This document shows, one piece after another, positions 1 through 64,000 of a DNA stretch of 64,000 nt (position 1 is its first letter; each line of letters opens with the position of its first letter). This DNA comes from Vicugna vicugna (taxonomy: Eukaryota): positions 248,001 through 312,000 of the forward strand of contig MU058217.1 in NCBI GenBank assembly GCA_013265495.1. The letters run 5' to 3'. The notes under the pieces were generated by a model. It was given only the letters and a program-made list of their open reading frames with translations. It was not told the origin of the DNA and searched no databases. A program made the position numbers and the translations under genes.

Positions 1-984
1 CATGGTAGTCAGTAACATGTTTGTGCAGTGGAGATGTGGTTGGGAGCCAGGCTTTCCCACTCTCTACCCTCCCTCCAACGGCTGTTAACCAAACCCACCA
101 TCAACTGCAAGGCCAGCGGGGTGAGGCCGCCCCTTCCGGCCGGGAGCGCCCAGTGAGCCAGGCCCCAGGTGGCTCCTGGCCTGGTCTGAGAAAATGAGTG
201 CGCTTTTAAACACGGCCACCCACAGCAGCCCAAGTGTTTGGGATGGTGCCTCCAGTGAAGGGTGTCTGGGTCCCTGCCTCAACATGTGAGGGTTTCTGAG
301 AGAAGCTGGCTTTTCCGAGGAGAAAGCATTCTCTGCAAATCTTCAGTGGGAGGGCAGGAAGAAGGCAGCCCCAGGGGCTGACCGTTTCTGAGGCTTTAGG
401 CTTTCTGAGGCGCTGTCTCCTGGGTAGGTCTAGGGGAGGCAGACCACCGCGTTCACAGATGAGAAGGCGTGCTCTCAGGGGGTTCGGGTAAACGGAGTCC
501 TCGGACGTTCTTTTCCCTCCAGCCTGCCACCTGCAAGGGCTGTGGCACTGATGACATTTGTAGGGTGGGGCTTTGAGGATGCTGTTGGAGTACGGAAGTT
601 GTATGGCTGTTGATGAGCGGCCAGACTGTTGCCGCGTGCTTTTGGGGGTTTTGTATCAGGGGCCCACCAGCTCCCAAGTCTTCCCCTGTGAGAATGGGTC
701 TCAGTGGTTTCTGAGATGCCAGTGCTGTGCCCTGGGTGGGAGGGCTGCCGAGCTTCTTGCTGGGGTGCTGGTGGCACCCAGGAATACCTGGCCTTCTGAG
801 ACTCCGTTTGGAAAAATGGGGCTGGAGACGCGTGGGAGAGGTTGACGAGTAGTGAGCCTCCGTGGTACATGGGCAGATCTTCACTACTACCTCCTTCCTG
901 TATTTTCTTAATTAATAAACTGTCCTGTGGCTGCACAGGTTGGACAGAATATTTTAAAACAGATCTGTCGACTCAAAAATATTG

Positions 985-1235
985 AATGATAACAGACAGC
1001 GTTTACATGGCACTCGGTATTTTTCAGGCACAGCTGCAGACACGGCACCGTTATTTAGTCATTCATTCCATCCTCACAACAAACCTGAGTACTGCCAGGC
1101 CTGTTTCACCTATGGGGAAACCGAGTCACAGAGAAGTGAGATCATTTAGTCAGGATCACCCAGTTCGTGACGGGTCTGTCCCCAGGCCATCTCTCTCCAG
1201 AGCCCGTGATCTGAACTGCTGGTGGCTGTATTGAG
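985..1235 (-). mobile_element. MIR relic (duplicate at ~5846-6096)
   Basis: MIR-core-like ATCCTCACAACAAACCTGAG...GGGGAAACCGAGTCACAGAGAAGTGAG. Confidence 0.65.
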
Positions 1236-2449
1236 TCCACCCCATTCCCACGGAGGGGAGTGGAACCACTGCAGCTACATGCCTCCCCCTCCCAGCTGCC
1301 CATCTGTGCAGCTATGGAGGTGTGGAGGGCTCCAAGCAGTTTTGTAGTGTCATCTTCGTGGTCTGGGGATTGAATCCTGGTCTGGCTGAACCATTTGGGG
1401 GAGACTCAGTAGTGAGACAGGAAGGAAAGAAAGTGTTGGTGCCTCATCTTCGCAAGTTCCCCCCACCCTTGCGGGGAAGTGAGAATGGAAGGGTTGCCGT
1501 CAGGGCAGCGGCTGGGCCAGCTCCTGGTGGCTGCCCCCTCTCGTTGGTGGCTGTGTCATCCGCTGGTGCTGGGGGCCAGCACGGGTCCAGCTGGCTCACA
1601 GCTGGATGCAGAGCGGGAGGAGACGGTGGGTCCAGAGGCCAAAAGACTGTCAGGGATGTGCACGTGCATCAGAGGCCGGCCTTGACTCTGCTCCAGACAG
1701 GAAGCGCCTTCGCGCTGGGCTCTCTTGCTGTTCCCTGGTGGTTAGCACCGCTGAGAACAGAGCTCCAAGTTGTGGTCAGAGACGTGAGCTGCCAAACGGA
1801 TTTTGTCCCCAGACAGCCCAAGTGTGACATCCTCCCCTGTCATTCTCTGCCCCCGGGCCACCGTGGCCCGGAGGTGAGCAAAGCTGGACAGGAGGAATCA
1901 AAACCTGCCTGATGGAGGCACTCAGAGCAGAGGAGGTGAGGTGGCGGCCGACAGGCCCACTCCGCACCGGGGCTGGCGCTTCTTGAGAAGTTGTTGGGTC
2001 TGAGTGTGGAGCCCACGTTAGTCCAGAGGCCCTAAAACCAGTCAGTGCTTTGGGACGGCGACCGGGCAAGGTGTGAGGACAGTCTGTGGGCAGCTTCTGG
2101 AGAAACCACTGAGGTGGTCATGGTGATGATGGGGGCAGGAGGTGTGAAGCAGGAGGGAGGAAGGGGGACCGGGGGCCTGGACCAAGAATCAGACACTCTT
2201 GGGAGGATCCCACATTGTGATTAGCATGCTTGCAGGAATCCTAGGAGACAGTGAGTCTCTGCTCATTCGTAACCCTTCTGGAATTAGTCGTCATCTTAAC
2301 GTCTGTGTTCCTGAATGAAATGTGTAATAAAATGTAACAAAATATAAAATAAAACGGTCTCTTGAGAGTGGGAGCGCCTAGGGCTGGCCTAGGTCAGCAC
2401 CCGATAACTGAGGGAGGGAGGGAGGAAGGAGGGAGAGGGACAGAAGAGA

Positions 2450-2752
2450 TAGAAAGATCTTCGGCTATGTCTTAGAAGCAACTGCAACATTTTGGACTAT
2501 TTAAAATTGCTACCCACCCTCCCAGTTTACCCTGAACTCCTGATTCGCCTTACCAAATTCTGTTTTTTCTTCTTCCATCACCTTCTAAAATTCTTCACAG
2601 TTTGCTTCCTTATAGTTTTGTTGTCTGCTCCCCCCACCCCCTGCTGGAACCAGTGCTCCCTTCTGTTTTGATGACGGAAGTGCCCCAAGTATCTAGGAAC
2701 TGTGCCTGACACTTGGTAGGTGCTCACTAAATATTTGTCGAATGAATAAATG
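2450..2752 (+). mobile_element. L2 3' end relic (duplicate at ~7311-7613)
   Basis: GTGCCTGACACTTGGTAGGTGCTCACTAAATATTTGTCGAATGAATAAATG is a typical L2 terminus. Confidence 0.7.
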
Positions 2753-3299
2753 GATCAGAGTGCCCGGGAGGTACTTGGCTAGTGCCACCTGTCCCTGGGA
2801 ATCGGCTTGCAGTAGACCTTTGAGCACGCTGTCCCATGGGAGGGGCAGCTTTGCGTCCCTGGGAGGCGCCCGCACAGTCTGGCCGCCTGCCCTCGGCCTG
2901 CTTGGTCCTCGTGATTCACTGGGCCCCGGAGGTGGGACCACGCGGAGCCTGCCCGACGGCCCAGGCACACAGAGGCTTTCCAGGATTGGTGGGCAGGACA
3001 GGGAGGGATGAGCAGGCAGGGAGTAGAGCTGTCCGCAGCTCAGTATTCTGGAGACTGTGGTCGGACCACATTCCTGAAACCTGCCCTCTCCCCCTCCCAT
3101 CCCCACAACTCAGATCCCACCCTCTGGGCTGTGAGAAGTGGAAAGAGGGCTAAAGTGAAGTCCCTGTTTACTCAGCCTCTATCTTGTCTTGCAGGCTGGT
3201 GCCCAACCCACAGAATTAATCTGGGTCCTCATGGCTGTCTCCACTGGGGGCTGCCCCTGGGCCCAGACTTCCATTGCTATCAGTTTCAAGTCCAGACTC

Positions 3300-3990
3300 C
3301 ACTTCTCAGCCTGGTGGTTGGGCCCAGCCCAGACCCCTGGCAGCCCCCACTCCAAGGCCACTTCCAGTCTTTGCTCAGTTTTACCCTTGACCTCCTGACC
3401 CATGTCCAGTTGCCTACTTGGCATCCCCCATCAACCTGTCCAAACGTCATGCCACCCGCGGCCTCTCCAACTCAGTTAGTGGCCGGTCTGTTCCTCCAGC
3501 TGCTCCAGTCCAAACCCTTGACCCCCTCTCCCCACCTGTCCTTTCCTTCGCATCCCATGTTCAGCTTGTCAGGTAAGCATGATGGGTTCCTCCTTCCAAA
3601 TAGAATTTTAAAGAATCCAGCCACTCCTGGCCACCCTCACCACTGTCATCTTGCTCTGAGCCACAGCCACCATCACGGTGCCCTCAGACTAGGGTGGTCA
3701 CCTCTTGACGGCTCTGCCAGACTCCCGTCTGTTCTTTTCAGATAATGGGTCCTATCACTCTGTCCCTCAGAACATCCCGATGGGCCCCCAGGACGGCAGA
3801 GTGAAAGCTGAAGAAGTCCTCACGGTGGCCGACAGGGTGCCACAGGATCGGGATGGTGACGGCCCTGACCTCGGGGCCGCTCCTCCCTCGCCCCTCGCTC
3901 CTTCCTCTCCGGCGGGTTGGCCTCTCTGGTGTCCCTTCAGATGCCCCAGGCATGCCTCCCCCTTAAGGCCTTGGCAGCCCACGTGGCTAC
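3300..3990 (+). mobile_element. L2 internal relic (duplicate at ~8180-8870)
   Basis: Pyrimidine-rich L2-like blocks such as CCAGTCCAAACCCTTG and CCTCCTTCCAAATAG...ATCCAGCCACTCC. Confidence 0.55.
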
Positions 3991-3997
3991 CTCCCGG

Positions 3998-4445
3998 CAG
4001 TGGGCTGAGTAATGGTCCCCCATAGGCGCCCAGAGCCTGTCAATGTTACCGTATAAGGCACACAGGGTTTTGCAGATGTGATTAAATTAAGGCTCTTGAA
4101 TGGAGGAGATGATTTTGGATTACTCAGGTGGGCGCCTCGTAAGGACACGGGTCCTTCTAAGAGGGAGGGAGGAGGGTCAGGGTCAGGAGCAGATGTGAGA
4201 ACAGAAGCAAGAGGTTGAGGATGTGAGGAAGGGGCCACGAGCCAAGGAATGCGGGCAGCTCCTAGAAGCTGGAAGAGGCAGGGTTGCCGGTTCTCTTCTA
4301 GGGTCTCTAGAAGGAACCGGCCCTGCCGATGCCTTGACGGTAATCCAGGGAGACCCGTTTTAGACTTTGGGAGGCAGGAAATTTGTGTTGTAATTTTGAG
4401 CCTCTTAGCCCGTGATGGTTTGGTACAGCGACCACTGGAGACCAG
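3998..4445 (+). mobile_element. MaLR solo LTR, MLT1C/D-like (duplicate at ~8878-9325)
   Basis: TTTGCAGATGTGATTAAATTAAGG and GGGGCCACGAGCCAAGGAATGCGGGCAGCTCCTAGAAGCTGGAAGAGGC are MLT1 hallmarks. Confidence 0.85.
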
Positions 4446-4570
4446 GCCATTCTTTCACCTGCTTTGAGTCTCCTGCTCACTCTTTCTCCTGCTCTGATCT
4501 TTCTCCGTCACTCCACCTTCCAACCGAACCGGATGATTTACCAGTCTCACGGGCCGCGTGTCTGCCCTCA

Positions 4571-4663
4571 TATATACATATGTATGTATAACTGATCACT
4601 ATGCTGTATATCAAAAACTAACTCAACATTGCAAATCAACTAGACTTCAATTGGAAAAAAAAA
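4571..4663 (+). mobile_element. L1 3' terminal fragment with A tail, at the duplication junction
   Basis: ATGTATAACTGATCACTATGCTGTA...ACATTGCAAATCAACTAGACTTCAATTGG followed by an A run is an artiodactyl-type L1 3' end. No TSD is visible. Confidence 0.85.
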
Positions 4664-4861
4664 AGCAGCAGAAGAAGAGACACAGACTATGTAAGGGTAA
4701 AAAGGGAGTAAAATAAAAATATTTTTTTGAACATGGAGCCCCCCCCCACATAACCTTAAAAAAGATGAAGGTCTCATTCTGCACATCTGTACTTATTTCA
4801 GTTAATTCTACAGCTGTGTCAAGGTTGTGTTTTGGGTTTATGTGTGAAAAAACCCGAGGCT

Positions 4862-7800
4862 CATGGTAGTCAGTAACATGTTTGTGCAGTGGAGATGTGG
4901 TTGGGAGCCAGGCTTTCCCACTCTCTACCCTCCCTCCAACGGCTGTTAACCAAACCCACCATCAACTGCAAGGCCAGCGGGGTGAGGCCGCCCCTTCCGG
5001 CCGGGAGCGCCCAGTGAGCCAGGCCCCAGGTGGCTCCTGGCCTGGTCTGAGAAAATGAGTGCGCTTTTAAACACGGCCACCCACAGCAGCCCAAGTGTTT
5101 GGGATGGTGCCTCCAGTGAAGGGTGTCTGGGTCCCTGCCTCAACATGTGAGGGTTTCTGAGAGAAGCTGGCTTTTCCGAGGAGAAAGCATTCTCTGCAAA
5201 TCTTCAGTGGGAGGGCAGGAAGAAGGCAGCCCCAGGGGCTGACCGTTTCTGAGGCTTTAGGCTTTCTGAGGCGCTGTCTCCTGGGTGGGTCTAGGGGAGG
5301 CAGACCACCGCGTTCACAGATGAGAAGGCGTGCTCTCAGGGGGTTCGGGTAAACGGAGTCCTCGGACGTTCTTTTCCCTCCAGCCTGCCACCTGCAAGGG
5401 CTGTGGCACTGATGACATTTGTAGGGTGGGGCTTTGAGGATGCTGTTGGAGTACGGAAGTTGTATGGCTGTTGATGAGCGGCCAGACTGTTGCCGCGTGC
5501 TTTTGGGGGTTTTGTATCAGGGGCCCACCAGCTCCCAAGTCTTCCCCTGTGAGAATGGGTCTCAGTGGTTTCTGAGATGCCAGTGCTGTGCCCTGGGTGG
5601 GAGGGCTGCCGAGCTTCTTGCTGGGGTGCTGGTGGCACCCAGGAATACCTGGCCTTCTGAGACTTCGTTTGGAAAAATGGGGCTGGAGACGCGTGGGAGA
5701 GGTTGACGAGTAGTGAGCCTCCGTGGTACATGGGCAGATCTTCACTACTACCTCCTTCCTGTATTTTCTTAATTAATAAACTGACCTGTGGCTGCACAGG
5801 TTGGACAGAATATTTTAAAACAGATCTGTTGACTCAAAAATATTGAATGATAACAGACAGCGTTTACATGGCACTTGGTATTTTTCAGGCACAGCTGCAG
5901 ACACGGCACCTTTATTTAGTCATTCATTCCATCCTCACAACAAACCTGAGTACTGCCAGGCCTGTTTCACCTATGGGGAAACCGAGTCACAGAGAAGTGA
6001 GATCATTTAGTCAGGGTCACCCAGTTCGTGACGGGTCTGTCCCCAGGCCATCTCTCTCCAGAGCCCGTGATCTGAACTGCTGGTGGCTGTATTGAGTCCA
6101 CCCCATTCCCACGGAGGGGAGTGGAACCACTGCAGCTACATGCCTCCCCCTCCCAGCTGCCCATCTGTGCAGCTATGGAGGTGTGGAGGGCTCCAAGCAG
6201 TTTTGTAGTGTCATCTTCGTGGTCTGGGGATTGAATCCTGGTCTGGCTGAACCATTTGGGGGAGACTCAGTAGTGAGACAGGAAGGAAAGAAAGTGTTGG
6301 TGCCTCATCTTCGCAAGTTCCCCCCACCCTTGCGGGGAAGTGAGAATGGAAGGGTTGCCGTCAGGGCAGCGGCTGGGCCAGCTCCTGGTGGCTGCCCCCT
6401 CTCGTTGGTGGCTGTGTCATCCGCTGGTGCTGGGGGCCAGCACGGGTCCAGCTGGCTCACAGCTGGATGCAGAGCGGGAGGAGACGGTGGGTCCAGAGGC
6501 CAAAAGACTGTCAGGGATGTGCACGTGCATCAGAGGCCGGCCTTGACTCTGCTCCAGACAGGAAGCGCCTTCGCGCTGGGCTCTCTTGCTGTTCCCTGGT
6601 GGTTAGCACCGCTGAGAACAGAGCTCCAAGTTGTGGTCAGAGACGTGAGCTGCCAAACGGATTTTGTCCCCAGACAGCCCAAGTGTGACATCCTCCCCTG
6701 TCATTCTCTGCCCCCGGGCCACCGTGGCCCGGAGGTGAGCAAAGCTGGACAGGAGGAATCAAAACCTGCCTGATGGAGGCACTCAGAGCAGAGGAGGTGA
6801 GGTGGCGGCCGACAGGCCCACTCCGCACCGGGGCTGGCGCTTCTTGAGAAGTTGTTGGGTCTGAGTGTGGAGCCCACGTTAGTCCAGAGGCCCTAAAACC
6901 AGTCAGTGCTTTGGGACGGCGACCGGGCAAGGTGTGAGGACAGTCTGTGGGCAGCTTCTGGAGAAACCACTGAGGTGGTCATGGTGATGATGGGGGCAGG
7001 AGGTGTGAAGCAGGAGGGAGGAAGGGGGACCGGGGGCCTGGACCAAGAATCAGACACTCTTGGGAGGATCCCACATTGTGATTAGCATGCTTGCAGGAAT
7101 CCTAGGAGACAGTGAGTCTCTGCTCATTCGTAACCCTTCTGGAATTAGTCGTCATCTTAACGTCTGTGTTCCTGAATGAAATGTGTAATAAAATGTAACA
7201 AAATATAAAATAAAACGGTCTCTTGAGAGTGGGAGCGCCTAGGGCTGGCCTAGGTCAGCACCCGATAACTGAGGGAGGGAGGGAGGAAGGAGGGAGAGGG
7301 ACAGAAGAGATAGAAAGATCTTCGGCTATGTCTTAGAAGCAACTGCAACATTTTGGACTATTTAAAATTGCTACCCACCCTCCCAGTTTACCCTGAACTC
7401 CTGATTCGCCTTACCAAGTTCTGTTTTTTCTTCTTCCATCACCTTCTAAAATTCTTCACAGTTTGCTTCCTTATAGTTTTGTTGTCTGCTCCCCCCACCC
7501 CCTGCTGGAACCAGTGCTCCCTTCTGTTTTGATGACGGAAGTGCCCCAAGTATCTAGGAACTGTGCCTGACACTTGGTAGGTGCTCACTAAATATTTGTC
7601 GAATGAATAAATGGATCAGAGTGCCCGGGAGGTACTTGGCTAGTGCCACCTGTCCCTGGGAATCGGCTTGCAGTAGACCTTTGAGCACGCTGTCCCATGG
7701 GAGGGGCAGCTTTGCGTCCCTGGGAGGCGCCCGCACAGTCTGGCCGCCTGCCCTCGGCCTGCTTGGTCCTCGTGATTCACTGGGCCCCGGAGGTGGGACC

Positions 7801-9465
7801 ACGCGGAGCCTGCCCGACGGCCCAGGCACACAGAGGCTTTCCAGGATTGGTGGGCAGGACAGGGAGGGATGAGCAGGCAGGGAGTAGAGCTGTCCGCAGC
7901 TCAGTATTCTGGAGACTGTGGTCGGACCACATTCCTGAAACCTGCCCTCTCCCCCTCCCATCCCCACAACTCAGATCCCACCCTCTGGGCTGTGAGAAGT
8001 GGAAAGGTGCCTGGTTGAGCAATTGAGGGCTAAAGTGAAGTCCCTGTTTACTCAGCCTCTATCTTGTCTTGCAGGCTGGTGCCCAACCCACAGAATTAAT
8101 CTGGGTCCTCATGGCTGTCTCCACTGGGGGCTGCCCCTGGGCCCAGACTTCCATTGCTATCAGTTTCAAGTCCAGACTCCACTTCTCAGCCTGGTGGTTG
8201 GGCCCAGCCCAGACCCCTGGCAGCCCCCACTCCAAGGCCACTTCCAGTCTTTGCTCAGTTTTACCCTTGACCTCCTGACCCATGTCCAGTTGCCTACTTG
8301 GCATCCCCCATCAACCTGTCCAAACGTCATGCCACCCGCGGCCTCTCCAACTCAGTTAGTGGCCGGTCTGTTCCTCCAGCTGCTCCAGTCCAAACCCTTG
8401 ACCCCCTCTCCCCACCTGTCCTTTCCTTCGCATCCCATGTTCAGTTTGTCAGGTAAGCATGATGGGTTCCTCCTTCCAAATAGAATTTTAAAGAATCCAG
8501 CCACTCCTGGCCACCCTCACCACTGTCATCTTGCTCTGAGCCACAGCCACCATCACGGTGCCCTCAGACTAGGGTGGTCACCTCTTGACGGCTCTGCCAG
8601 ACTCCCGTCTGTTCTTTTCAGATAATGGGTCCTATCACTCTGTCCCTCAGAACATCCCGATGGGCCCCCAGGACGGCAGAGTGAAAGCTGAAGAAGTCCT
8701 CACGGTGGCCGACAGGGTGCCACAGGATCGGGATGGTGACGGCCCTGACCTCGGGGCCGCTCCTCCCTCGCCCCTCGCTCCTTCCTCTCCGGCGGGTTGG
8801 CCTCTCTGGTGTCCCTTCAGATGCCCCAGGCATGCCTCCCCCTTAAGGCCTTGGCAGCCCACGTGGCTACCTCCCGGCAGTGGGCTGAGTAATGGTCCCC
8901 CATAGGCGCCCAGAGCCTGTCAATGTTACCGTATAAGGCACACAGGGTTTTGCAGATGTGATTAAATTAAGGCTCTTGAATGGAGGAGATGATTTTGGAT
9001 TACTCAGGTGGGCGCCTCGTAAGGACACGGGTCCTTCTAAGAGGGAGGGAGGAGGGTCAGGGTCAGGAGCAGATGTGAGAACAGAAGCAAGAGGTTGAGG
9101 ATGTGAGGAAGGGGCCACGAGCCAAGGAATGCGGGCAGCTCCTAGAAGCTGGAAGAGGCAGGGTTGCCGGTTCTCTTCTAGGGTCTCTAGAAGGAACCGG
9201 CCCTGCCGATGCCTTGACGGTAATCCAGGGAGACCCGTTTTAGACTTTGGGAGGCAGGAAATTTGTGTTGTAATTTTGAGCCTCTTAGCCCGTGATGGTT
9301 TGGTACAGCGACCACTGGAGACCAGGCCATTCTTTCACCTGCTTTGAGTCTCCTGCTCACTCTGCCAGGCCCATCCCTTTCTCCTGCTCTGATCTTTCTC
9401 CGTCACTCCACCTTCCAACCGAACCGGATGATTTACCAGTCTCACGGGCCGCGTGTCTGCCCTCA
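4862..9465. repeat. Tandem segmental duplication, copy 2
   Basis: CATGGTAGTCAGTAACATG recurs at 4862. Homology ends after TCTGCCCTCA (4570/9465), and copy 2 continues into an L2-like 3' end. Confidence 0.97.
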
Positions 9466-10569
9466 GAGACGCGTAAGCTCCGCTAGGGCGCGGATCTTTG
9501 CGTTGTTGACGGGGGCATCCCAGCACGTAAACGTGTCTGGTAGAGAAGAGGGCTCAGTCGGTCTTGAGTGAACGAATGGTTCCAGACCAGGAACGTCCTC
9601 TCCTCCTAGCCTGCCCTCTTGGCTTGCGGCTGTCTAAGTCCATTTCAGCCTCTCCTCTCCTGTAAGTGAATTGCCTCTCAGGGCGCGGGTGGTGGTGCCT
9701 TCTGTTGGTCATGCTTATGCAGCACCCAGAGCCCTGAGAGTTCTCGGGGGTGAGCCCCACGGCGGCCAGGGACCCTGGGAGGATTAGTTTTGTTTGTGTG
9801 TTTCTCCCATAGCGTCATCCGAGGCGAAGGGACCCCCTGCACTGATCTCTAAGCCCAACCTCTTATTTCATCAGAGCAAGATGAAGACGACCTAAGGAGG
9901 GATGGGTCCTGCTCAAAGTTAGTGCGTTGCCATGGGCATTTCTAGAGCCCCCAGGGCTCAGGCTGCCTGGTGCTGCCACTCTCCAGCTTCATTCTCTCTC
10001 GGGGGCTCCTCCCCACAGCCACACCCAGGGACAGCAGGGCCTCCCTCAGAGCAGGTCCTTAGAACTAGAAGACTGGGAGTCCGTCTTGGCAGAGGACTAG
10101 GTGAGGGAGGCGAGGTCTTTAAAGATGCCAGGAGGTTCTCCCCAGGAACGGGAGACGGGGACGCTGTTGGGTTTGTCTTGTCACCAGCAGCTTGTTTGCA
10201 GGATGGGGTGTTTGGAAGACAGAAAGGAAGAAGAGAAACAGTGGCAGGTGGGGCAAGGATTGTATGCCCACAGTGGGCATCTTGGGCTTGAAGACCCCCA
10301 GAGGGCATGGCGCCTGGCCAGGGAGGAGCAAAGAAGGAGAAGGGAGGCCTTCTTTGTAGAGGACCTGAGGTTGGCTTCCCTGGGACGCAGCTGCAGGCCC
10401 TAGAGGGTGACCAGTTGACTGTTAGGAAGACTCTTTCCTGCTGTCTTCTCTGGGGAAGACACGTTTTGAAACACTTCCTGAGTTGGGGAGGGGGTGACAT
10501 GTTAGCCCCCTCTCCCCGGACTGCTGATGACGGGTGGTTAGTGATGAACCCACAGCTGTGTTTTTGCAC

Positions 10570-10670
10570 CACTGCCCCCGCCCCCCGCCCCCCGTACACC
10601 CGCCTGTCCCGCTGGGGCCCCCCTCCCTCCTCGCTCCGCGGTCCTCCCTCTGCCGGCGGGTGACTCACTC
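10570..10670. promoter_or_regulatory. CpG/GC-box-rich patch with AP-1 site (candidate enhancer or promoter)
   Basis: Overlapping CCCCGCCCC Sp/KLF boxes, local CpG retention, and TGACTCA at 10661-10667. Motif evidence only. Confidence 0.35.
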
Positions 10671-11759
10671 AGCTCTTGTGCAACAGCCCAGGCCCTCCGA
10701 GAAGAGCTGTTTTCTTCCGTGCCATAAGCTCCCCTCCTGATTTATGTCTCCATTTGGGTTAATGCTTTCCACATTTGGGTCTGAAGATTAGCGTGTGGCT
10801 CATTGCTGCAGCCACCAAAACCCCAGTGCCCACCTTGGGTCTGGCACGGAAAAGCCAGCCAGAAAGACAGACAGCCAGACAGCCAGCCAGAGGGCAGCTT
10901 GGAGCTTCACCCGGAGGCTGTCCTGCCCCCAGCCGGCCTCCCTGCCTCCAGGAGGGAAGCACATAGCCCCTACTCCTGGCTTGCCAGAGACTCCTTCTGC
11001 TTCCTGTGAAGGGCACACAGCTTGCAGGTGTGTGAGGAGGTAATTGTCCCAGCCTGTGACTTCCCGCCGAAGACGCCACTTCATTGAGGAGTGAGAGGCG
11101 CAAGCTGTAGGGCGTAGGGAAGTGTTATCTCTGTGGCTTTGAAAGCCGTCGTATGACACATTGTGTGTGTGTGTGTTTCTCTTTTTCTCCATAGAACAAT
11201 AATATTACCTTCGTTGCTATGGTGGTGTTGCGGGGGTGGCTAATTGGACACAGATCTGATACACGCTGGTGGCTGGTGTCCATAGTGATTATCAGACGCA
11301 GCCGTACATTTTAGCCCCCAGAGTGAGGCAGGCGGGGGCATCACTGGCTGTGGCAGCGGGTGCCCTGCCCTCGCGGGACCGGGATGTGGTGGCACCCTGG
11401 TCAGAAGTGGGACCGGGAAGCTGGGCTTCCGGTTGAAGCAGGTCGTTTCCAAGGCTGGATTGCAGCCTGGGTTTGCTGAGGCTGCTCTGAGGCCCCAGAC
11501 CACAGGGGAGGAGACACCTGCTGCAGGGAGGGGCAACAGTGGTGCCTGGGGCACCCTGGGGGCTGGTGGCCTCTGTGCAGCTGGTCCGCTGGGCCTACTC
11601 ACCTGGCAGATACCGCTTTCCTGTTGAGGTTTAGCATCCATGCAGGAGGGTGTGTAGGGGGTTGGTTTTAAACTCTTGTTGAGTATGCATACCCAGAAGT
11701 ATATCTTTGTCAGTTTTATTGACTAGGTAATATACAGATCATATCTGACATTTGATAGG

Positions 11760-11944
11760 CACTAAAAAGTACAGAGAGGAAGTTGGCCTCCCTCCCACCC
11801 TGTCCTCTGCCTGTCAGTTCCCTTCCCCAAAGGTGAGCAAGCTGCAAGTTTCTTGTGGGTGTAGAAGAAATAGCGCAGATATTTACAGATAGACGAGCGG
11901 CTGCATTTCCCTTCATGCCTGTGGCAGCTCCCTCTTACTTCTTT

Positions 11945-11976
<32 letters not shown>

Positions 11977-12340
11977 TTTCAGACCCTGTAACAATATTTC
12001 TTGGAGTTTAGTCAATAGAAAGAGCATCTTCATTTTTTTAATGCCTCCGTGATTCATTTCACTGATGGGCACATAGGTTGCTTCTCATCTTTTCCTGTTT
12101 CCTTGACCTGCCAGGGAGACCCTGTGTGTCCCTCATTCCAGCCACAGGGGCTTGCCAGGGAAGGATCAGTTGTTGAAGTTGAAAGTCTGGTGAAGAGTCT
12201 AAGTGTTTGTAATTTTGATGGAAAGTGCCAGATTGCCTCCACCGGAGCAGCTCTGCTTACCATCCACCAGCTATGTCCGTGAGTGCTCATTTCCCCACAG
12301 CCTCACCAGCACCATGCATGTTCCAGTTTTTTAATTTTCT
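11760..12340 (-). mobile_element. Old L1 (L1ME-like) fragments
   Basis: TGCCAGATTGCCTCC...CCACCAGC...CATTTCCCCACAGCCTCACCAGCAC matches antisense L1 ORF2-end motifs. Confidence 0.55.
11951..11974. repeat. (CTG)8 microsatellite
   Basis: Directly visible. Confidence 0.95.
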
Positions 12341-12940
12341 GTATGGAAGAGTTTCGTGCCTTTGCTTTCAGGTTGACCTCCTGTCCCCACTTGCCTCCAC
12401 ACTCTCGCTGCCCACTATGGGGACAGCGCGTGGAAGTAAGGGTACCCACAGCAGATAAAAGTCTGTCCTGCAGACCCTCCTCTGGGCAGTGGTCTCGCCC
12501 CTCTGCAGGCTGGCTATTGTTTTACATGCTTTCACATCTTTGGGGAGGCCTCCTTTGCGACATTGGAATTTTCTGCTCGTGGCAACATCACTAGAGCCCC
12601 TCTCCTGCGTGCTGTTCCCCTTACCTTTCCCTGCTTCTTCCTCTCTCTCAACTCCGTCGTCCCTCACCTCACCCCTGCATACGTCCTGTCACTCGTGTGC
12701 AGTTTCTGTAGCTGCTACTTCTGTTCCTCACTTTCCCAAGATAGTCTTTTCAATGGAAAGTCAGACTTGGGCCAGAATCTCTGGATCCCACTCCTAGCTG
12801 TGCGTCTTAGGACACATGCTCAAGAATGAATTCCAGGGCAGGGTGGGGCGTGGTGGCCGCATTCCTCTCCCCTAAGGTTTCCTAGTGAGGGAGCAGGAGG
12901 TGGGGCTGGAGACAAGCGTGGTCGGAGAGATGCTCTCAGC

Positions 12941-13288
12941 CAGCACAGCCCAGTAGAACTTTCCACGATGATGGAAATGCTTTTTTGGGCCGTCCAATGT
13001 GGTAGCCACTGACGTGTGAACACTTGAGGTGTAGCTAGTGTATCTGCTGGACTGGGTCTTCAGTTTTTTGGTTTTTGTTAATTTTGGGGGCGGGTGGGTA
13101 GAGATAATTAGGTTTATTTGTGTATTTAATTTTTTTTCATGGAGGTCCTGGGGATTGGACCCAGGACCTTGTGCGTGCTAAGCATGTGCTCTACCACTGA
13201 GCTCTACCCTCCCCTTTCAGTTTTATTTTTAATTAATTTATATTTAAATTTTGTGTGTGTAGTGGCTTCCATATTGGACGGCACAGCT
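12941..13288. mobile_element. MER3-like hAT-Charlie relic interrupted by a SINE
   Basis: CCAGTAGAACTTTCCACGATGATGGAAATG...GTCCAATGTGGTAGCCACT...ATATTGGACGGCACAG. Confidence 0.8.
13064..13214 (-). mobile_element. tRNA-derived camelid SINE (Vic-1-like, long-tail form)
   Basis: The minus strand reads GGGGAGGGTAGAGCTCAGTGGTAGAGC...GGTCCAATCCCCAG (A/B boxes), followed by an AAATAAACCTAATTA tail. TTCAGTTTT flanks both sides as a TSD. Confidence 0.9.
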
Positions 13289-13511
13289 CTAAGTCATGCA
13301 CTTTTCAGGATGGGAATAAGAGTCTAAGAAGCAGGTTTCCACAAGTCAAAATACGGTAGTACTTCTGCCCCAAGATGGTCGAGTTCAGTGATCTATTTCT
13401 GGACTTCATGTATTTCTTTCTTCCCCTGCTGTCTTGCAGTAATGAGTTAAGTAGAAAATCATCATCCTTGGACACTTGGAACTTGACCTTGTAGTGTTAC
13501 CTAAAAGGAAC

Positions 13512-13955
13512 TGTATTAGTTTCTGATTGTCACAAACATAGTAGCTTAAAACAACACCTCTCCGTTACACCTGAAGGTTTGAAGTCTAAAATGAGTCTGA
13601 AGGTGCAAATCAGGGTGTCCCAGGGCTGGCAGCGTCCCTTGGGGGCTCTGGAGGGAGTCTGTTCCTTTCCTTTTCCGTCTTCTAGAAGCTCCTCCTGTGG
13701 CTCATGGCTGCACGTCCTGTTACCTTTTCTCCCTGTTTCTGGCCTCGCATTGGCTTCTTCCCTCTTTGACCATTTCTCCTTCTGATAAGGACTCTTGTAA
13801 TTGTATTTAGGGCCCACCCAGACAATTGAGCATAGCCTTCTCATCCCCAAATCCTTAACTACACCAGCCAAGTCTCTCTTGCCATATAAGGTAACATATG
13901 CAGGTTCCAAAGATTAAGATGGGGCTCCATTGATGGGGGGAGCGCCATAAGGGGG
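13512..13955 (-). mobile_element. MaLR solo LTR (MLT1)
   Basis: TGTATTAGTTTC...TAGCTTAAAACAACAC...CCTTCTCATCCCCAAATCCTTAAC...CCATATAAGGTAACAT. Confidence 0.85.
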
Positions 13956-14749
13956 TAGCTTCCAGTACTTGAAGGAGAGCAAGTTTGTGCGAGAGAAGGG
14001 TATTTCCGGCATTTCCCAGGGGTTGTGAGTTGGTGGAAGTGGGCAGGGCTTGAACCACTCACCCTGAGGGTCTGATGTCACAGAGCAGTGCAGCTCAAAT
14101 TTGGCAGGTCTCCCAGCCGCCGAGGGACTGTGGAAAAGGTGCTGAGGGCCGGATCTGTGCTGCTTCAGTGGTGCCCTGACCAGTGTGCTCCTGAGACACT
14201 CTCCAGGTGCCTCTGCACCTCAGTGAAGTCTGGGGACCATCGCTCTGAGGAGCTGTCTCGGGGATTGTCGGCATGCGCGTGGGAGGTGGGACTTCTCTTC
14301 CTCTGTGAGTGAGTGCTGCAGACGGGAAGCGCTGGAGCAGATCAAGGAGGGGCCGGAGTCTGCAGAGGAACTGCCACCTGAACCACACCTGGGAGGCAGG
14401 AGAAGGCGTGGCCGCACCGAGAAGCCGGGAGAGGACTCCAGGTGGAGGGAAAGACTTGACTGCAGCACGGAGGTAGGAACCAGCATGCCACTTGGGGACA
14501 CAGAGGCCCTTTAGGGTCAGAAAGGACAGGGACGGGGAACTGATTTCAAGAGAGGAATACTAACAAGTTTAACCTGCTGGTGTTTGCAGGGTTGAGGCAG
14601 GGCAGAGGCGGGGTTCTGTTTGTAGTGCTGTCGGGGTGGCGTGGATGAAGTCCCAGACTGGGTGGTGGCAGGGAAATGGAGGAAACGTGATGGGTGTCAG
14701 GGATTTGAGAGGAAATATGAGAATGACGTGGGTCTAACAACCAGTTACC

Positions 14750-16690
14750 ACTGATGGAGCAGGTGTGTCAGGTGCCCTACTCCACGGGCACAGGGCGACG
14801 CGCTGGAATGCTGGGAGCGAGACACGCAAGGTCCCTGATCTCCTAAGTCTGCTGAGGGTGAGGAGGCGTGTGGAGCTGGGCGATAATCCAACAAACCCAA
14901 ATAAACAAGAGGACCACTAGCCGGTGGTAACTGCTGTGGAGAATTAAGTTGGTTTGTGTAATTGGGAATAACAAACTGGTGGCTTCTTTAGATCAGATGC
15001 TTGGGCAAGGGGACTGCCCATTTAAGCTGATGTCTGGGTCCAGCCTTGGGAAGAGCTGGGGGGAGGGGACTTCAGGCAGAGGTGACAGCGAGCGCAGAAG
15101 CCTTAAGGACTGCACTTTCCTCATCCAAGGAACAGCCGGAATAGCACTGTCCAAGAAAATTTTCTGCAGTGTCAGAAATGTTCTGGGTCTGCACTGTTGT
15201 GGGTCTGCCCTGTTGTGGGGACACCAGCCCCATGTGACAATCAGCACTTGAAATGTGGCTAGGGAGTCTTCGGAACCAAATTTCACATTTTATTTTAGTT
15301 CTCATTAGTTTAAATTTAACTTTAAAGAGAAAAATGTGGCTGGTGTCCACTGCATTGAACAGCCCAGAGCAAGAAGGCTGGCATAGCTGGAGGGAGAGGG
15401 CTGTAAAATGTTGAAGGATCAGGTCGATAAAAGGCAGACTTGACTGCTTGGTGTATTAGGCTAAAGAGCTTGGATTTTTTTTTCTCAAAGAGCAGTGCGA
15501 AGCCTGATTTTAGTTAGATGGGTGAGATGATCTGATTAATGCTTTGTAAGTTCCCTCTGGCTGATGTGTTGAGGATGGATTGTAGGGGATGAAGAGGGGA
15601 CCAGTTAGACCAGTTAGAAGATCATTGTGACAATGTAGGGAGTGGGGATGGTGCCTTGGGGACAGGATGGCAGCAGTGGACACAGAGAAACTTGAGTGGA
15701 TTCCGGATGAGTTTTGGAGGAAGACTGACAGGAGTGGAGAGGGAGTGGATGGAAAAAGTGGAAGAACTTGATCCTAGATGTGGGGCTTAAGCCACAGGTT
15801 GCATCATGGCGCCATCTGCTCAAATGAGGCATGGAGAGTGGGTTTGGTTTTGTTTCGCTTTGTTTTTGGAAGCAAGGAAATGGGTTCTTTTTTGGGATCT
15901 TTTAGGAATTCCTTTCGAGCATCTGTGCAGCACTGGCAAGCGGTCAGATGGACCCCGGGGAGAGGTCAGGGCTGGAGGAGTGAATTTAGGGTCCTCAGGA
16001 AATAGGGGATGTATAAAGCTATGGGTAAGGCCACTAAAGACAGAGTGAGTAGGTAGGAAAGAACAGAAAGGGCAGGAGATTGCTGTAACATTGAAGACAG
16101 CATGGGGGAAGATCCAGAAACATGACTACTTGAGATGCCATGGAAGCCAAGAGAAGTCATGGTTTCCTGAAGGAGGGAGTGTTGAATGTGGCTGCCTGGC
16201 CAGGGACTCTAGAAGAGTCCAAGTTGCCCTTGGATTTGGTCACAGCATGAAGGTCATTGTTGACACTGGAGATCAGACTGAGTGGAGTGGGTCAGAAAGT
16301 AGAGGTCGTGATATCAGTGGGTCTTTGGGTGAAAGTATTCACTGTGATGAGAAGCGAAGGAATAGACACTGGCTGGAGGAGCAGGGGTCAGAAGATAGAT
16401 CTCTCTCTTTTTTTTTTTAAGCCAGGTGTTATGTGCTGACAGGTAGAAAGCTGTAGGTTACCTTTGATAAGAGGAGAGCCTTTCAGTTGCTGAAATGGCA
16501 GGCAAGGCTGAGAACGTGGGCACTGATGTGGGCAGGATGGAATTTGGGCGGGGACTTGATGACCAGTTACTGTCAGATTGCTGTTGTCTTTCTAAGTGAA
16601 GTATGAGGCAAGGCCATTATCTGAGAAAGAGTATGGAATCCTTGTTCTGAAGATGGAGAGCAAGTCATGGGCTGACTGCAGCAGGGGTGC
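14750..16690 (-). mobile_element. Fragmented L2 relics
   Basis: Purine-rich antisense L2 motifs such as GACCAGTTAGAAG, GATGCCATGGAAGCCAAGAGAAG and GAGGTCATTGTTGAC. Confidence 0.55.
15142..15368. mobile_element. MER3-like hAT-Charlie relic
   Basis: GCACTGTCCAAGAAAATTTTCTGCAGTG...AGCACTTGAAATGTGGCTAG...TTGAACAGCCCAG. Contains an internal 16-bp tandem duplication. Confidence 0.8.
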
Positions 16691-16699
16691 CAGTTGACT

Positions 16700-17160
16700 T
16701 GAATGGTGCTTCGCGGACGTGCAAGCGAGTCACCTGGGGATTTGTTAAGGTGCAGATTCTGCACGTCTAGCACGCTTTCAGGTGGTGTTGCGGCTGCTGG
16801 TTTTTCGATCCCACTTTGAGTAGCAAGACTCCATTGTGCTTCTGCGGTGGGAAACTTAGGAAGACATACAGTTTCTTTCGAGCCCCGGAGATGCCTGAAT
16901 TGTTTGCACATTGAGATTACTTTTAGGGCAGAGCAGCAAGAGTTGAGTGCTAGTTTGAAATTTGTGGCCATCCATTTACAGCAGGTCTTCTCAAAGTTAG
17001 AATTCTATGGAGAACTTAAAAACAAGAATCCCCAAGCCTGGGTATTAAAATTCTGATTGAGATTCCAAATTAATCTGTGTGGGGTGGATCCCAGCCACGC
17101 TCATTTTTTAAAAAAGCTTCCCTGTTGATCCTAGTGTTCATCCAGGCTTGAGAAACACTA
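16700..17160. mobile_element. Two MER5-like hAT relics
   Basis: TCACCTGGGGATTTGTTAAGGTGCAGATTC...CCCACTTTGAGTAGCAAG, and TTCTCAAAGT...CCAGGCTTGAGAAACACT. Confidence 0.6.
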
Positions 17161-17689
17161 ATTTAAAATACTGGGTCAAGGGGATGACCATGGGAGTAGG
17201 TGGGCAAAGTGGGTTGGAGGCAGGCCCCCCCCAGGATGCGTGGGCCCCTGTCTGTATAAACAACTCGAGTCACCCCAATCAGCGTTCCAAGGCTGTTCTA
17301 GCTGCCCAGTCTTGCATAGTCCCCCCGAAGAAATTCCCCGTGGGCCAGCAGGAGCAATTTGCCCACTAGGCTGTTCTTCTGGAGTCTTCACGGGGTCCTG
17401 GGATGACCATGTTAGCTCACGGGCCAGAGCTCCCGGGGCCATCTGGTCTACCTTATGTATGGGCTTCATGGGTTGGGGGGAGCTTATTGGGGTCTGGAGA
17501 GGGGGTTGCTCATAGGTTCTGTCAGTCCCTGCTGGTCCCAGGCCCCTTAGACAGCTTCAAAGAAGGCACCCAAATGGTGGGGCCCCTTGAGCCACGCAGC
17601 CTGGTCATGAACAAGGACAGAGGAACAAAACAGTTGAACAACAGAAAGTCCAACTTATAAGATAGGTCCTAGCATCCAGTTGCCAACAC

Positions 17690-18005
17690 TCATTAACAGG
17701 AATCATGATGCAAGTCAGATGGAACTAAAGCATCTCTGTATGTGGCAAGGAAGTAACACCTAGACAGCCAGCAAGGACCTGAGGTCTGCAAACAGCCACG
17801 GTAATGAACGTGGAAGTGGATTCTCCAATTGAACCTTGATGTGACTGCATCCCTGGGGTGCAGCCTTGTGAGAAGCCCTGGGTAAGGCTCAAAGTCTGGG
17901 TAACTGTCCCCAGATCCCTGACCCACAGAGACTAAGACAACACACGTGTTGTTTTGAAGCCACTGAGTTTTGGGCTAATTTGTTAAAACGCAACAGTTAA
18001 TAACT
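17690..18005 (+). mobile_element. MaLR LTR 3' part (MLT1)
   Basis: CCCAGATCCCTGACCCACAGAGACT...TGTTGTTTTGAAGCCACTGAGTTTTGGGCTAATTTGTT. Confidence 0.75.
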
Positions 18006-20580
18006 AGTAGAAGAGGTGAAGGCAATGTCGTCAAAAGTCTCCGTCTCTTGGCTTCAGTTCCCTGGGTCGGCTTCATTGTCTCGCTTAGCCACCTCTTCGG
18101 AAAGATTCTGAAAACTCTTGGTAATTCCGAGAAAAAGGGGAAATCACTGGGCAGCTTTCCAGTGGATGGTATAGTTGGGAGATGGGGTCATCTTAACACA
18201 TGGACTGAGAAAGGAACAAGAGTGGTACAAAGAGGACAATCAAGGTCAGCTGGTTCCAGAGGGAGGAGAATGGAAATCTACCCCAACTGGTAACTGATGA
18301 GACGTGGAAGTGATGGAATCCTTGAGGTGAGCCTGGATGGGATTTGGGAGAACCAGCCCAGCTCTCAGGCAGAGAGGGGACTGAATGATCTGTGTCACTG
18401 ACATCAGTGGATTAAGTCTCAAGGTGTGAAAGCAGCGGCTGCAAGGAGCCCGGGGTAATGAGGGCCGAGAAAAGGCCTGTGGGAAATGGTGATCCCTCTT
18501 AACTGTGTGAGAGAGTGTCTGTGCCCGTGTCCAGGCAAGGACATTAAGAAGGGAACACGCGGTGCTAGTGAGGCACCAGGCAGGCAGAGAGAGACCACTC
18601 TTTTGAGTAGTCTGGTGGCAAGATTTTGATCACCTGTGCTAATAGGAGACAGGGTTGCAGGTTGCCGGTTGCAGGGCTAAAAATACAATGAAATGAATCA
18701 CAAAAAGACGAGGCTGCCAGGAACCATGTAAATCACTCGTTTTGTTACCTGTTAAACCTGAATTAGTCCCCTAAGTCTTCTTTTAACCTGAAGTTTCTGC
18801 TTCCTCCTCCTGAACCTTCAGAACTCCTACCAAGGTGGGGAATGGTTGGATTCCAGCCTCCTCTCTTCTTCTCTGTGTCCTTTCCTGGTCTCCTGTTAAA
18901 GAGCTGGACTGGCAGTAAGCTAAGACTATTTCTCCAGCCCAGCAGCAGAGAAGCAAAGTCCTGGCCCTTCCCAGGCTCAGTCAGCCACCTTTTGGTATGA
19001 AGCAGACGCCGATCATTTCCAGTGAGTCTGGGAGGAAGTTAGCTCTTCATGTTGTCAGGTTTGAGCTGTGCTGGGTTTGCGAGAGAACAGCTCCGGGGGA
19101 AACCTTGGCACGGGGACCGCATGGACCGGCACACTTAGGTGGTGCGCCCAGGACGATTAGTCTTGCGGAAGTCATGGAGATGCAGCTTTCTTTTCAGAAT
19201 CAAGCGTTGTGTGTGCAGGCGTGTGGGTGCTTTTATAACAGCCTGGGACGGCCCTCTCTTCTGTGGCATCTCACAGGGTGGGCGTCCAGGGTGTTAGAGG
19301 ATTCAGCTCGTGCCTGACCATCCAACTACGCCAGGATACTGCGAGTGAAAATACGTTGGAGGAGACATTAAGAAATGTAGTTCCTTCCTCGCGTCCAGTG
19401 CCCTCATGGAGAGAAGCTGGCTAACTCCCGAATCCACCCCCTGGGCAGGCGGTGGAAAGACGCTCCTCTTGGGTCGCTTGACGCTGCAACCCAGTTTTAA
19501 CTTTTCACCGGCCAGAAAGGTTTACCAGGTCTCTGCCTGCCCAGACTGTGTGTGTGCAGCATGTGTGGAGGAGGCCAAGCAGGGCTCTCTGTGTCACCTT
19601 TCCTGGGAGCTCTGAACTCCGCAGGAATGTGTCCTGACTTCGCCGGGCTGGTGGAGCAGGAGCTGTTTGGTAAACAGGGGCGTGGTGGAGGGAGGGCAGG
19701 ACAGGCCAGTCCCCAGCTCCCTCTGCTTTTTCCGATGACTCACAGGCTGCGATGCTGGAAGGGGCCTCAGAGATAGATCATCAGATCCAGCAGGCTTATT
19801 TCACAAGCATGAGGAAACAGGGCTTACGGAGTGGCCCTGAAGTGAGTGGAAAGGTGGACAGGGGACCTGTCGCTCGCCTCCACGCACAGGGACACATTCT
19901 GCCCCTCACATAACCTTTGATAATTTACACTCAGGAAGTGAGTGCCCAGCGTGGGGGGACGTGTGCAGCTCCCCCAGCCCTGAGCTGACCCTCATACTTT
20001 CTTGAATCCTACCTCACAAGTATCCTCTTCCTCTGCCATCTTGGCCACTGGGACCTGAGGCAAATGAAAGCTGCCTTCCCACGTGATGCCTACACCATCC
20101 CATCGCCCTGTCTTCGCATTAGGTCTATTCTGTGTAGTGAATACTGAGTAAATCTGAGCAAAGAAGTCACTAAACGGCAGCATGAAAGAGGGGAGAGGGT
20201 GGAGGGCAGTGCCCCCTGCCTGGGGCGGCTGGGGTGTTGTGGTCAGTGGAGTCTTTTATTGTCAACTGAGGAAGCCATCTTTGCTTTCCTGGCCAGGCTA
20301 GCCGCAGAGGCAGGTCCCCACGTGTCCCTCAGCCCCAACACCACTGCTCCTTCCAGCTGTTCTGGCTGCCCCACCACCCAGAAGGTTCCCTGGAGAGGAG
20401 AGACGGGGCATTGAAGTGGATGGGAGCGCTGGAGCCTAACAGGAATTCAAGGCTCCACAGGGTCTCTCAGGCAAAAAGAAGTAGGTCCCGATGCACATTT
20501 TAACCCTCCCTCCCCACCCGGAGTGAGGAAATTACAAGTGTGCTCCTCCCATACCTGACTGCAGGTTTGGCCGAAGGCAC

Positions 20581-20614
20581 GGAGCCTGAGTGAGTTAGGA
20601 GCCTGAGTGAGTTA
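20581..20614. repeat. Perfect 17-bp tandem duplication
   Basis: GGAGCCTGAGTGAGTTA occurs twice in a row. Confidence 0.95.
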
Positions 20615-20994
20615 CGCAGTTCTGAGGTCTTGGGTTTGTAAAAACTCGGGAAAACAAAGCAGCCTGGAAGGGAGCCTGCGGCGCTGGCGTCAGAATGTTA
20701 ACAGGGGCTCAGAAGATGGTGAAGAGGACTTCACGGAGGAGGAGGCCTCTCCTCTAAAAGGAGGAGGAGGATTCCCAGCTGCCAGAGAGGGAAGGGCCAC
20801 CCAGGCCAGGGATCAGCATGAGCAAAGGCACAGAGGTACCGAAGGTGAGCTTGGGGATTAACTGAGGGGACTTGCTTGAATAGGCTGATTGGTGATTGCT
20901 TTGTATTGATTTAGAAAACATTTGATCTGGCGTGGCCGAAGGCGCATGGGGGTGAGAGGTGAGATGATGAGAAGGAAGGAACTTGTCGCCTCTG

Positions 20995-21420
20995 ACAGGA
21001 TCCTCTTTATTGCCAGTGCTAAAAACCAGCTCAGGGCTGCTTCAGCCAAGAAAAGAATGTTTGGACTCCCCTACAGGGTCCACAGTCCCAAGGACGTCAG
21101 GATGTGTTCTTTCTCACTTCAGCTGCATCGTTAGGCCAGCCCCACGGTGAAGACTCTGTCGTCCTCCCTGCTTTGAGGCTGTCAGCAAAAGGGCTGCTTT
21201 TCCCATGAAGTCCCGAGTGAAGTCCTGTAGGTTTCAGACCGGATGCTGTGGCCAGGGGTGTGGAGTGTGCTCATTGGCTGGGTAATGGCTCTGCCTTGCC
21301 CACACCTGAGAATGGAGAGGTGTGCGTCCCCCCAGGAGAAGTGGGGTGCCAGTGCTGTAGGAAGGGGGCCGGGGGCATAGGCGGGCAGATTGGCAGGTGT
21401 TCACCACTGCTCACCAGAAG
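20995..21420 (-). mobile_element. Old MaLR LTR (MLT1J/K/L-like)
   Basis: TCTTTATTGCCAGTGCTAAAAACCAGCTC...CTCATTGGCTGGG...GGTGCCAGTGCTGTAGGAAGGGGG. Confidence 0.55.
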
Positions 21421-22059
21421 GCTGAAGATCCCTGCAGCGTTTGTGCATTTTGTTTTGCATGCCGTTCAGGGACTGTCAGAGGTGGTTTTGAGTAGGCGGA
21501 CGCTGTCCTGGCAGGCAGCAGAGGGGTGGGTAGGGGAAGAAAATGTGGAGAGATTTTGCCGGGTTGAGTAGCTAGGACTCCTCCCTTGCATTTCTTCCCA
21601 GATGCATTAGTTGTCTTCTTTATGCGATTGCTATTAGCCAGGCCTTCACTGACAGCTTGGTTATAGGAACTTTGGCCAGAAACGGAAACCCAGGGATTGC
21701 TTCTTAAGGACTTAGTTCCAATTGGGGGTTAAAATAAACAGCCCTGTGAAACTTTAAAGACCACTTTGGAAGTGACTGACTGTGGTGCATTTGGTAAGTG
21801 GGAAAACCAAAGATGTCTGATGTGGGGTTTGGGTTTCTGAGTACTAGCAATATTTTAAAATATGTATATATTTTGTCTATGTGGCAGGGAGTAGAATTTG
21901 CTTTTGGACATGTTGAATTTGAGGTGTTCATGGCATGTGTCTCTAAAGCAGAATGTGGTTTATCACATGAGTCAGAACCCAAGTGGGGACCTAGGAATGA
22001 GCCACGGGATGCAAAGCAGTGGCTACGAGAGGCTGATCTTGGGGTCATAGCCTTTGGTT

Positions 22060-22490
22060 AGTGATTAGCAGCCTGTGGCCCATGGGCCACCTTCTCCTTG
22101 GTTTCATGGCTACTGTCATGGGCCACACGGAAGAGGAGAGCCGGTCAGAGTCCGCCTGCATGTACAAGCTGGCTTAATGAGCCAACATGCCCATCCCTGT
22201 GGCTGTGGGGTAAGGATGTGTCCCCACTTCTCTGCAGAGGCAGAGATAAGAGTGATGTGGCCACAAGTTAAGGAATGCTTGCAACCACCAGGAAGTCTGG
22301 AAGAGGCAAGAAACAAAGCCCCTTAGAATCTACAGAGTGAGTGTAGGCCTGCTGCCACCCTGATTTGGACTCAGTGTCACTGATTTCAGACTTCTGGCTC
22401 CCAGAATTATAAGAGGGAAAAAGATGGGTGTTGGTTTAAGCTGCCAAGTTTGGGGTTACTTGTTACAGCAGCTGAATGAGACTAATACAG
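22060..22490 (+). mobile_element. MaLR solo LTR (MLT1)
   Basis: GTGATGTGGCCACAAGTTAAGGAATGC...CCACCAGGAAGTCTGGAAGAGGCAAG...TTGTTACAGCAGC...ACTAATACA. Confidence 0.8.
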
Positions 22491-22570
22491 CAAGCATTTG
22501 TCAAAGCCAGACTATCAGGATGCCCCTTGTAGGGAAAATAGTGATCCCTGGTCAAAGAACTTTGAACCTT

Positions 22571-22767
22571 TTTTTTTTTAAACATATTTATATTGAAGTG
22601 TAGTCAGTTTACAATGTTCTGTCAATTTCTGGTGCACAGCGCAATGCTTCAGTCATATAGGAATTTACATATATTCGTTTTCATATTCTTTTCAATCATA
22701 AGTTACTACAAGATATTGAGTATAGTTCCCTGTGCAATACAGTGTAAACTTACTGTTTATCTGTTTT
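22571..22767 (-). mobile_element. 5'-truncated L1 insertion with 15-bp TSD
   Basis: Poly(T) followed by TATTGAAGTGTAGTCAGTTTACAATG. TSD AGAACTTTGAACCTT at 22556-22570 and 22768-22782. Confidence 0.92.
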
Positions 22768-22789
22768 AGAACTTTGAACCTTGAACACA

Positions 22790-23280
22790 TGAACATTCAT
22801 GCATTCCTTCAATGCATTTTTGCCGAGCACCTGTTGCACCTTGGGCCCTGTTCTAGGTGCTGGGCGTCTACAACACCGTCTCTGCTGACACTGCTTCAAT
22901 TATCCTGGGGAAAGCAAACAATAGAAAACAAATAACTGTGTGATACAGTATCAAGCTAATGAGGTTCTGTTTTCCTCTTACAGAGCAGAGGGTAACAGAA
23001 TGTGCTGTTCTCAGTGGGGTCGATGGGAAGGGTCTCTGGCTGCTAACATATGAGCAAAGACCCGAATACGAGGGGTCAAGCCAATGGATGTCTGAGGAGA
23101 GAATGTTCCAGGGGAGGGAAGAGTTAACTCATGGGCCAAGGGGTGGATGTGCTCTTGGCCCCACTGCTGGGTCTGGAATAGAGGGAGGGAGGGGGTTGCT
23201 GTTCAGGCCACCACGAACATGGGTTTTCACTCTGAGGAAGGTAGGCATTCACTGGACAGATGCGATTTGAGGCATGACAT
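22790..23280 (-). mobile_element. L2 3' relic
   Basis: ATTCATGCATTCCTTCAATGCATTTTTGCCGAGCACCTG...TTCTAGGTGCTGGG. Confidence 0.65.
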
Positions 23281-23355
23281 TTTTTAAAAGATTGAGATAA
23301 ATTCATAAAATTCATCAAACAGAAAATTCAGCATTTGATTTTTTAAACAATCTGA

Positions 23356-23507
23356 TTTTTTTTAATGTTTATTTTTATTTATTTATTTTCTGGGGGCAGG
23401 GAAGTAATTAGGTTTGCTTATTTATTTTTAATGGAGGTACTGGGGATTGAACCCAGGACCCCGTGCATGCTAGGCAGGCGCTCTACCACTGAGCTATACC
23501 CACCCCC
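23356..23507 (-). mobile_element. tRNA-derived camelid SINE (Vic-1-like, long-tail form)
   Basis: ATGGAGGTACTGGGGATTGAACCCAGGACC...CTCTACCACTGAGCTATACCC, preceded by a GTAATTAGGTTTGCTTATTTA tail. Confidence 0.92.
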
Positions 23508-23885
23508 TGAAAGTTGACCATTTTTAAACTGTACAACTCACACCCACCTCCTTCCTTCTCCAGCTGCATTTTATTCTTAGTTTTTCTGACCGTGACTGCC
23601 AGAATTTTAAAGACTTCGCTGTTGTTTCATGATTTGTTTGCGTTAGCACTGTCTATTGGTTCCCTGTTAAGAAAGATGAGGAGTGATTTGCACTCTGCCT
23701 ACCCTCCTCCCCAGATGGGACAGTTTGCTGCTTACTTTTACTTATTCCATTAGCCAGGCGTTCACCAACACCTGGGTGGTAGGAACGGCAGCTGGAAACT
23801 GATGCCAGGGGTTGTTTTTTAAGGATCTGGTTCAAACCAAGGGTTAGAATGAACAGCCCTGTGAAACTCATGGTCTCTCAAGACC

Positions 23886-23933
23886 TTCTCTTCTCCCCTC
23901 TTCTCTTCTCTTCTCTTCTCTTCTCTTCTCTTC
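23886..23933. repeat. (TTCTC)n microsatellite
   Basis: Directly visible. Confidence 0.9.
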
Positions 23934-25147
23934 TTTTTTTCTTTTCTTTGAACCCATGGGAGGAATTTCTTTTGGCATCAGGGCTGGGATGGTTGTGCTT
24001 CCCCTGGGCAGGTGGCTCATTTTATCTTCAGGACAGACACCAAGGGCTCCTTAGCCAAACACAGGTCCCTCTTTGCTCTGGCTGCAAAGCTCCATGCCAA
24101 ATTTGGGGCCACCCTCTTGTGCTGGGAGATTGGACTGGAGAGGTCCCCGACCTCAGCCAGACCTCATTGCATTTTTTCTGCTCCTATTTTGTCTTTCTCT
24201 AATTTGCACTTGGGGTCTGGATGAGGGAAGATGTGGTGTAGGGACTTTCATTAACTCTCTCATCTCTGCTCCATCCTCCCAGCCTCTCCCTGCTCTGAAA
24301 TCAGACCTTCTGAACTTGACCTCCCTCCTCTGGGTTTTGTGCCCATCCCACACTCTCCCCCACTTCCAGCATGGGAAGCAACCACTCAGAAATAGGACGC
24401 ATGGCCCCATGCCCTGTGTCATTAAGGATGATTTATTTCTCTGTTAGAGATAATAGTCCATGTGAGGACTTACTGGAATCCTACATGTGGGGCTGAGCCT
24501 TGTTAAAAGATGCCACGTGAAGCCTGCACTGGTTTAAGGAGAGTCGACCAAAGGCCAATGAGCTTCATGTCGGGTTGCGTGGGTCCCCTTTTCCTGAACC
24601 CTTATCACTTCAGCTCAGGGGCTTAGAGTACCGAACTGTTGGAAGCAGGAAGGATGTTCTCCGCAGCTAGCTGCCCAGGGTCTTGTACCACCCTCCCCAT
24701 CCTCCTTCCAACCCAACCCACCTCCATTGTACCCTAAACAGCCACAGTTCGCTGGCTGAGAAATTGATTCTCTCCCCACTTTTTGTCTTTTTTAGTAAAG
24801 CAGCACATGCTGTCCCCCCCCCCTTTTAATAGACTGAAATTGGACCTGGTTCACAGCAAGGTGAGATAGGTCCAAGCTGGTTGGAACCCCAGCAGCCCTC
24901 CTGCTGAGCAGACAGGTCTGCTGTCAGCACAACTGATCAGAATGTCATTCCCTCCCCTCCTTCTGAATATATCCTCTAACAGGCTGGTGCATTTCTGTAT
25001 TTCCAGGTCCTCTCTTTATAGAGGATTTTCGAGCTCGGCACTGGTGGCCTGGCTGCGTTCTGAGACCTTAAGGCTCCCTGAGTCAGGCCTCTTTACAATG
25101 ATGAAGGCTTCCGAACTGTTTGAGGAAGCTATTCAGAAAGGCCTTGT

Positions 25148-25192
25148 CATTCATTCATTCATTCATCCATCCATCCATCCATCCATCCATCC
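25148..25192. repeat. (CATT)n(CATC)n microsatellite, probably derived from an L2 tail
   Basis: Directly visible and followed by the L2-like TTTATTGAA. Confidence 0.85.
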
Positions 25193-26254
25193 AGCATGGT
25201 TCAGTGAACCTTTATTGAATTTCTTCAGTGGGCAAGGCTTGTCTGCTGGGTGCTGTGGGCAGTGTAGACACCCAGTGTGGACACTTGGCCTTCTGCATCC
25301 CAGGAGCCAACAAGCTCACTGCCAGGCTGGGAGAAGCACGTGCCAGGCACCACTTAAACCTTCTCTGACAAGTGCTGTTGAGGTGGTGGTGGTGGTAGCG
25401 CCCCTCAGAAAACATCCTGGTCTGAGTCTTTATCAACAATCCCATCTTCTGGGAGAGGGCTGCCTGCTGAGCAGAAATCGGGGTAGTTTGTGTGCGCATC
25501 CCCCTTCCCCCTAGGGAGGCAGGGCCCAGCTCACTGGGACATCTGGGCGGGTGGGATGTCCCCTTACTCTCGACTCTCCTCGTCTGGTAGATTTTCCTCT
25601 TTGGCTTTTCCCCATGCACACCTGAACCTCTGAACTTTCCTGAAACTACGTGGGAACCACGGGTGTTCCCTTTCTTTAGAGGGAAACCGTAGCAGTATCT
25701 GCTGGCGCCCTATAGATAAATTTGTTAAACCAATAGGATCATTTTAGTTACTTGGGAGACATTCAAGTTTTTCCAGGTTGGTCTGGGGGTGTCCTTGCAG
25801 CTTCTAGGCGTCCTCTTCCTGGAGAGGCCACTGACCTGGGCTCTGCTTGGAATCTACGCCACGGCTCTTACTGCTCCCCCCACCTCCCCCGTCTCTCTTA
25901 CGGCTCGGCTAGCCGCGATGCGTTCCCGGGAGCTAGTAGCTATGTAGAATCTTCTGAGATGCCTTTTCCTCCTCCCTGGGGATGTGTATGCCCGACCCCC
26001 AGCAGGATCTCATCATTTCTTCCCCATGCCACCCGTCAGGATTTATTAACAAGTTTTGGTCTGAAATTGGAATTCTCCACCTCCCCAGCAGTTCTTAATT
26101 GATTTCAACAGCTATGCAACCCAAGTTGATTGACTTTTCGTGTCATGTTTAATTCCCTACCCTCAGTTTTAGCTGAAACTCGGCTACCATCCCCTCTAGT
26201 TAGAGCGCCCGGAACAAATTCAGGTTCCTTACAATGATTTGGGAACAGGGACTG

Positions 26255-26470
26255 AGCCAGGGATTGCAAATGCCCTGTCAAAGCAAAGGAGATATGATCT
26301 CTGCTCTTGGAGCCTCAGAGGGACACCCCGAACCCCACCCCCCGTGTGTGCATTCTCAGCTGATTAGCTAATGACAGGCCTGGGCTAATGTGATGCCAAA
26401 AACGTGAGTCACTCACTTTCAGGTGTGGACAACAGTGAGCATGCTCCGTTGCCATGGGAACGTGGACATG
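26255..26470. promoter_or_regulatory. Candidate enhancer: RFX X-box plus AP-1
   Basis: GTTGCCATGGGAAC at 26448-26461 (one mismatch from the palindromic X-box) and TGAGTCA at 26405-26411, in apparently unique sequence. Confidence 0.4.
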
Positions 26471-26849
26471 CATTCATCTCAAAGCGGAAAGAATTCACTT
26501 CCCCTCCTCAGGGATGTGGATGTTTCCCACACTGTTCTCTGGGCACGTCTGTTCTTCCTGAAGCTGCAATGTCCTCCTCAGCCCCTCACCCCCTGCTGCA
26601 TCCCCATCACCCCCCCATCCATTGTCACCCTCTCCTGGGTGGGTGTCCTGGCCCAGTGTATGCGGTTGACCCATCCCCACCCCCCTTGCCCCCTTGCCAC
26701 TTTGTAGGTGTGGCCAACATCCAGTCATGCCTCTGATGCCTAATTTGAAGTCCTGGTGACCTAATTGTAAAGTAGGAGGAGAAGACTGAATGTTTCTTGA
26801 GACGAGGCAGCGAGAAGAGAGCTGGCCTGAGCGAGACAGAACAGAGTGA

Positions 26850-27040
26850 GGCTTTAGAGTTGAACCAGTTTGGCTCAAGTCCTGACGCTGCCACTTATGA
26901 GCTCTGTGACCTTGGAAAAATATCTTCCTCCTCCTTTTTGTCCTCATAGGTAAAGTGGGGTAATCCCTACATTACCAGGCTGTGGGAAGGACGGAATTAA
27001 AGCATGGCGGCGCGCTTAACGTGTCACTCAGTACGGGATC
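26850..27040 (+). mobile_element. MIR
   Basis: GGCTCAAGTCCTGACGCTGCCACTTA...CTGTGACCTTGGA...CCTCATAGGTAAAGTGGGGTAAT. Confidence 0.7.
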
Positions 27041-27179
27041 ATTTTCTCATGCTGTGTCGCAGCAGCCCAGCGGGACTGAGGCGTTGACACTGAGCTAGGT
27101 GGCAGCCACGCCCAGGGATGTTGTTGAGAATCCAGAACTCTGGGCTGTGAGCCCAGTCTACCTTGGGCCGGTTGGGTGA

Positions 27180-27575
27180 TGTGTCACCCGGGGTTCTTTG
27201 GTTGCAAACTTCAGTAACCGACTCTGGCTGATGTAAGCAAAGTGGAATTTATTGCAAAGATGCTGGAAGCTCACAGAATGGGCAGGAATCTGGGGAAACC
27301 TCCTAAAAGCAGACAGAAACCAACGTGCGCAGCTGTGTGAGGCCAGGTGGTAGGACTAACAGGAGCGATCTGGCGGACCCAGTGTGGCCAGGTGTGCTTG
27401 GCGGTGATGGAGGAACTCCACCTGTCTCGTGAGGGATCAGCAGAGAGCATCTAGAGGCAGGCACACCTTTTCTCTGCGGAAAAGTAAGGAACCCCCGCCC
27501 GGGGACCCCTTCGTGTTTAAGAGATGCACAGAGAAAGTACCCACTGAGAGATGATTTCCTAAAAACAGAAATGGC
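27180..27575 (-). mobile_element. Old MaLR LTR (MLT1K/L-like)
   Basis: GGGTTCTTTGGTTGCAAAC...AACCGACTCTGGCTGATGTAAGCAAAGTGGAATTTATTG. Confidence 0.65.
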
Positions 27576-27865
27576 GTGGTGTAAAAATAAGCGGTGAAGG
27601 ACAGTGGGCACTTAAGTAGCAGTTGCTGCGATGGTTGTGGACAAATCTCACTTTGGGCTGCTTTTCTGAAAATGAGAGGCTTGAACTGGATGATCTCAAA
27701 GGACCCTTGGGTTTCTAACAGGGTTGTTCCAGTGATGAAAAAGACGGCTCTTCTGCGGGGAAGGGCCGGGAATTAGCGTTCAGTTCCTCATTTTCCCCCT
27801 GAAACCTCCTGCTCCACCATATATCTTGATAATGACCAATATTTTCTAGAATCCACTTAATTTTT

Positions 27866-27943
27866 TTATTTTTGTATGTATTTATTTATAACTTTTTTAT
27901 TGAGTAATAGTCATTTTACAATGTGTCAAATTCTAGTGTAGAG
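27866..27943 (-). mobile_element. Very short L1 3' insertion with TSD
   Basis: T-rich tail followed by TTGAGTAATAGTCATTTTACAATG. TSD TAGAATCCACTTAATTTTT at 27847-27865 and 27944-27962. Confidence 0.85.
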
Positions 27944-28099
27944 TAGAATCCACTTAATTTTTAATAGCAGTTGTCTACAAAAAAAGATTATAACCAATAT
28001 ATCTACTGGCCCTACTTTAAAAATCATCTATAATTTATATAATTTACCATACATTTATCATAATTTACCATAATAAATAAATAAAATTTACCATAGCTA

Positions 28100-29990
28100 T
28101 AATTTACTATAAAATAAAATTCACCCATTCCAAGTGTACAGATTGGTGACTTGACAAATAAATACACCTGTGTAACTTCCACGCTAATGAAAGTCCAGGA
28201 CATCTTTCCAGAAAGTTCTCTCTTGCTCATTTGCAGTCAGTTTCTCTCTTCTCCTCTCGCTCATCTCCTGAGGTCACCTCTGATTTTCTACCCTGTAGAC
28301 TAGCTTTGCCTGTTCTAGGATTTCATAGAAACAGATCGTGGGGTGTGTACTCCTGCATCTGGCTTCTCTCACGGGATAATGTCTGAGATTTATCCATGTC
28401 ACTGCATCAGTTGTTCATTCCTTCTTACCGAGGAATAGAATTCCATCAGTTGAGCATACTAGGATTTGCCTATCCATTTGTCAGTTGACGGACATTTGCA
28501 CCGTTTCTGGGGTTTGGCTGTTATGAGGAATTCTGCGAACATTTGTATGTAAGTCCTTCGGACATGTTTTCATTTCTGTGGCGTCAATACCTAGGAGTGG
28601 AATTGCTGGATGCTATGGGAAGAGTACGTTTAACTTCATAAGAAACGGCAAAACCACCTTCTCCCCCTCACTCATCACTCACAGTGACCTATGCGCTTTC
28701 CGTTGTCCTAGCTTCTTGCCAACATTTTCTTTTTTAGCCATTCTGGTGAGTATGAAGTGTTTTCTCATTGTGCTTTCAACTTGTATTTTCCTGAGGATTA
28801 ACGATATTGAACATTTTTCATGTGCTCATCACCATCTCCGGATTTCTCAAGTATTAACACTTGCCAAGTGTCAAAAATAACACATCACTTGGCATTAAAA
28901 AAAAAAATCCCTGCATGTTGCTCCAATTCAATTCCTTTTTCTCTTTCTCTCCCCGGAGGTAACCCTTCGTCTGCGGTTGACGCATATTTTCCATGAGCAC
29001 GTTTAAAATTTTTATTAGCACATATGCATCTAAAATAACATTTGCTAATGTCTCATGTGTTTTTAAACTTGCATGAGATGTATTTCCCTTTTGGGAACTG
29101 GGTTTTCTTCACACGTTGTTTTTGAAATTTATCCACGTCGATATATGTAGACCTAGTTCATGTTAACGGCCCTCTGGTTTTCTAGAACATGCATGTCTCA
29201 TCGTTTATCCCTGTGGGTGGACACTTTAGGTTATTGGGAACCATTGTACACCTCTCCTAGTGCACGTGTGTGAGTGTTCCTCTGGGACAGATACCTCGAA
29301 GGGGAATGAATATCTGGGTCTGCAGTTTCTTTCTTTGCAATCCTTAAATATTTTAAAATTCCTTTTTATTGCCTTTCTGTGTTATGGAATCTTCAACACT
29401 ATTGAAAAGAAGCAGTGGTGGAGAACAGCCTTGCCTTATTCCTGACTTTAAAGAGAAGCTTCCAGTGTTTTCCATTGAATGTGACATTTATTATAATTTT
29501 TAATAGATTTTATCAGACTAAGAAAATTCCATTCCTCGTTTGTGAGGAGTTTTAACTGTCTGGTACTTTTTCTGTGTCTGAGTTATTCTGTTTTTTCCTT
29601 ATAATCTTGTAATATGGTGAGTGTAACTAGTGAGTGTTCTAATGTTTTCATATCCTTTAATTCCCAGGATTGGCTAATGTGTATTTAGGATTTTTACACC
29701 TATGCCCTGTGAGGTTAGGAGACAGGCTTTTAATTCTTACATTGTTTATCTTCGACGGTTGGTACCTGAGTATTATAAAAGGAATTGATTGTTTTTCTTT
29801 CTCTTTCTGGGAGAGGCTAACTGTTGCCTTTTCCTTAAAGGTTTGAGAAAGCTTGTCAGTAAAACCACATAAACCCATTATCATTTTTTAAGGTAGATTT
29901 TAAGACCGCAGCATCTGATTTTGAAGGTTATAGATCTATTCAGGTTTTCTATTTCCTTCTGAGTCAGTTTGGAATTTTCAGTTTTTCTGA
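28100..29990 (-). mobile_element. Old L1 (L1MB/MC-like) fragments
   Basis: AAAATTCACCCATTCCAAGTGTACAG, ATACCTAGGAGTGGAATTGCTGG and CCTTGCCTTATTCCTGACTTTAAAGAGAAG. ORF 28578 is antisense L1-like. Confidence 0.8.
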
Positions 29991-32900
29991 AAAACGATCA
30001 GTGGCAGGAGACAGTAAATAACCAGGCTGTCCCAAAACTCGTGGGAAAAAAGCATCTTCAATCTGCGGACACCTAGGAGGTAGGTGGGAGGAGATCAAAG
30101 TTAGAGCATTGCAGCGTTTTGTATTATTCAGAGGAAGGAAGGAGCTATCGATTAACTTGGTGCTTGAAGTCAAGTGTACGTGTTAAAAAGGTCAGTGTCA
30201 CCACCTAAGTAAGTATCAACAGACTGTACAAATGCCAAGGTTGTGGGGTTGGAAGGAGACTAAAGAAAATACAATCAATCTCAAAAAATGCAAGACAAGG
30301 GGGAGCAGAAGAAGCAAAGAGAAAAGCCCGGCAAAGAGAAAGCGTGTCATCATGATGGCCTGCAGGCAGCACCTCCTCCTCCGAGGCCTTTCTGGACCCC
30401 TTGGCTTTTCCCCTTAGCACTGCACACCTCCATCACTTTGCACTGTGACTGCCCATCTGCCATCTTTCTCTCTTAAAGGAGGGGACCTCTTCTGGGCCAT
30501 TTATCTGCTGCTTCGCAGTGCCTGACACACAGCATGTGCCCACTAAGTGTTTGAATGAGTGGGGCAAACAAGTAAATAAGTAAGTGAACAGAGGGGCAAA
30601 TAAATCCAGAGACGCTACTCTGTCAGGCTCAGTGGCTATGGGGAGATGTTTTAATCAGCGCTCGCCTGGGTGGATCTGTGAGTTGGGAACCGAGACAGCA
30701 GCCGCAGCCTTGGATTTGACTGGGGAAAAGGTCAGGGTGAGATGCCTCAGCTGAAACCTATAAAGTCGTCAGCTGTCCGTGTGGCTTTTCTGCCCTTGAT
30801 GGGTCCGCGGTAGTTCCCCGAGAGGCAGTAAAATAACCTGCGCAGCAAAGAAGAGCTTCTCAAACATTAACCTGAGCACAGGTCACCTGGGGTGCTTGTT
30901 AGACGGCAGATGCTGATGCAGGAGGGGCGGTGGGGGGGCTGGATGCTGCGTCTCCAGTGCGCTCACTGTTGCTGGTGCGTGGTCCATGCTTTCTGGAGCA
31001 AGGGTTCATGCTGTCATCGCCACCGTGGCTTCCCCCAGGGCCTCGGGGACAACAGAGTGACTCTTATCCTTGGAGAACAGGCTCAAATGAAAACCATCCT
31101 GACTTCCAGGATTGTTACCAGTGACTGTGAAAGATCCCAGCACATGCTGGCCAGGGAAGGGTATCACTGCCCCAAACTGTGTTTCATGACCCGTGTGCTC
31201 GCCCCCAGCCCTGAACCCTGAATGTTCTCCAAGCTCCCTGCACCGTGACCACCCTCCTCCCCGTTTTCCTGTTTCTCAGGCTGAGCTACCTGGCTTGTTT
31301 GGACGCATTGCATCCTGGAACGCTCTCGTCTTTGTGATTCTCATGTCACTTGTCACTGTCCTCCGGCCCTGCCACACTTTATCTGTGCAGTCAGAATCCT
31401 GTTTCCTTGCTTCATTCCGGCGAGCCTTCGCCTTGCTGTCATTCGGGTCCCTAGGCGGGAGGACCTCCTCTTATGTCTCCGTTGTTGCTGCCTGCCCCCG
31501 GCGAGACACAGGCAGCTCACCCTGTACGCCCAGAATCGTAACATAGACTGGAGACTGTGACATCCTCACCCCGGCTTTCTTCATTTTTCTTAGTCCCTTA
31601 TTTTCAGAGAAATGACACAAAACCAGGGGGCAGTGCCCTAAATTGCACGTAAATCCATAATGCACCAACCCTGGGGCCAGACAGACCAGAGGTCCACCCC
31701 CGAACCTCTGTCCCTGGCTCTGCCCATCACGTCTCCGAAACAGTGCTGGCAAGTGGTCCACTCTGTTCTTTCTCCCACATTTATTATCAACTCCTGTGGG
31801 TCCTGGAGGCTTGTGGACAGAAGATCATTTGATCAGTAAGTGATGGGACCTGGGGTTTCTCTGGGTATGGTCTGGCTCCAGGGTTTTACAGAAAGCATCT
31901 TTTAAGCCAGAAGAACCTCTTACTCAGGAGGAAAATGGAAACTTGAATGCCTTGGGGGCCATCCCCATACCTTGGGCAGGGGCAGCCTCCCTGCGTGCTG
32001 CTCCAAGTGCGTTCATGGACCCTGACAAGCTTCGTCCTTCGGTTTTTCCCAGGATGGGCAGAGGTGATGCATCCCTGAGAGGAGGCTCAGGGGCACCACA
32101 CTGGCCTGCACAGCTACTGGGAAATGGACGATGGTTAAATCAGGGGCCACTGGCAGGGTCTGCGTGCTGGTTTGTGTCCTGGGGACCCAGCCTTTCCTAA
32201 TGATTAACTTTGGCCGAGTAAGCTGTGGGCTAGGTCTTGTCTGGTACTGTCCCCAAGAGGCAAGTGGTGGCCATGGAGATGTCAGAGCAGCCCTTTCGGC
32301 CACCTTTACAATCACCTGCGAGCTTACAAGGCCCCCGCCTCTGGGTGTCTCCCCAAGGCATCCCATTTCACGGGCTAGGGGACTCCTGGGCATCCAGGCA
32401 GCTTTAAAACTCCCAGATGATTTTCACGGGCAGCCAGGCTGAAAACCACTGCATCAGGAGATGGCAGAGAAGATGGAGACGTTTATCTCCATGCTGTCAG
32501 GGCAACTTCAGCACGGCCTTTTCAGTTTTTCAGGAGATGATCACCATCTTTATTTTTCAATGGGAAATTTCCCGGTTTTCATATGTAGGCCCCCGACATA
32601 CAGGCTAAGCCCACACCTCTCAGACGCCGATGAGGCTGGGCTCCGCCCGTCCCCCATTCCCTGCACCTGTGGGTGAGTACGCCCGTGTCCTGTTCTTGAT
32701 CTTGGCCTCAGACTCAGAGTCCAGCTCCATAAAAATGTTTGCTGAGCCCGGACACTGGGTGATTCCTGCTAGCCCTCAGCAACCCCATGGGGTATATGTT
32801 ATTTTGATCCTGTGTCTCAGATGTGGGAAGTCACTTCACCAACGGGGTGGTGAATCCCAGACTTGAACCTGGGTCTCTTTGCTTCATAATCGCAAGCTCT

Positions 32901-33081
32901 CGGCCATCCTGCTGCCTTTCTGTGCGTGGCGTCCTTTGGTGCCCTCTGCCTGCAGATACCCCCCAGGTGGGCTTCTGAGGGGAACCCTCTGACTCTGGCT
33001 CAGAGCCTGTGGTCGGGCCCCATCAGAGGGTCATGTGGTGTTGGGGAAGTAGGAATCTGGAATGCAGAGTCCCCTGTTTTA

Positions 33082-33241
33082 TTTTATTTAAAATTAAAAA
33101 TATATATATATATTCTCTGATCTGGTTTTTTTTTTTAAGTTGGTGTTTCTTTATTTTTAATGGACATACTGGGGATTGAACCCTGGACCTCAGCATGCTA
33201 AGCACGTGCTCTACTGTTGAGCTATATCCACCCCCTCCACT
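33082..33241 (-). mobile_element. tRNA-derived camelid SINE with 13-bp TSD
   Basis: Head at 33159-33235 with a compound AT-rich tail. TSD GTCCCCTGTTTTA at 33069-33081 and 33242-33254. Confidence 0.9.
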
Positions 33242-34406
33242 GTCCCCTGTTTTAGAGAAATGATACGTTTCCAGCTTCTGTAAGCTCTTCCCCCATCCTG
33301 TCCCCACCCCCACATCCCAGATTATGACTTGCCCCTCTCTCCCGGCCTCCTCTTGATTTTGGAAATGGGCCGGAAGGACAGCATCTTTGCTGGCATTTTG
33401 TCTCCCTGAGGTCAGGTCAGTAGCCAGGCCAGCTGAGTGGAGCCCATGGCAGCAGAAACGAGGAACGAGGGTGAACAGGGGGACAGGCTGGGAGCGGAAG
33501 CAGCAGCGGATCCACGTGGGTGCCAATGGCACATGACCCCAGGGCACAAGCCAGATGGGGCAGGTTCATATAGCGCAGAAGGTAATCATGTAGCGTCTTC
33601 CAGAAGACTGGGCAAGGATGGGTCTCCGTGGTCTCTGGGCAAGGCTTTCAGTACCACTGAATCACCAAAGGAGAAGGGTTTTCCCTTTGCAGTGTCCTCA
33701 GTGCTTCTGGTTCTGTTCAGGAGAGTTTCCGGCGGTGCTGGGTGAGGACCGGCCACGGCAGGTGGTGCTCCAGCCGGGACTCAGTAACTGCTTGGTTTTG
33801 CGGTCGCAGTTATTTTTGTGCTATTTCTGGCAAATGTTACTAGTTTTCCATTCAGAGAATACTATAAAATTTCGTGAGAAAGCCTTTTTTTTTAAGTGAA
33901 AAAGTAAGTCAACTAAAAATAGTAACTAAACAAGAGAAGAAGTGGTATGATGGGAGGCTGAAAATGATAATGTGGTTGGTAAAAGACACCTGGCTCCCAG
34001 GGGGAGCTGGGTATAGGGGTCCAGGGTATCCAGCTATAGGGTCAAACGGGACCCTATAAAACGGGACCTTGGGCACATCATTTCATGCCTCTGAACCATA
34101 GTTGATGCCACTGTAAAATGGGAATATTGTATTAAATGAACTCATGTATGTCACGTGCTGGGCCCAGTGCCCGATGCAGTGATAGTAAGTGGTGGTCATT
34201 ATTGTATGAAGTGTTCATCAAAATGAAATCTTTCACCTGGAGGCCACCAATGAGCACAGCCAACTATGAACTAACAAGCTTTTTGAGGGAGTGAGCTCTC
34301 CGTCAGCACAAATGTTTCATAGACTCATCGCCTGCCTAGGAGTTGGTGGCAGGAATCTGCCACTGAATGGGCCAGAAAGCAGGGGAGGTCCCTTCTAAGG
34401 AACATT

Positions 34407-34770
34407 CTGTAGCCTGTGTGCAGAAGGTTAACAGAGCTGGCCCAAGACCTCTCCCCTTACAAAACTTGCTTACAATGTTTGTCTTTGGCTGGCACCTGGG
34501 ACCTTGAACTTAGGGAAGGGTCCCACCGTTCCCTGAATGATAAGGGTGGCTCTTAGTGAAACTGTTCTTACACATGTTGTGGTTTCTGTGAACACTTGCT
34601 TTCCAGGGAGACTGGGGTTTTGCTATACGTCGTCGGGCAGAGGGTGCCTGCGGGACCAGCCCCCGACAGAGCCCCTGGGCTCTGAGTCTCTGCGAGCGGC
34701 CCTGGTAGATGAACTTCCCACCACTGTCAGAGCTCATTGCTGGGGGAGTTGAGTGCATCCTGTGTGTCAT
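34407..34770 (+). mobile_element. ERVL-class LTR (MER68/MER21-like), 3'-truncated
   Basis: TGTGCAGAAGGTTAACAG...GGCAGAGGGTGCCTGCGGGACCAGCCCCC...CTCATTGCTGGGGGAGTTGAGTGCATCCTGTGTG. Confidence 0.75.
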
Positions 34771-35589
34771 CTTGGGCACCACCTAAGGGTTCATCTTGGG
34801 TGTTGCCAGTGTTATAGAAACGCCTACACTTTGGGGAACCCAGTTTGTCTTAGAGCCAGGTCTGCAGACCACAACAGAAGTTCCACAGTTGGTTTCGATG
34901 GCGGTGTTTCCCTAGAGCTGTTTCCGCCCCGCGTTGTGGCAGCACTCCCACGTGGCCGGGGGGGGGTGGCTTCCTGCTGTGATCAGGGGGGTGAGGGCAC
35001 CTTCCCTGGTTGCCTGAGGCCTCTTGGGGTGGCTGCGGTGGACACCCACTTAGCTCCAGGTCCACCCAGACACCCTTGTGGGCTTGGCCAGCCTCTGTTC
35101 TCCACCCCAGAGGCAAGACCCCACCTTTGCCCAGCTGGTGAGCACCTGCACCGGCAGCTCCAGGTCTCTCCAGCTGGTGGGCTTGCCCTTTCCTCTGGTG
35201 CCAGGGCCCCCTTGACAACAGGTACAGGCCGGAAGCACCTACGTTGTAAGAAACAGTCCAGCTGGACATGGCTTCCTGCCCCACTGTCTTGTCTCCCTCT
35301 GTCCCTCCTGCTTCTAGTACACATGGGGCCTTCCACCCTACCCTACCCCAGCCCTCCTGGTCACTGGGGAAACTGGGGAACTGGGGTGCATGTGGGGGTG
35401 TATTCTAATTATCTGCATCTTGCTCTGAGGTCAGGGTGCATTTTACCCCCAAGCAGGCCCCTGACTCCAGCTCCTCCAAATGTCCCTGAGCAGGCCTCAT
35501 CCCGGGGGTGCCAGCCCTGCTTGGCTGTGCTTGGCACTCTGCTCCCTGTATGTCTTCTGCTCTAATGCCGTTTTACTTATGCTTCAGTT

Positions 35590-35703
35590 ATTTTTTTTTC
35601 TTTTTATATATATATTTTAATTTTAATGGAAGTACTGGGGATTGAACCCAGGACCTCCTGCATGCTAAGCATGTGCTCTGCCGCTGAGCTATCCCCCACC
35701 CCT
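35590..35703 (-). mobile_element. tRNA-derived camelid SINE
   Basis: ATGGAAGTACTGGGGATTGAACCCAGGACCTCCTGCATGCTAAGC...CTGAGCTATCCCC. Confidence 0.9.
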
Positions 35704-35859
35704 GCCCCAGTCACTTCTTTTCCAAGTGCCACTCGACCTGCCCAGCAGTTCCCCATGGTTCTGTGGCGGCCAGCCAGGCAGACCTAGTGAGGCCTTGGAG
35801 CTGTGAACAGCAGCATGTCTCATCCACAGTCACACAACAGTCCGACCTGGCCAGATTTG

Positions 35860-36330
35860 GAGGGAGGCAGCTGATAATGGTTCCCAATGCTGTGTCCACA
35901 TGCTAATCCCCAGAACCTGGGAATGGTGTCCAGTTTGGGAAAAGGGTCTTTGCAGATGTGATTAAGTTAAGGATTTTACAATGAGAGGATTATCCAGATG
36001 GTCCTAAATGCAACTGTCCTTTTAAGAGGGAGGCGGAGGGAGATTTTATTACACACAAAACAGGAGGAGGAGGATCAGGGAGGCAGTGGCTGGAGTGATG
36101 TGGCCATAAGCCAAGGGAGGCTGGCAGCCACCAGGAGCTGGAAGGGGCAAGAAATGGATTCACCCCTAGAGCCTCCAGAGGGAATATGGCCCTGCCAAAA
36201 CCTTGATTTCAGTTCATTGGTACAGATTTTGGACTCCTGGCTTCCAAAGTGGAGAGACAACATACTTCTGTTGTTTTATGCTACCAATTCTATGATAAGT
36301 TTTTACAGTGGCCATAGGAAAGTAATACAG
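35860..36330 (+). mobile_element. MaLR solo LTR (MLT1C/D-like)
   Basis: CTAATCCCCAGAACCTG...TTTGCAGATGTGATTAAGTTAAGG...CCCCTAGAGCCTCCAGAGGG...AAGTAATACA. Confidence 0.88.
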
Positions 36331-36464
36331 AGGGTATCTGGCAATGCAGGTATCTTTGGGAGAAGCCCTTACCACAAATGCAGGCTGATGAAAAGGGCTG
36401 ATTCTCTAAATACTCTCTACTTTATGATCTTTAAGCTTTGTTGCCGTGGCCTGTGCCAAGGGAC

Positions 36465-36990
36465 TATTAGGCATAACTCTATTGCATGTTACAAAAATGC
36501 CACTCATACTGGCTTCAGACAGGAAAATTTGTAGGTTGGTATAACTGAAACATTTCCAGGGGTCAGCTTCAGGCATGGTTTGATCAAGGGGTTCACACAG
36601 TGTCAGCAGTCTGATGTCTCTCTTTGCCCCCCACCCTGTCCCTTCTGTTTCTCACCAGTCACTTTTCTTCTCTGTGGCCTCCATTCTCAGGGAAGTTTTC
36701 CCTGTAGGGTGTCAAGGTGACCATCCGCAGCTTCAGGCTCACCTTCTATCATAATACTGCTTCCTCTCCCCAGTAATTCCAACCAAAGTCCAGGGATTGA
36801 GCCTCTGGGTCACCTGCTCATCCCAGAACTAGCCACTGTGGTCAAGGGGATAGACTCCTTGGAGAAGTGGAGGGCCACCTGTCCCCGCAAACTGTGATGA
36901 CTGAGAGGGAAAAGCACATCCTTAGAGGAAAACCAGGGGTGCTCTTACCAGAAGCACAGCTGTGGGACAGGCACACAGAGCTAAGAACTG
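36465..36990 (-). mobile_element. Old MaLR LTR (MLT1J/K-like)
   Basis: GCTTCAGGCATGGTTTGATCAAGGGG...GGGTCACCTGCTCATCCCAGAACTAGCCACTGTGG. Confidence 0.7.
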
Positions 36991-37851
36991 TTGCAAGTTG
37001 TGTCCTGCCTGGCGGTTCCTGAGGCTTGTGAGACACCAGTGAAGACCTTGGTGGTTTCCAGGCCCCAAATCTCCCACAATGTGCTTGGAGATGCCAGGCC
37101 ATGCCACTGAGGCTTTCCCTCTGCTGAAAGAATCCAAGTGTGAAAACCAGACTCAGCCTCACACATCACAGGAGATGGAGAAGCTGACCCTGGAGGTCGC
37201 AAAAAAGGCGGGGATCGGGTGAGAACTGAGAAGCTCTGGGTCCAGCAGCAGCAGCTGCTTGTATTAGAAAATCTCATTATCAAAGCATCTTTGAACTTCT
37301 GTTGGCGTTTCATGACTAATGTTCGATCTGGTGAAAGCTGCACTTGGGAAACGGAAAAGGGGAGTAGAGCTGAGCGCTTCCGCTACAATGGGGCTCTCTT
37401 TGGCCACGGTCTGTGGAGGAAGGTGACTCACTGTGGGGACCAAGCAACAGAGGACCTGCTGTGGCCACATGATAACAACACTCCTCCTGCCCCTTCTCTG
37501 TCTTGTGGAGGTGGGAGCCCTGGGCCTTGTGTCCTGGAGGAGGCATCTGGCCCTGGAGGGTGCCCAGTGGTTAAGCTGTGCAAGGTGATGGTCAGGAAGC
37601 TGTCTCCACGAGCAGCTCAGAGGAGAGGTGACGCGCTCAGAGTTCTGGAGCCAGGTATACAGGTTCAGGCTGCCTTCTGTCATGTCTTGTTTAAGGTGTA
37701 AACTTGGGTTTGTCACCCTGACAAAGTTTCAGGGCCACCTGGGTCTAGCCTCACCCAGTGCTGCCACTTACAAGTGTAAATGCCACTTCCACCCTGAGGC
37801 AGGCTGCCAACTGTTTGAACCTCAGTTTCCTCCCCCTGCGAAATGGGTATA

Positions 37852-38277
37852 CTGATCTTCCCCAACTTAAGTATTTCCATTGTGTGTTGAAAATGTTGCA
37901 AGCTGAAAATGCATTTGATACACCTAACCTACTGCACATCATATCTTACCCTTGTCTACCTTAAACATGCTCTAAACACTTACAGGAGCCAACAGTCAGG
38001 TAAAATCATCTAACAAAAAGCCTGCTGGATAATACAGTGTTGACGATCTCATGTAACTGATTGAATACTGTACTGAAAATGAAAAAGAGTGGTCCCCTGG
38101 GTCCAGAATGACTGGGGGTTTACCCTCCTGATTGTGGGGCTGACTGGGAGCAGTGGATCCCTTTGCTAGACCGAGATTCAAAATGCAAAGTACGGTTTCT
38201 ACAGCATATCGCTTTTGGACTGTCGTAATGCCGAGAAATCGTTAAGTCGGACCGTCGTAAGTCGGGGACCATCTGTA
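37852..38277. mobile_element. Tigger5/MER47-family DNA transposon relic inserted in a MIR
   Basis: GAAAATGCATTTGATACACCTAACCTAC...CGTAAGTCGGGGACCATCTG followed by TA. The flanking MIR halves are at ~37770-37850 and ~38280-38340. Confidence 0.8.
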
Positions 38278-38919
38278 CTTGCAGTACCTACCTCCAGGGT
38301 GGTGATGGAGGTGGGGTGAGTGACTGTATGTAAACTGATAAGAACATTCAGGCACATTGTGTCACGTTAAGTATTTCCTGCTGTGCTTGTAATGAACTGA
38401 AAATGAAGATGCCTCACCTGCCTCCAATGTTGGTGCGAGTGTTAAGTGAGATAATGTGCATCAGTGTTTACAGCAGAAACTTAACTTTCTCCCTTCATTG
38501 AATTTAAGCTCCCCCTGGGCAAGGCCTGTTTGTCTTGCTGGCTGCGATGGTTTCCCGGTCCAGAAGGGTGTCTGGAGCATAGGACATGCAACGGCAAGTG
38601 TTTGCTAGACAGATAAGTGGACGCACACAGTGTGTGCTGTGTTAGCCAGCATCTTGGCACGGGTGGTCCTGAGTCCCGGGTAATTCACACATTGTGCCAA
38701 CTTCGCTTGAGCTGCTGCTTCCATACTTTGGGGCAGAGATGGTGGCTCTGGCAGAAAATGCTGGATAATTGCCACAGAGAAGTTAAATAAGCACTTGGTT
38801 GTGTGGAGCAGAGAGAGCAGAATAGCAGGGGCTTGTCTGGTCTGTAGGAAGACGGGGGACCCCTGGGTGTGGGCACACGTGCACATGCCAGGTGCCACTA
38901 TGCCTCTGCTCAGCATTTT

Positions 38920-39631
38920 TAAAAAATTGAAGTATAGTTGATTTACAATGTTGTGTTACTTTCTGGTATGCAGCAGAGTGATTCAGTTATACATATATAC
39001 ATATACATGCTTTTTCATATTCTTTTTTATTATAGATTATTACAGGCTGTTGAATGTAGTTCCCTGTGCTGTACAGTAGGACCTTGTTTATTCTGTGTAT
39101 AGTAGTTTGTATCTGCTAATCTCACACTCCTAATTTATCCCCTCTTCCCCCTTTCATAACTGTAAGTTTATTTTCTATGTCTGAGTCTGTTTCTGTTTTC
39201 TAAATAAGTTCATTTGTATCACTTTTTTAGATTCCACATATAAGTGGTATCACATGATAGTTGTCTTTCTCTGTCTGGCTTACTCCCCTTAGTATGATCA
39301 TCTCTAGGTCCATCCATGCTGCTGTAGATGGCATTATTTGATTCTTTTTTATGGCTGAGTCATAGTCCATTGTATAAATATACCACAATTTCTTTATCCA
39401 ATCATCTGTCAGTGGACACTTAGGTTGCTTCCATGTCTTAGCTATTGTAAATAGTGCTGCGGTAAACATTGGGGTGCATGCATCTTTTTTGAATTAAGAG
39501 TTTCCTCTGGGTCTGTGCTCAGGAGTGGGATTGCTTGATCGTAGGCTAAGCTTATTTTCAGTTTTTAAAGGAATCTCCATACTGTTTTCCATAGTGGCTG
39601 CACCAAACTACCAACCGCATAGGGGGGTTCC
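38920..39631 (-). mobile_element. 5'-truncated L1 with ORF2 C-terminal remnant and 14-bp TSD
   Basis: ORF 39227-39469 (MFTAALFTIAKTWKQPKCP...WIKKLWYIYTM) is the L1 ORF2p C-terminus. TSD CTGCTCAGCATTTT at 38906-38919 and 39632-39645. Confidence 0.95.
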
Positions 39632-40488
39632 CTGCTCAGCATTTTGATGGAGGTGAGAGGGAGCAGGGACTCCTTTTGTCAGAATGACAAAAAGTGGTGT
39701 TAGTGGGCTCTGCCTGCCTTTCCTGACCCGGCAAATCACCACAAAACCACCGCTAAGTCACTCTCTGCTACCTCTTCCTGACCTGCTCTGGGAAGGCCAG
39801 CCAGCAGTGGCCCACGGGGCAGGGCGGAGGTTGTGTTTGCTGGGCCTGTCCTTTCTGAGTGGCCCCTGCTGCCTGCAGGGCTGGACAGGGCCTCCTGGGC
39901 AGCCGTCCCTTCCCTACGGTGTCCTGGTGGCCACAGGCCTCACCCATGTGGGGCTCCCTGGGCGCCCACAGGAGCCTGGGGGCTGGAGGGCATATGGTGT
40001 GGGGACCGAGATCTGCAGGGTCATTAGAAACCCTCATCGGCTGATGGTGGCTCCGCCCTCCTGGGGGAGGGAGGAGAGGGAACACGAGCAGCCCTGGCTT
40101 GCTAATTCAGGCACTTCTGTAACCAACAGCAACCCAGCAGCCAAGCCAAATTAGCCATGTTATTTGACATTATTTACATAAAGAGATTTAAAAGATCTGT
40201 GTCCACTGTGTTCATGTGCCTTCAGTGGGCAAGATGCATTTTATTTGTTTTTAAAGTCTGTGTATTTTTTGTGTGTGTGCGTATCAACAAGGAAACATTT
40301 GAGGATGATTCGGCCAGTTACAGAATCTACTTTAAAGTAGTTAACAGAATGGTTAATATTCCTCCTTAATTGTGAGTCAGAGCTTCTCTGTGATCTCCAG
40401 AAGTCCTACTGTTGGTCTCTCTGTGGAAAAGGACTTGGATCAGAGTCATGGGGAACCAGCTAAGACCCGGTCTGAGCGTTAGGCTGTA

Positions 40489-41209
40489 TCAGGGTGTCTC
40501 AACCTTGACATTGTCGGCATTTTGGGATGAACAGTTCTTTGCTGTGGGCAGGGGGTCCTGTTCATTGTAAGCTGTCTGGCAGCATCCCTGGCCTCTATTC
40601 ACTGGATGCCAGTGGTAGATACAAAAATGACCCCCCTCCCCGCAAAATGTCCACGTCCCTGGAACCTGTATGTTCAGTCACATGGCAAGAAGGAACTGAG
40701 GTTGCAGGTGGAATTAAGATTGCAAACAAGCTAACTTGGAGGTGAGGAGAGTATCTTGGATGAGCCAGGTGGGCCCAACGTAATCAAAAGGGTCCTTGTC
40801 AGTGGCAGAGGGAGACAGAAAAGAGAAGACCAGAGAGTTGGCAGCCTGAGGAAAACTCGGCCCACCGTTGCTGGCTTTGAAGACGGAGGAAGGGGCCATG
40901 AGCCAAGGAATGCAGGTGGCTTCTGGAAGCTGAAAGTTCAGTAAGACAAGGAAACAGATTCTTCCCTAGAGCCTCCACAAGGAACGCGGTCGTGCCGACA
41001 CCTTGATTTTAGCCCAGTGAGACCCACTGCTGAAATACGGAACTCTGAGGTAAGAAATTTGTGTCGCCTTAAGCCACTGAGTTTGTGGTAATTTGTTATA
41101 GCAGCAATAGGGAACTGATACGCTCGCCCATTGTGACAACCAGTAAATGTCTCCAGGCATTGCCAGATGTCCCCATGGGGCAAAATCACCCCTGGTTCAG
41201 AGACGCTGG
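40489..41209. mobile_element. MER20 (hAT-Charlie) split by an MLT1 LTR
   Basis: Left part: TCTCAACCTTGAC...GCAGCATCCCTGGCCTCTATTCACTGGATGCCAG. Right part: TTGTGACAACC...ATGTCTCCAGGCATTGCCAGATGTCCCC...CAAAATCACCCCTGGTT. Confidence 0.85.
40612..41121 (+). mobile_element. MaLR solo LTR (MLT1D-like)
   Basis: ATGTCCACGTCCCTGGAACCTGT...TTGCTGGCTTTGAAGACGGAGGAAGGGGCCATGAGCCAAGG...CAGCAATAGGGAACTGATAC. Confidence 0.9.
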
Positions 41210-42353
41210 CTATGGGGACCGCCATGCTATTTCCCTACAAACTGGGAGAGGAAAGAGTTTCTCTGCTCTGTGATGAGAGTGAGGCCAGGCGTGGGCGCAC
41301 CCAGCACGGTTCTCTCTGGGAGGAAGGAACCAGTGGTGTAAAAGCGGGTGGGGGCCACAGCTGCTCCCCTCAGCCCCTCCCCGGGGCTCCTGGACCTGTC
41401 GCGCGGTCATGAGTGGCAGAGTGCACTTGTGCCTGTTTGTACAGAGCTAGAAAAGCAGCTGAACTATCTTCAACTACATCATCAAAGAGAATGTAGGAAC
41501 TCAATAAACGTCAGCCAAAGTAGCATTGCTAGCGGCGTCCAGGGCAAGGTGGGCCAACACGTGGAGTGTTCCCCGCACTGTTTGTGGGCGTCGTGGGCAG
41601 AGAGGAGAGGCCGGGAGCCCAGCCTGCATGGGGGGCCACCCAGCCCGGGCTCTGGGCCAAACGCACAGCCCCCTGGTTTCTTCAACCCAACCTTGATGCT
41701 GTCATTCTGTTTACTTTGCTGACTGCGAAATCCACATGGTTCCGATTTCTTCTTTGTGATCTGTCGTCTCTGTGTGGCTTCGGAGCCAGAATCCATGTGA
41801 AGCGGCTTTGAAGTGGTTGTTCTGGGGTAAGTGGGATGTGGTGGTTTTTCAGGGTTCACGGGGGCAACCGTGAGGTCCCCATTTGATTCAAGCAGGGCTC
41901 TGGGAGTTGCGACTGGGAGGTGGACATTGCTTCCCAAGCACATTGGTTCCGGTCCTGGCGCAGGAGCCACGCTGGGTCAGAAGGGAGGAGACTTTGCAGA
42001 GCCTGCGGTGGGTGTGCGCAGCCAGGGCCCCTCCTTGGTCCTCAGCTTGGGTCATATGATGCCTCATTCCAGGCATCCCTGGCTGAGTCAACACGTGGTT
42101 CCATGTCACCTGCTGCCTCTGGGTGCAGCCCAGAGATGGAGCTGCGGCCTTTGGCTCCTCCTTGCAGGCAACAGCTGGCCGTGCTTGGGGGCAGAGGAAA
42201 GGCAGATGCAAGGAGAGAAGAAAAGAGAGGGACAGTCAGTGGGCAAGTAGGATATGGAGGAAGACATCGCCTGTATCTGTGCTTTTGATATTAAAGGGCC
42301 AGATCATTCCATGATGGGCTGGGCTTTGCTGGATCTAATTGGTGTGTGGAGGC

Positions 42354-42540
42354 CAGTGGTCCCCAGACTTCAACCTGCATTAGAAACACTCACCTGGAGG
42401 GCTTGTTAGAACAGACTACGGGGCCTCACCCCCAGAGTTCCTGCTTCAGGAGGGCCGCGGTGAGGCCTAGAAGTCTCTACTCGGAAACAAATTCCCAGGT
42501 GATGCTGATGCTGCTGGTCCGAGGCTGAGGGTCATTGGTC
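42354..42540. mobile_element. MER5A-like hAT relic
   Basis: CACCTGGAGGGCTTGTTAGAACAGAC...CCCCAGAGTTCCTG...CCCAGGTGATGCTGATGCTGCTGGTCC. Confidence 0.8.
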
Positions 42541-42617
42541 TAGAACCAGACGAGGGTCTTTATGATGAAACTGATGGTCCTCAGGACTTTACAGTTGATT
42601 GGTGATGACCTACCTCA

Positions 42618-42770
42618 CTTTTTTAATTGAAGTATAGTTGATTTACAGTATTAATTTCGGGTGTATAACATTAGTGATTCAATATTTCTGTAGATTATAT
42701 TTCACCTCAAGTTATTACAAAAGGATGACTCTGTTTTCCTCTGCTGTACAGTACATCCTTGTTGCTTGTG
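42618..42770 (-). mobile_element. Short L1 3' fragment
   Basis: TTTTAATTGAAGTATAGTTGATTTACA. Degenerate TSD ACCTCACTTTT/ACCCCACTTTT. Confidence 0.85.
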
Positions 42771-42834
42771 AGGACCCCACTTTTGATCTGAATAATCTCA
42801 TGAGGTGACAGCGTCATCATCGATGTTTGTGATT

Positions 42835-43735
42835 TTTTTTCACAGTCCTCTGAATTTTAACACATGCTATAGATTCGTGTAACCACCACCTCAACCCCGG
42901 TGGAGAGCAGTTCCATCACCCCAGGACCCTCCCTCATGCCTCCCTTTCCGTTCAGAGCCTCCCCCAACCTGCCCCTTCATCAACCATCCCCATAGTTTTG
43001 TCTTTTTTGAGAATGTTGACTAAATGGAATCGTACAGGAGGTAACCTTTTGAGACTGGCCTTTTTTTTTTAATGTCCTTATGTTGAATTATTTCGGCCAT
43101 TAGATGACAACAGTATTGGGTTGTCTTTCTTCCTCCCTCGCTTCCTCCCTCCCTTCCACGTTGACTGCCCACTGTGGACCAAGTGCCTCTGGGGAAACAC
43201 ACTGTCACCCAGATTTGGGTGACGGGGCCATCAGCGTGTTAATGGAGGTACTGGGGATTGAATACAGGACCTCATGCATGCTAAGCACGTGCTCTACCAC
43301 TGAGCTGTACCCTCCCCCATGAGACTGGCTTCTTAACATCGTATCTGTGAGATGGTTGCAGGTTGTGGCAATACATCAACAGTGTGTTCCTTTGTGTCTG
43401 TCCTGAGTATTCTATTGCATGGATGTACCACAGTTTGTTCCTCAGTCCCCGTTGAGATCTTTTGGGGTTATTACGGATAAAGCTGCTGTGAACGTTTGTG
43501 TATACGACTTTGTGTGGACCTGTATATTCGTTTCTTTTGGGTGTATATCTAGGAGTGGGACTGCTGGGTCGTATGGTCGGTGTGTTTAGCTTTATAGAAG
43601 ACCGCCAAACTGCTCTCCAGGGTGGCTGCACCATTTTGCATTCCCACCAGCAGTGGCTGAGATGGCCAGTTGCTCTGCATCCTGGCTAGCACCTGGTCCT
43701 GGTCAGTCTTTTACATTTTAGTCTTTCTGGATCAT
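42835..43735 (-). mobile_element. Old L1 (L1MC-like) interrupted by a chimeric SINE insertion
   Basis: GATTCGTGTAACCACCACC, TAAATGGAATCGTACAG and ATCTAGGAGTGGGACTGCTGGGTCGTATGG. ORF 43281-43634 is L1 ORF2-like. Confidence 0.85.
43061..43318 (-). mobile_element. Chimeric SINE retrocopy: tRNA-like head, 170 nt of unrelated sequence, poly(A), within one TSD
   Basis: Head 43241-43318, unrelated segment 43071-43240, T10 at 43061-43070. TSD TGAGACTGGC at 43050-43059 and 43320-43329. Confidence 0.85.
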
Positions 43736-44559
43736 GTCTGATTTTTAAATGTGTAAATGAGTCTCAGAAAGGCTCAGAGTTGTCCGAGGCCCCTGGCCTC
43801 TTGGTGGCTCCGTGAATAACTAGAATCCAGACCTTTTGACTTGATGGCTGTGAGCATTCTGGGTGGTGGCTGTGCCGAGCAGGTTATTTCACATGCCAGA
43901 CTAGAAACCGGTAGCTTCTGTGTGAGACTGGGGGCTCTGAAATATCAGGGCACCTGTGGCAGGGTAAAGGCATATGTCTAGGGACTAAGGAAACAAGGAA
44001 AGTAGAAACAGGAAGTGAGGCAAGAGAAAAGGTGCATATCCTCGACTCACAGAGGTGGGAGGCACTGGGCTCCTTCACCCCCTCATCCCTCCTTATTTTT
44101 AAATCGAGGCTCAGAGAGGGGAAGCAGCTGGCCAAATGTCACACAGCTCACTGGTGCCTCTTGACCCTTTGCATGTGACCCACAGTTGGCAGAAGCCACC
44201 TTGATTTCCAGAAGCATCGTGGGAGTATCCCTGGGGCCACAGGCTGCGTCCCCTTGGTGCTTGAGGAGTAGAGCTTCTGCAGGTTGATACACCTGGTCAA
44301 GATCACTATACTCCCTCGGTGTCTTGGACTCAGGTCTGTTCTGGGTGGGAGCTGGTTTCAGGAAGGAGCTTGTGCCGGGGGCCGTGGCCACAGCTGAAAC
44401 CAGAGCCAGTGACTTCATGGGGTGGAGGCTTATAGGGGACCAGGCCCTTCTCAGGGGTGGTCCCACCCACCCTCGCAGGGGAAACAGTGCAGCTGCCCTG
44501 GAAGGCGGTGGACATGCTTTCCCGATTGCAGAATACTTCTTTCATTTTGAATATCATTT

Positions 44560-44635
44560 GTTTGGTTGCCACAGCAACATCAAGTCTCTATTTTAATGCT
44601 AACCTGCGTGGCTGCAACTTTCTATATATAAATGC
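44560..44635. promoter_or_regulatory. Candidate regulatory site: X-box-like plus MEF2/TATA-like motif
   Basis: GTTGCCACAGCAAC at 44565-44578 and CTATATATAA at 44622-44631. Motif evidence only. Confidence 0.25.
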
Positions 44636-47329
44636 TGCTTTGCACAGTGAATTAGCTGATGCCACGGGGAAGCAGCGGATGTGGAGACGGTGGCAGAAAA
44701 TGACCAGCGGGTCAGCTTTGCAAGAGGAGGGACTGTGGGGCTGAGGTGAGTGGGCCCCCGGGCGGTGCGGGTTATCTTCTGGCCAGGTGCTCGAAGCTCA
44801 TTGGTGCAGGGAGAGAGCGAGGCAGCCACACCTGCCACACCTGTGGGAGTGGGGAAGCCCTCCTTGGATGGCCTCCTGCTGGGCTGGGGGCGGTGATACT
44901 TCTGTTTCCCCACGGATCTCCCCTCCTCATCCCTTCAGTGAGCCTGGGCCTCGGGAAACCAGAAGCTCTGGAGAGAAGAGCGAGCCACTGAGGCAAGGTG
45001 GTGTCAGGTGAGCTGAGGGCAGAGTAAATTTTCCTTGTTTCCTTTGACTTGGTTCCCCAGTCTGAATCTGTGCCTCCTCTGTTTTGCCTTTTCTCCTGTT
45101 GGGGCCAGATGACTCCACGTGGTACAGAGAGAGTGCTCAGGAAAAGCCCAAAAGGGACCTTGGGAATCGGCAGGTTCAGCTCCCTTGGCTCTAAATGAAG
45201 GAGAAGCCCAGAGAGGTGCACTCTGCCAGATGTCACACAGCCAGTCAGGGAGAGAGTGGGACGGGAACCAGGCGCCCAGAGATCTTCTGATGCAGCCATT
45301 CCTCTCATGGGGGTCAGGACGGCTGTGGGTGTACACACCAGACTTAGGGGGCTGCAGAGAGGGTGGTCCACTCAGGGGTGCTCCTTTCTCGTGTCACAAG
45401 TTGGGAGGCATGTAAGGAACCCAGGATTATATAACAGGAGTCGAAGCCATTAAGGCTTCCAGAAAGAGCATGTAAGTTAGAGTCTGGAAAACTGGGATTC
45501 ATGCAGATTCAGCCACTTCCCATGGGACAACTGTGTCCGCTTTCCTGGAGGCTCCATTTCCCTCCCTAAATGCTGGAATCCCTTCCCAGCCCTGTTGTGG
45601 AAGGTCACTGTCACAGCCGGCGTGAACCTGCGGGGAGCCAGAGCGGTTTGGAAACCGTGAGGCACCCTCGCGGCCCCGCCCGCCCACTGCCGGGAGCCCT
45701 CAGCAGCCGAGGGCTCCTCTGCAGATGGGGTTGTGCGGTGTGCCTCGAAGTGCAGTGCAATTTTATCTTTGTTTAGGAAGCCTCGTTCGGGTTTCCTCTT
45801 TAACAACAAACATTCTACAAATAACTTAAGTGCCCTGGATCCACAGACTTTCAAGGCTCCTTATTCTTGAGAAGGGAATATTCGTATAATTAGAATCTAG
45901 GTGCCTGTGAGTGGTATTTAGTCTGTGGGGCTGGGAGATTCAGAATTGGGAGCACGCACTCACCTCTGCCTGGGTGGATAAGAAAAGTGGAGTGAAGAAA
46001 TCCCTTATGGAAATTTATAATGAAAAATAAGTGTAAGGGGGGAGATTCTTAAAAAAGGGGATCGAGACCAGGTAAAGCAGTGTTTTCTGAACACGCCGTG
46101 TCTGTAATCCGTATTAACCAGCATGAAAACTAGAGTCGGAAAGCATCAGTGTGCATTGCACGTGGGAAAGCAAGTCCTGCTACGTGAAACTTGCTTCGTG
46201 TGGACTGAAATGTGCTTTTTCCTGTGGGTCAGACTTTTCAAAACAAAAGAATGGCAACTGCTGGCCTTGAGTGGTGACCCGACGAGCCTGAAGTCTCCTG
46301 TGGCTGGCTGGGGATTGCTTTTCCAAGGAAAAGCTGGAAGGAGAAAAGAAGGGTTCTCAGTGGGGGAGAGCCCACGCAAGCATTGTTTTGAGAAGCTGCT
46401 GGAGTGCAGCGTGCAGCCCAGACAGGGACCGGCAGGCCGGTTGGGGAGCATGAGGTCAGGGGATTGGAGGCAGCAGCCCCCCTCCCGGGGCCTGAGGTCA
46501 GAGCTCCCAGTGGGCAGATTGAGAAGGATGCCTGTGATTCTTGCGGTGGCTGCTGACTCACCCTGCGCGCTCCCCAGCGGCCCCAGAGCCCGCGTTCCCC
46601 CGCCCTGGAGCCCTGCAGGTGTGGATCCTTCGCTGCTCTCACGAGGGATGGACCCCGCTGTCCTCCCACCAGCACCGTGCTCCCAGGATGCTGGTTTCCG
46701 GCTGCTCAGTGCATGCAATCCTGCGGGAATCTCCCTGCTACCTGTGGCACCTGCGTATCTGACCTTTACACCCCGTGGACGTGCGTCTCGCCTCCCGAGG
46801 CTGCTGGGCCTGGCTCTCTTTCTCCTTGGTTCCTGCTCTGCGCACGGCTTTGCCTCTGACCACCCTCTCTGCCTCCCTGCCCCGCCAGTGGTGCGTGCCT
46901 GGCTCCTGAAGCTGTATCAGCTTCCTCCCTACCACCTCCCCTTCTGAACCTTCTCATCAGCTGTTGGGGGGCCACTTTTCCATAGACAGAGTAGAACAGA
47001 CTTTCCAGGGTCCCTTCTGGCCCCCACACCTTGTCCCATGCTTCCCTTCCGAGGAAGGTTGGACCCAGGCTGGGGTGCTCAGCTCTGGGTGGGATGGAGT
47101 TGGCCACAACTTTGCAGCCCTTGGGAAGTTCGCACTGATACCCCGGAAGCCGGCATGGAGCTCAGCCACCAGGAGACGCTGGTAGTAAGAGGTCTTAGCA
47201 AGAGGATGGTTAGTATGGGGTAAAAGTGCTAATTACACTCTTAGTCTAGGTGGATTGTGGTGTTCAGTTCTTTAAAACTAGGGCGCCCTCTCTTCAAATG
47301 ACTGCTTGTGTGGATACCCAACAATTAAA

Positions 47330-47755
47330 ACCAGGAGTTGCACACTGGTGGCCGATGGGAAAAGTCAAGTGCAAAACTCTGGGGGCTTTTGGTGGTGGTT
47401 TTGTTTTCGTTTTTGCCCATGGTTTCATTTAAAATTTTTTGAGTTGATTGCCAACATCTAAAAGTCAGTAAATTTCACATTAAAAATTCAGATTTCCAGC
47501 TTCTCTTGCAAAAATGAGTAGCTTTGGCGATGCTGAGCCCACCGTCCTCTGTGGCTCTAATATGGTGAATGGGTTTTTTTTTTTCCAGTTTGCCACAGTC
47601 CCCACCCATCTCTGCTGGTTGCCAGCCCTGAAAGCAGTAATGGATATTCATGTGATTTGTGATGTTTCTCTCATGAGTAGGGAAATGTGAAATAGCTCCT
47701 GTAGCCGTGTCTATGAGAAGAGGGAAGGGAAGAGGACCACAGTTTTCAAGATGTT
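47330..47755. mobile_element. hAT-Charlie relic (MER58/MER102-like)
   Basis: CAGGAGTTGCACACTGGTGGCC...AAATTTCACATTAAAAATTCAGATTTCCAGCTTCTCTTG. Confidence 0.6.
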
Positions 47756-47854
47756 AAGGTCTTTCTTTCTGAAAGTGAATCTCCTAAAGATTAATTTTTT
47801 AGAAATGGTGGTAGAATTAGACCAGGTGCCTTTTTTTTTTTCCTTTGGTTTTTC

Positions 47855-48032
47855 TGGTTCTCACAGTGTGATGCCTGAACCAGCAGCAGCAGCAGCACTT
47901 GGGATGTTGTTAGAAATGCAGATTGTTGGGTGCACCCCGCACACACTGGTTCTGAAACGTGGTGGTGGGTGGGGCCCAGCAGTCTGGGTCCTGCTGGCTC
48001 TTCGGATGCATCTGAAGGCTGAGAACCACTGC
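47855..48032. mobile_element. MER5A-like hAT relic
   Basis: GGTTCTCACAGTGTG...CCAGCAGCAGCAGCA...TGTTAGAAATGCAGATT...TGAGAACCACTG. Confidence 0.8.
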
Positions 48033-49809
48033 TCTGGGCCCAGAGCACGGGCAGGGTCCCATTAGTGTCACTTTCCATCCTTTTAAGACCTGGGGGCTGG
48101 GGAGGAAAATGGGGATCCCGAGCCGAGGAGAAGGAGTTAAGGGTTTCACCCTACATCACTCCAGGCGGCACCCTGTATGTGCTTCAAGGGCTGGAGGAAT
48201 CCTTCCGACTTACAAGGTCTCAGCAAATCCAGTCCCCTTTTTCCCAACCCACCCACCTGAGGGTCCCATTGGGGCGGCGGTGGTGGAGGAGTCCTGGTGC
48301 TTTTGACTGTCCTGGAGAGATAGATGGTCACTGGGCCCCCTTCCCAGGGGAGTGTCAGTGTGTGACCCCAGCAAACGAGGCCAGGGAGTGAATCCCACTG
48401 AGAGGGACCAGGCTGGCTGCACAAGCTCAGCAAAGATGACCAGGCATTCTTGGGCTGGGAGTCCCTAGGGGGAAATAATATACCAGCTCTTTAAACACTT
48501 GGAAGTAAGAGCCAATCACCTATGAACGTACCAGTTCTAATTCGGTAACTCAGACTGCTGTGGCCCTAGAGGGTCACTTGGCTTCTGTCCACTTGCTCTC
48601 TGGCTAAAGGCTTTAGTGACTTCACCGGACATTAAAGTGAGCCAAGAGAGTACGTTTTTCCCAAGTATATTTACTTGGAGGTTGAACCCCACTTCGTTAG
48701 TGGGCTAACAGTCCTACCCGGAGACTGAAAGAACTCCATTGATTCAGTATTTGTTGGGTGTATTTTCTGTGTTTGGGGACAGATTTGAGTCAGACACTGT
48801 TTGTGTTCTCAGGGAGCTCAGGTAAGCGGTGGGGTGAGGACCACTCATCATTGGCCCCTGAACAAGAGGGGCCATGAAGGTGGGGAGTGGACCATTCCAG
48901 GGGAAAGGGCGTGGGGCTTGTGGAGTGTCTGGGTCTCCCAGGAGACAGCAAGCAGTGAGGAGCCTGGCCCCTCAGACAGAGCAGGATGGATCCCCGACCC
49001 AGCTGGAGTGTTGAACCCAGGCTGAGCCTCGATATCCGGGGAGACTCCGGGTATGGCCTGGGGTCAGGAGGAAATGCGTCAGCCTTGGAGACGGGACACT
49101 GGGCTCAAACCGGTCTCTATGTCTGGTTACTTGTAAGACCTTGGATAAGACCTGGGTTTATTTGATTATAAAATGAAAATAAAGCTCTCCCAGGATTCTT
49201 GTAAAGGTCAGATAAGCTACAATAGATACAAGTTACTCAACCACAACAGACAGCACTTCATCAAGGAAGAACCACAGGAAAGAACTAAGAGCGGATCAAC
49301 TTCGGTGGAAAAAAACCCTGACCCTTTGTCCTTCTTATTATGCACCTGTCTCATTAGGAGCTTGAAATCGGGGTTGGGAGCATTCTACTGGGGTGTCCTT
49401 GCTGATGGCAATAGTTCAAATGAAGGCATAACAAAGGCTGCTTTTTGAAGACTGGTCTTGCATTGGTTGACTCACAGCTCTTGTCTTTCTCAGCCTGGTT
49501 TGCTGGGGTCACCAGCTCCCCAGCAGCCCCAGTGGATGTGGGTGTTCTCGGCTGCATGGGTTTTACTGGCTCCTTCTGACGGTCCCTGAAATCCCCGTCT
49601 TGCCTGCCAAGCGTGCTGACTCCATCTCACGTGCTGTTCCTCGTTCTCCTTCGCTGGCGTGGTCTGTGTCAGGAAGGGCAGAAGGTGTCGCTCCGAGAGG
49701 TTAGCCCGCAGGTCGTGCAGCTGGAGTGACTCAGCGTTGGTGACCTCAGCTGATGGGTTTCCTAAAGGTCGCTCAGTGATCTAACAGGGCTGGGACGGTA
49801 CGGGGCATA

Positions 49810-50020
49810 GCTAATACTGACGGAGTTTTCTTCCATCGTTGTGGCCCTCTTATTTAGTCTTGGCAAGAATTCTGTGCATTGGTGGTGGTGTTTCCATTTT
49901 TACACGTGGAAGAGAAAAAAAGACAGGTTCAAAGAGGTGACGTGACTTGCCTGAGGTTGTATGGCTGGCAAGGGGTGGAACCTGCCCTTGAACTTCCTCT
50001 CCCCGGGCGGAAGGTTAGAC
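49810..50020 (-). mobile_element. MIR
   Basis: CCATTTTTACACGTGG...GGTTCAAAGAGGTGACGTGACTTGCCTGAGGT. Confidence 0.65.
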
Positions 50021-52052
50021 ACTGGGTTTGGGGACAAGCAAAGGAACGTCTGTGGGTGACCAAGTGGTCTGTGGGGGTTGCATCTCCTGTTTCTCATCCC
50101 CACACCCCAGTGCATCGTGCATACCTTGTTTTGGGTCACAGAGTGGAGGCTGTGGTTCCTCGAAGCCTCTGGAATCTTCCAGGCTCCCTTGTTAGAATGG
50201 AGCTTTGCATTTCAATGAGTGGAAAAAAAATAAGCAGAAGAGGATTTGCCAAAAGGGAAAATCAAGTGCGTTTATGACTCCTCTTTGTGTGCACAGATGT
50301 TTCCTCCCTGGGTCACCCCCCTTCACGGAGGCTTAATGGCCACAAACAGATGGGAAGTGACTCGCGGTCGAGCAGAGAGCCAAGCTCATTGGCAGAAGTC
50401 GCCTTGCACAGAGCCGTGTGGGGGTCAGCCTGGGGAGGGGTCCTCAGTGGGGTTTGGCTTCTGCCATGCCACCTGGCCAGAGCTAGTCCTCCATCCATGA
50501 CAATATCAGCACCAGGGCGTAGGGTGGCCGGAGAGCAAGGGGGAGACTCCATACCGGGACTGGGAGACACAGCGTCCAATCCTCGTCTGTCTCTGAGCCT
50601 CAGTTTCCCCTCCTGTAAAATGGCACCGTGGGCTCAGATGATCTCTAAGGTCCCCTCCATCTCTGATTTTTGTGTCAGCCCTGCATTGCTTGAGAAAGTT
50701 CTTTACTGTTGTTCATTTTGTCTTAAGTCAGTTCGTCTTACAAATAAAGCCCTCCCTCCCTGCAGGTCTCCCTGCCATTCAAAGGCTAATACAGTGAACC
50801 CTACACTAATGAACAGTGTTCATTTTAGGGGCTGGCAAGTGAGATGGGATATGTCAAGGGGGACTTTACTACCAAATATTATCTAACTATTTTAAATAAG
50901 TCTATATTCGTGCATTAGCTCATAATGGAGTAAGTTAAAGATTTTAAAAATGCACTAAAATTCATGTGCTCATTATGGAAAACTTGGAAAATACAGAAAA
51001 GCAGAAATAAGAAAAAATATCATTCTTTTCCTTGTTTTTTTGGTGTATATATTTGTCTACATGATTGGGATCATATGGTATGTTTAAAGTTGTATATATT
51101 CATTTGGAGGACGGGCAGTGATTTCCCTGCTTGTAAAAAAAATTTTGGTAAATACATTTTTAAAATAAAGAAAAATTTTGTTTTTAATTTTCAAAATTAA
51201 AAAAAATTACTAAAAAATTTAAATATGATAAAATAAATACACTTACAACAGCCAGCGGAATCCCACAATACGAAGATAACCACTGTTAACATTTTTGTGT
51301 GTTTCCTTCGTGCTTCGCTTGGGGTGGGGAGAGCATTATTTTCTGTGGTTGAGGTCACACAGCAGATTCTGATGTCTAAAGTAGGAACCACTCTTAGAGA
51401 GATGATGATATAAAAGAGGGTTTTGATGGCAGAAAGCATTGGCCACTGGGTGGTTTTTTAGTCTTTCCTGTTCTAAGGGGGTACGGGGGAGACTTGGTTC
51501 ATTCAATATGAGTTTTAAATATGCAGAAAGTCACCACTCAGGTTCTCAGGCAAAGAAAGCGGCCGCGATGGTGCTCTGCATAGCGCAGCGTTGCTTGGGT
51601 GGAGGAGGGAGGCAGAGGCTCCTTGTTTGGTGAGTCTTGCAGCACAGTGTCCACAAAGCTTCAATAGTTCCCTCATTGTCGGCATGAGCTTGGACAGAAA
51701 AGGCGGCATCAGCTACAGATGGCTCCCCACACGTGGCCAGAGGCTTCATCTGTACTGGCCTTGAAGGATGTTGCAGGAGAAACATGTTATCCTGGTTCTG
51801 GAATGGGAGGGAAGCAGCAGAGGGGGACCAAGGGAAACACTCGGGTACCAACCTCATCCCTGATCTGGAGAATCCACCAGACAGCACAGTTGGCTGGATT
51901 CCTGAGTTGGGAGAGTTCACTAAGTGAGGGCTCTCAGATGCATTGATAATGATCACTTCCCTGGTGGCATCCTCCTAATTTCAGTTGATCTCTCAGTGCC
52001 TGGAGAGTAAGTGGGTGGTGTCTTCACCTGCATACCTTCAAGAAACTTCGTC

Positions 52053-52150
52053 TCGCTTGCTTGCTCGCTTGCTTGCTTGCTTGCTCGCTTGCTTGCTTGA
52101 AGTACAGTCAATTACAATGCATCAATTTCTGGAGTACAGCACAATGCTGT
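52053..52150 (-). mobile_element. Short L1 3' end whose tail has become a (GCTT)n microsatellite
   Basis: A (GCTT/GCTC)n array at 52053-52098 abuts TTGAAGTACAGTCAATTACAATG...TTTCTGGAGTACAGCACAATG. Confidence 0.8.
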
Positions 52151-53944
52151 TTCTTTCATATCCAATGTTAATACAGCTTGGCTGGATATGTACCCATTGA
52201 TGTCAAACTTTTTGGACAGAAACTCCTATTTGCAGCTTAGCCTGTTCCATCATTCAACAAATGTTGATTGAACAAAACAATGACCATGCCCATGAAGCTT
52301 TGACCTCAGTGGGACTTGTCTTCGAGTAGTTTGTAGCATTTTCAGATGGGCGATGCCAGGCCCCGATGAGCTGTGAGGAAAACAGAGTCCCTGCCTCACG
52401 GAGCGTTTATTCTAGTGGGAAGTGTTCTCCAGCTGTTAGTAGGAGTAGAGGAAAAGTTTGGGGAAGAACTAATTTCCTAGATACCTTCCCTCTTTGCCTG
52501 TTGCTGTGCATAAATTTTTAAATAATCTTTGTATTATTTTTGCCATTGATTACTGATTTTAACATACGTGTTCTGGTCTTTTCTAATGTGTTCCTTCTTA
52601 AGCCCACACTAATTCATTATTTCCTTGCTTTTTTTTACTTTGCAATTATGGGAGATCCTTTTAAGTTTACTCTGAACTTTACTGATGTAACTTTTAATAT
52701 TTTTATTTATCCGCAACTGCTACTGTGGATTTAAATGAGCAGTTTTCGTATAATCCTTACCTCATCTGGTTTCTTCTTTATGTCATCCATTCTACTTTAC
52801 CTGGTTTTTTTCCATTATGATTTTTCTGTTCCTCTTTCAAAGAGGTAACAACTTCTTGACTCTAGCAGTTTCCTGACACTTTGACTTAATTCTGCATTTC
52901 TTTCTGAGATGTGCTCTTCCTTTGAGCCTTCTGGGTGGCATTTCCTCACTCTTTTCCCATGTGTTTCCTCCCTTTCTTTACTCATTCTTAACAAAGCAGG
53001 ATCTGTGTAGACTCTGCATTATATCAGCAGAGTACAGATATCTGTCACCGGCTGTGGTACTTTGTGCACTTCAAAGAAGGTTGAATCCCCTTCCAAGTTG
53101 CATACTTGCAGGTTCAACCATGCACTCATCTCCCAGTCCAGTTCTTGTGTTCAAACTGGCTGTCACCTGGCACACTGCTCCTTGGCTGCCTGGCTCTCTG
53201 ATGTTCTGAACGGGTGGAGTGCGTGAGAAATCACAGTTCCCCTGGTCCCATCCCCATGTACTGCGGCCAGGGCATTCTTCCGACTTGACCTGTGTGATTC
53301 ATCCCGCTCTGAATGGTTAATACCCTTTCCCAGCCCCTGCACCCACCTGCGCTGCCTACTTGCTTGTTTCCTGGGAATTGTTGTACCGAAACAGGTGATG
53401 GGTACGGAGAAGCAGATCTCGGGCTGCTTCTGAGCCACAGGAGCTGGCTGTTCGGGGCTCAGGTGGGTGCAGGTCGTGCACCTCACATCAGGGGCTGGGA
53501 ATGGCGAAGACGCCAGGTGCATCTCCAGTTAGAGACAGCAGCAAGGGGGTGGGGGCTGTTTCCCCTTTCACGGTTCATCTCCATTTTATAAGATTTTCTC
53601 CATTTGCTCCACTGGCCTCAATGGTTCTGGAGGGTTTTTCCACCAGATTCTGATTGTCCACAATTTTTAGTTTTTTTGAAGCTTGGGTGAGTTTTAGCTT
53701 TTTTTGTTTTTCCTCTTATTGCTACTTTAATCAGAAGTTGACAGTGGTGTCCACAAGGCTCCTGCCTGGTGTCCCTTTCCATGGGAAGTCCTCTGCATCC
53801 CTTTACTGTGCTCTTGGTCCTCCCCGTGGTGACTCAGGCTCACACTGGGGACTTCGTTCCTATAGTTGTGGGTATGTGGTCAGTAAGAATTCAGGTTTGG
53901 TTTTCTGGGATTCAAAAAAGAACCGCCTAAGCCATTTGGTGGAT

Positions 53945-55273
53945 GCCATCTCCGGTCAGATGCTCCAGGTCATTTTGCACATGACCTGAAGCTGTGTTTC
54001 TCAAAGTGGGCTGTGTCTACAACTAAAGCTAGGCGAGACGATCTTAGATCATGTTGAAATAACAGTTTTTAAGTTACATTTATTTTAGTGTTTAGTAGGA
54101 AAAAAAAAAACAACCAAACCAATCCATGATTTCACAGGTATGTATTGCTGAGGACCAGTCTAAGTTTAAGTTCCCTGTAAGTCAGTTGAAAAAGTTATGT
54201 AAAGCATCGTGCAGCCGAGGCATAATTATGGGAAAATCTTGACAGTGGAATGTGGGTGATGGAGGTCTGGGAGATGCTGAGCTGAGGAAACCTCACGGGT
54301 CTAGAATGGGGCCTGTTAGGAGGCCTTTGAAACTGGGTGCCATTTCTGATATGTCCACTTGATCTTGGGAATCTGTTACGGTGTGGGACACATACAAACC
54401 TTTTGAGGGGCCTTGGACCCAACCGTGTTGGGTTCAAGAAAATGACTTCCAGTCACTTCACAGAAGCCATCGACTGGCCTGGTGGGCTGGGCCAGCCCCT
54501 ACCTTCATACAGCCCTGCCCTCTTTCTCGCTCTCTTCTGTGTGGGCATCTATCTGAATGTCTTACCTGCCTTCCCTGTTTGTCCTCAACGCTCCCCAGCT
54601 CCTTGTATGCCCGTGTGCAGATTTCCACGCCCACCTTACTTCCAAATTCCTCCTTTGGAGATGAGCAGGGGTAACCACCTCTCAGTGGTCAGTAAGCATT
54701 TTCTTCGTTATCTCACGTGGATACTTGTTTTTTTTTTAAACACCTTTATTTTGGTGTGATTCCTGTACAGTAAACTACGCATATTTCAGATGTACAATTT
54801 GATGAATTTTGATAGATGTCTACACCAGTGAAACCACCACCACAATCAAGATAGCTGACATTTCCATCACTCCTCAAGAGGTGCAATTTTCGAATTCCCA
54901 GTTTATCCCTTCCCACCCCATCACGTGGACATTTAACTACGAATTTCTTCTTAAGAGCCCTTCCTTGTTGGCTTCCTGTGACTCTGATTCTCAAACCTCA
55001 TATCCATTCTCTCCCTATCATGTAGCCCCTGAGTGTGAGGCACTGGGCTGGGTTGGAGGGGAAGAGGATTAAAACCTGGTTTTTTGCCTTTAAGAGTTCT
55101 GAGAGGGGCACAGGGGTGGGATGGACTGGGCTGTTGCATCGGGGAGAATTCATTCTCCTGCTACTTGAATGCCAGCCTCCCCATCCCCACCAAGGTTCTG
55201 CTGTGCACCCTTTCTGCCTGAATTCAGAGTCAGCCTGTAGGATTTCACCGCCATCTCCGGTCAGATGCTCCAG
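53945..55273. repeat. Perfect 24-bp direct repeat pair, 1305 bp apart
   Basis: GCCATCTCCGGTCAGATGCTCCAG at 53945-53968 and 55250-55273. Confidence 0.92.
54727..54920 (-). mobile_element. L1 3' fragment (L1MB-like)
   Basis: TGTACAATTTGATGAATTTTGA...GTGAAACCACCACCACAATCAAGATA...CATTTCCATCACTCC. Confidence 0.8.
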
Positions 55274-56211
55274 TTCACGTGCCAAGGGCCAGACTCCTCC
55301 AGGGATCGCTTTGAACTTGAATATATAGACAACAACCTCTACCATGTGCCCTGAGATGGCTCCCACCGCGGCTGGGTCTCTGGGTGACCAGTTCTCTCGT
55401 TCCCTTTAGCACCGGCTTTTACTTTCTCCCATTCCCCTTATGTCTCATCAGTTACCAGGGCTTATTCTCCTTCTTACTTCCTGTCCCTCTGCTCCAGTCA
55501 AGCCCTTCCTTTCCATCCCCGCTGTCGTGCAAATTCCGTACCTTCTGAGGAGCCTCTCCTGCCCATCCCAGCTGAAAGGGCTCTGCCTTCCTCTGGGTTC
55601 TGAAAACTCTCATTGTCCGCCAGCTTATCAGTTGGCGCTCATTACTCACAGACTCCCATGTACGGTTACTCCTTGTTTTCACTTGTGTTTCTGCCTAATC
55701 TTCCAAGCTTTAGAAGTCAGGTCCTGTACAGGATGCTTGCCTGCATGGTCCACAGCATTCAGGAAGGGGTCGTTAGTAACTGTTAGTTGCTTGATGGACC
55801 ATGTAGCCAAGGGGCTGCCCATCAGGGAGGGGGTGGGTGTGTCTTTGAGACCCTGTACCCTGGAGACTGCGCGGGCTGGTGAATGATTTCTCTCCAGGAC
55901 TATGAAGCATTTAGAAAAAGTGAGTCATCGCCATTCCCAAATATTCTTTCTTATTGTCATTATCGGACAACACGATTTGTCTAGCGCAGGACGAGGTCTC
56001 TGAGATTGAACACACTGTGGAGCTCCGCGAGCGCTGCTGCCCATGGTCCCTCTCGTTTTCTGGCTGCATTTTTCGTCGGGAGCTGGGCAGCTTCCCTCTG
56101 GGTGCCTGTTTCACCTTCCCCAGAGATTCTGCCCCTGGGTATCTATAATGTGGCTTCTGGGTCACACTGGCCAGGTTCTCTTGAACTAAACCACGTCTGT
56201 GGGTCCCAGAC

Positions 56212-56830
56212 TTTTGTTTTTAATTGAGGTAAAATATACCTAACATGAAATCTACCATTTTAACTATTTTCAAGGGTATGGTTCAGTGGCATTAGGTATT
56301 TTCACATTGTGGTACAACCATCGCCACTGTCCATCTAAGGAACTTTTCCACTTCGCAAAACTGAAATTCTGTCCCTTATTAATCTGTAGCTCCCCTTCCC
56401 CCTCCCCCCAGGCCCTGGCAGCCACCATTCTACTTCCTGCTCCTGTGAATTTGACCACTATAGGAACCACACAGAAGTGGAATCATATAGTATTTGCCCT
56501 TTTGTGGCTGGCTTATTTCCCATAGCACAGTGTCTTCCAGGTTCATCCATGATGTGGCATGTGTCAGATTCCTGTTTAACGCTGAACAGTGTCCCAGTAT
56601 GGATGGACCACATTTTGTTTATCCATCCATCCATCAGTGGCCACTTGGGTTGTTTCCACCTTTGGCTATTGTGAATTAGGTGGGAGGTGTGATCTCATTG
56701 CTGTTTGCATTTCCCGAATGACTAGGAATTATCTTTTTATGTGCTTTTGGCCATTTGTATATCTTCTCTAGAGAAATGCCCTTCACCTCTTTTAAAATTG
56801 GGTGGTTTGTGTTTGCCGTTGAGGCTAAAC
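56212..56830 (-). mobile_element. L1 3' fragment (L1MB-like)
   Basis: TTAATTGAGGTAAAATATAC...GTTCAGTGGCATTAGG...CCCTGGCAGCCACCATTCTACTT...CACTTGGGTTGTTTCCACCTTTGGCTATTGTGAAT. Confidence 0.9.
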
Positions 56831-57291
56831 TTTTTTGTGTCCAGGGAAACTGCAGGGCAAGTCCTACTCCACCAGCCCCTGCTGATAGTAACAGCCGCCG
56901 TAATGACTTGCGTGACCCTCGCGCTGCTTGAAGTATTTACGTGGGTTCTTTCTCCCCGTTAATCCTCACAGCAACCATCTGGGGAAGATTCTGTGGTCAT
57001 CTCTACTTTACACGGGAAGAAACTGAAGCTTAGAGGGTGTGACCCTGGTCTGACTCTGTCCCCCGAGGATAGCATTGCTGTCCTCGCCCCCACCCAAGGA
57101 GCTGGCATTGAAACCTCTTCATAGTGGACACTTCATCCATGTGTTTGAGAAAAGAAGTGATAGTTTATAGGAAATCACCCAGGCCTCGGGACCTCGGTTC
57201 CTCCGGAAAACCGTATTTACTTCAATAGAATCAGTTCCTAAAATCCCAGAGGTTTACATCTGAAAGCAAACCCAGAAGTACATGGCATTTT

Positions 57292-57405
57292 AAAAAATTC
57301 ATTTTTTACTAATTAATCATTTTTTTATTGGAGGTACTGGGGATTGAACCCAGGACCTCGGGCATGTGAAGCGTGGGCTCTTCCACTGAGCTATAACCTG
57401 CCCCT
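57292..57405 (-). mobile_element. tRNA-derived camelid SINE with ~18-bp TSD
   Basis: TGGAGGTACTGGGGATTGAACCCAGGACC...CACTGAGCTATAACC. TSD AGAAGTACATGGCATTTT (57274) / AGAAGTGCATGACATTTT (57406), with two mismatches. Confidence 0.9.
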
Positions 57406-59320
57406 AGAAGTGCATGACATTTTAAGTGCTAAACCTTCAGCTACTCCAAAAAGCTTTCTGAGCAGTGTGATATATTCACCAAGGATCCAAGTCCCTGCTG
57501 AAACTCATTTTGTTGGTGGAGGCGATGTTGCTCTCACAATCCTTTCTTCACTTGAAACTTAACAGCTCTGTGACCCATGAGCTGTTTTCATCTGAGATGC
57601 TCAACATGGCCTCCTCTTTCACGTGCTATCTGTCCTGGTTTGGAGGTGACGAGGGTGAGTGAAGGCAGGGGACCCTCACCTTGCCCCTCTGGGAGCCGCA
57701 GCTTTCCCAGCCCTGGACGGTTCTGACACACTGGTTCTTTGGGGGAGCCTTCTCCATCCTTTTTCTGTTGGCTTTTATCTGGCCTTGGGTTCACGCAGCT
57801 GGGGCTGGAGCTGGGGCCAGAGCCGTGACTTCGGGTTGGGAAGAAGTTGGCGGAACATTCCCCAGCAGGGCTTGGGCAGACCCAGGGAGTCCCGCCTAAA
57901 ATACAGAGGACAAAGGCGCTCTTGTCCACCGGCCTGGGGGTGGGAGGCATCTGGTCAGTGACACAGGCTTGGCCATTGTATGTCGTGACCTCAGCCAACT
58001 TTTTTTTAGCTGAGAAAGGGGAAAAAGGGAGAGTGCAAAAAAGAGAAAAGAAAGAAAGAAAGAAAGCAGGCCTCCAGATCCTTTGCATCTGGAAAGTCCA
58101 GAATGCGTTGCTGATTTCCCCACAAGAGCTGGAGCAGATTTGGAAGGAAATGCGCAATGTGGTGGGTTCTTTGTGAAAGAACAGCAGTGAGAAAAGCCGC
58201 AGGAACATCCTCCCGGGTGCCTGGCGCCCTGACCCTGGGGGAGCTGCTCGCCTGGGCCTCATTTCCCGCAGAGGGGGCCATGCAGAGGAAGCTGGCAGGG
58301 GCCTGGCCCTCAGCCCGGCGACTTCAGACGGGACCCACGACTCTATGAGTGCACAGCCCCTGAAGATGAGCTCTTCCCCAACGATGGTAAGACGCGATCC
58401 TGCTCGCCTGCTGATGTGTGTTCAGCTGGCTTTTCTCCGCATGATCCTGGAATGACGTTGACATTTTAAAGAGGCCGTTCTCAGAACCCCCCCGAGATGT
58501 GGGCTCCCAACTGCTGAGCTTACAAGGTCTGGTGTGTTGGGGGCGCCTTTCGCAGGCCCAAGGCAAGTGGAGGGAGGGGTAGAGAAGATGTGGTTGTTGT
58601 TTGAGAAAGCAGGAAGGGAGGGGGGAGATGATTGAAAGGGGGTGTTTGTTGAGGGAAGGGGAATCTTGCCTCCCCCTTGGTTACCTGGGGAAGCAGTTTA
58701 GTTCATTGTGACCGAGAAGCAGGGTAGAGACGTGCATTTTTCTGTCATGGGGATCGGAGATCTTGCCTCTCCCACTTAATTCCTCCCAAATCCAAGGCCT
58801 GGTTTCTACCCACCCACCTACCCTCTACTCCATGGCCCAGTTCCAGCAGGGGCACTGCAGGGTGGAAGCCCATTAGGGGACACAGCTCCCTAGAAGATCT
58901 GTCCAGTTAATCTGGTATCTGCACTGTGCTTCCAGGCTGGACTGGAGGCTTCTGTCCAGTTTGGTGGTGGCAGCAGTGGCCGCCATAAATTAGATGGTGG
59001 ATGCTCTCCTGAGACGTAGGAGGAGAACAGCCTTATTTCGCTAACCCTCCTGCCTCTAAAAGTTAGACTCCCCACCTCTTATCAGCCAAGACTTTAGCAG
59101 CCACTGTCCTGAGGTTCTGGACAGCTGAGGGAAGTCTGCTTTCGATAGAAAGGCTCGTCTGTCTCTGCACAGAAGCTTCTTCCAGGACGTTCTGTCGCAC
59201 TGGCTGGGTCAAAACCAGCATCTCTGGTTTCAGCTTGAATTGCAGTAGAGGCCTGAACCTGTACCAGGAGGAGAAAGAGTGCTCATTATCCTGGAGCATC
59301 TTGACCTAGGAAAGTTCATA

Positions 59321-59556
59321 GCAGGGCTTCTCAAAGGTCAAGGTACATCTGAATTGCCCAGGGACCTTGAAAATTGTAGAGCCTGGCTCTAGGGTGGGGC
59401 CTGAGAGCTTGCCTTTTTTTTTTTTTTTTTTTTTTGATTAGCAGAGGTGCTGGGGATTAAACCCAGGACCTTGTGCATGCTAAGCACTCACTACATTTCT
59501 AATCAGCTCACAGAGGATGCCTGGGCCCCTGGTGCAGGGACCACACTTGGAGAAGG
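59321..59556. mobile_element. MER5-like hAT relic interrupted by a SINE
   Basis: GGCTTCTCAAAG...GGGTGGGGCCTGAG...CATTTCTAA...GGGACCACACTTGGAGAA. Confidence 0.75.
59414..59487 (-). mobile_element. 5'-truncated camelid SINE with a pure 22-nt poly(A) tail
   Basis: T22 followed by AGAGGTGCTGGGGATTAAACCCAGGACCTTGTGCATGCTAAGCAC. The A-box end is missing. Confidence 0.85.
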
Positions 59557-62500
59557 ATTCTGGTAAAGAACTGAGACCAATCCATCAAGTTCTGACAGTT
59601 ACAGCTGCCCAGGACCTGGCTGCAGAGCCCTGGGGGTTCTGGTGTTTCTGGCCTTGGCTGAGGATGGTGGCTGGGAGGTTTATGGGGAAGAAGGGATTAG
59701 CAAGAAGATGAACACTGAGGGGCATTCAGGGAGCGGGGAGGAGCCCAGAAAAGCTCTTGGCAGAGACCGAGGTGTGTGGGGCACAGGCCGTTGGCGGGTT
59801 GTGCCCAGGCTGCAGGTGTGGTGTGAGGGGTGAGCAGAGGTGCTGTCTGCCCACGAGCCTGGAACAGTTCCACTGGAGGCTGCCTTCCGTGCTAGGCAAG
59901 TTCTAACTTTGGACACAGGGACACCCAAGATGCTGGGATGGACGTCTGGTTCTAGGCTAAATAGAGCACAACCCTGGGTGGCTCTGGGAGTGACAGGGAA
60001 GGGGATGGACACAGGCCATCAGGATAGAAGAACTCACCAGAACTCACCATGGTGAGAGGCAGAAGCCCAGGTGTTTGGGGCCTGGGATTCATTCCAGGAC
60101 ACTCAGATGCCTCTGAATCCTGTGTCTACACTTGAATGTGACTTTTCTCCTCCTCCAAAAATTGCATGTCTTCAAAAAAGATAGACTGACATCCAGAAAC
60201 ATCGACTATTAGGCTATATATTTAAAACAAACAAACAAAAACCCCAGCCCTGGAGACCATCTGGTCCAACTTCCGTATTCTTGAGATGAGGAAATTCCAT
60301 ACCAGCGGAGATGAAGTGGCTTGCTCAAGATCTCGCAGGAAGACAGCAGCCGCTCCGAGCCTGGGCACTCCCGCCTCCCTGTTCACATCCTGTGTTCTTT
60401 GCCCTGTGCCCCAGAGCCGGGGGTACATCCCCCATAGTCACGTCCTCGGCTGTCCCATTCATCTAGTTTCCAGGAGCAGAGGCTCTGAAAATGACTTGGG
60501 TTGGTCAGAAGTGTGCCCCTTATGACTCATAGAAACGGTTCCAGCCCCTCTGAGCCATTATCTCCCTCCGGTGCTCAGGGTTCAGAGCCAACTAGGACTC
60601 GCTGAGAACCAGCTTGCAGAGTCAGAGGCCTTTGATTGGAATCACTGGGAGCACGGGCCGTTGGGGCTGCAGCGTAACTGGACTGTGCCTCGGCAGTGAG
60701 AAGACTGGCTGCCCTGCGTTTCTTTTGGTGCCCGTGGGCTTGCAAGTAGCATCCGCCAAGCTGGACCAGCTGGACGGCGGCCACGGGCCAGCTGTCAGAG
60801 ACTCACTCCCAGCTTTGTGCCCTAATGAGCTCCAGTCCACCTTCCTTTAAAACGGCACCAACCCCCCCCTGCCCCCCAGAGCATCTGTGGGCAGCAGTTG
60901 TGTCACCTGTCGTTGAAGTTTCTTTCTGGCAAGCAGGCTGGTTTGCATGAGGTGCCAGGCCTCTGAGTGCCGGGGCTAGCAACCTTCAACTCCCTCCCTC
61001 ACTTCTGAACTTCCTAGGTCAATTTTGAACAGGACAGAATGCTTGGGAAATTTAGTTATGGGGTTTTCTTCAGAGTCAGAAGAACTTGAGAGTACCAGAA
61101 AGAGTGGCATAAGGCATCTTGGGGTTTTGCACCTTAACACTAAAGAAAGGCTGTATTTCTTTTTCTCTTCCCGCCTGTCCCCCCAACCCTGTCCCAGTAC
61201 CAAGTGCTGGCATAGCTCTCTTGTTCCCAGGCTTTTTCCTCTGCAAAGGGAAGCTGGACCTGGAATCATCTAGAGGAGACTTCACCCTGGCAGGAGCTCC
61301 CTAGGAAGAGTGTTGCTGCTGTATGAGCCACAAAGTGTCCTTCAAAAGCATCTCCCAGGGCAGGCAAATTGACATCAGTGTAGATAGAAACTAGTATAGA
61401 AAATCTCAGGTGCGTTTTGAGATCCTTTAGAACTATGGGAAGTGCTAAACTCTGGCCCATCTCCTTCCTCTGACAAATAGGGACTTCTCAGCCTTAAAGT
61501 GGCCAGAATAGTGACCTGTGGCAGAGGAGGAGAATTATGTGTTCAGCCTCCACGTAGAGGTTTGGGGTATAATGCCCATAACCTAGTATCCTGGTTTGGG
61601 CATAAATTTCATGATTTCCAATTTCTGTTAATTGTTTCACATTAGTGGCATCTTTCCCCCTACCAATTCTGAGTCTGGAGTGAATGAAGCAGGATCTCCA
61701 GACCAAAAGAGTTTCAGACCTCTTCCTCTTTGGAGCCCAAAAGAGTTTGGGGGACTTGCACAGGAAAAGAAAAATAAAAGGTAATGTTTCGTGGACATTT
61801 ATGTTCCTTGCCAGGATGTCTCTGTCATCACTTTTGCTTATGTGGCCGCTGCTTTTGCAAGTTGGCGCTGGGCATTTAAATCCCTTGAAATTACCTTATG
61901 GTAGTTTTAGGCTCTGTTACGAAAGACATTCCTCGGGGTGCAGAACCCCAGTGTTTGAGGGCTGGCAGTCCCTGGTTTTACAGATGAGAACACACAGGTC
62001 CAGGGAGGCAAAGGGGACTGTAAATTACAGCTTGTTGCCCGGGAAACACAGTCTCATTATGCCCAGACCCCTGGTACTTGCTGCAGATGCTTGTGAAAGT
62101 CCCGATGTGGAGGTAGGATGTCAGAACAGCCCCTGCTATTTTTATCTGCCAGGGGAGGGGTAGGAGGAAGGGAGCCAGCCTTCTCAGCAGCCCGTCAGGA
62201 AGCTGGGTTTGAATAAAATGTCTCTGTTAATCACAAGCCGGTGAGCAGAATCACTTGGATTTTTCCTGCTCAGAAGCCAGATGCTGGAACAGGCTGCCGG
62301 GAGCACACTGCCTTTCCCTTTCAAAGTCAGACAGACCTGAGAAACGGGACAAAACCTGGGGCCTTTCTCTGGGGTTCCCCAAACCCCTCTAGACTCCAAG
62401 GTGGGGAGGCAGCTGCGGCTTCCCATCTTGTTCCTGGAGCTGTTCTCATATTCCAGGAAAGCTGTGGGAATCCCCTTCCCCACGTGGCCCTCACCACGGC

Positions 62501-64000
62501 CAGGAGGCCTCTGGGCACCTGCTCCAAACCTCGTAAGCAGCACGAGTGACTGTGCTGTTCAATGGCACAAATCCTGCTGTTCGGGTCAAGGTGGAGATTC
62601 TCCCCAGAGATGCTGAAGAGCGTGTATCTCTCAGATCCCTGTCATGACAGACGGTGTCACCAGGAAAAGCACCAGCCGTCCAGAGTTCCTCATCATTTGC
62701 ATTGTTTCCTCTCGAACCTGTCAATTGGCTCTTCTGTCTTAAATCTGTCTGCCAGGTACAACAAGAATAAAAATCTCTTCCCTCCAGGGTCGGTGAAATG
62801 GGGCTCATGCAGGAAGGTATCCAGGGCCCACGGGGAAGCCACTTCCTACACGATCGATTCTTCCCGCCCCTCTGCTGCTTGGCCCCCAGACACTTCACGG
62901 CCATGACATAGCTTCTGAACCAGGAGGGTTCATTCATTCCAGCTCATTCTTGTAACTCATGGTATTGTTTGCAAAACTTTTCCATCCATCCTTGCCCCGG
63001 TGGAGACCCCCATGGTTTCCAGTTTAGCAAGTTTTCCTGCGAGGGTTGACTTCCTGTCTCCTTGCATGGACTACATTGTAATTGTGTTAATCAAAATTCC
63101 TGGTTAACCAGATCATCCCCTTCCTTTTTGGGGTCAGAAAATACAGAGTTTATTGTTCTGTGTTCTCTCCCTATTCAGTCCTGAGAAACAGGCCCAGTGA
63201 GTTGATTGGCCCCCAGGGAGGCACTGGGGGCTTGCAGATGGAGATGCAGAGTGGCTTGGACTGTCTTCCAGGAGCGAGACTTGTCTGCAATGCTCAAAGC
63301 GGTTCAGCCTGCAGGCCCAGGGCTGGCAGCTTGGTGGATACCAGGCACCCCCAGGGCGCTGATGTCCACCTCTCATAGTGGGCACCAGCGGCAGCCACAG
63401 GGCGAGGCTTCCTGTAGCAGCTTCATGGATGGAGGACAGTGACAGAGTCGCATGGGGGGATTGCAGAAGGTAGCTGATGCAGGCAAGGAAGAGCAAGGCA
63501 GATGCACATGGGGAATGGAGCTGGGGAGTCCAAGTGAGCCCCCTCTGGGCACTTGTAGGTGTCATCCGGGGAGGCTTTTCAGCAGCAGGATACAACATCT
63601 GGCATAAGCAAGGGGAAGTGGGGTGGGGGGAGGGGGTCCAAGCCAGAGGGATGTGGATTATTGCTGTGAAGGTGAGCCCAGCCACCCATCCACTCTGGGC
63701 AGCGAGGCCTGAGAATGCCTGGATACCGGGTTTAGAAGAGTTCTGGGACATCTGCATTGAAGTGCGGAGAGCCTGGTTTGAATATTTCCTTTCAAATGGA
63801 CTCCAAGAGGCAGCCCTGCCAACCAGGTGATTTACAGATAGGGGGTGTGAGGATCCCCGTGGAAGGTTCTGGCAAAACCTCTAAGTCAGCCTTGCTTGCT
63901 GAGGAACCCTGCACGCAGAGAAGTGGAAGGGAGAATGGTGTCGCCGTGGCTCTGGGGCTTCTTGCTGGGAAAAGCTGGAGGTGAGCCTTATGGTTAAATC

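Follow-up and report, generated by a model that had tools for sequence, protein, structure and literature searches.

The insertion described here lies on the minus strand of the 64,000-nt stretch of Vicugna vicugna DNA that was analyzed (hereafter, the window). Read along that strand, the locus comprises the flank of an older element, which we take to be an L1, followed by a 15-nt repeat, a single T, a SINE head, 170 nt of additional sequence, a run of ten A residues (A10) and a second copy of the repeat. The features of the locus, listed in this order, are:

43335..43740, minus strand: upstream part of the 3' region of the old host element, presumably an L1 (approximate extent)
43320..43334, minus strand: 5' copy of the target-site duplication (TSD), exact over 10 nt (43320-43329) and 15 nt long with two mismatches
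43319, minus strand: single extra T separating the TSD from the head
43241..43318, minus strand: full-length tRNA-Ala-like SINE head of 78 nt, of the putative vic-1 type
43239..43242: TTAA in which the SINE head ends and which also bounds the MITE family on the right
43157..43238, strand unassigned: 82-nt piggyBac-like MITE, multi-copy in the genome
43129..43156, minus strand: purine-rich low-complexity tract, a 12-nt unit repeated 2.4 times
43071..43128, minus strand: 58-nt segment of low copy number, matched at ~90% identity by one other locus, the candidate donor
43061..43070, minus strand: A10 run, its final four bases overlapping the 15-nt TSD
43050..43064, minus strand: 3' copy of the TSD
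42880..43049, minus strand: downstream part of the 3' region of the old host element, presumably an L1 (approximate extent)

The initial annotation had proposed that a complete tRNA-like SINE head (43318-43241, minus strand) runs straight into 170 nt of further sequence (43240-43071) and then A10, and that the whole unit interrupts an old L1 within one TSD. All of these coordinates hold, and the single TSD was borne out as a 10-nt exact repeat, TGAGACTGGC, at 43050-43059 and 43320-43329, which can be lengthened to 15 nt with 13 of 15 positions matching (43050-43064 versus 43320-43334). The chance of a comparable repeat is ~1e-4 next to an A-run and ~2e-3 anywhere within 260 nt. The endonuclease-like site annotated at the right junction was likewise recovered, the 15-nt TSD bordering TTCTT/AA on the plus strand (43330-43336), in agreement with the YYYY/RR definition of the L1 endonuclease site (PMC4859970). 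The TSD thus falls in the ~7-20 nt range used as a criterion for L1-mediated insertion by target-primed reverse transcription, the target site conforms to that of the L1 endonuclease, and the 3' end carries an A-run, of 10 nt in the window and 11 nt in two sequencing runs. The extra T ahead of the head has counterparts at the SINE heads at 33235 and 57404, which are preceded by one or two extra bases. No second TSD was found around the head alone, the best upstream match to the start of the additional segment being 7 of 12 positions; the later addition of the head in front of an existing retrocopy was ruled out on these grounds, since the absence of a second TSD implies that head and segment came in together. 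Together with the endonuclease-type site and the A-run, the occurrence of one TSD and no other supports the insertion of head and segment by one L1-driven event.

The locus was also evaluated in four sequencing runs aligned to 42960-43258 at 80% likeness, three of DNA (X2, X8 and X10) and one of RNA, drawn from the 14 runs (of 24 rows, under four organism labels) containing 0.87-0.88 of the sampled words. The aligned stretch takes in just 18 nt of the head and ends before the right junction. The left junction (flank, TSD, A-run and extra segment) was found in all three DNA runs with no substitutions and, in two of them, an extra T, and is hence not an assembly error. X10 is identical to the window over this junction and is possibly the source of the window itself, so that independent support comes from two runs. 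The single RNA run had zero cover across 42960-43119, which, like the small shares of sampled words in other RNA runs, is not evidence on expression.

Backing for the assumed L1 identity of the host element comes solely from other genomic copies that align across the flank and TSD (43022-43070), and the empty site was read by joining the two flanks of the host sequence. Within the host region an inverted similarity relates 42892-42912 to 43608-43628, and an A-tailed minus-strand fragment nearby (42620-42790) resembles what we take to be the 3' end of a younger L1. A search for a host gene with three peptides returned no notable Pfam match. All seven SINE heads in the window lie on the minus strand (p 0.016) and AT skew is below zero in 29 of its 32 bins, two biases that an intron of a gene on the plus strand might explain. 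The window also contains a direct duplication of ~4.6 kb (1-4570 versus 4862-9465, 99.07% identity), truncated by the window start, with a spacer of ~290 nt between the copies that opens with a stretch similar to 38925-39009; it may be a recent tandem duplication or an assembly artefact.

The head scores 38.3 bits against the Rfam tRNA model, for which the cut-off is 29, and ARAGORN calls tRNA-Ala(AGC) for two of its sister heads. SINE heads were located in the window at 13215, 23507, 33235, 35702, 43318, 57404 and 59517; five of the six other copies are full, and the head at 43318 is 82.5-88.5% identical to these. The B box reported as mutated is indeed so, with GG replaced by TA at head positions 55-56. 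Five of 74 well-defined columns set this head apart from the others (6.8%, CI 2-15%), the other SINE copies diverging by 6.8-12.2%. SINEBase describes vic-1 as a simple tRNA-derived SINE of camels (PMC3531059), and the insertion shares with it a multi-copy, ~78-nt tRNA-Ala-like head with A and B boxes (the B box being the mutated one), a TSD and an A-rich end. The name vic-1, as applied to these heads, is a provisional assignment. The point of departure from vic-1 is the position of the tail, which adjoins the head in vic-1 and in six of the six other copies in the window; at 43318 that tail is absent, and 170 nt intervene between the head and the A-rich end.

The additional 170 nt (43240-43071) contain no TTTT, no AATAAA and no ATTAAA. 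The first two of these absences had been put forward in the initial annotation, and both stand as observations; the lack of TTTT, however, is weightless as evidence, since 87% of shuffled sequences lack it as well (P 0.87), and it was rejected as an argument. The same tetramer is missing from 2,207 of 3,755 minus-strand windows of 170 nt. No second copy of the 170 nt occurs in the window besides low-complexity matches. The initial annotation described the sequence as unlike the other SINE tails and the surrounding element; its first half proved to belong to another repeat family. An Rfam scan of 43000-43400 returned the tRNA as the sole significant match by E-value, so the extra segment corresponds to no known RNA family; matches to SL1, mir-150 and SAM (E 2.4-9.8) were dismissed as chance. 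High depth at 43120-43159, over the purine-rich tract, was set aside as low-complexity matching.

The first half of the segment has the architecture of a short DNA transposon. Its terminal inverted repeats (43157-43169 and 43226-43238) pair at 10 of 13 positions, with a chance probability of 0.018, or 0.004 when the terminal four bases are required to be exact, for a repeat length picked after looking. A 20-nt palindrome with 8-bp arms (43204-43223) lies 2 nt inside the right terminal repeat, and the 82 nt fold into one long stem with paired ends (DNA fold z -3.41). The summed depth over 43201-43243 climbed to 1075, 1313 and 1291 in the three DNA runs, a single contig corresponding to 10-11, which amounts to ~100 copy-equivalents at 80% likeness or more, depth not being a copy number. 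Aligned records show loose ends at 43240-43243 in at least 31 of 152, 38 of 164 and 34 of 134 cases in the DNA runs, and at 43242-43246 in at least 16 of 25 in the RNA run. The sequences beyond these right-side ends agree with each other at 0.41-0.59, about as unrelated flanks do (0.38-0.54), and hence the family stops there, on the TTAA at 43239-43242. Among left-side loose ends the agreement is 0.69-0.83. Shifted by 1 nt, the consensus of these ends fits the window at 24 of 30 positions (by eye), so the family runs on leftwards from them. A left boundary near 43157 would fit the short pieces covering 43160-43197, where each DNA run contributes one or two extra contigs and the listed pieces are at most 43 nt long. 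No piece longer than 49 nt other than that of this locus was found over the MITE among the pieces listed in any run.

Several features of piggyBac MITEs were thus found, namely ~13-nt terminal repeats, a palindrome inside one of them and dispersed copies ending at TTAA, the last at the right end only; the left flank, in contrast, reads CTTC rather than TTAA, and the element is therefore classed as piggyBac-like only. MER85 and the T. ni piggyBac target TTAA, and their 13-bp repeats are accompanied by a palindrome lying 3 bp further in (PMC3459987). The element shares with their ends the 13-nt terminal inverted repeats, the internal palindrome and the TTAA boundary, and differs from them in its 82-nt length, its 2-nt rather than 3-nt spacer, its 20-nt palindrome and the one missing TTAA. 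Four piggyBac MITE families are reported per camelid genome (PMC8605555), and the 82-nt MITE may be one of them. The literature surveyed, with subscription papers mostly outside its scope, holds no account of an 82-nt MITE of this kind or of a mammalian SINE-MITE composite; the family may be uncatalogued, although it may well be catalogued already, given that Dfam and Repbase were not part of the comparison. No second copy was found in the window. Motif scans for the element returned 21 metagenome matches, all 21 unrelated (5-12 of 36 downstream positions match), three prokaryote matches, all three unrelated and set against ~1 expected by chance, and none in viral sequences. The listed pieces, chosen at 80% or more, differ from the window copy at 5-7 of ~43 positions, while a loose-end agreement of ~0.82 would suggest an older family; whether the MITE predates the SINE may thus be read either way. 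It is present in RNA contigs as well. Four adjacent differences at 43179-43182 are the exact reverse complement of the loose-end consensus, possibly a 4-nt micro-inversion, and would help to recognize the donor copy. Another MITE copy (43193-43241; in an RNA record, from 43189) has the same 1-nt deletion near 43201 as the window copy, and sits mid-contig at a locus distinct from the partner of the 3' segment described below.

The 3' part of the insertion has a single counterpart elsewhere. In X2 and X8, positions 43060-43128 have a gap-free alignment to one other contig (1726 nt long in X2, 1727 nt in X8), with 62 of 69 positions matching, and in X10 positions 43064-43116 align at 47 of 53. 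A G to A change at window position 43095 is common to the three runs. The chance of such a match is below 1e-9 per genome. The alignment continues into the A-run, and A10 may consequently be a genomic A-run that was used for priming, since the partner aligns through it. Both TSD mismatches (43060-43062) fall where the partner still aligns. The RNA-templated 3' end may extend through the A-run and one base more, which would leave a true TSD of 10 nt, a reading based on that one base. Within the 58-nt segment, RNA folding also yields a second small hairpin with 6-bp arms (43105-43125). Under published criteria for SINE 3' transduction (bioRxiv 2024.04.29.591526), the locus has, within its TSD, the requisite spacing of more than 70 nt from the end of the SINE to the A-tract (170 nt), and a segment mappable to another locus for 43060-43128 only, at ~90% in three of three DNA runs. 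Two further criteria call for a SINE of the same family immediately upstream at the source, a position that the partner contig stops short of, and for a TTTT past the segment at the source with none within it; the segment indeed has none, as most shuffled sequences do not. The 3' transduction put forward in the initial annotation is supported in part, namely in that one retrotransposition event brought in foreign sequence and that the 3' 69 nt have a single other locus. The differences from the partner (7 of 69, or 10%; pair CI 4-20%) correspond to ~5% per lineage, and the divergences of head and segment fit, within wide intervals, one event roughly as old as the remaining SINE copies.

The partner contig stops 61 nt (X2 and X8) or 47 nt (X10) beyond the match. 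Counted from 43128 and assuming no indels, 61 nt would reach ~32 nt into the MITE, and in X2 and X8, two of the three runs, the contig would appear to have broken on entering the repeat. Among the listed pieces of all runs, none connects the partner with either the MITE or a SINE head. Extra cover at 43250-43258 amounts to 8.8 in X2, 11.6 in the RNA run and none in X10, and could come from any SINE copy; in X8 the depth there is 0, even the head-bearing piece of this locus being missing. Each run additionally yielded one or two short pieces at the A-run or the purine tract, which are probably low-complexity matches.

The number of partners bears on the suggestion that the insertion might represent a many-copy composite SINE subfamily. 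Just one partner was found per DNA run, a count that, across three whole contig sets, speaks against such a subfamily. A small composite family, in which the partner is a sister that has an A-tail and a TSD of its own and both derive from a third locus, the source, would account for an alignment that continues through the A-run, as a sister's tail would do the same; more than one partner per run over 43071-43128 would then be expected among contig sets totaling ~2,000 million letters, and we regard this scenario as improbable. Still harder to sustain is an origin without any transduction, in which the MITE jumped in place into the TTAA of an ordinary SINE and the rest of the segment is its decayed A-rich tail. 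TTAA at the head-tail boundary is common (three of the six other SINE copies in the window), false Alu transductions have proved to be decayed tails (bioRxiv 2024.04.29.591526), and the last 29 nt (43065-43093) are 84% identical to 23356-23384, where the tail of the 23507 SINE ends. That likeness has a p of 0.003 with the A-run included; without the A-run, however, it falls to 0.06, and it is absent for four of five tails. A late MITE, moreover, should retain both TTAAs and be near its family, whereas this one differs from the loose-end consensus at 6 of 30 positions (by eye), and chance falls far short of explaining the match of the 58 nt to another locus. We therefore consider in-place insertion highly improbable.

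The reading that we favor, with a probability of roughly 0.5, is Pol III read-through of a tail-less SINE-MITE donor, followed by priming of L1 ORF2p at a downstream genomic A-run. The candidate donor would carry a vic-1-type head already abutting the piggyBac-like MITE at the common TTAA, either because the SINE had inserted tail-less at the TT/AA of the MITE or because the MITE had jumped into the TTAA of the SINE, the displaced A-tail decaying into the purine tract. Pol III, starting at the A and B boxes of the head, would have read through the MITE, the purine tract and the flank towards the next T-run. With no A-tail beside the head, ORF2p would have primed at the next genomic A-run and the 170 nt would have been carried along, one L1-driven target-primed reverse transcription copying a single RNA into the TTCTT/AA site of the presumed old L1. 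The inserted copy would later have decayed, with its B box broken. The single TSD, the endonuclease-type site, the A-run, the MITE boundary at the junction and the one 3' partner are direct observations; the Pol III origin, the union of head and MITE at the donor, the terminator and the order of events are inferred from them. Read-through of a tail-less donor explains why the head has no tail, why AATAAA is missing and why the partner has an A-run, and a genomic A-run without AATAAA is consistent with internal priming on a read-through RNA. Transcripts of Alu-type SINEs end at a downstream TTTT, Pol III reading into the flank (PMC4859970), and tail-less tRNA retrocopies with TSDs exist (PMC2912911). 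The prior for such an event is nonetheless low, as a survey of 118,489 full-length AluY elements yielded 633 candidates, 24 of them with possible sources and none confirmed (bioRxiv 2024.04.29.591526). The CTTC at the left end of the MITE, where TTAA would be expected, also leaves room for a second junction there, which would count against read-through. The listed pieces weigh against it as well, in that none ties the partner to the MITE or a head and no long second piece covers the MITE.

The template switch that the initial annotation had offered as its own alternative was weighed as the main rival, and we hold it to be a plausible if less probable explanation. ORF2p would have primed on the A-run of a transcript of the donor region, copied 170 nt and switched to vic-1 RNA at ATTAA, the cDNA end pairing with these 4-5 nt at the end of the head, which would then have been copied to its 5' end; in a variant, a second switch at the left end of the MITE would bring the templates to three. 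The tail-less join with 4-5 nt common to both sides fits this account, as does the long stem formed by the MITE. Chimeras of this class, of which 113 Alu/L1 cases are given for human (bioRxiv 2025.02.02.635956), are recognized by a complete small RNA at the 5' end, by parts in one orientation and by a single TSD; these traits are present here, although read-through predicts them too. No SINE head was seen at the partner locus in the aligned runs, as a switch would predict, but this absence may be an effect of the data, X8 having missed the head-bearing piece of the locus under study. The account also requires a transcript from a locus with no poly(A) signal, AATAAA being absent and the A-run already present at the partner, and the RNA run gave no cover over 42960-43119, which in one run is no proof. 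Finally, a switch must happen to hit the end of a rare MITE, whereas transposon insertion at TTAA yields that boundary directly.

Taken in the context of known systems, the insertion is a chimeric retroposon whose general type is known and whose cargo is unusual. Like Alu 3' transductions, of which earlier examples comprise one Alu monomer case (Kojima) and AluSx-WaluSat (Hoyt), both cited in bioRxiv 2024.04.29.591526, it joins a Pol III SINE to downstream sequence in one TSD; unlike them, it has a tRNA-derived head, a cargo that includes a DNA-transposon MITE and a source SINE that is a candidate only. L1 transductions are common (PMC13756887, PMC13141329) and usually show two homopolymers and the TSD of the source (PMC4859970), whereas a single A-run and no source TSD are present here. 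With Alu/L1, U6/L1 and related chimeras it shares an endonuclease site, a single TSD, parts in one orientation and a 5' end that consists of a complete small Pol III RNA; its 3' part, in contrast, is a MITE with low-copy flank and not an L1 or a known mRNA end. The chimera is real, a decayed one-off that shows no sign of function and is probably inert.

Very few SINE 3' transductions have been confirmed in the literature: Pol III transcripts of SINEs routinely enter the flank, yet new copies almost never carry it. A case with an identified source would show the conditions under which SINE transduction takes place, namely no usable A-tail at the source and an A-run downstream, and a tail-less source with a downstream A-run would serve as a search rule for other simple SINEs. 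A wider reading, which we regard as rather doubtful, is that vic-1 activity overlapped a piggyBac invasion of the camelids, and that a MITE landing in the TTAA at the head end gave a Pol III-transcribed composite that was retrotransposed by L1 together with its flank. Few late DNA-transposon transfers are known in mammals other than bats, and the main text of the study in question mentions neither "camel" nor "Vicugna" (PMC10162687); if the MITE is as young as vic-1, camelids would be added to the few mammals besides bats in which DNA transposons were active late. If the composite reading is true, the locus would document a cut-and-paste element spread by copy-and-paste under a SINE promoter, and would represent both a source-verified SINE 3' transduction and the initial stage in the acquisition of a body by a simple SINE.
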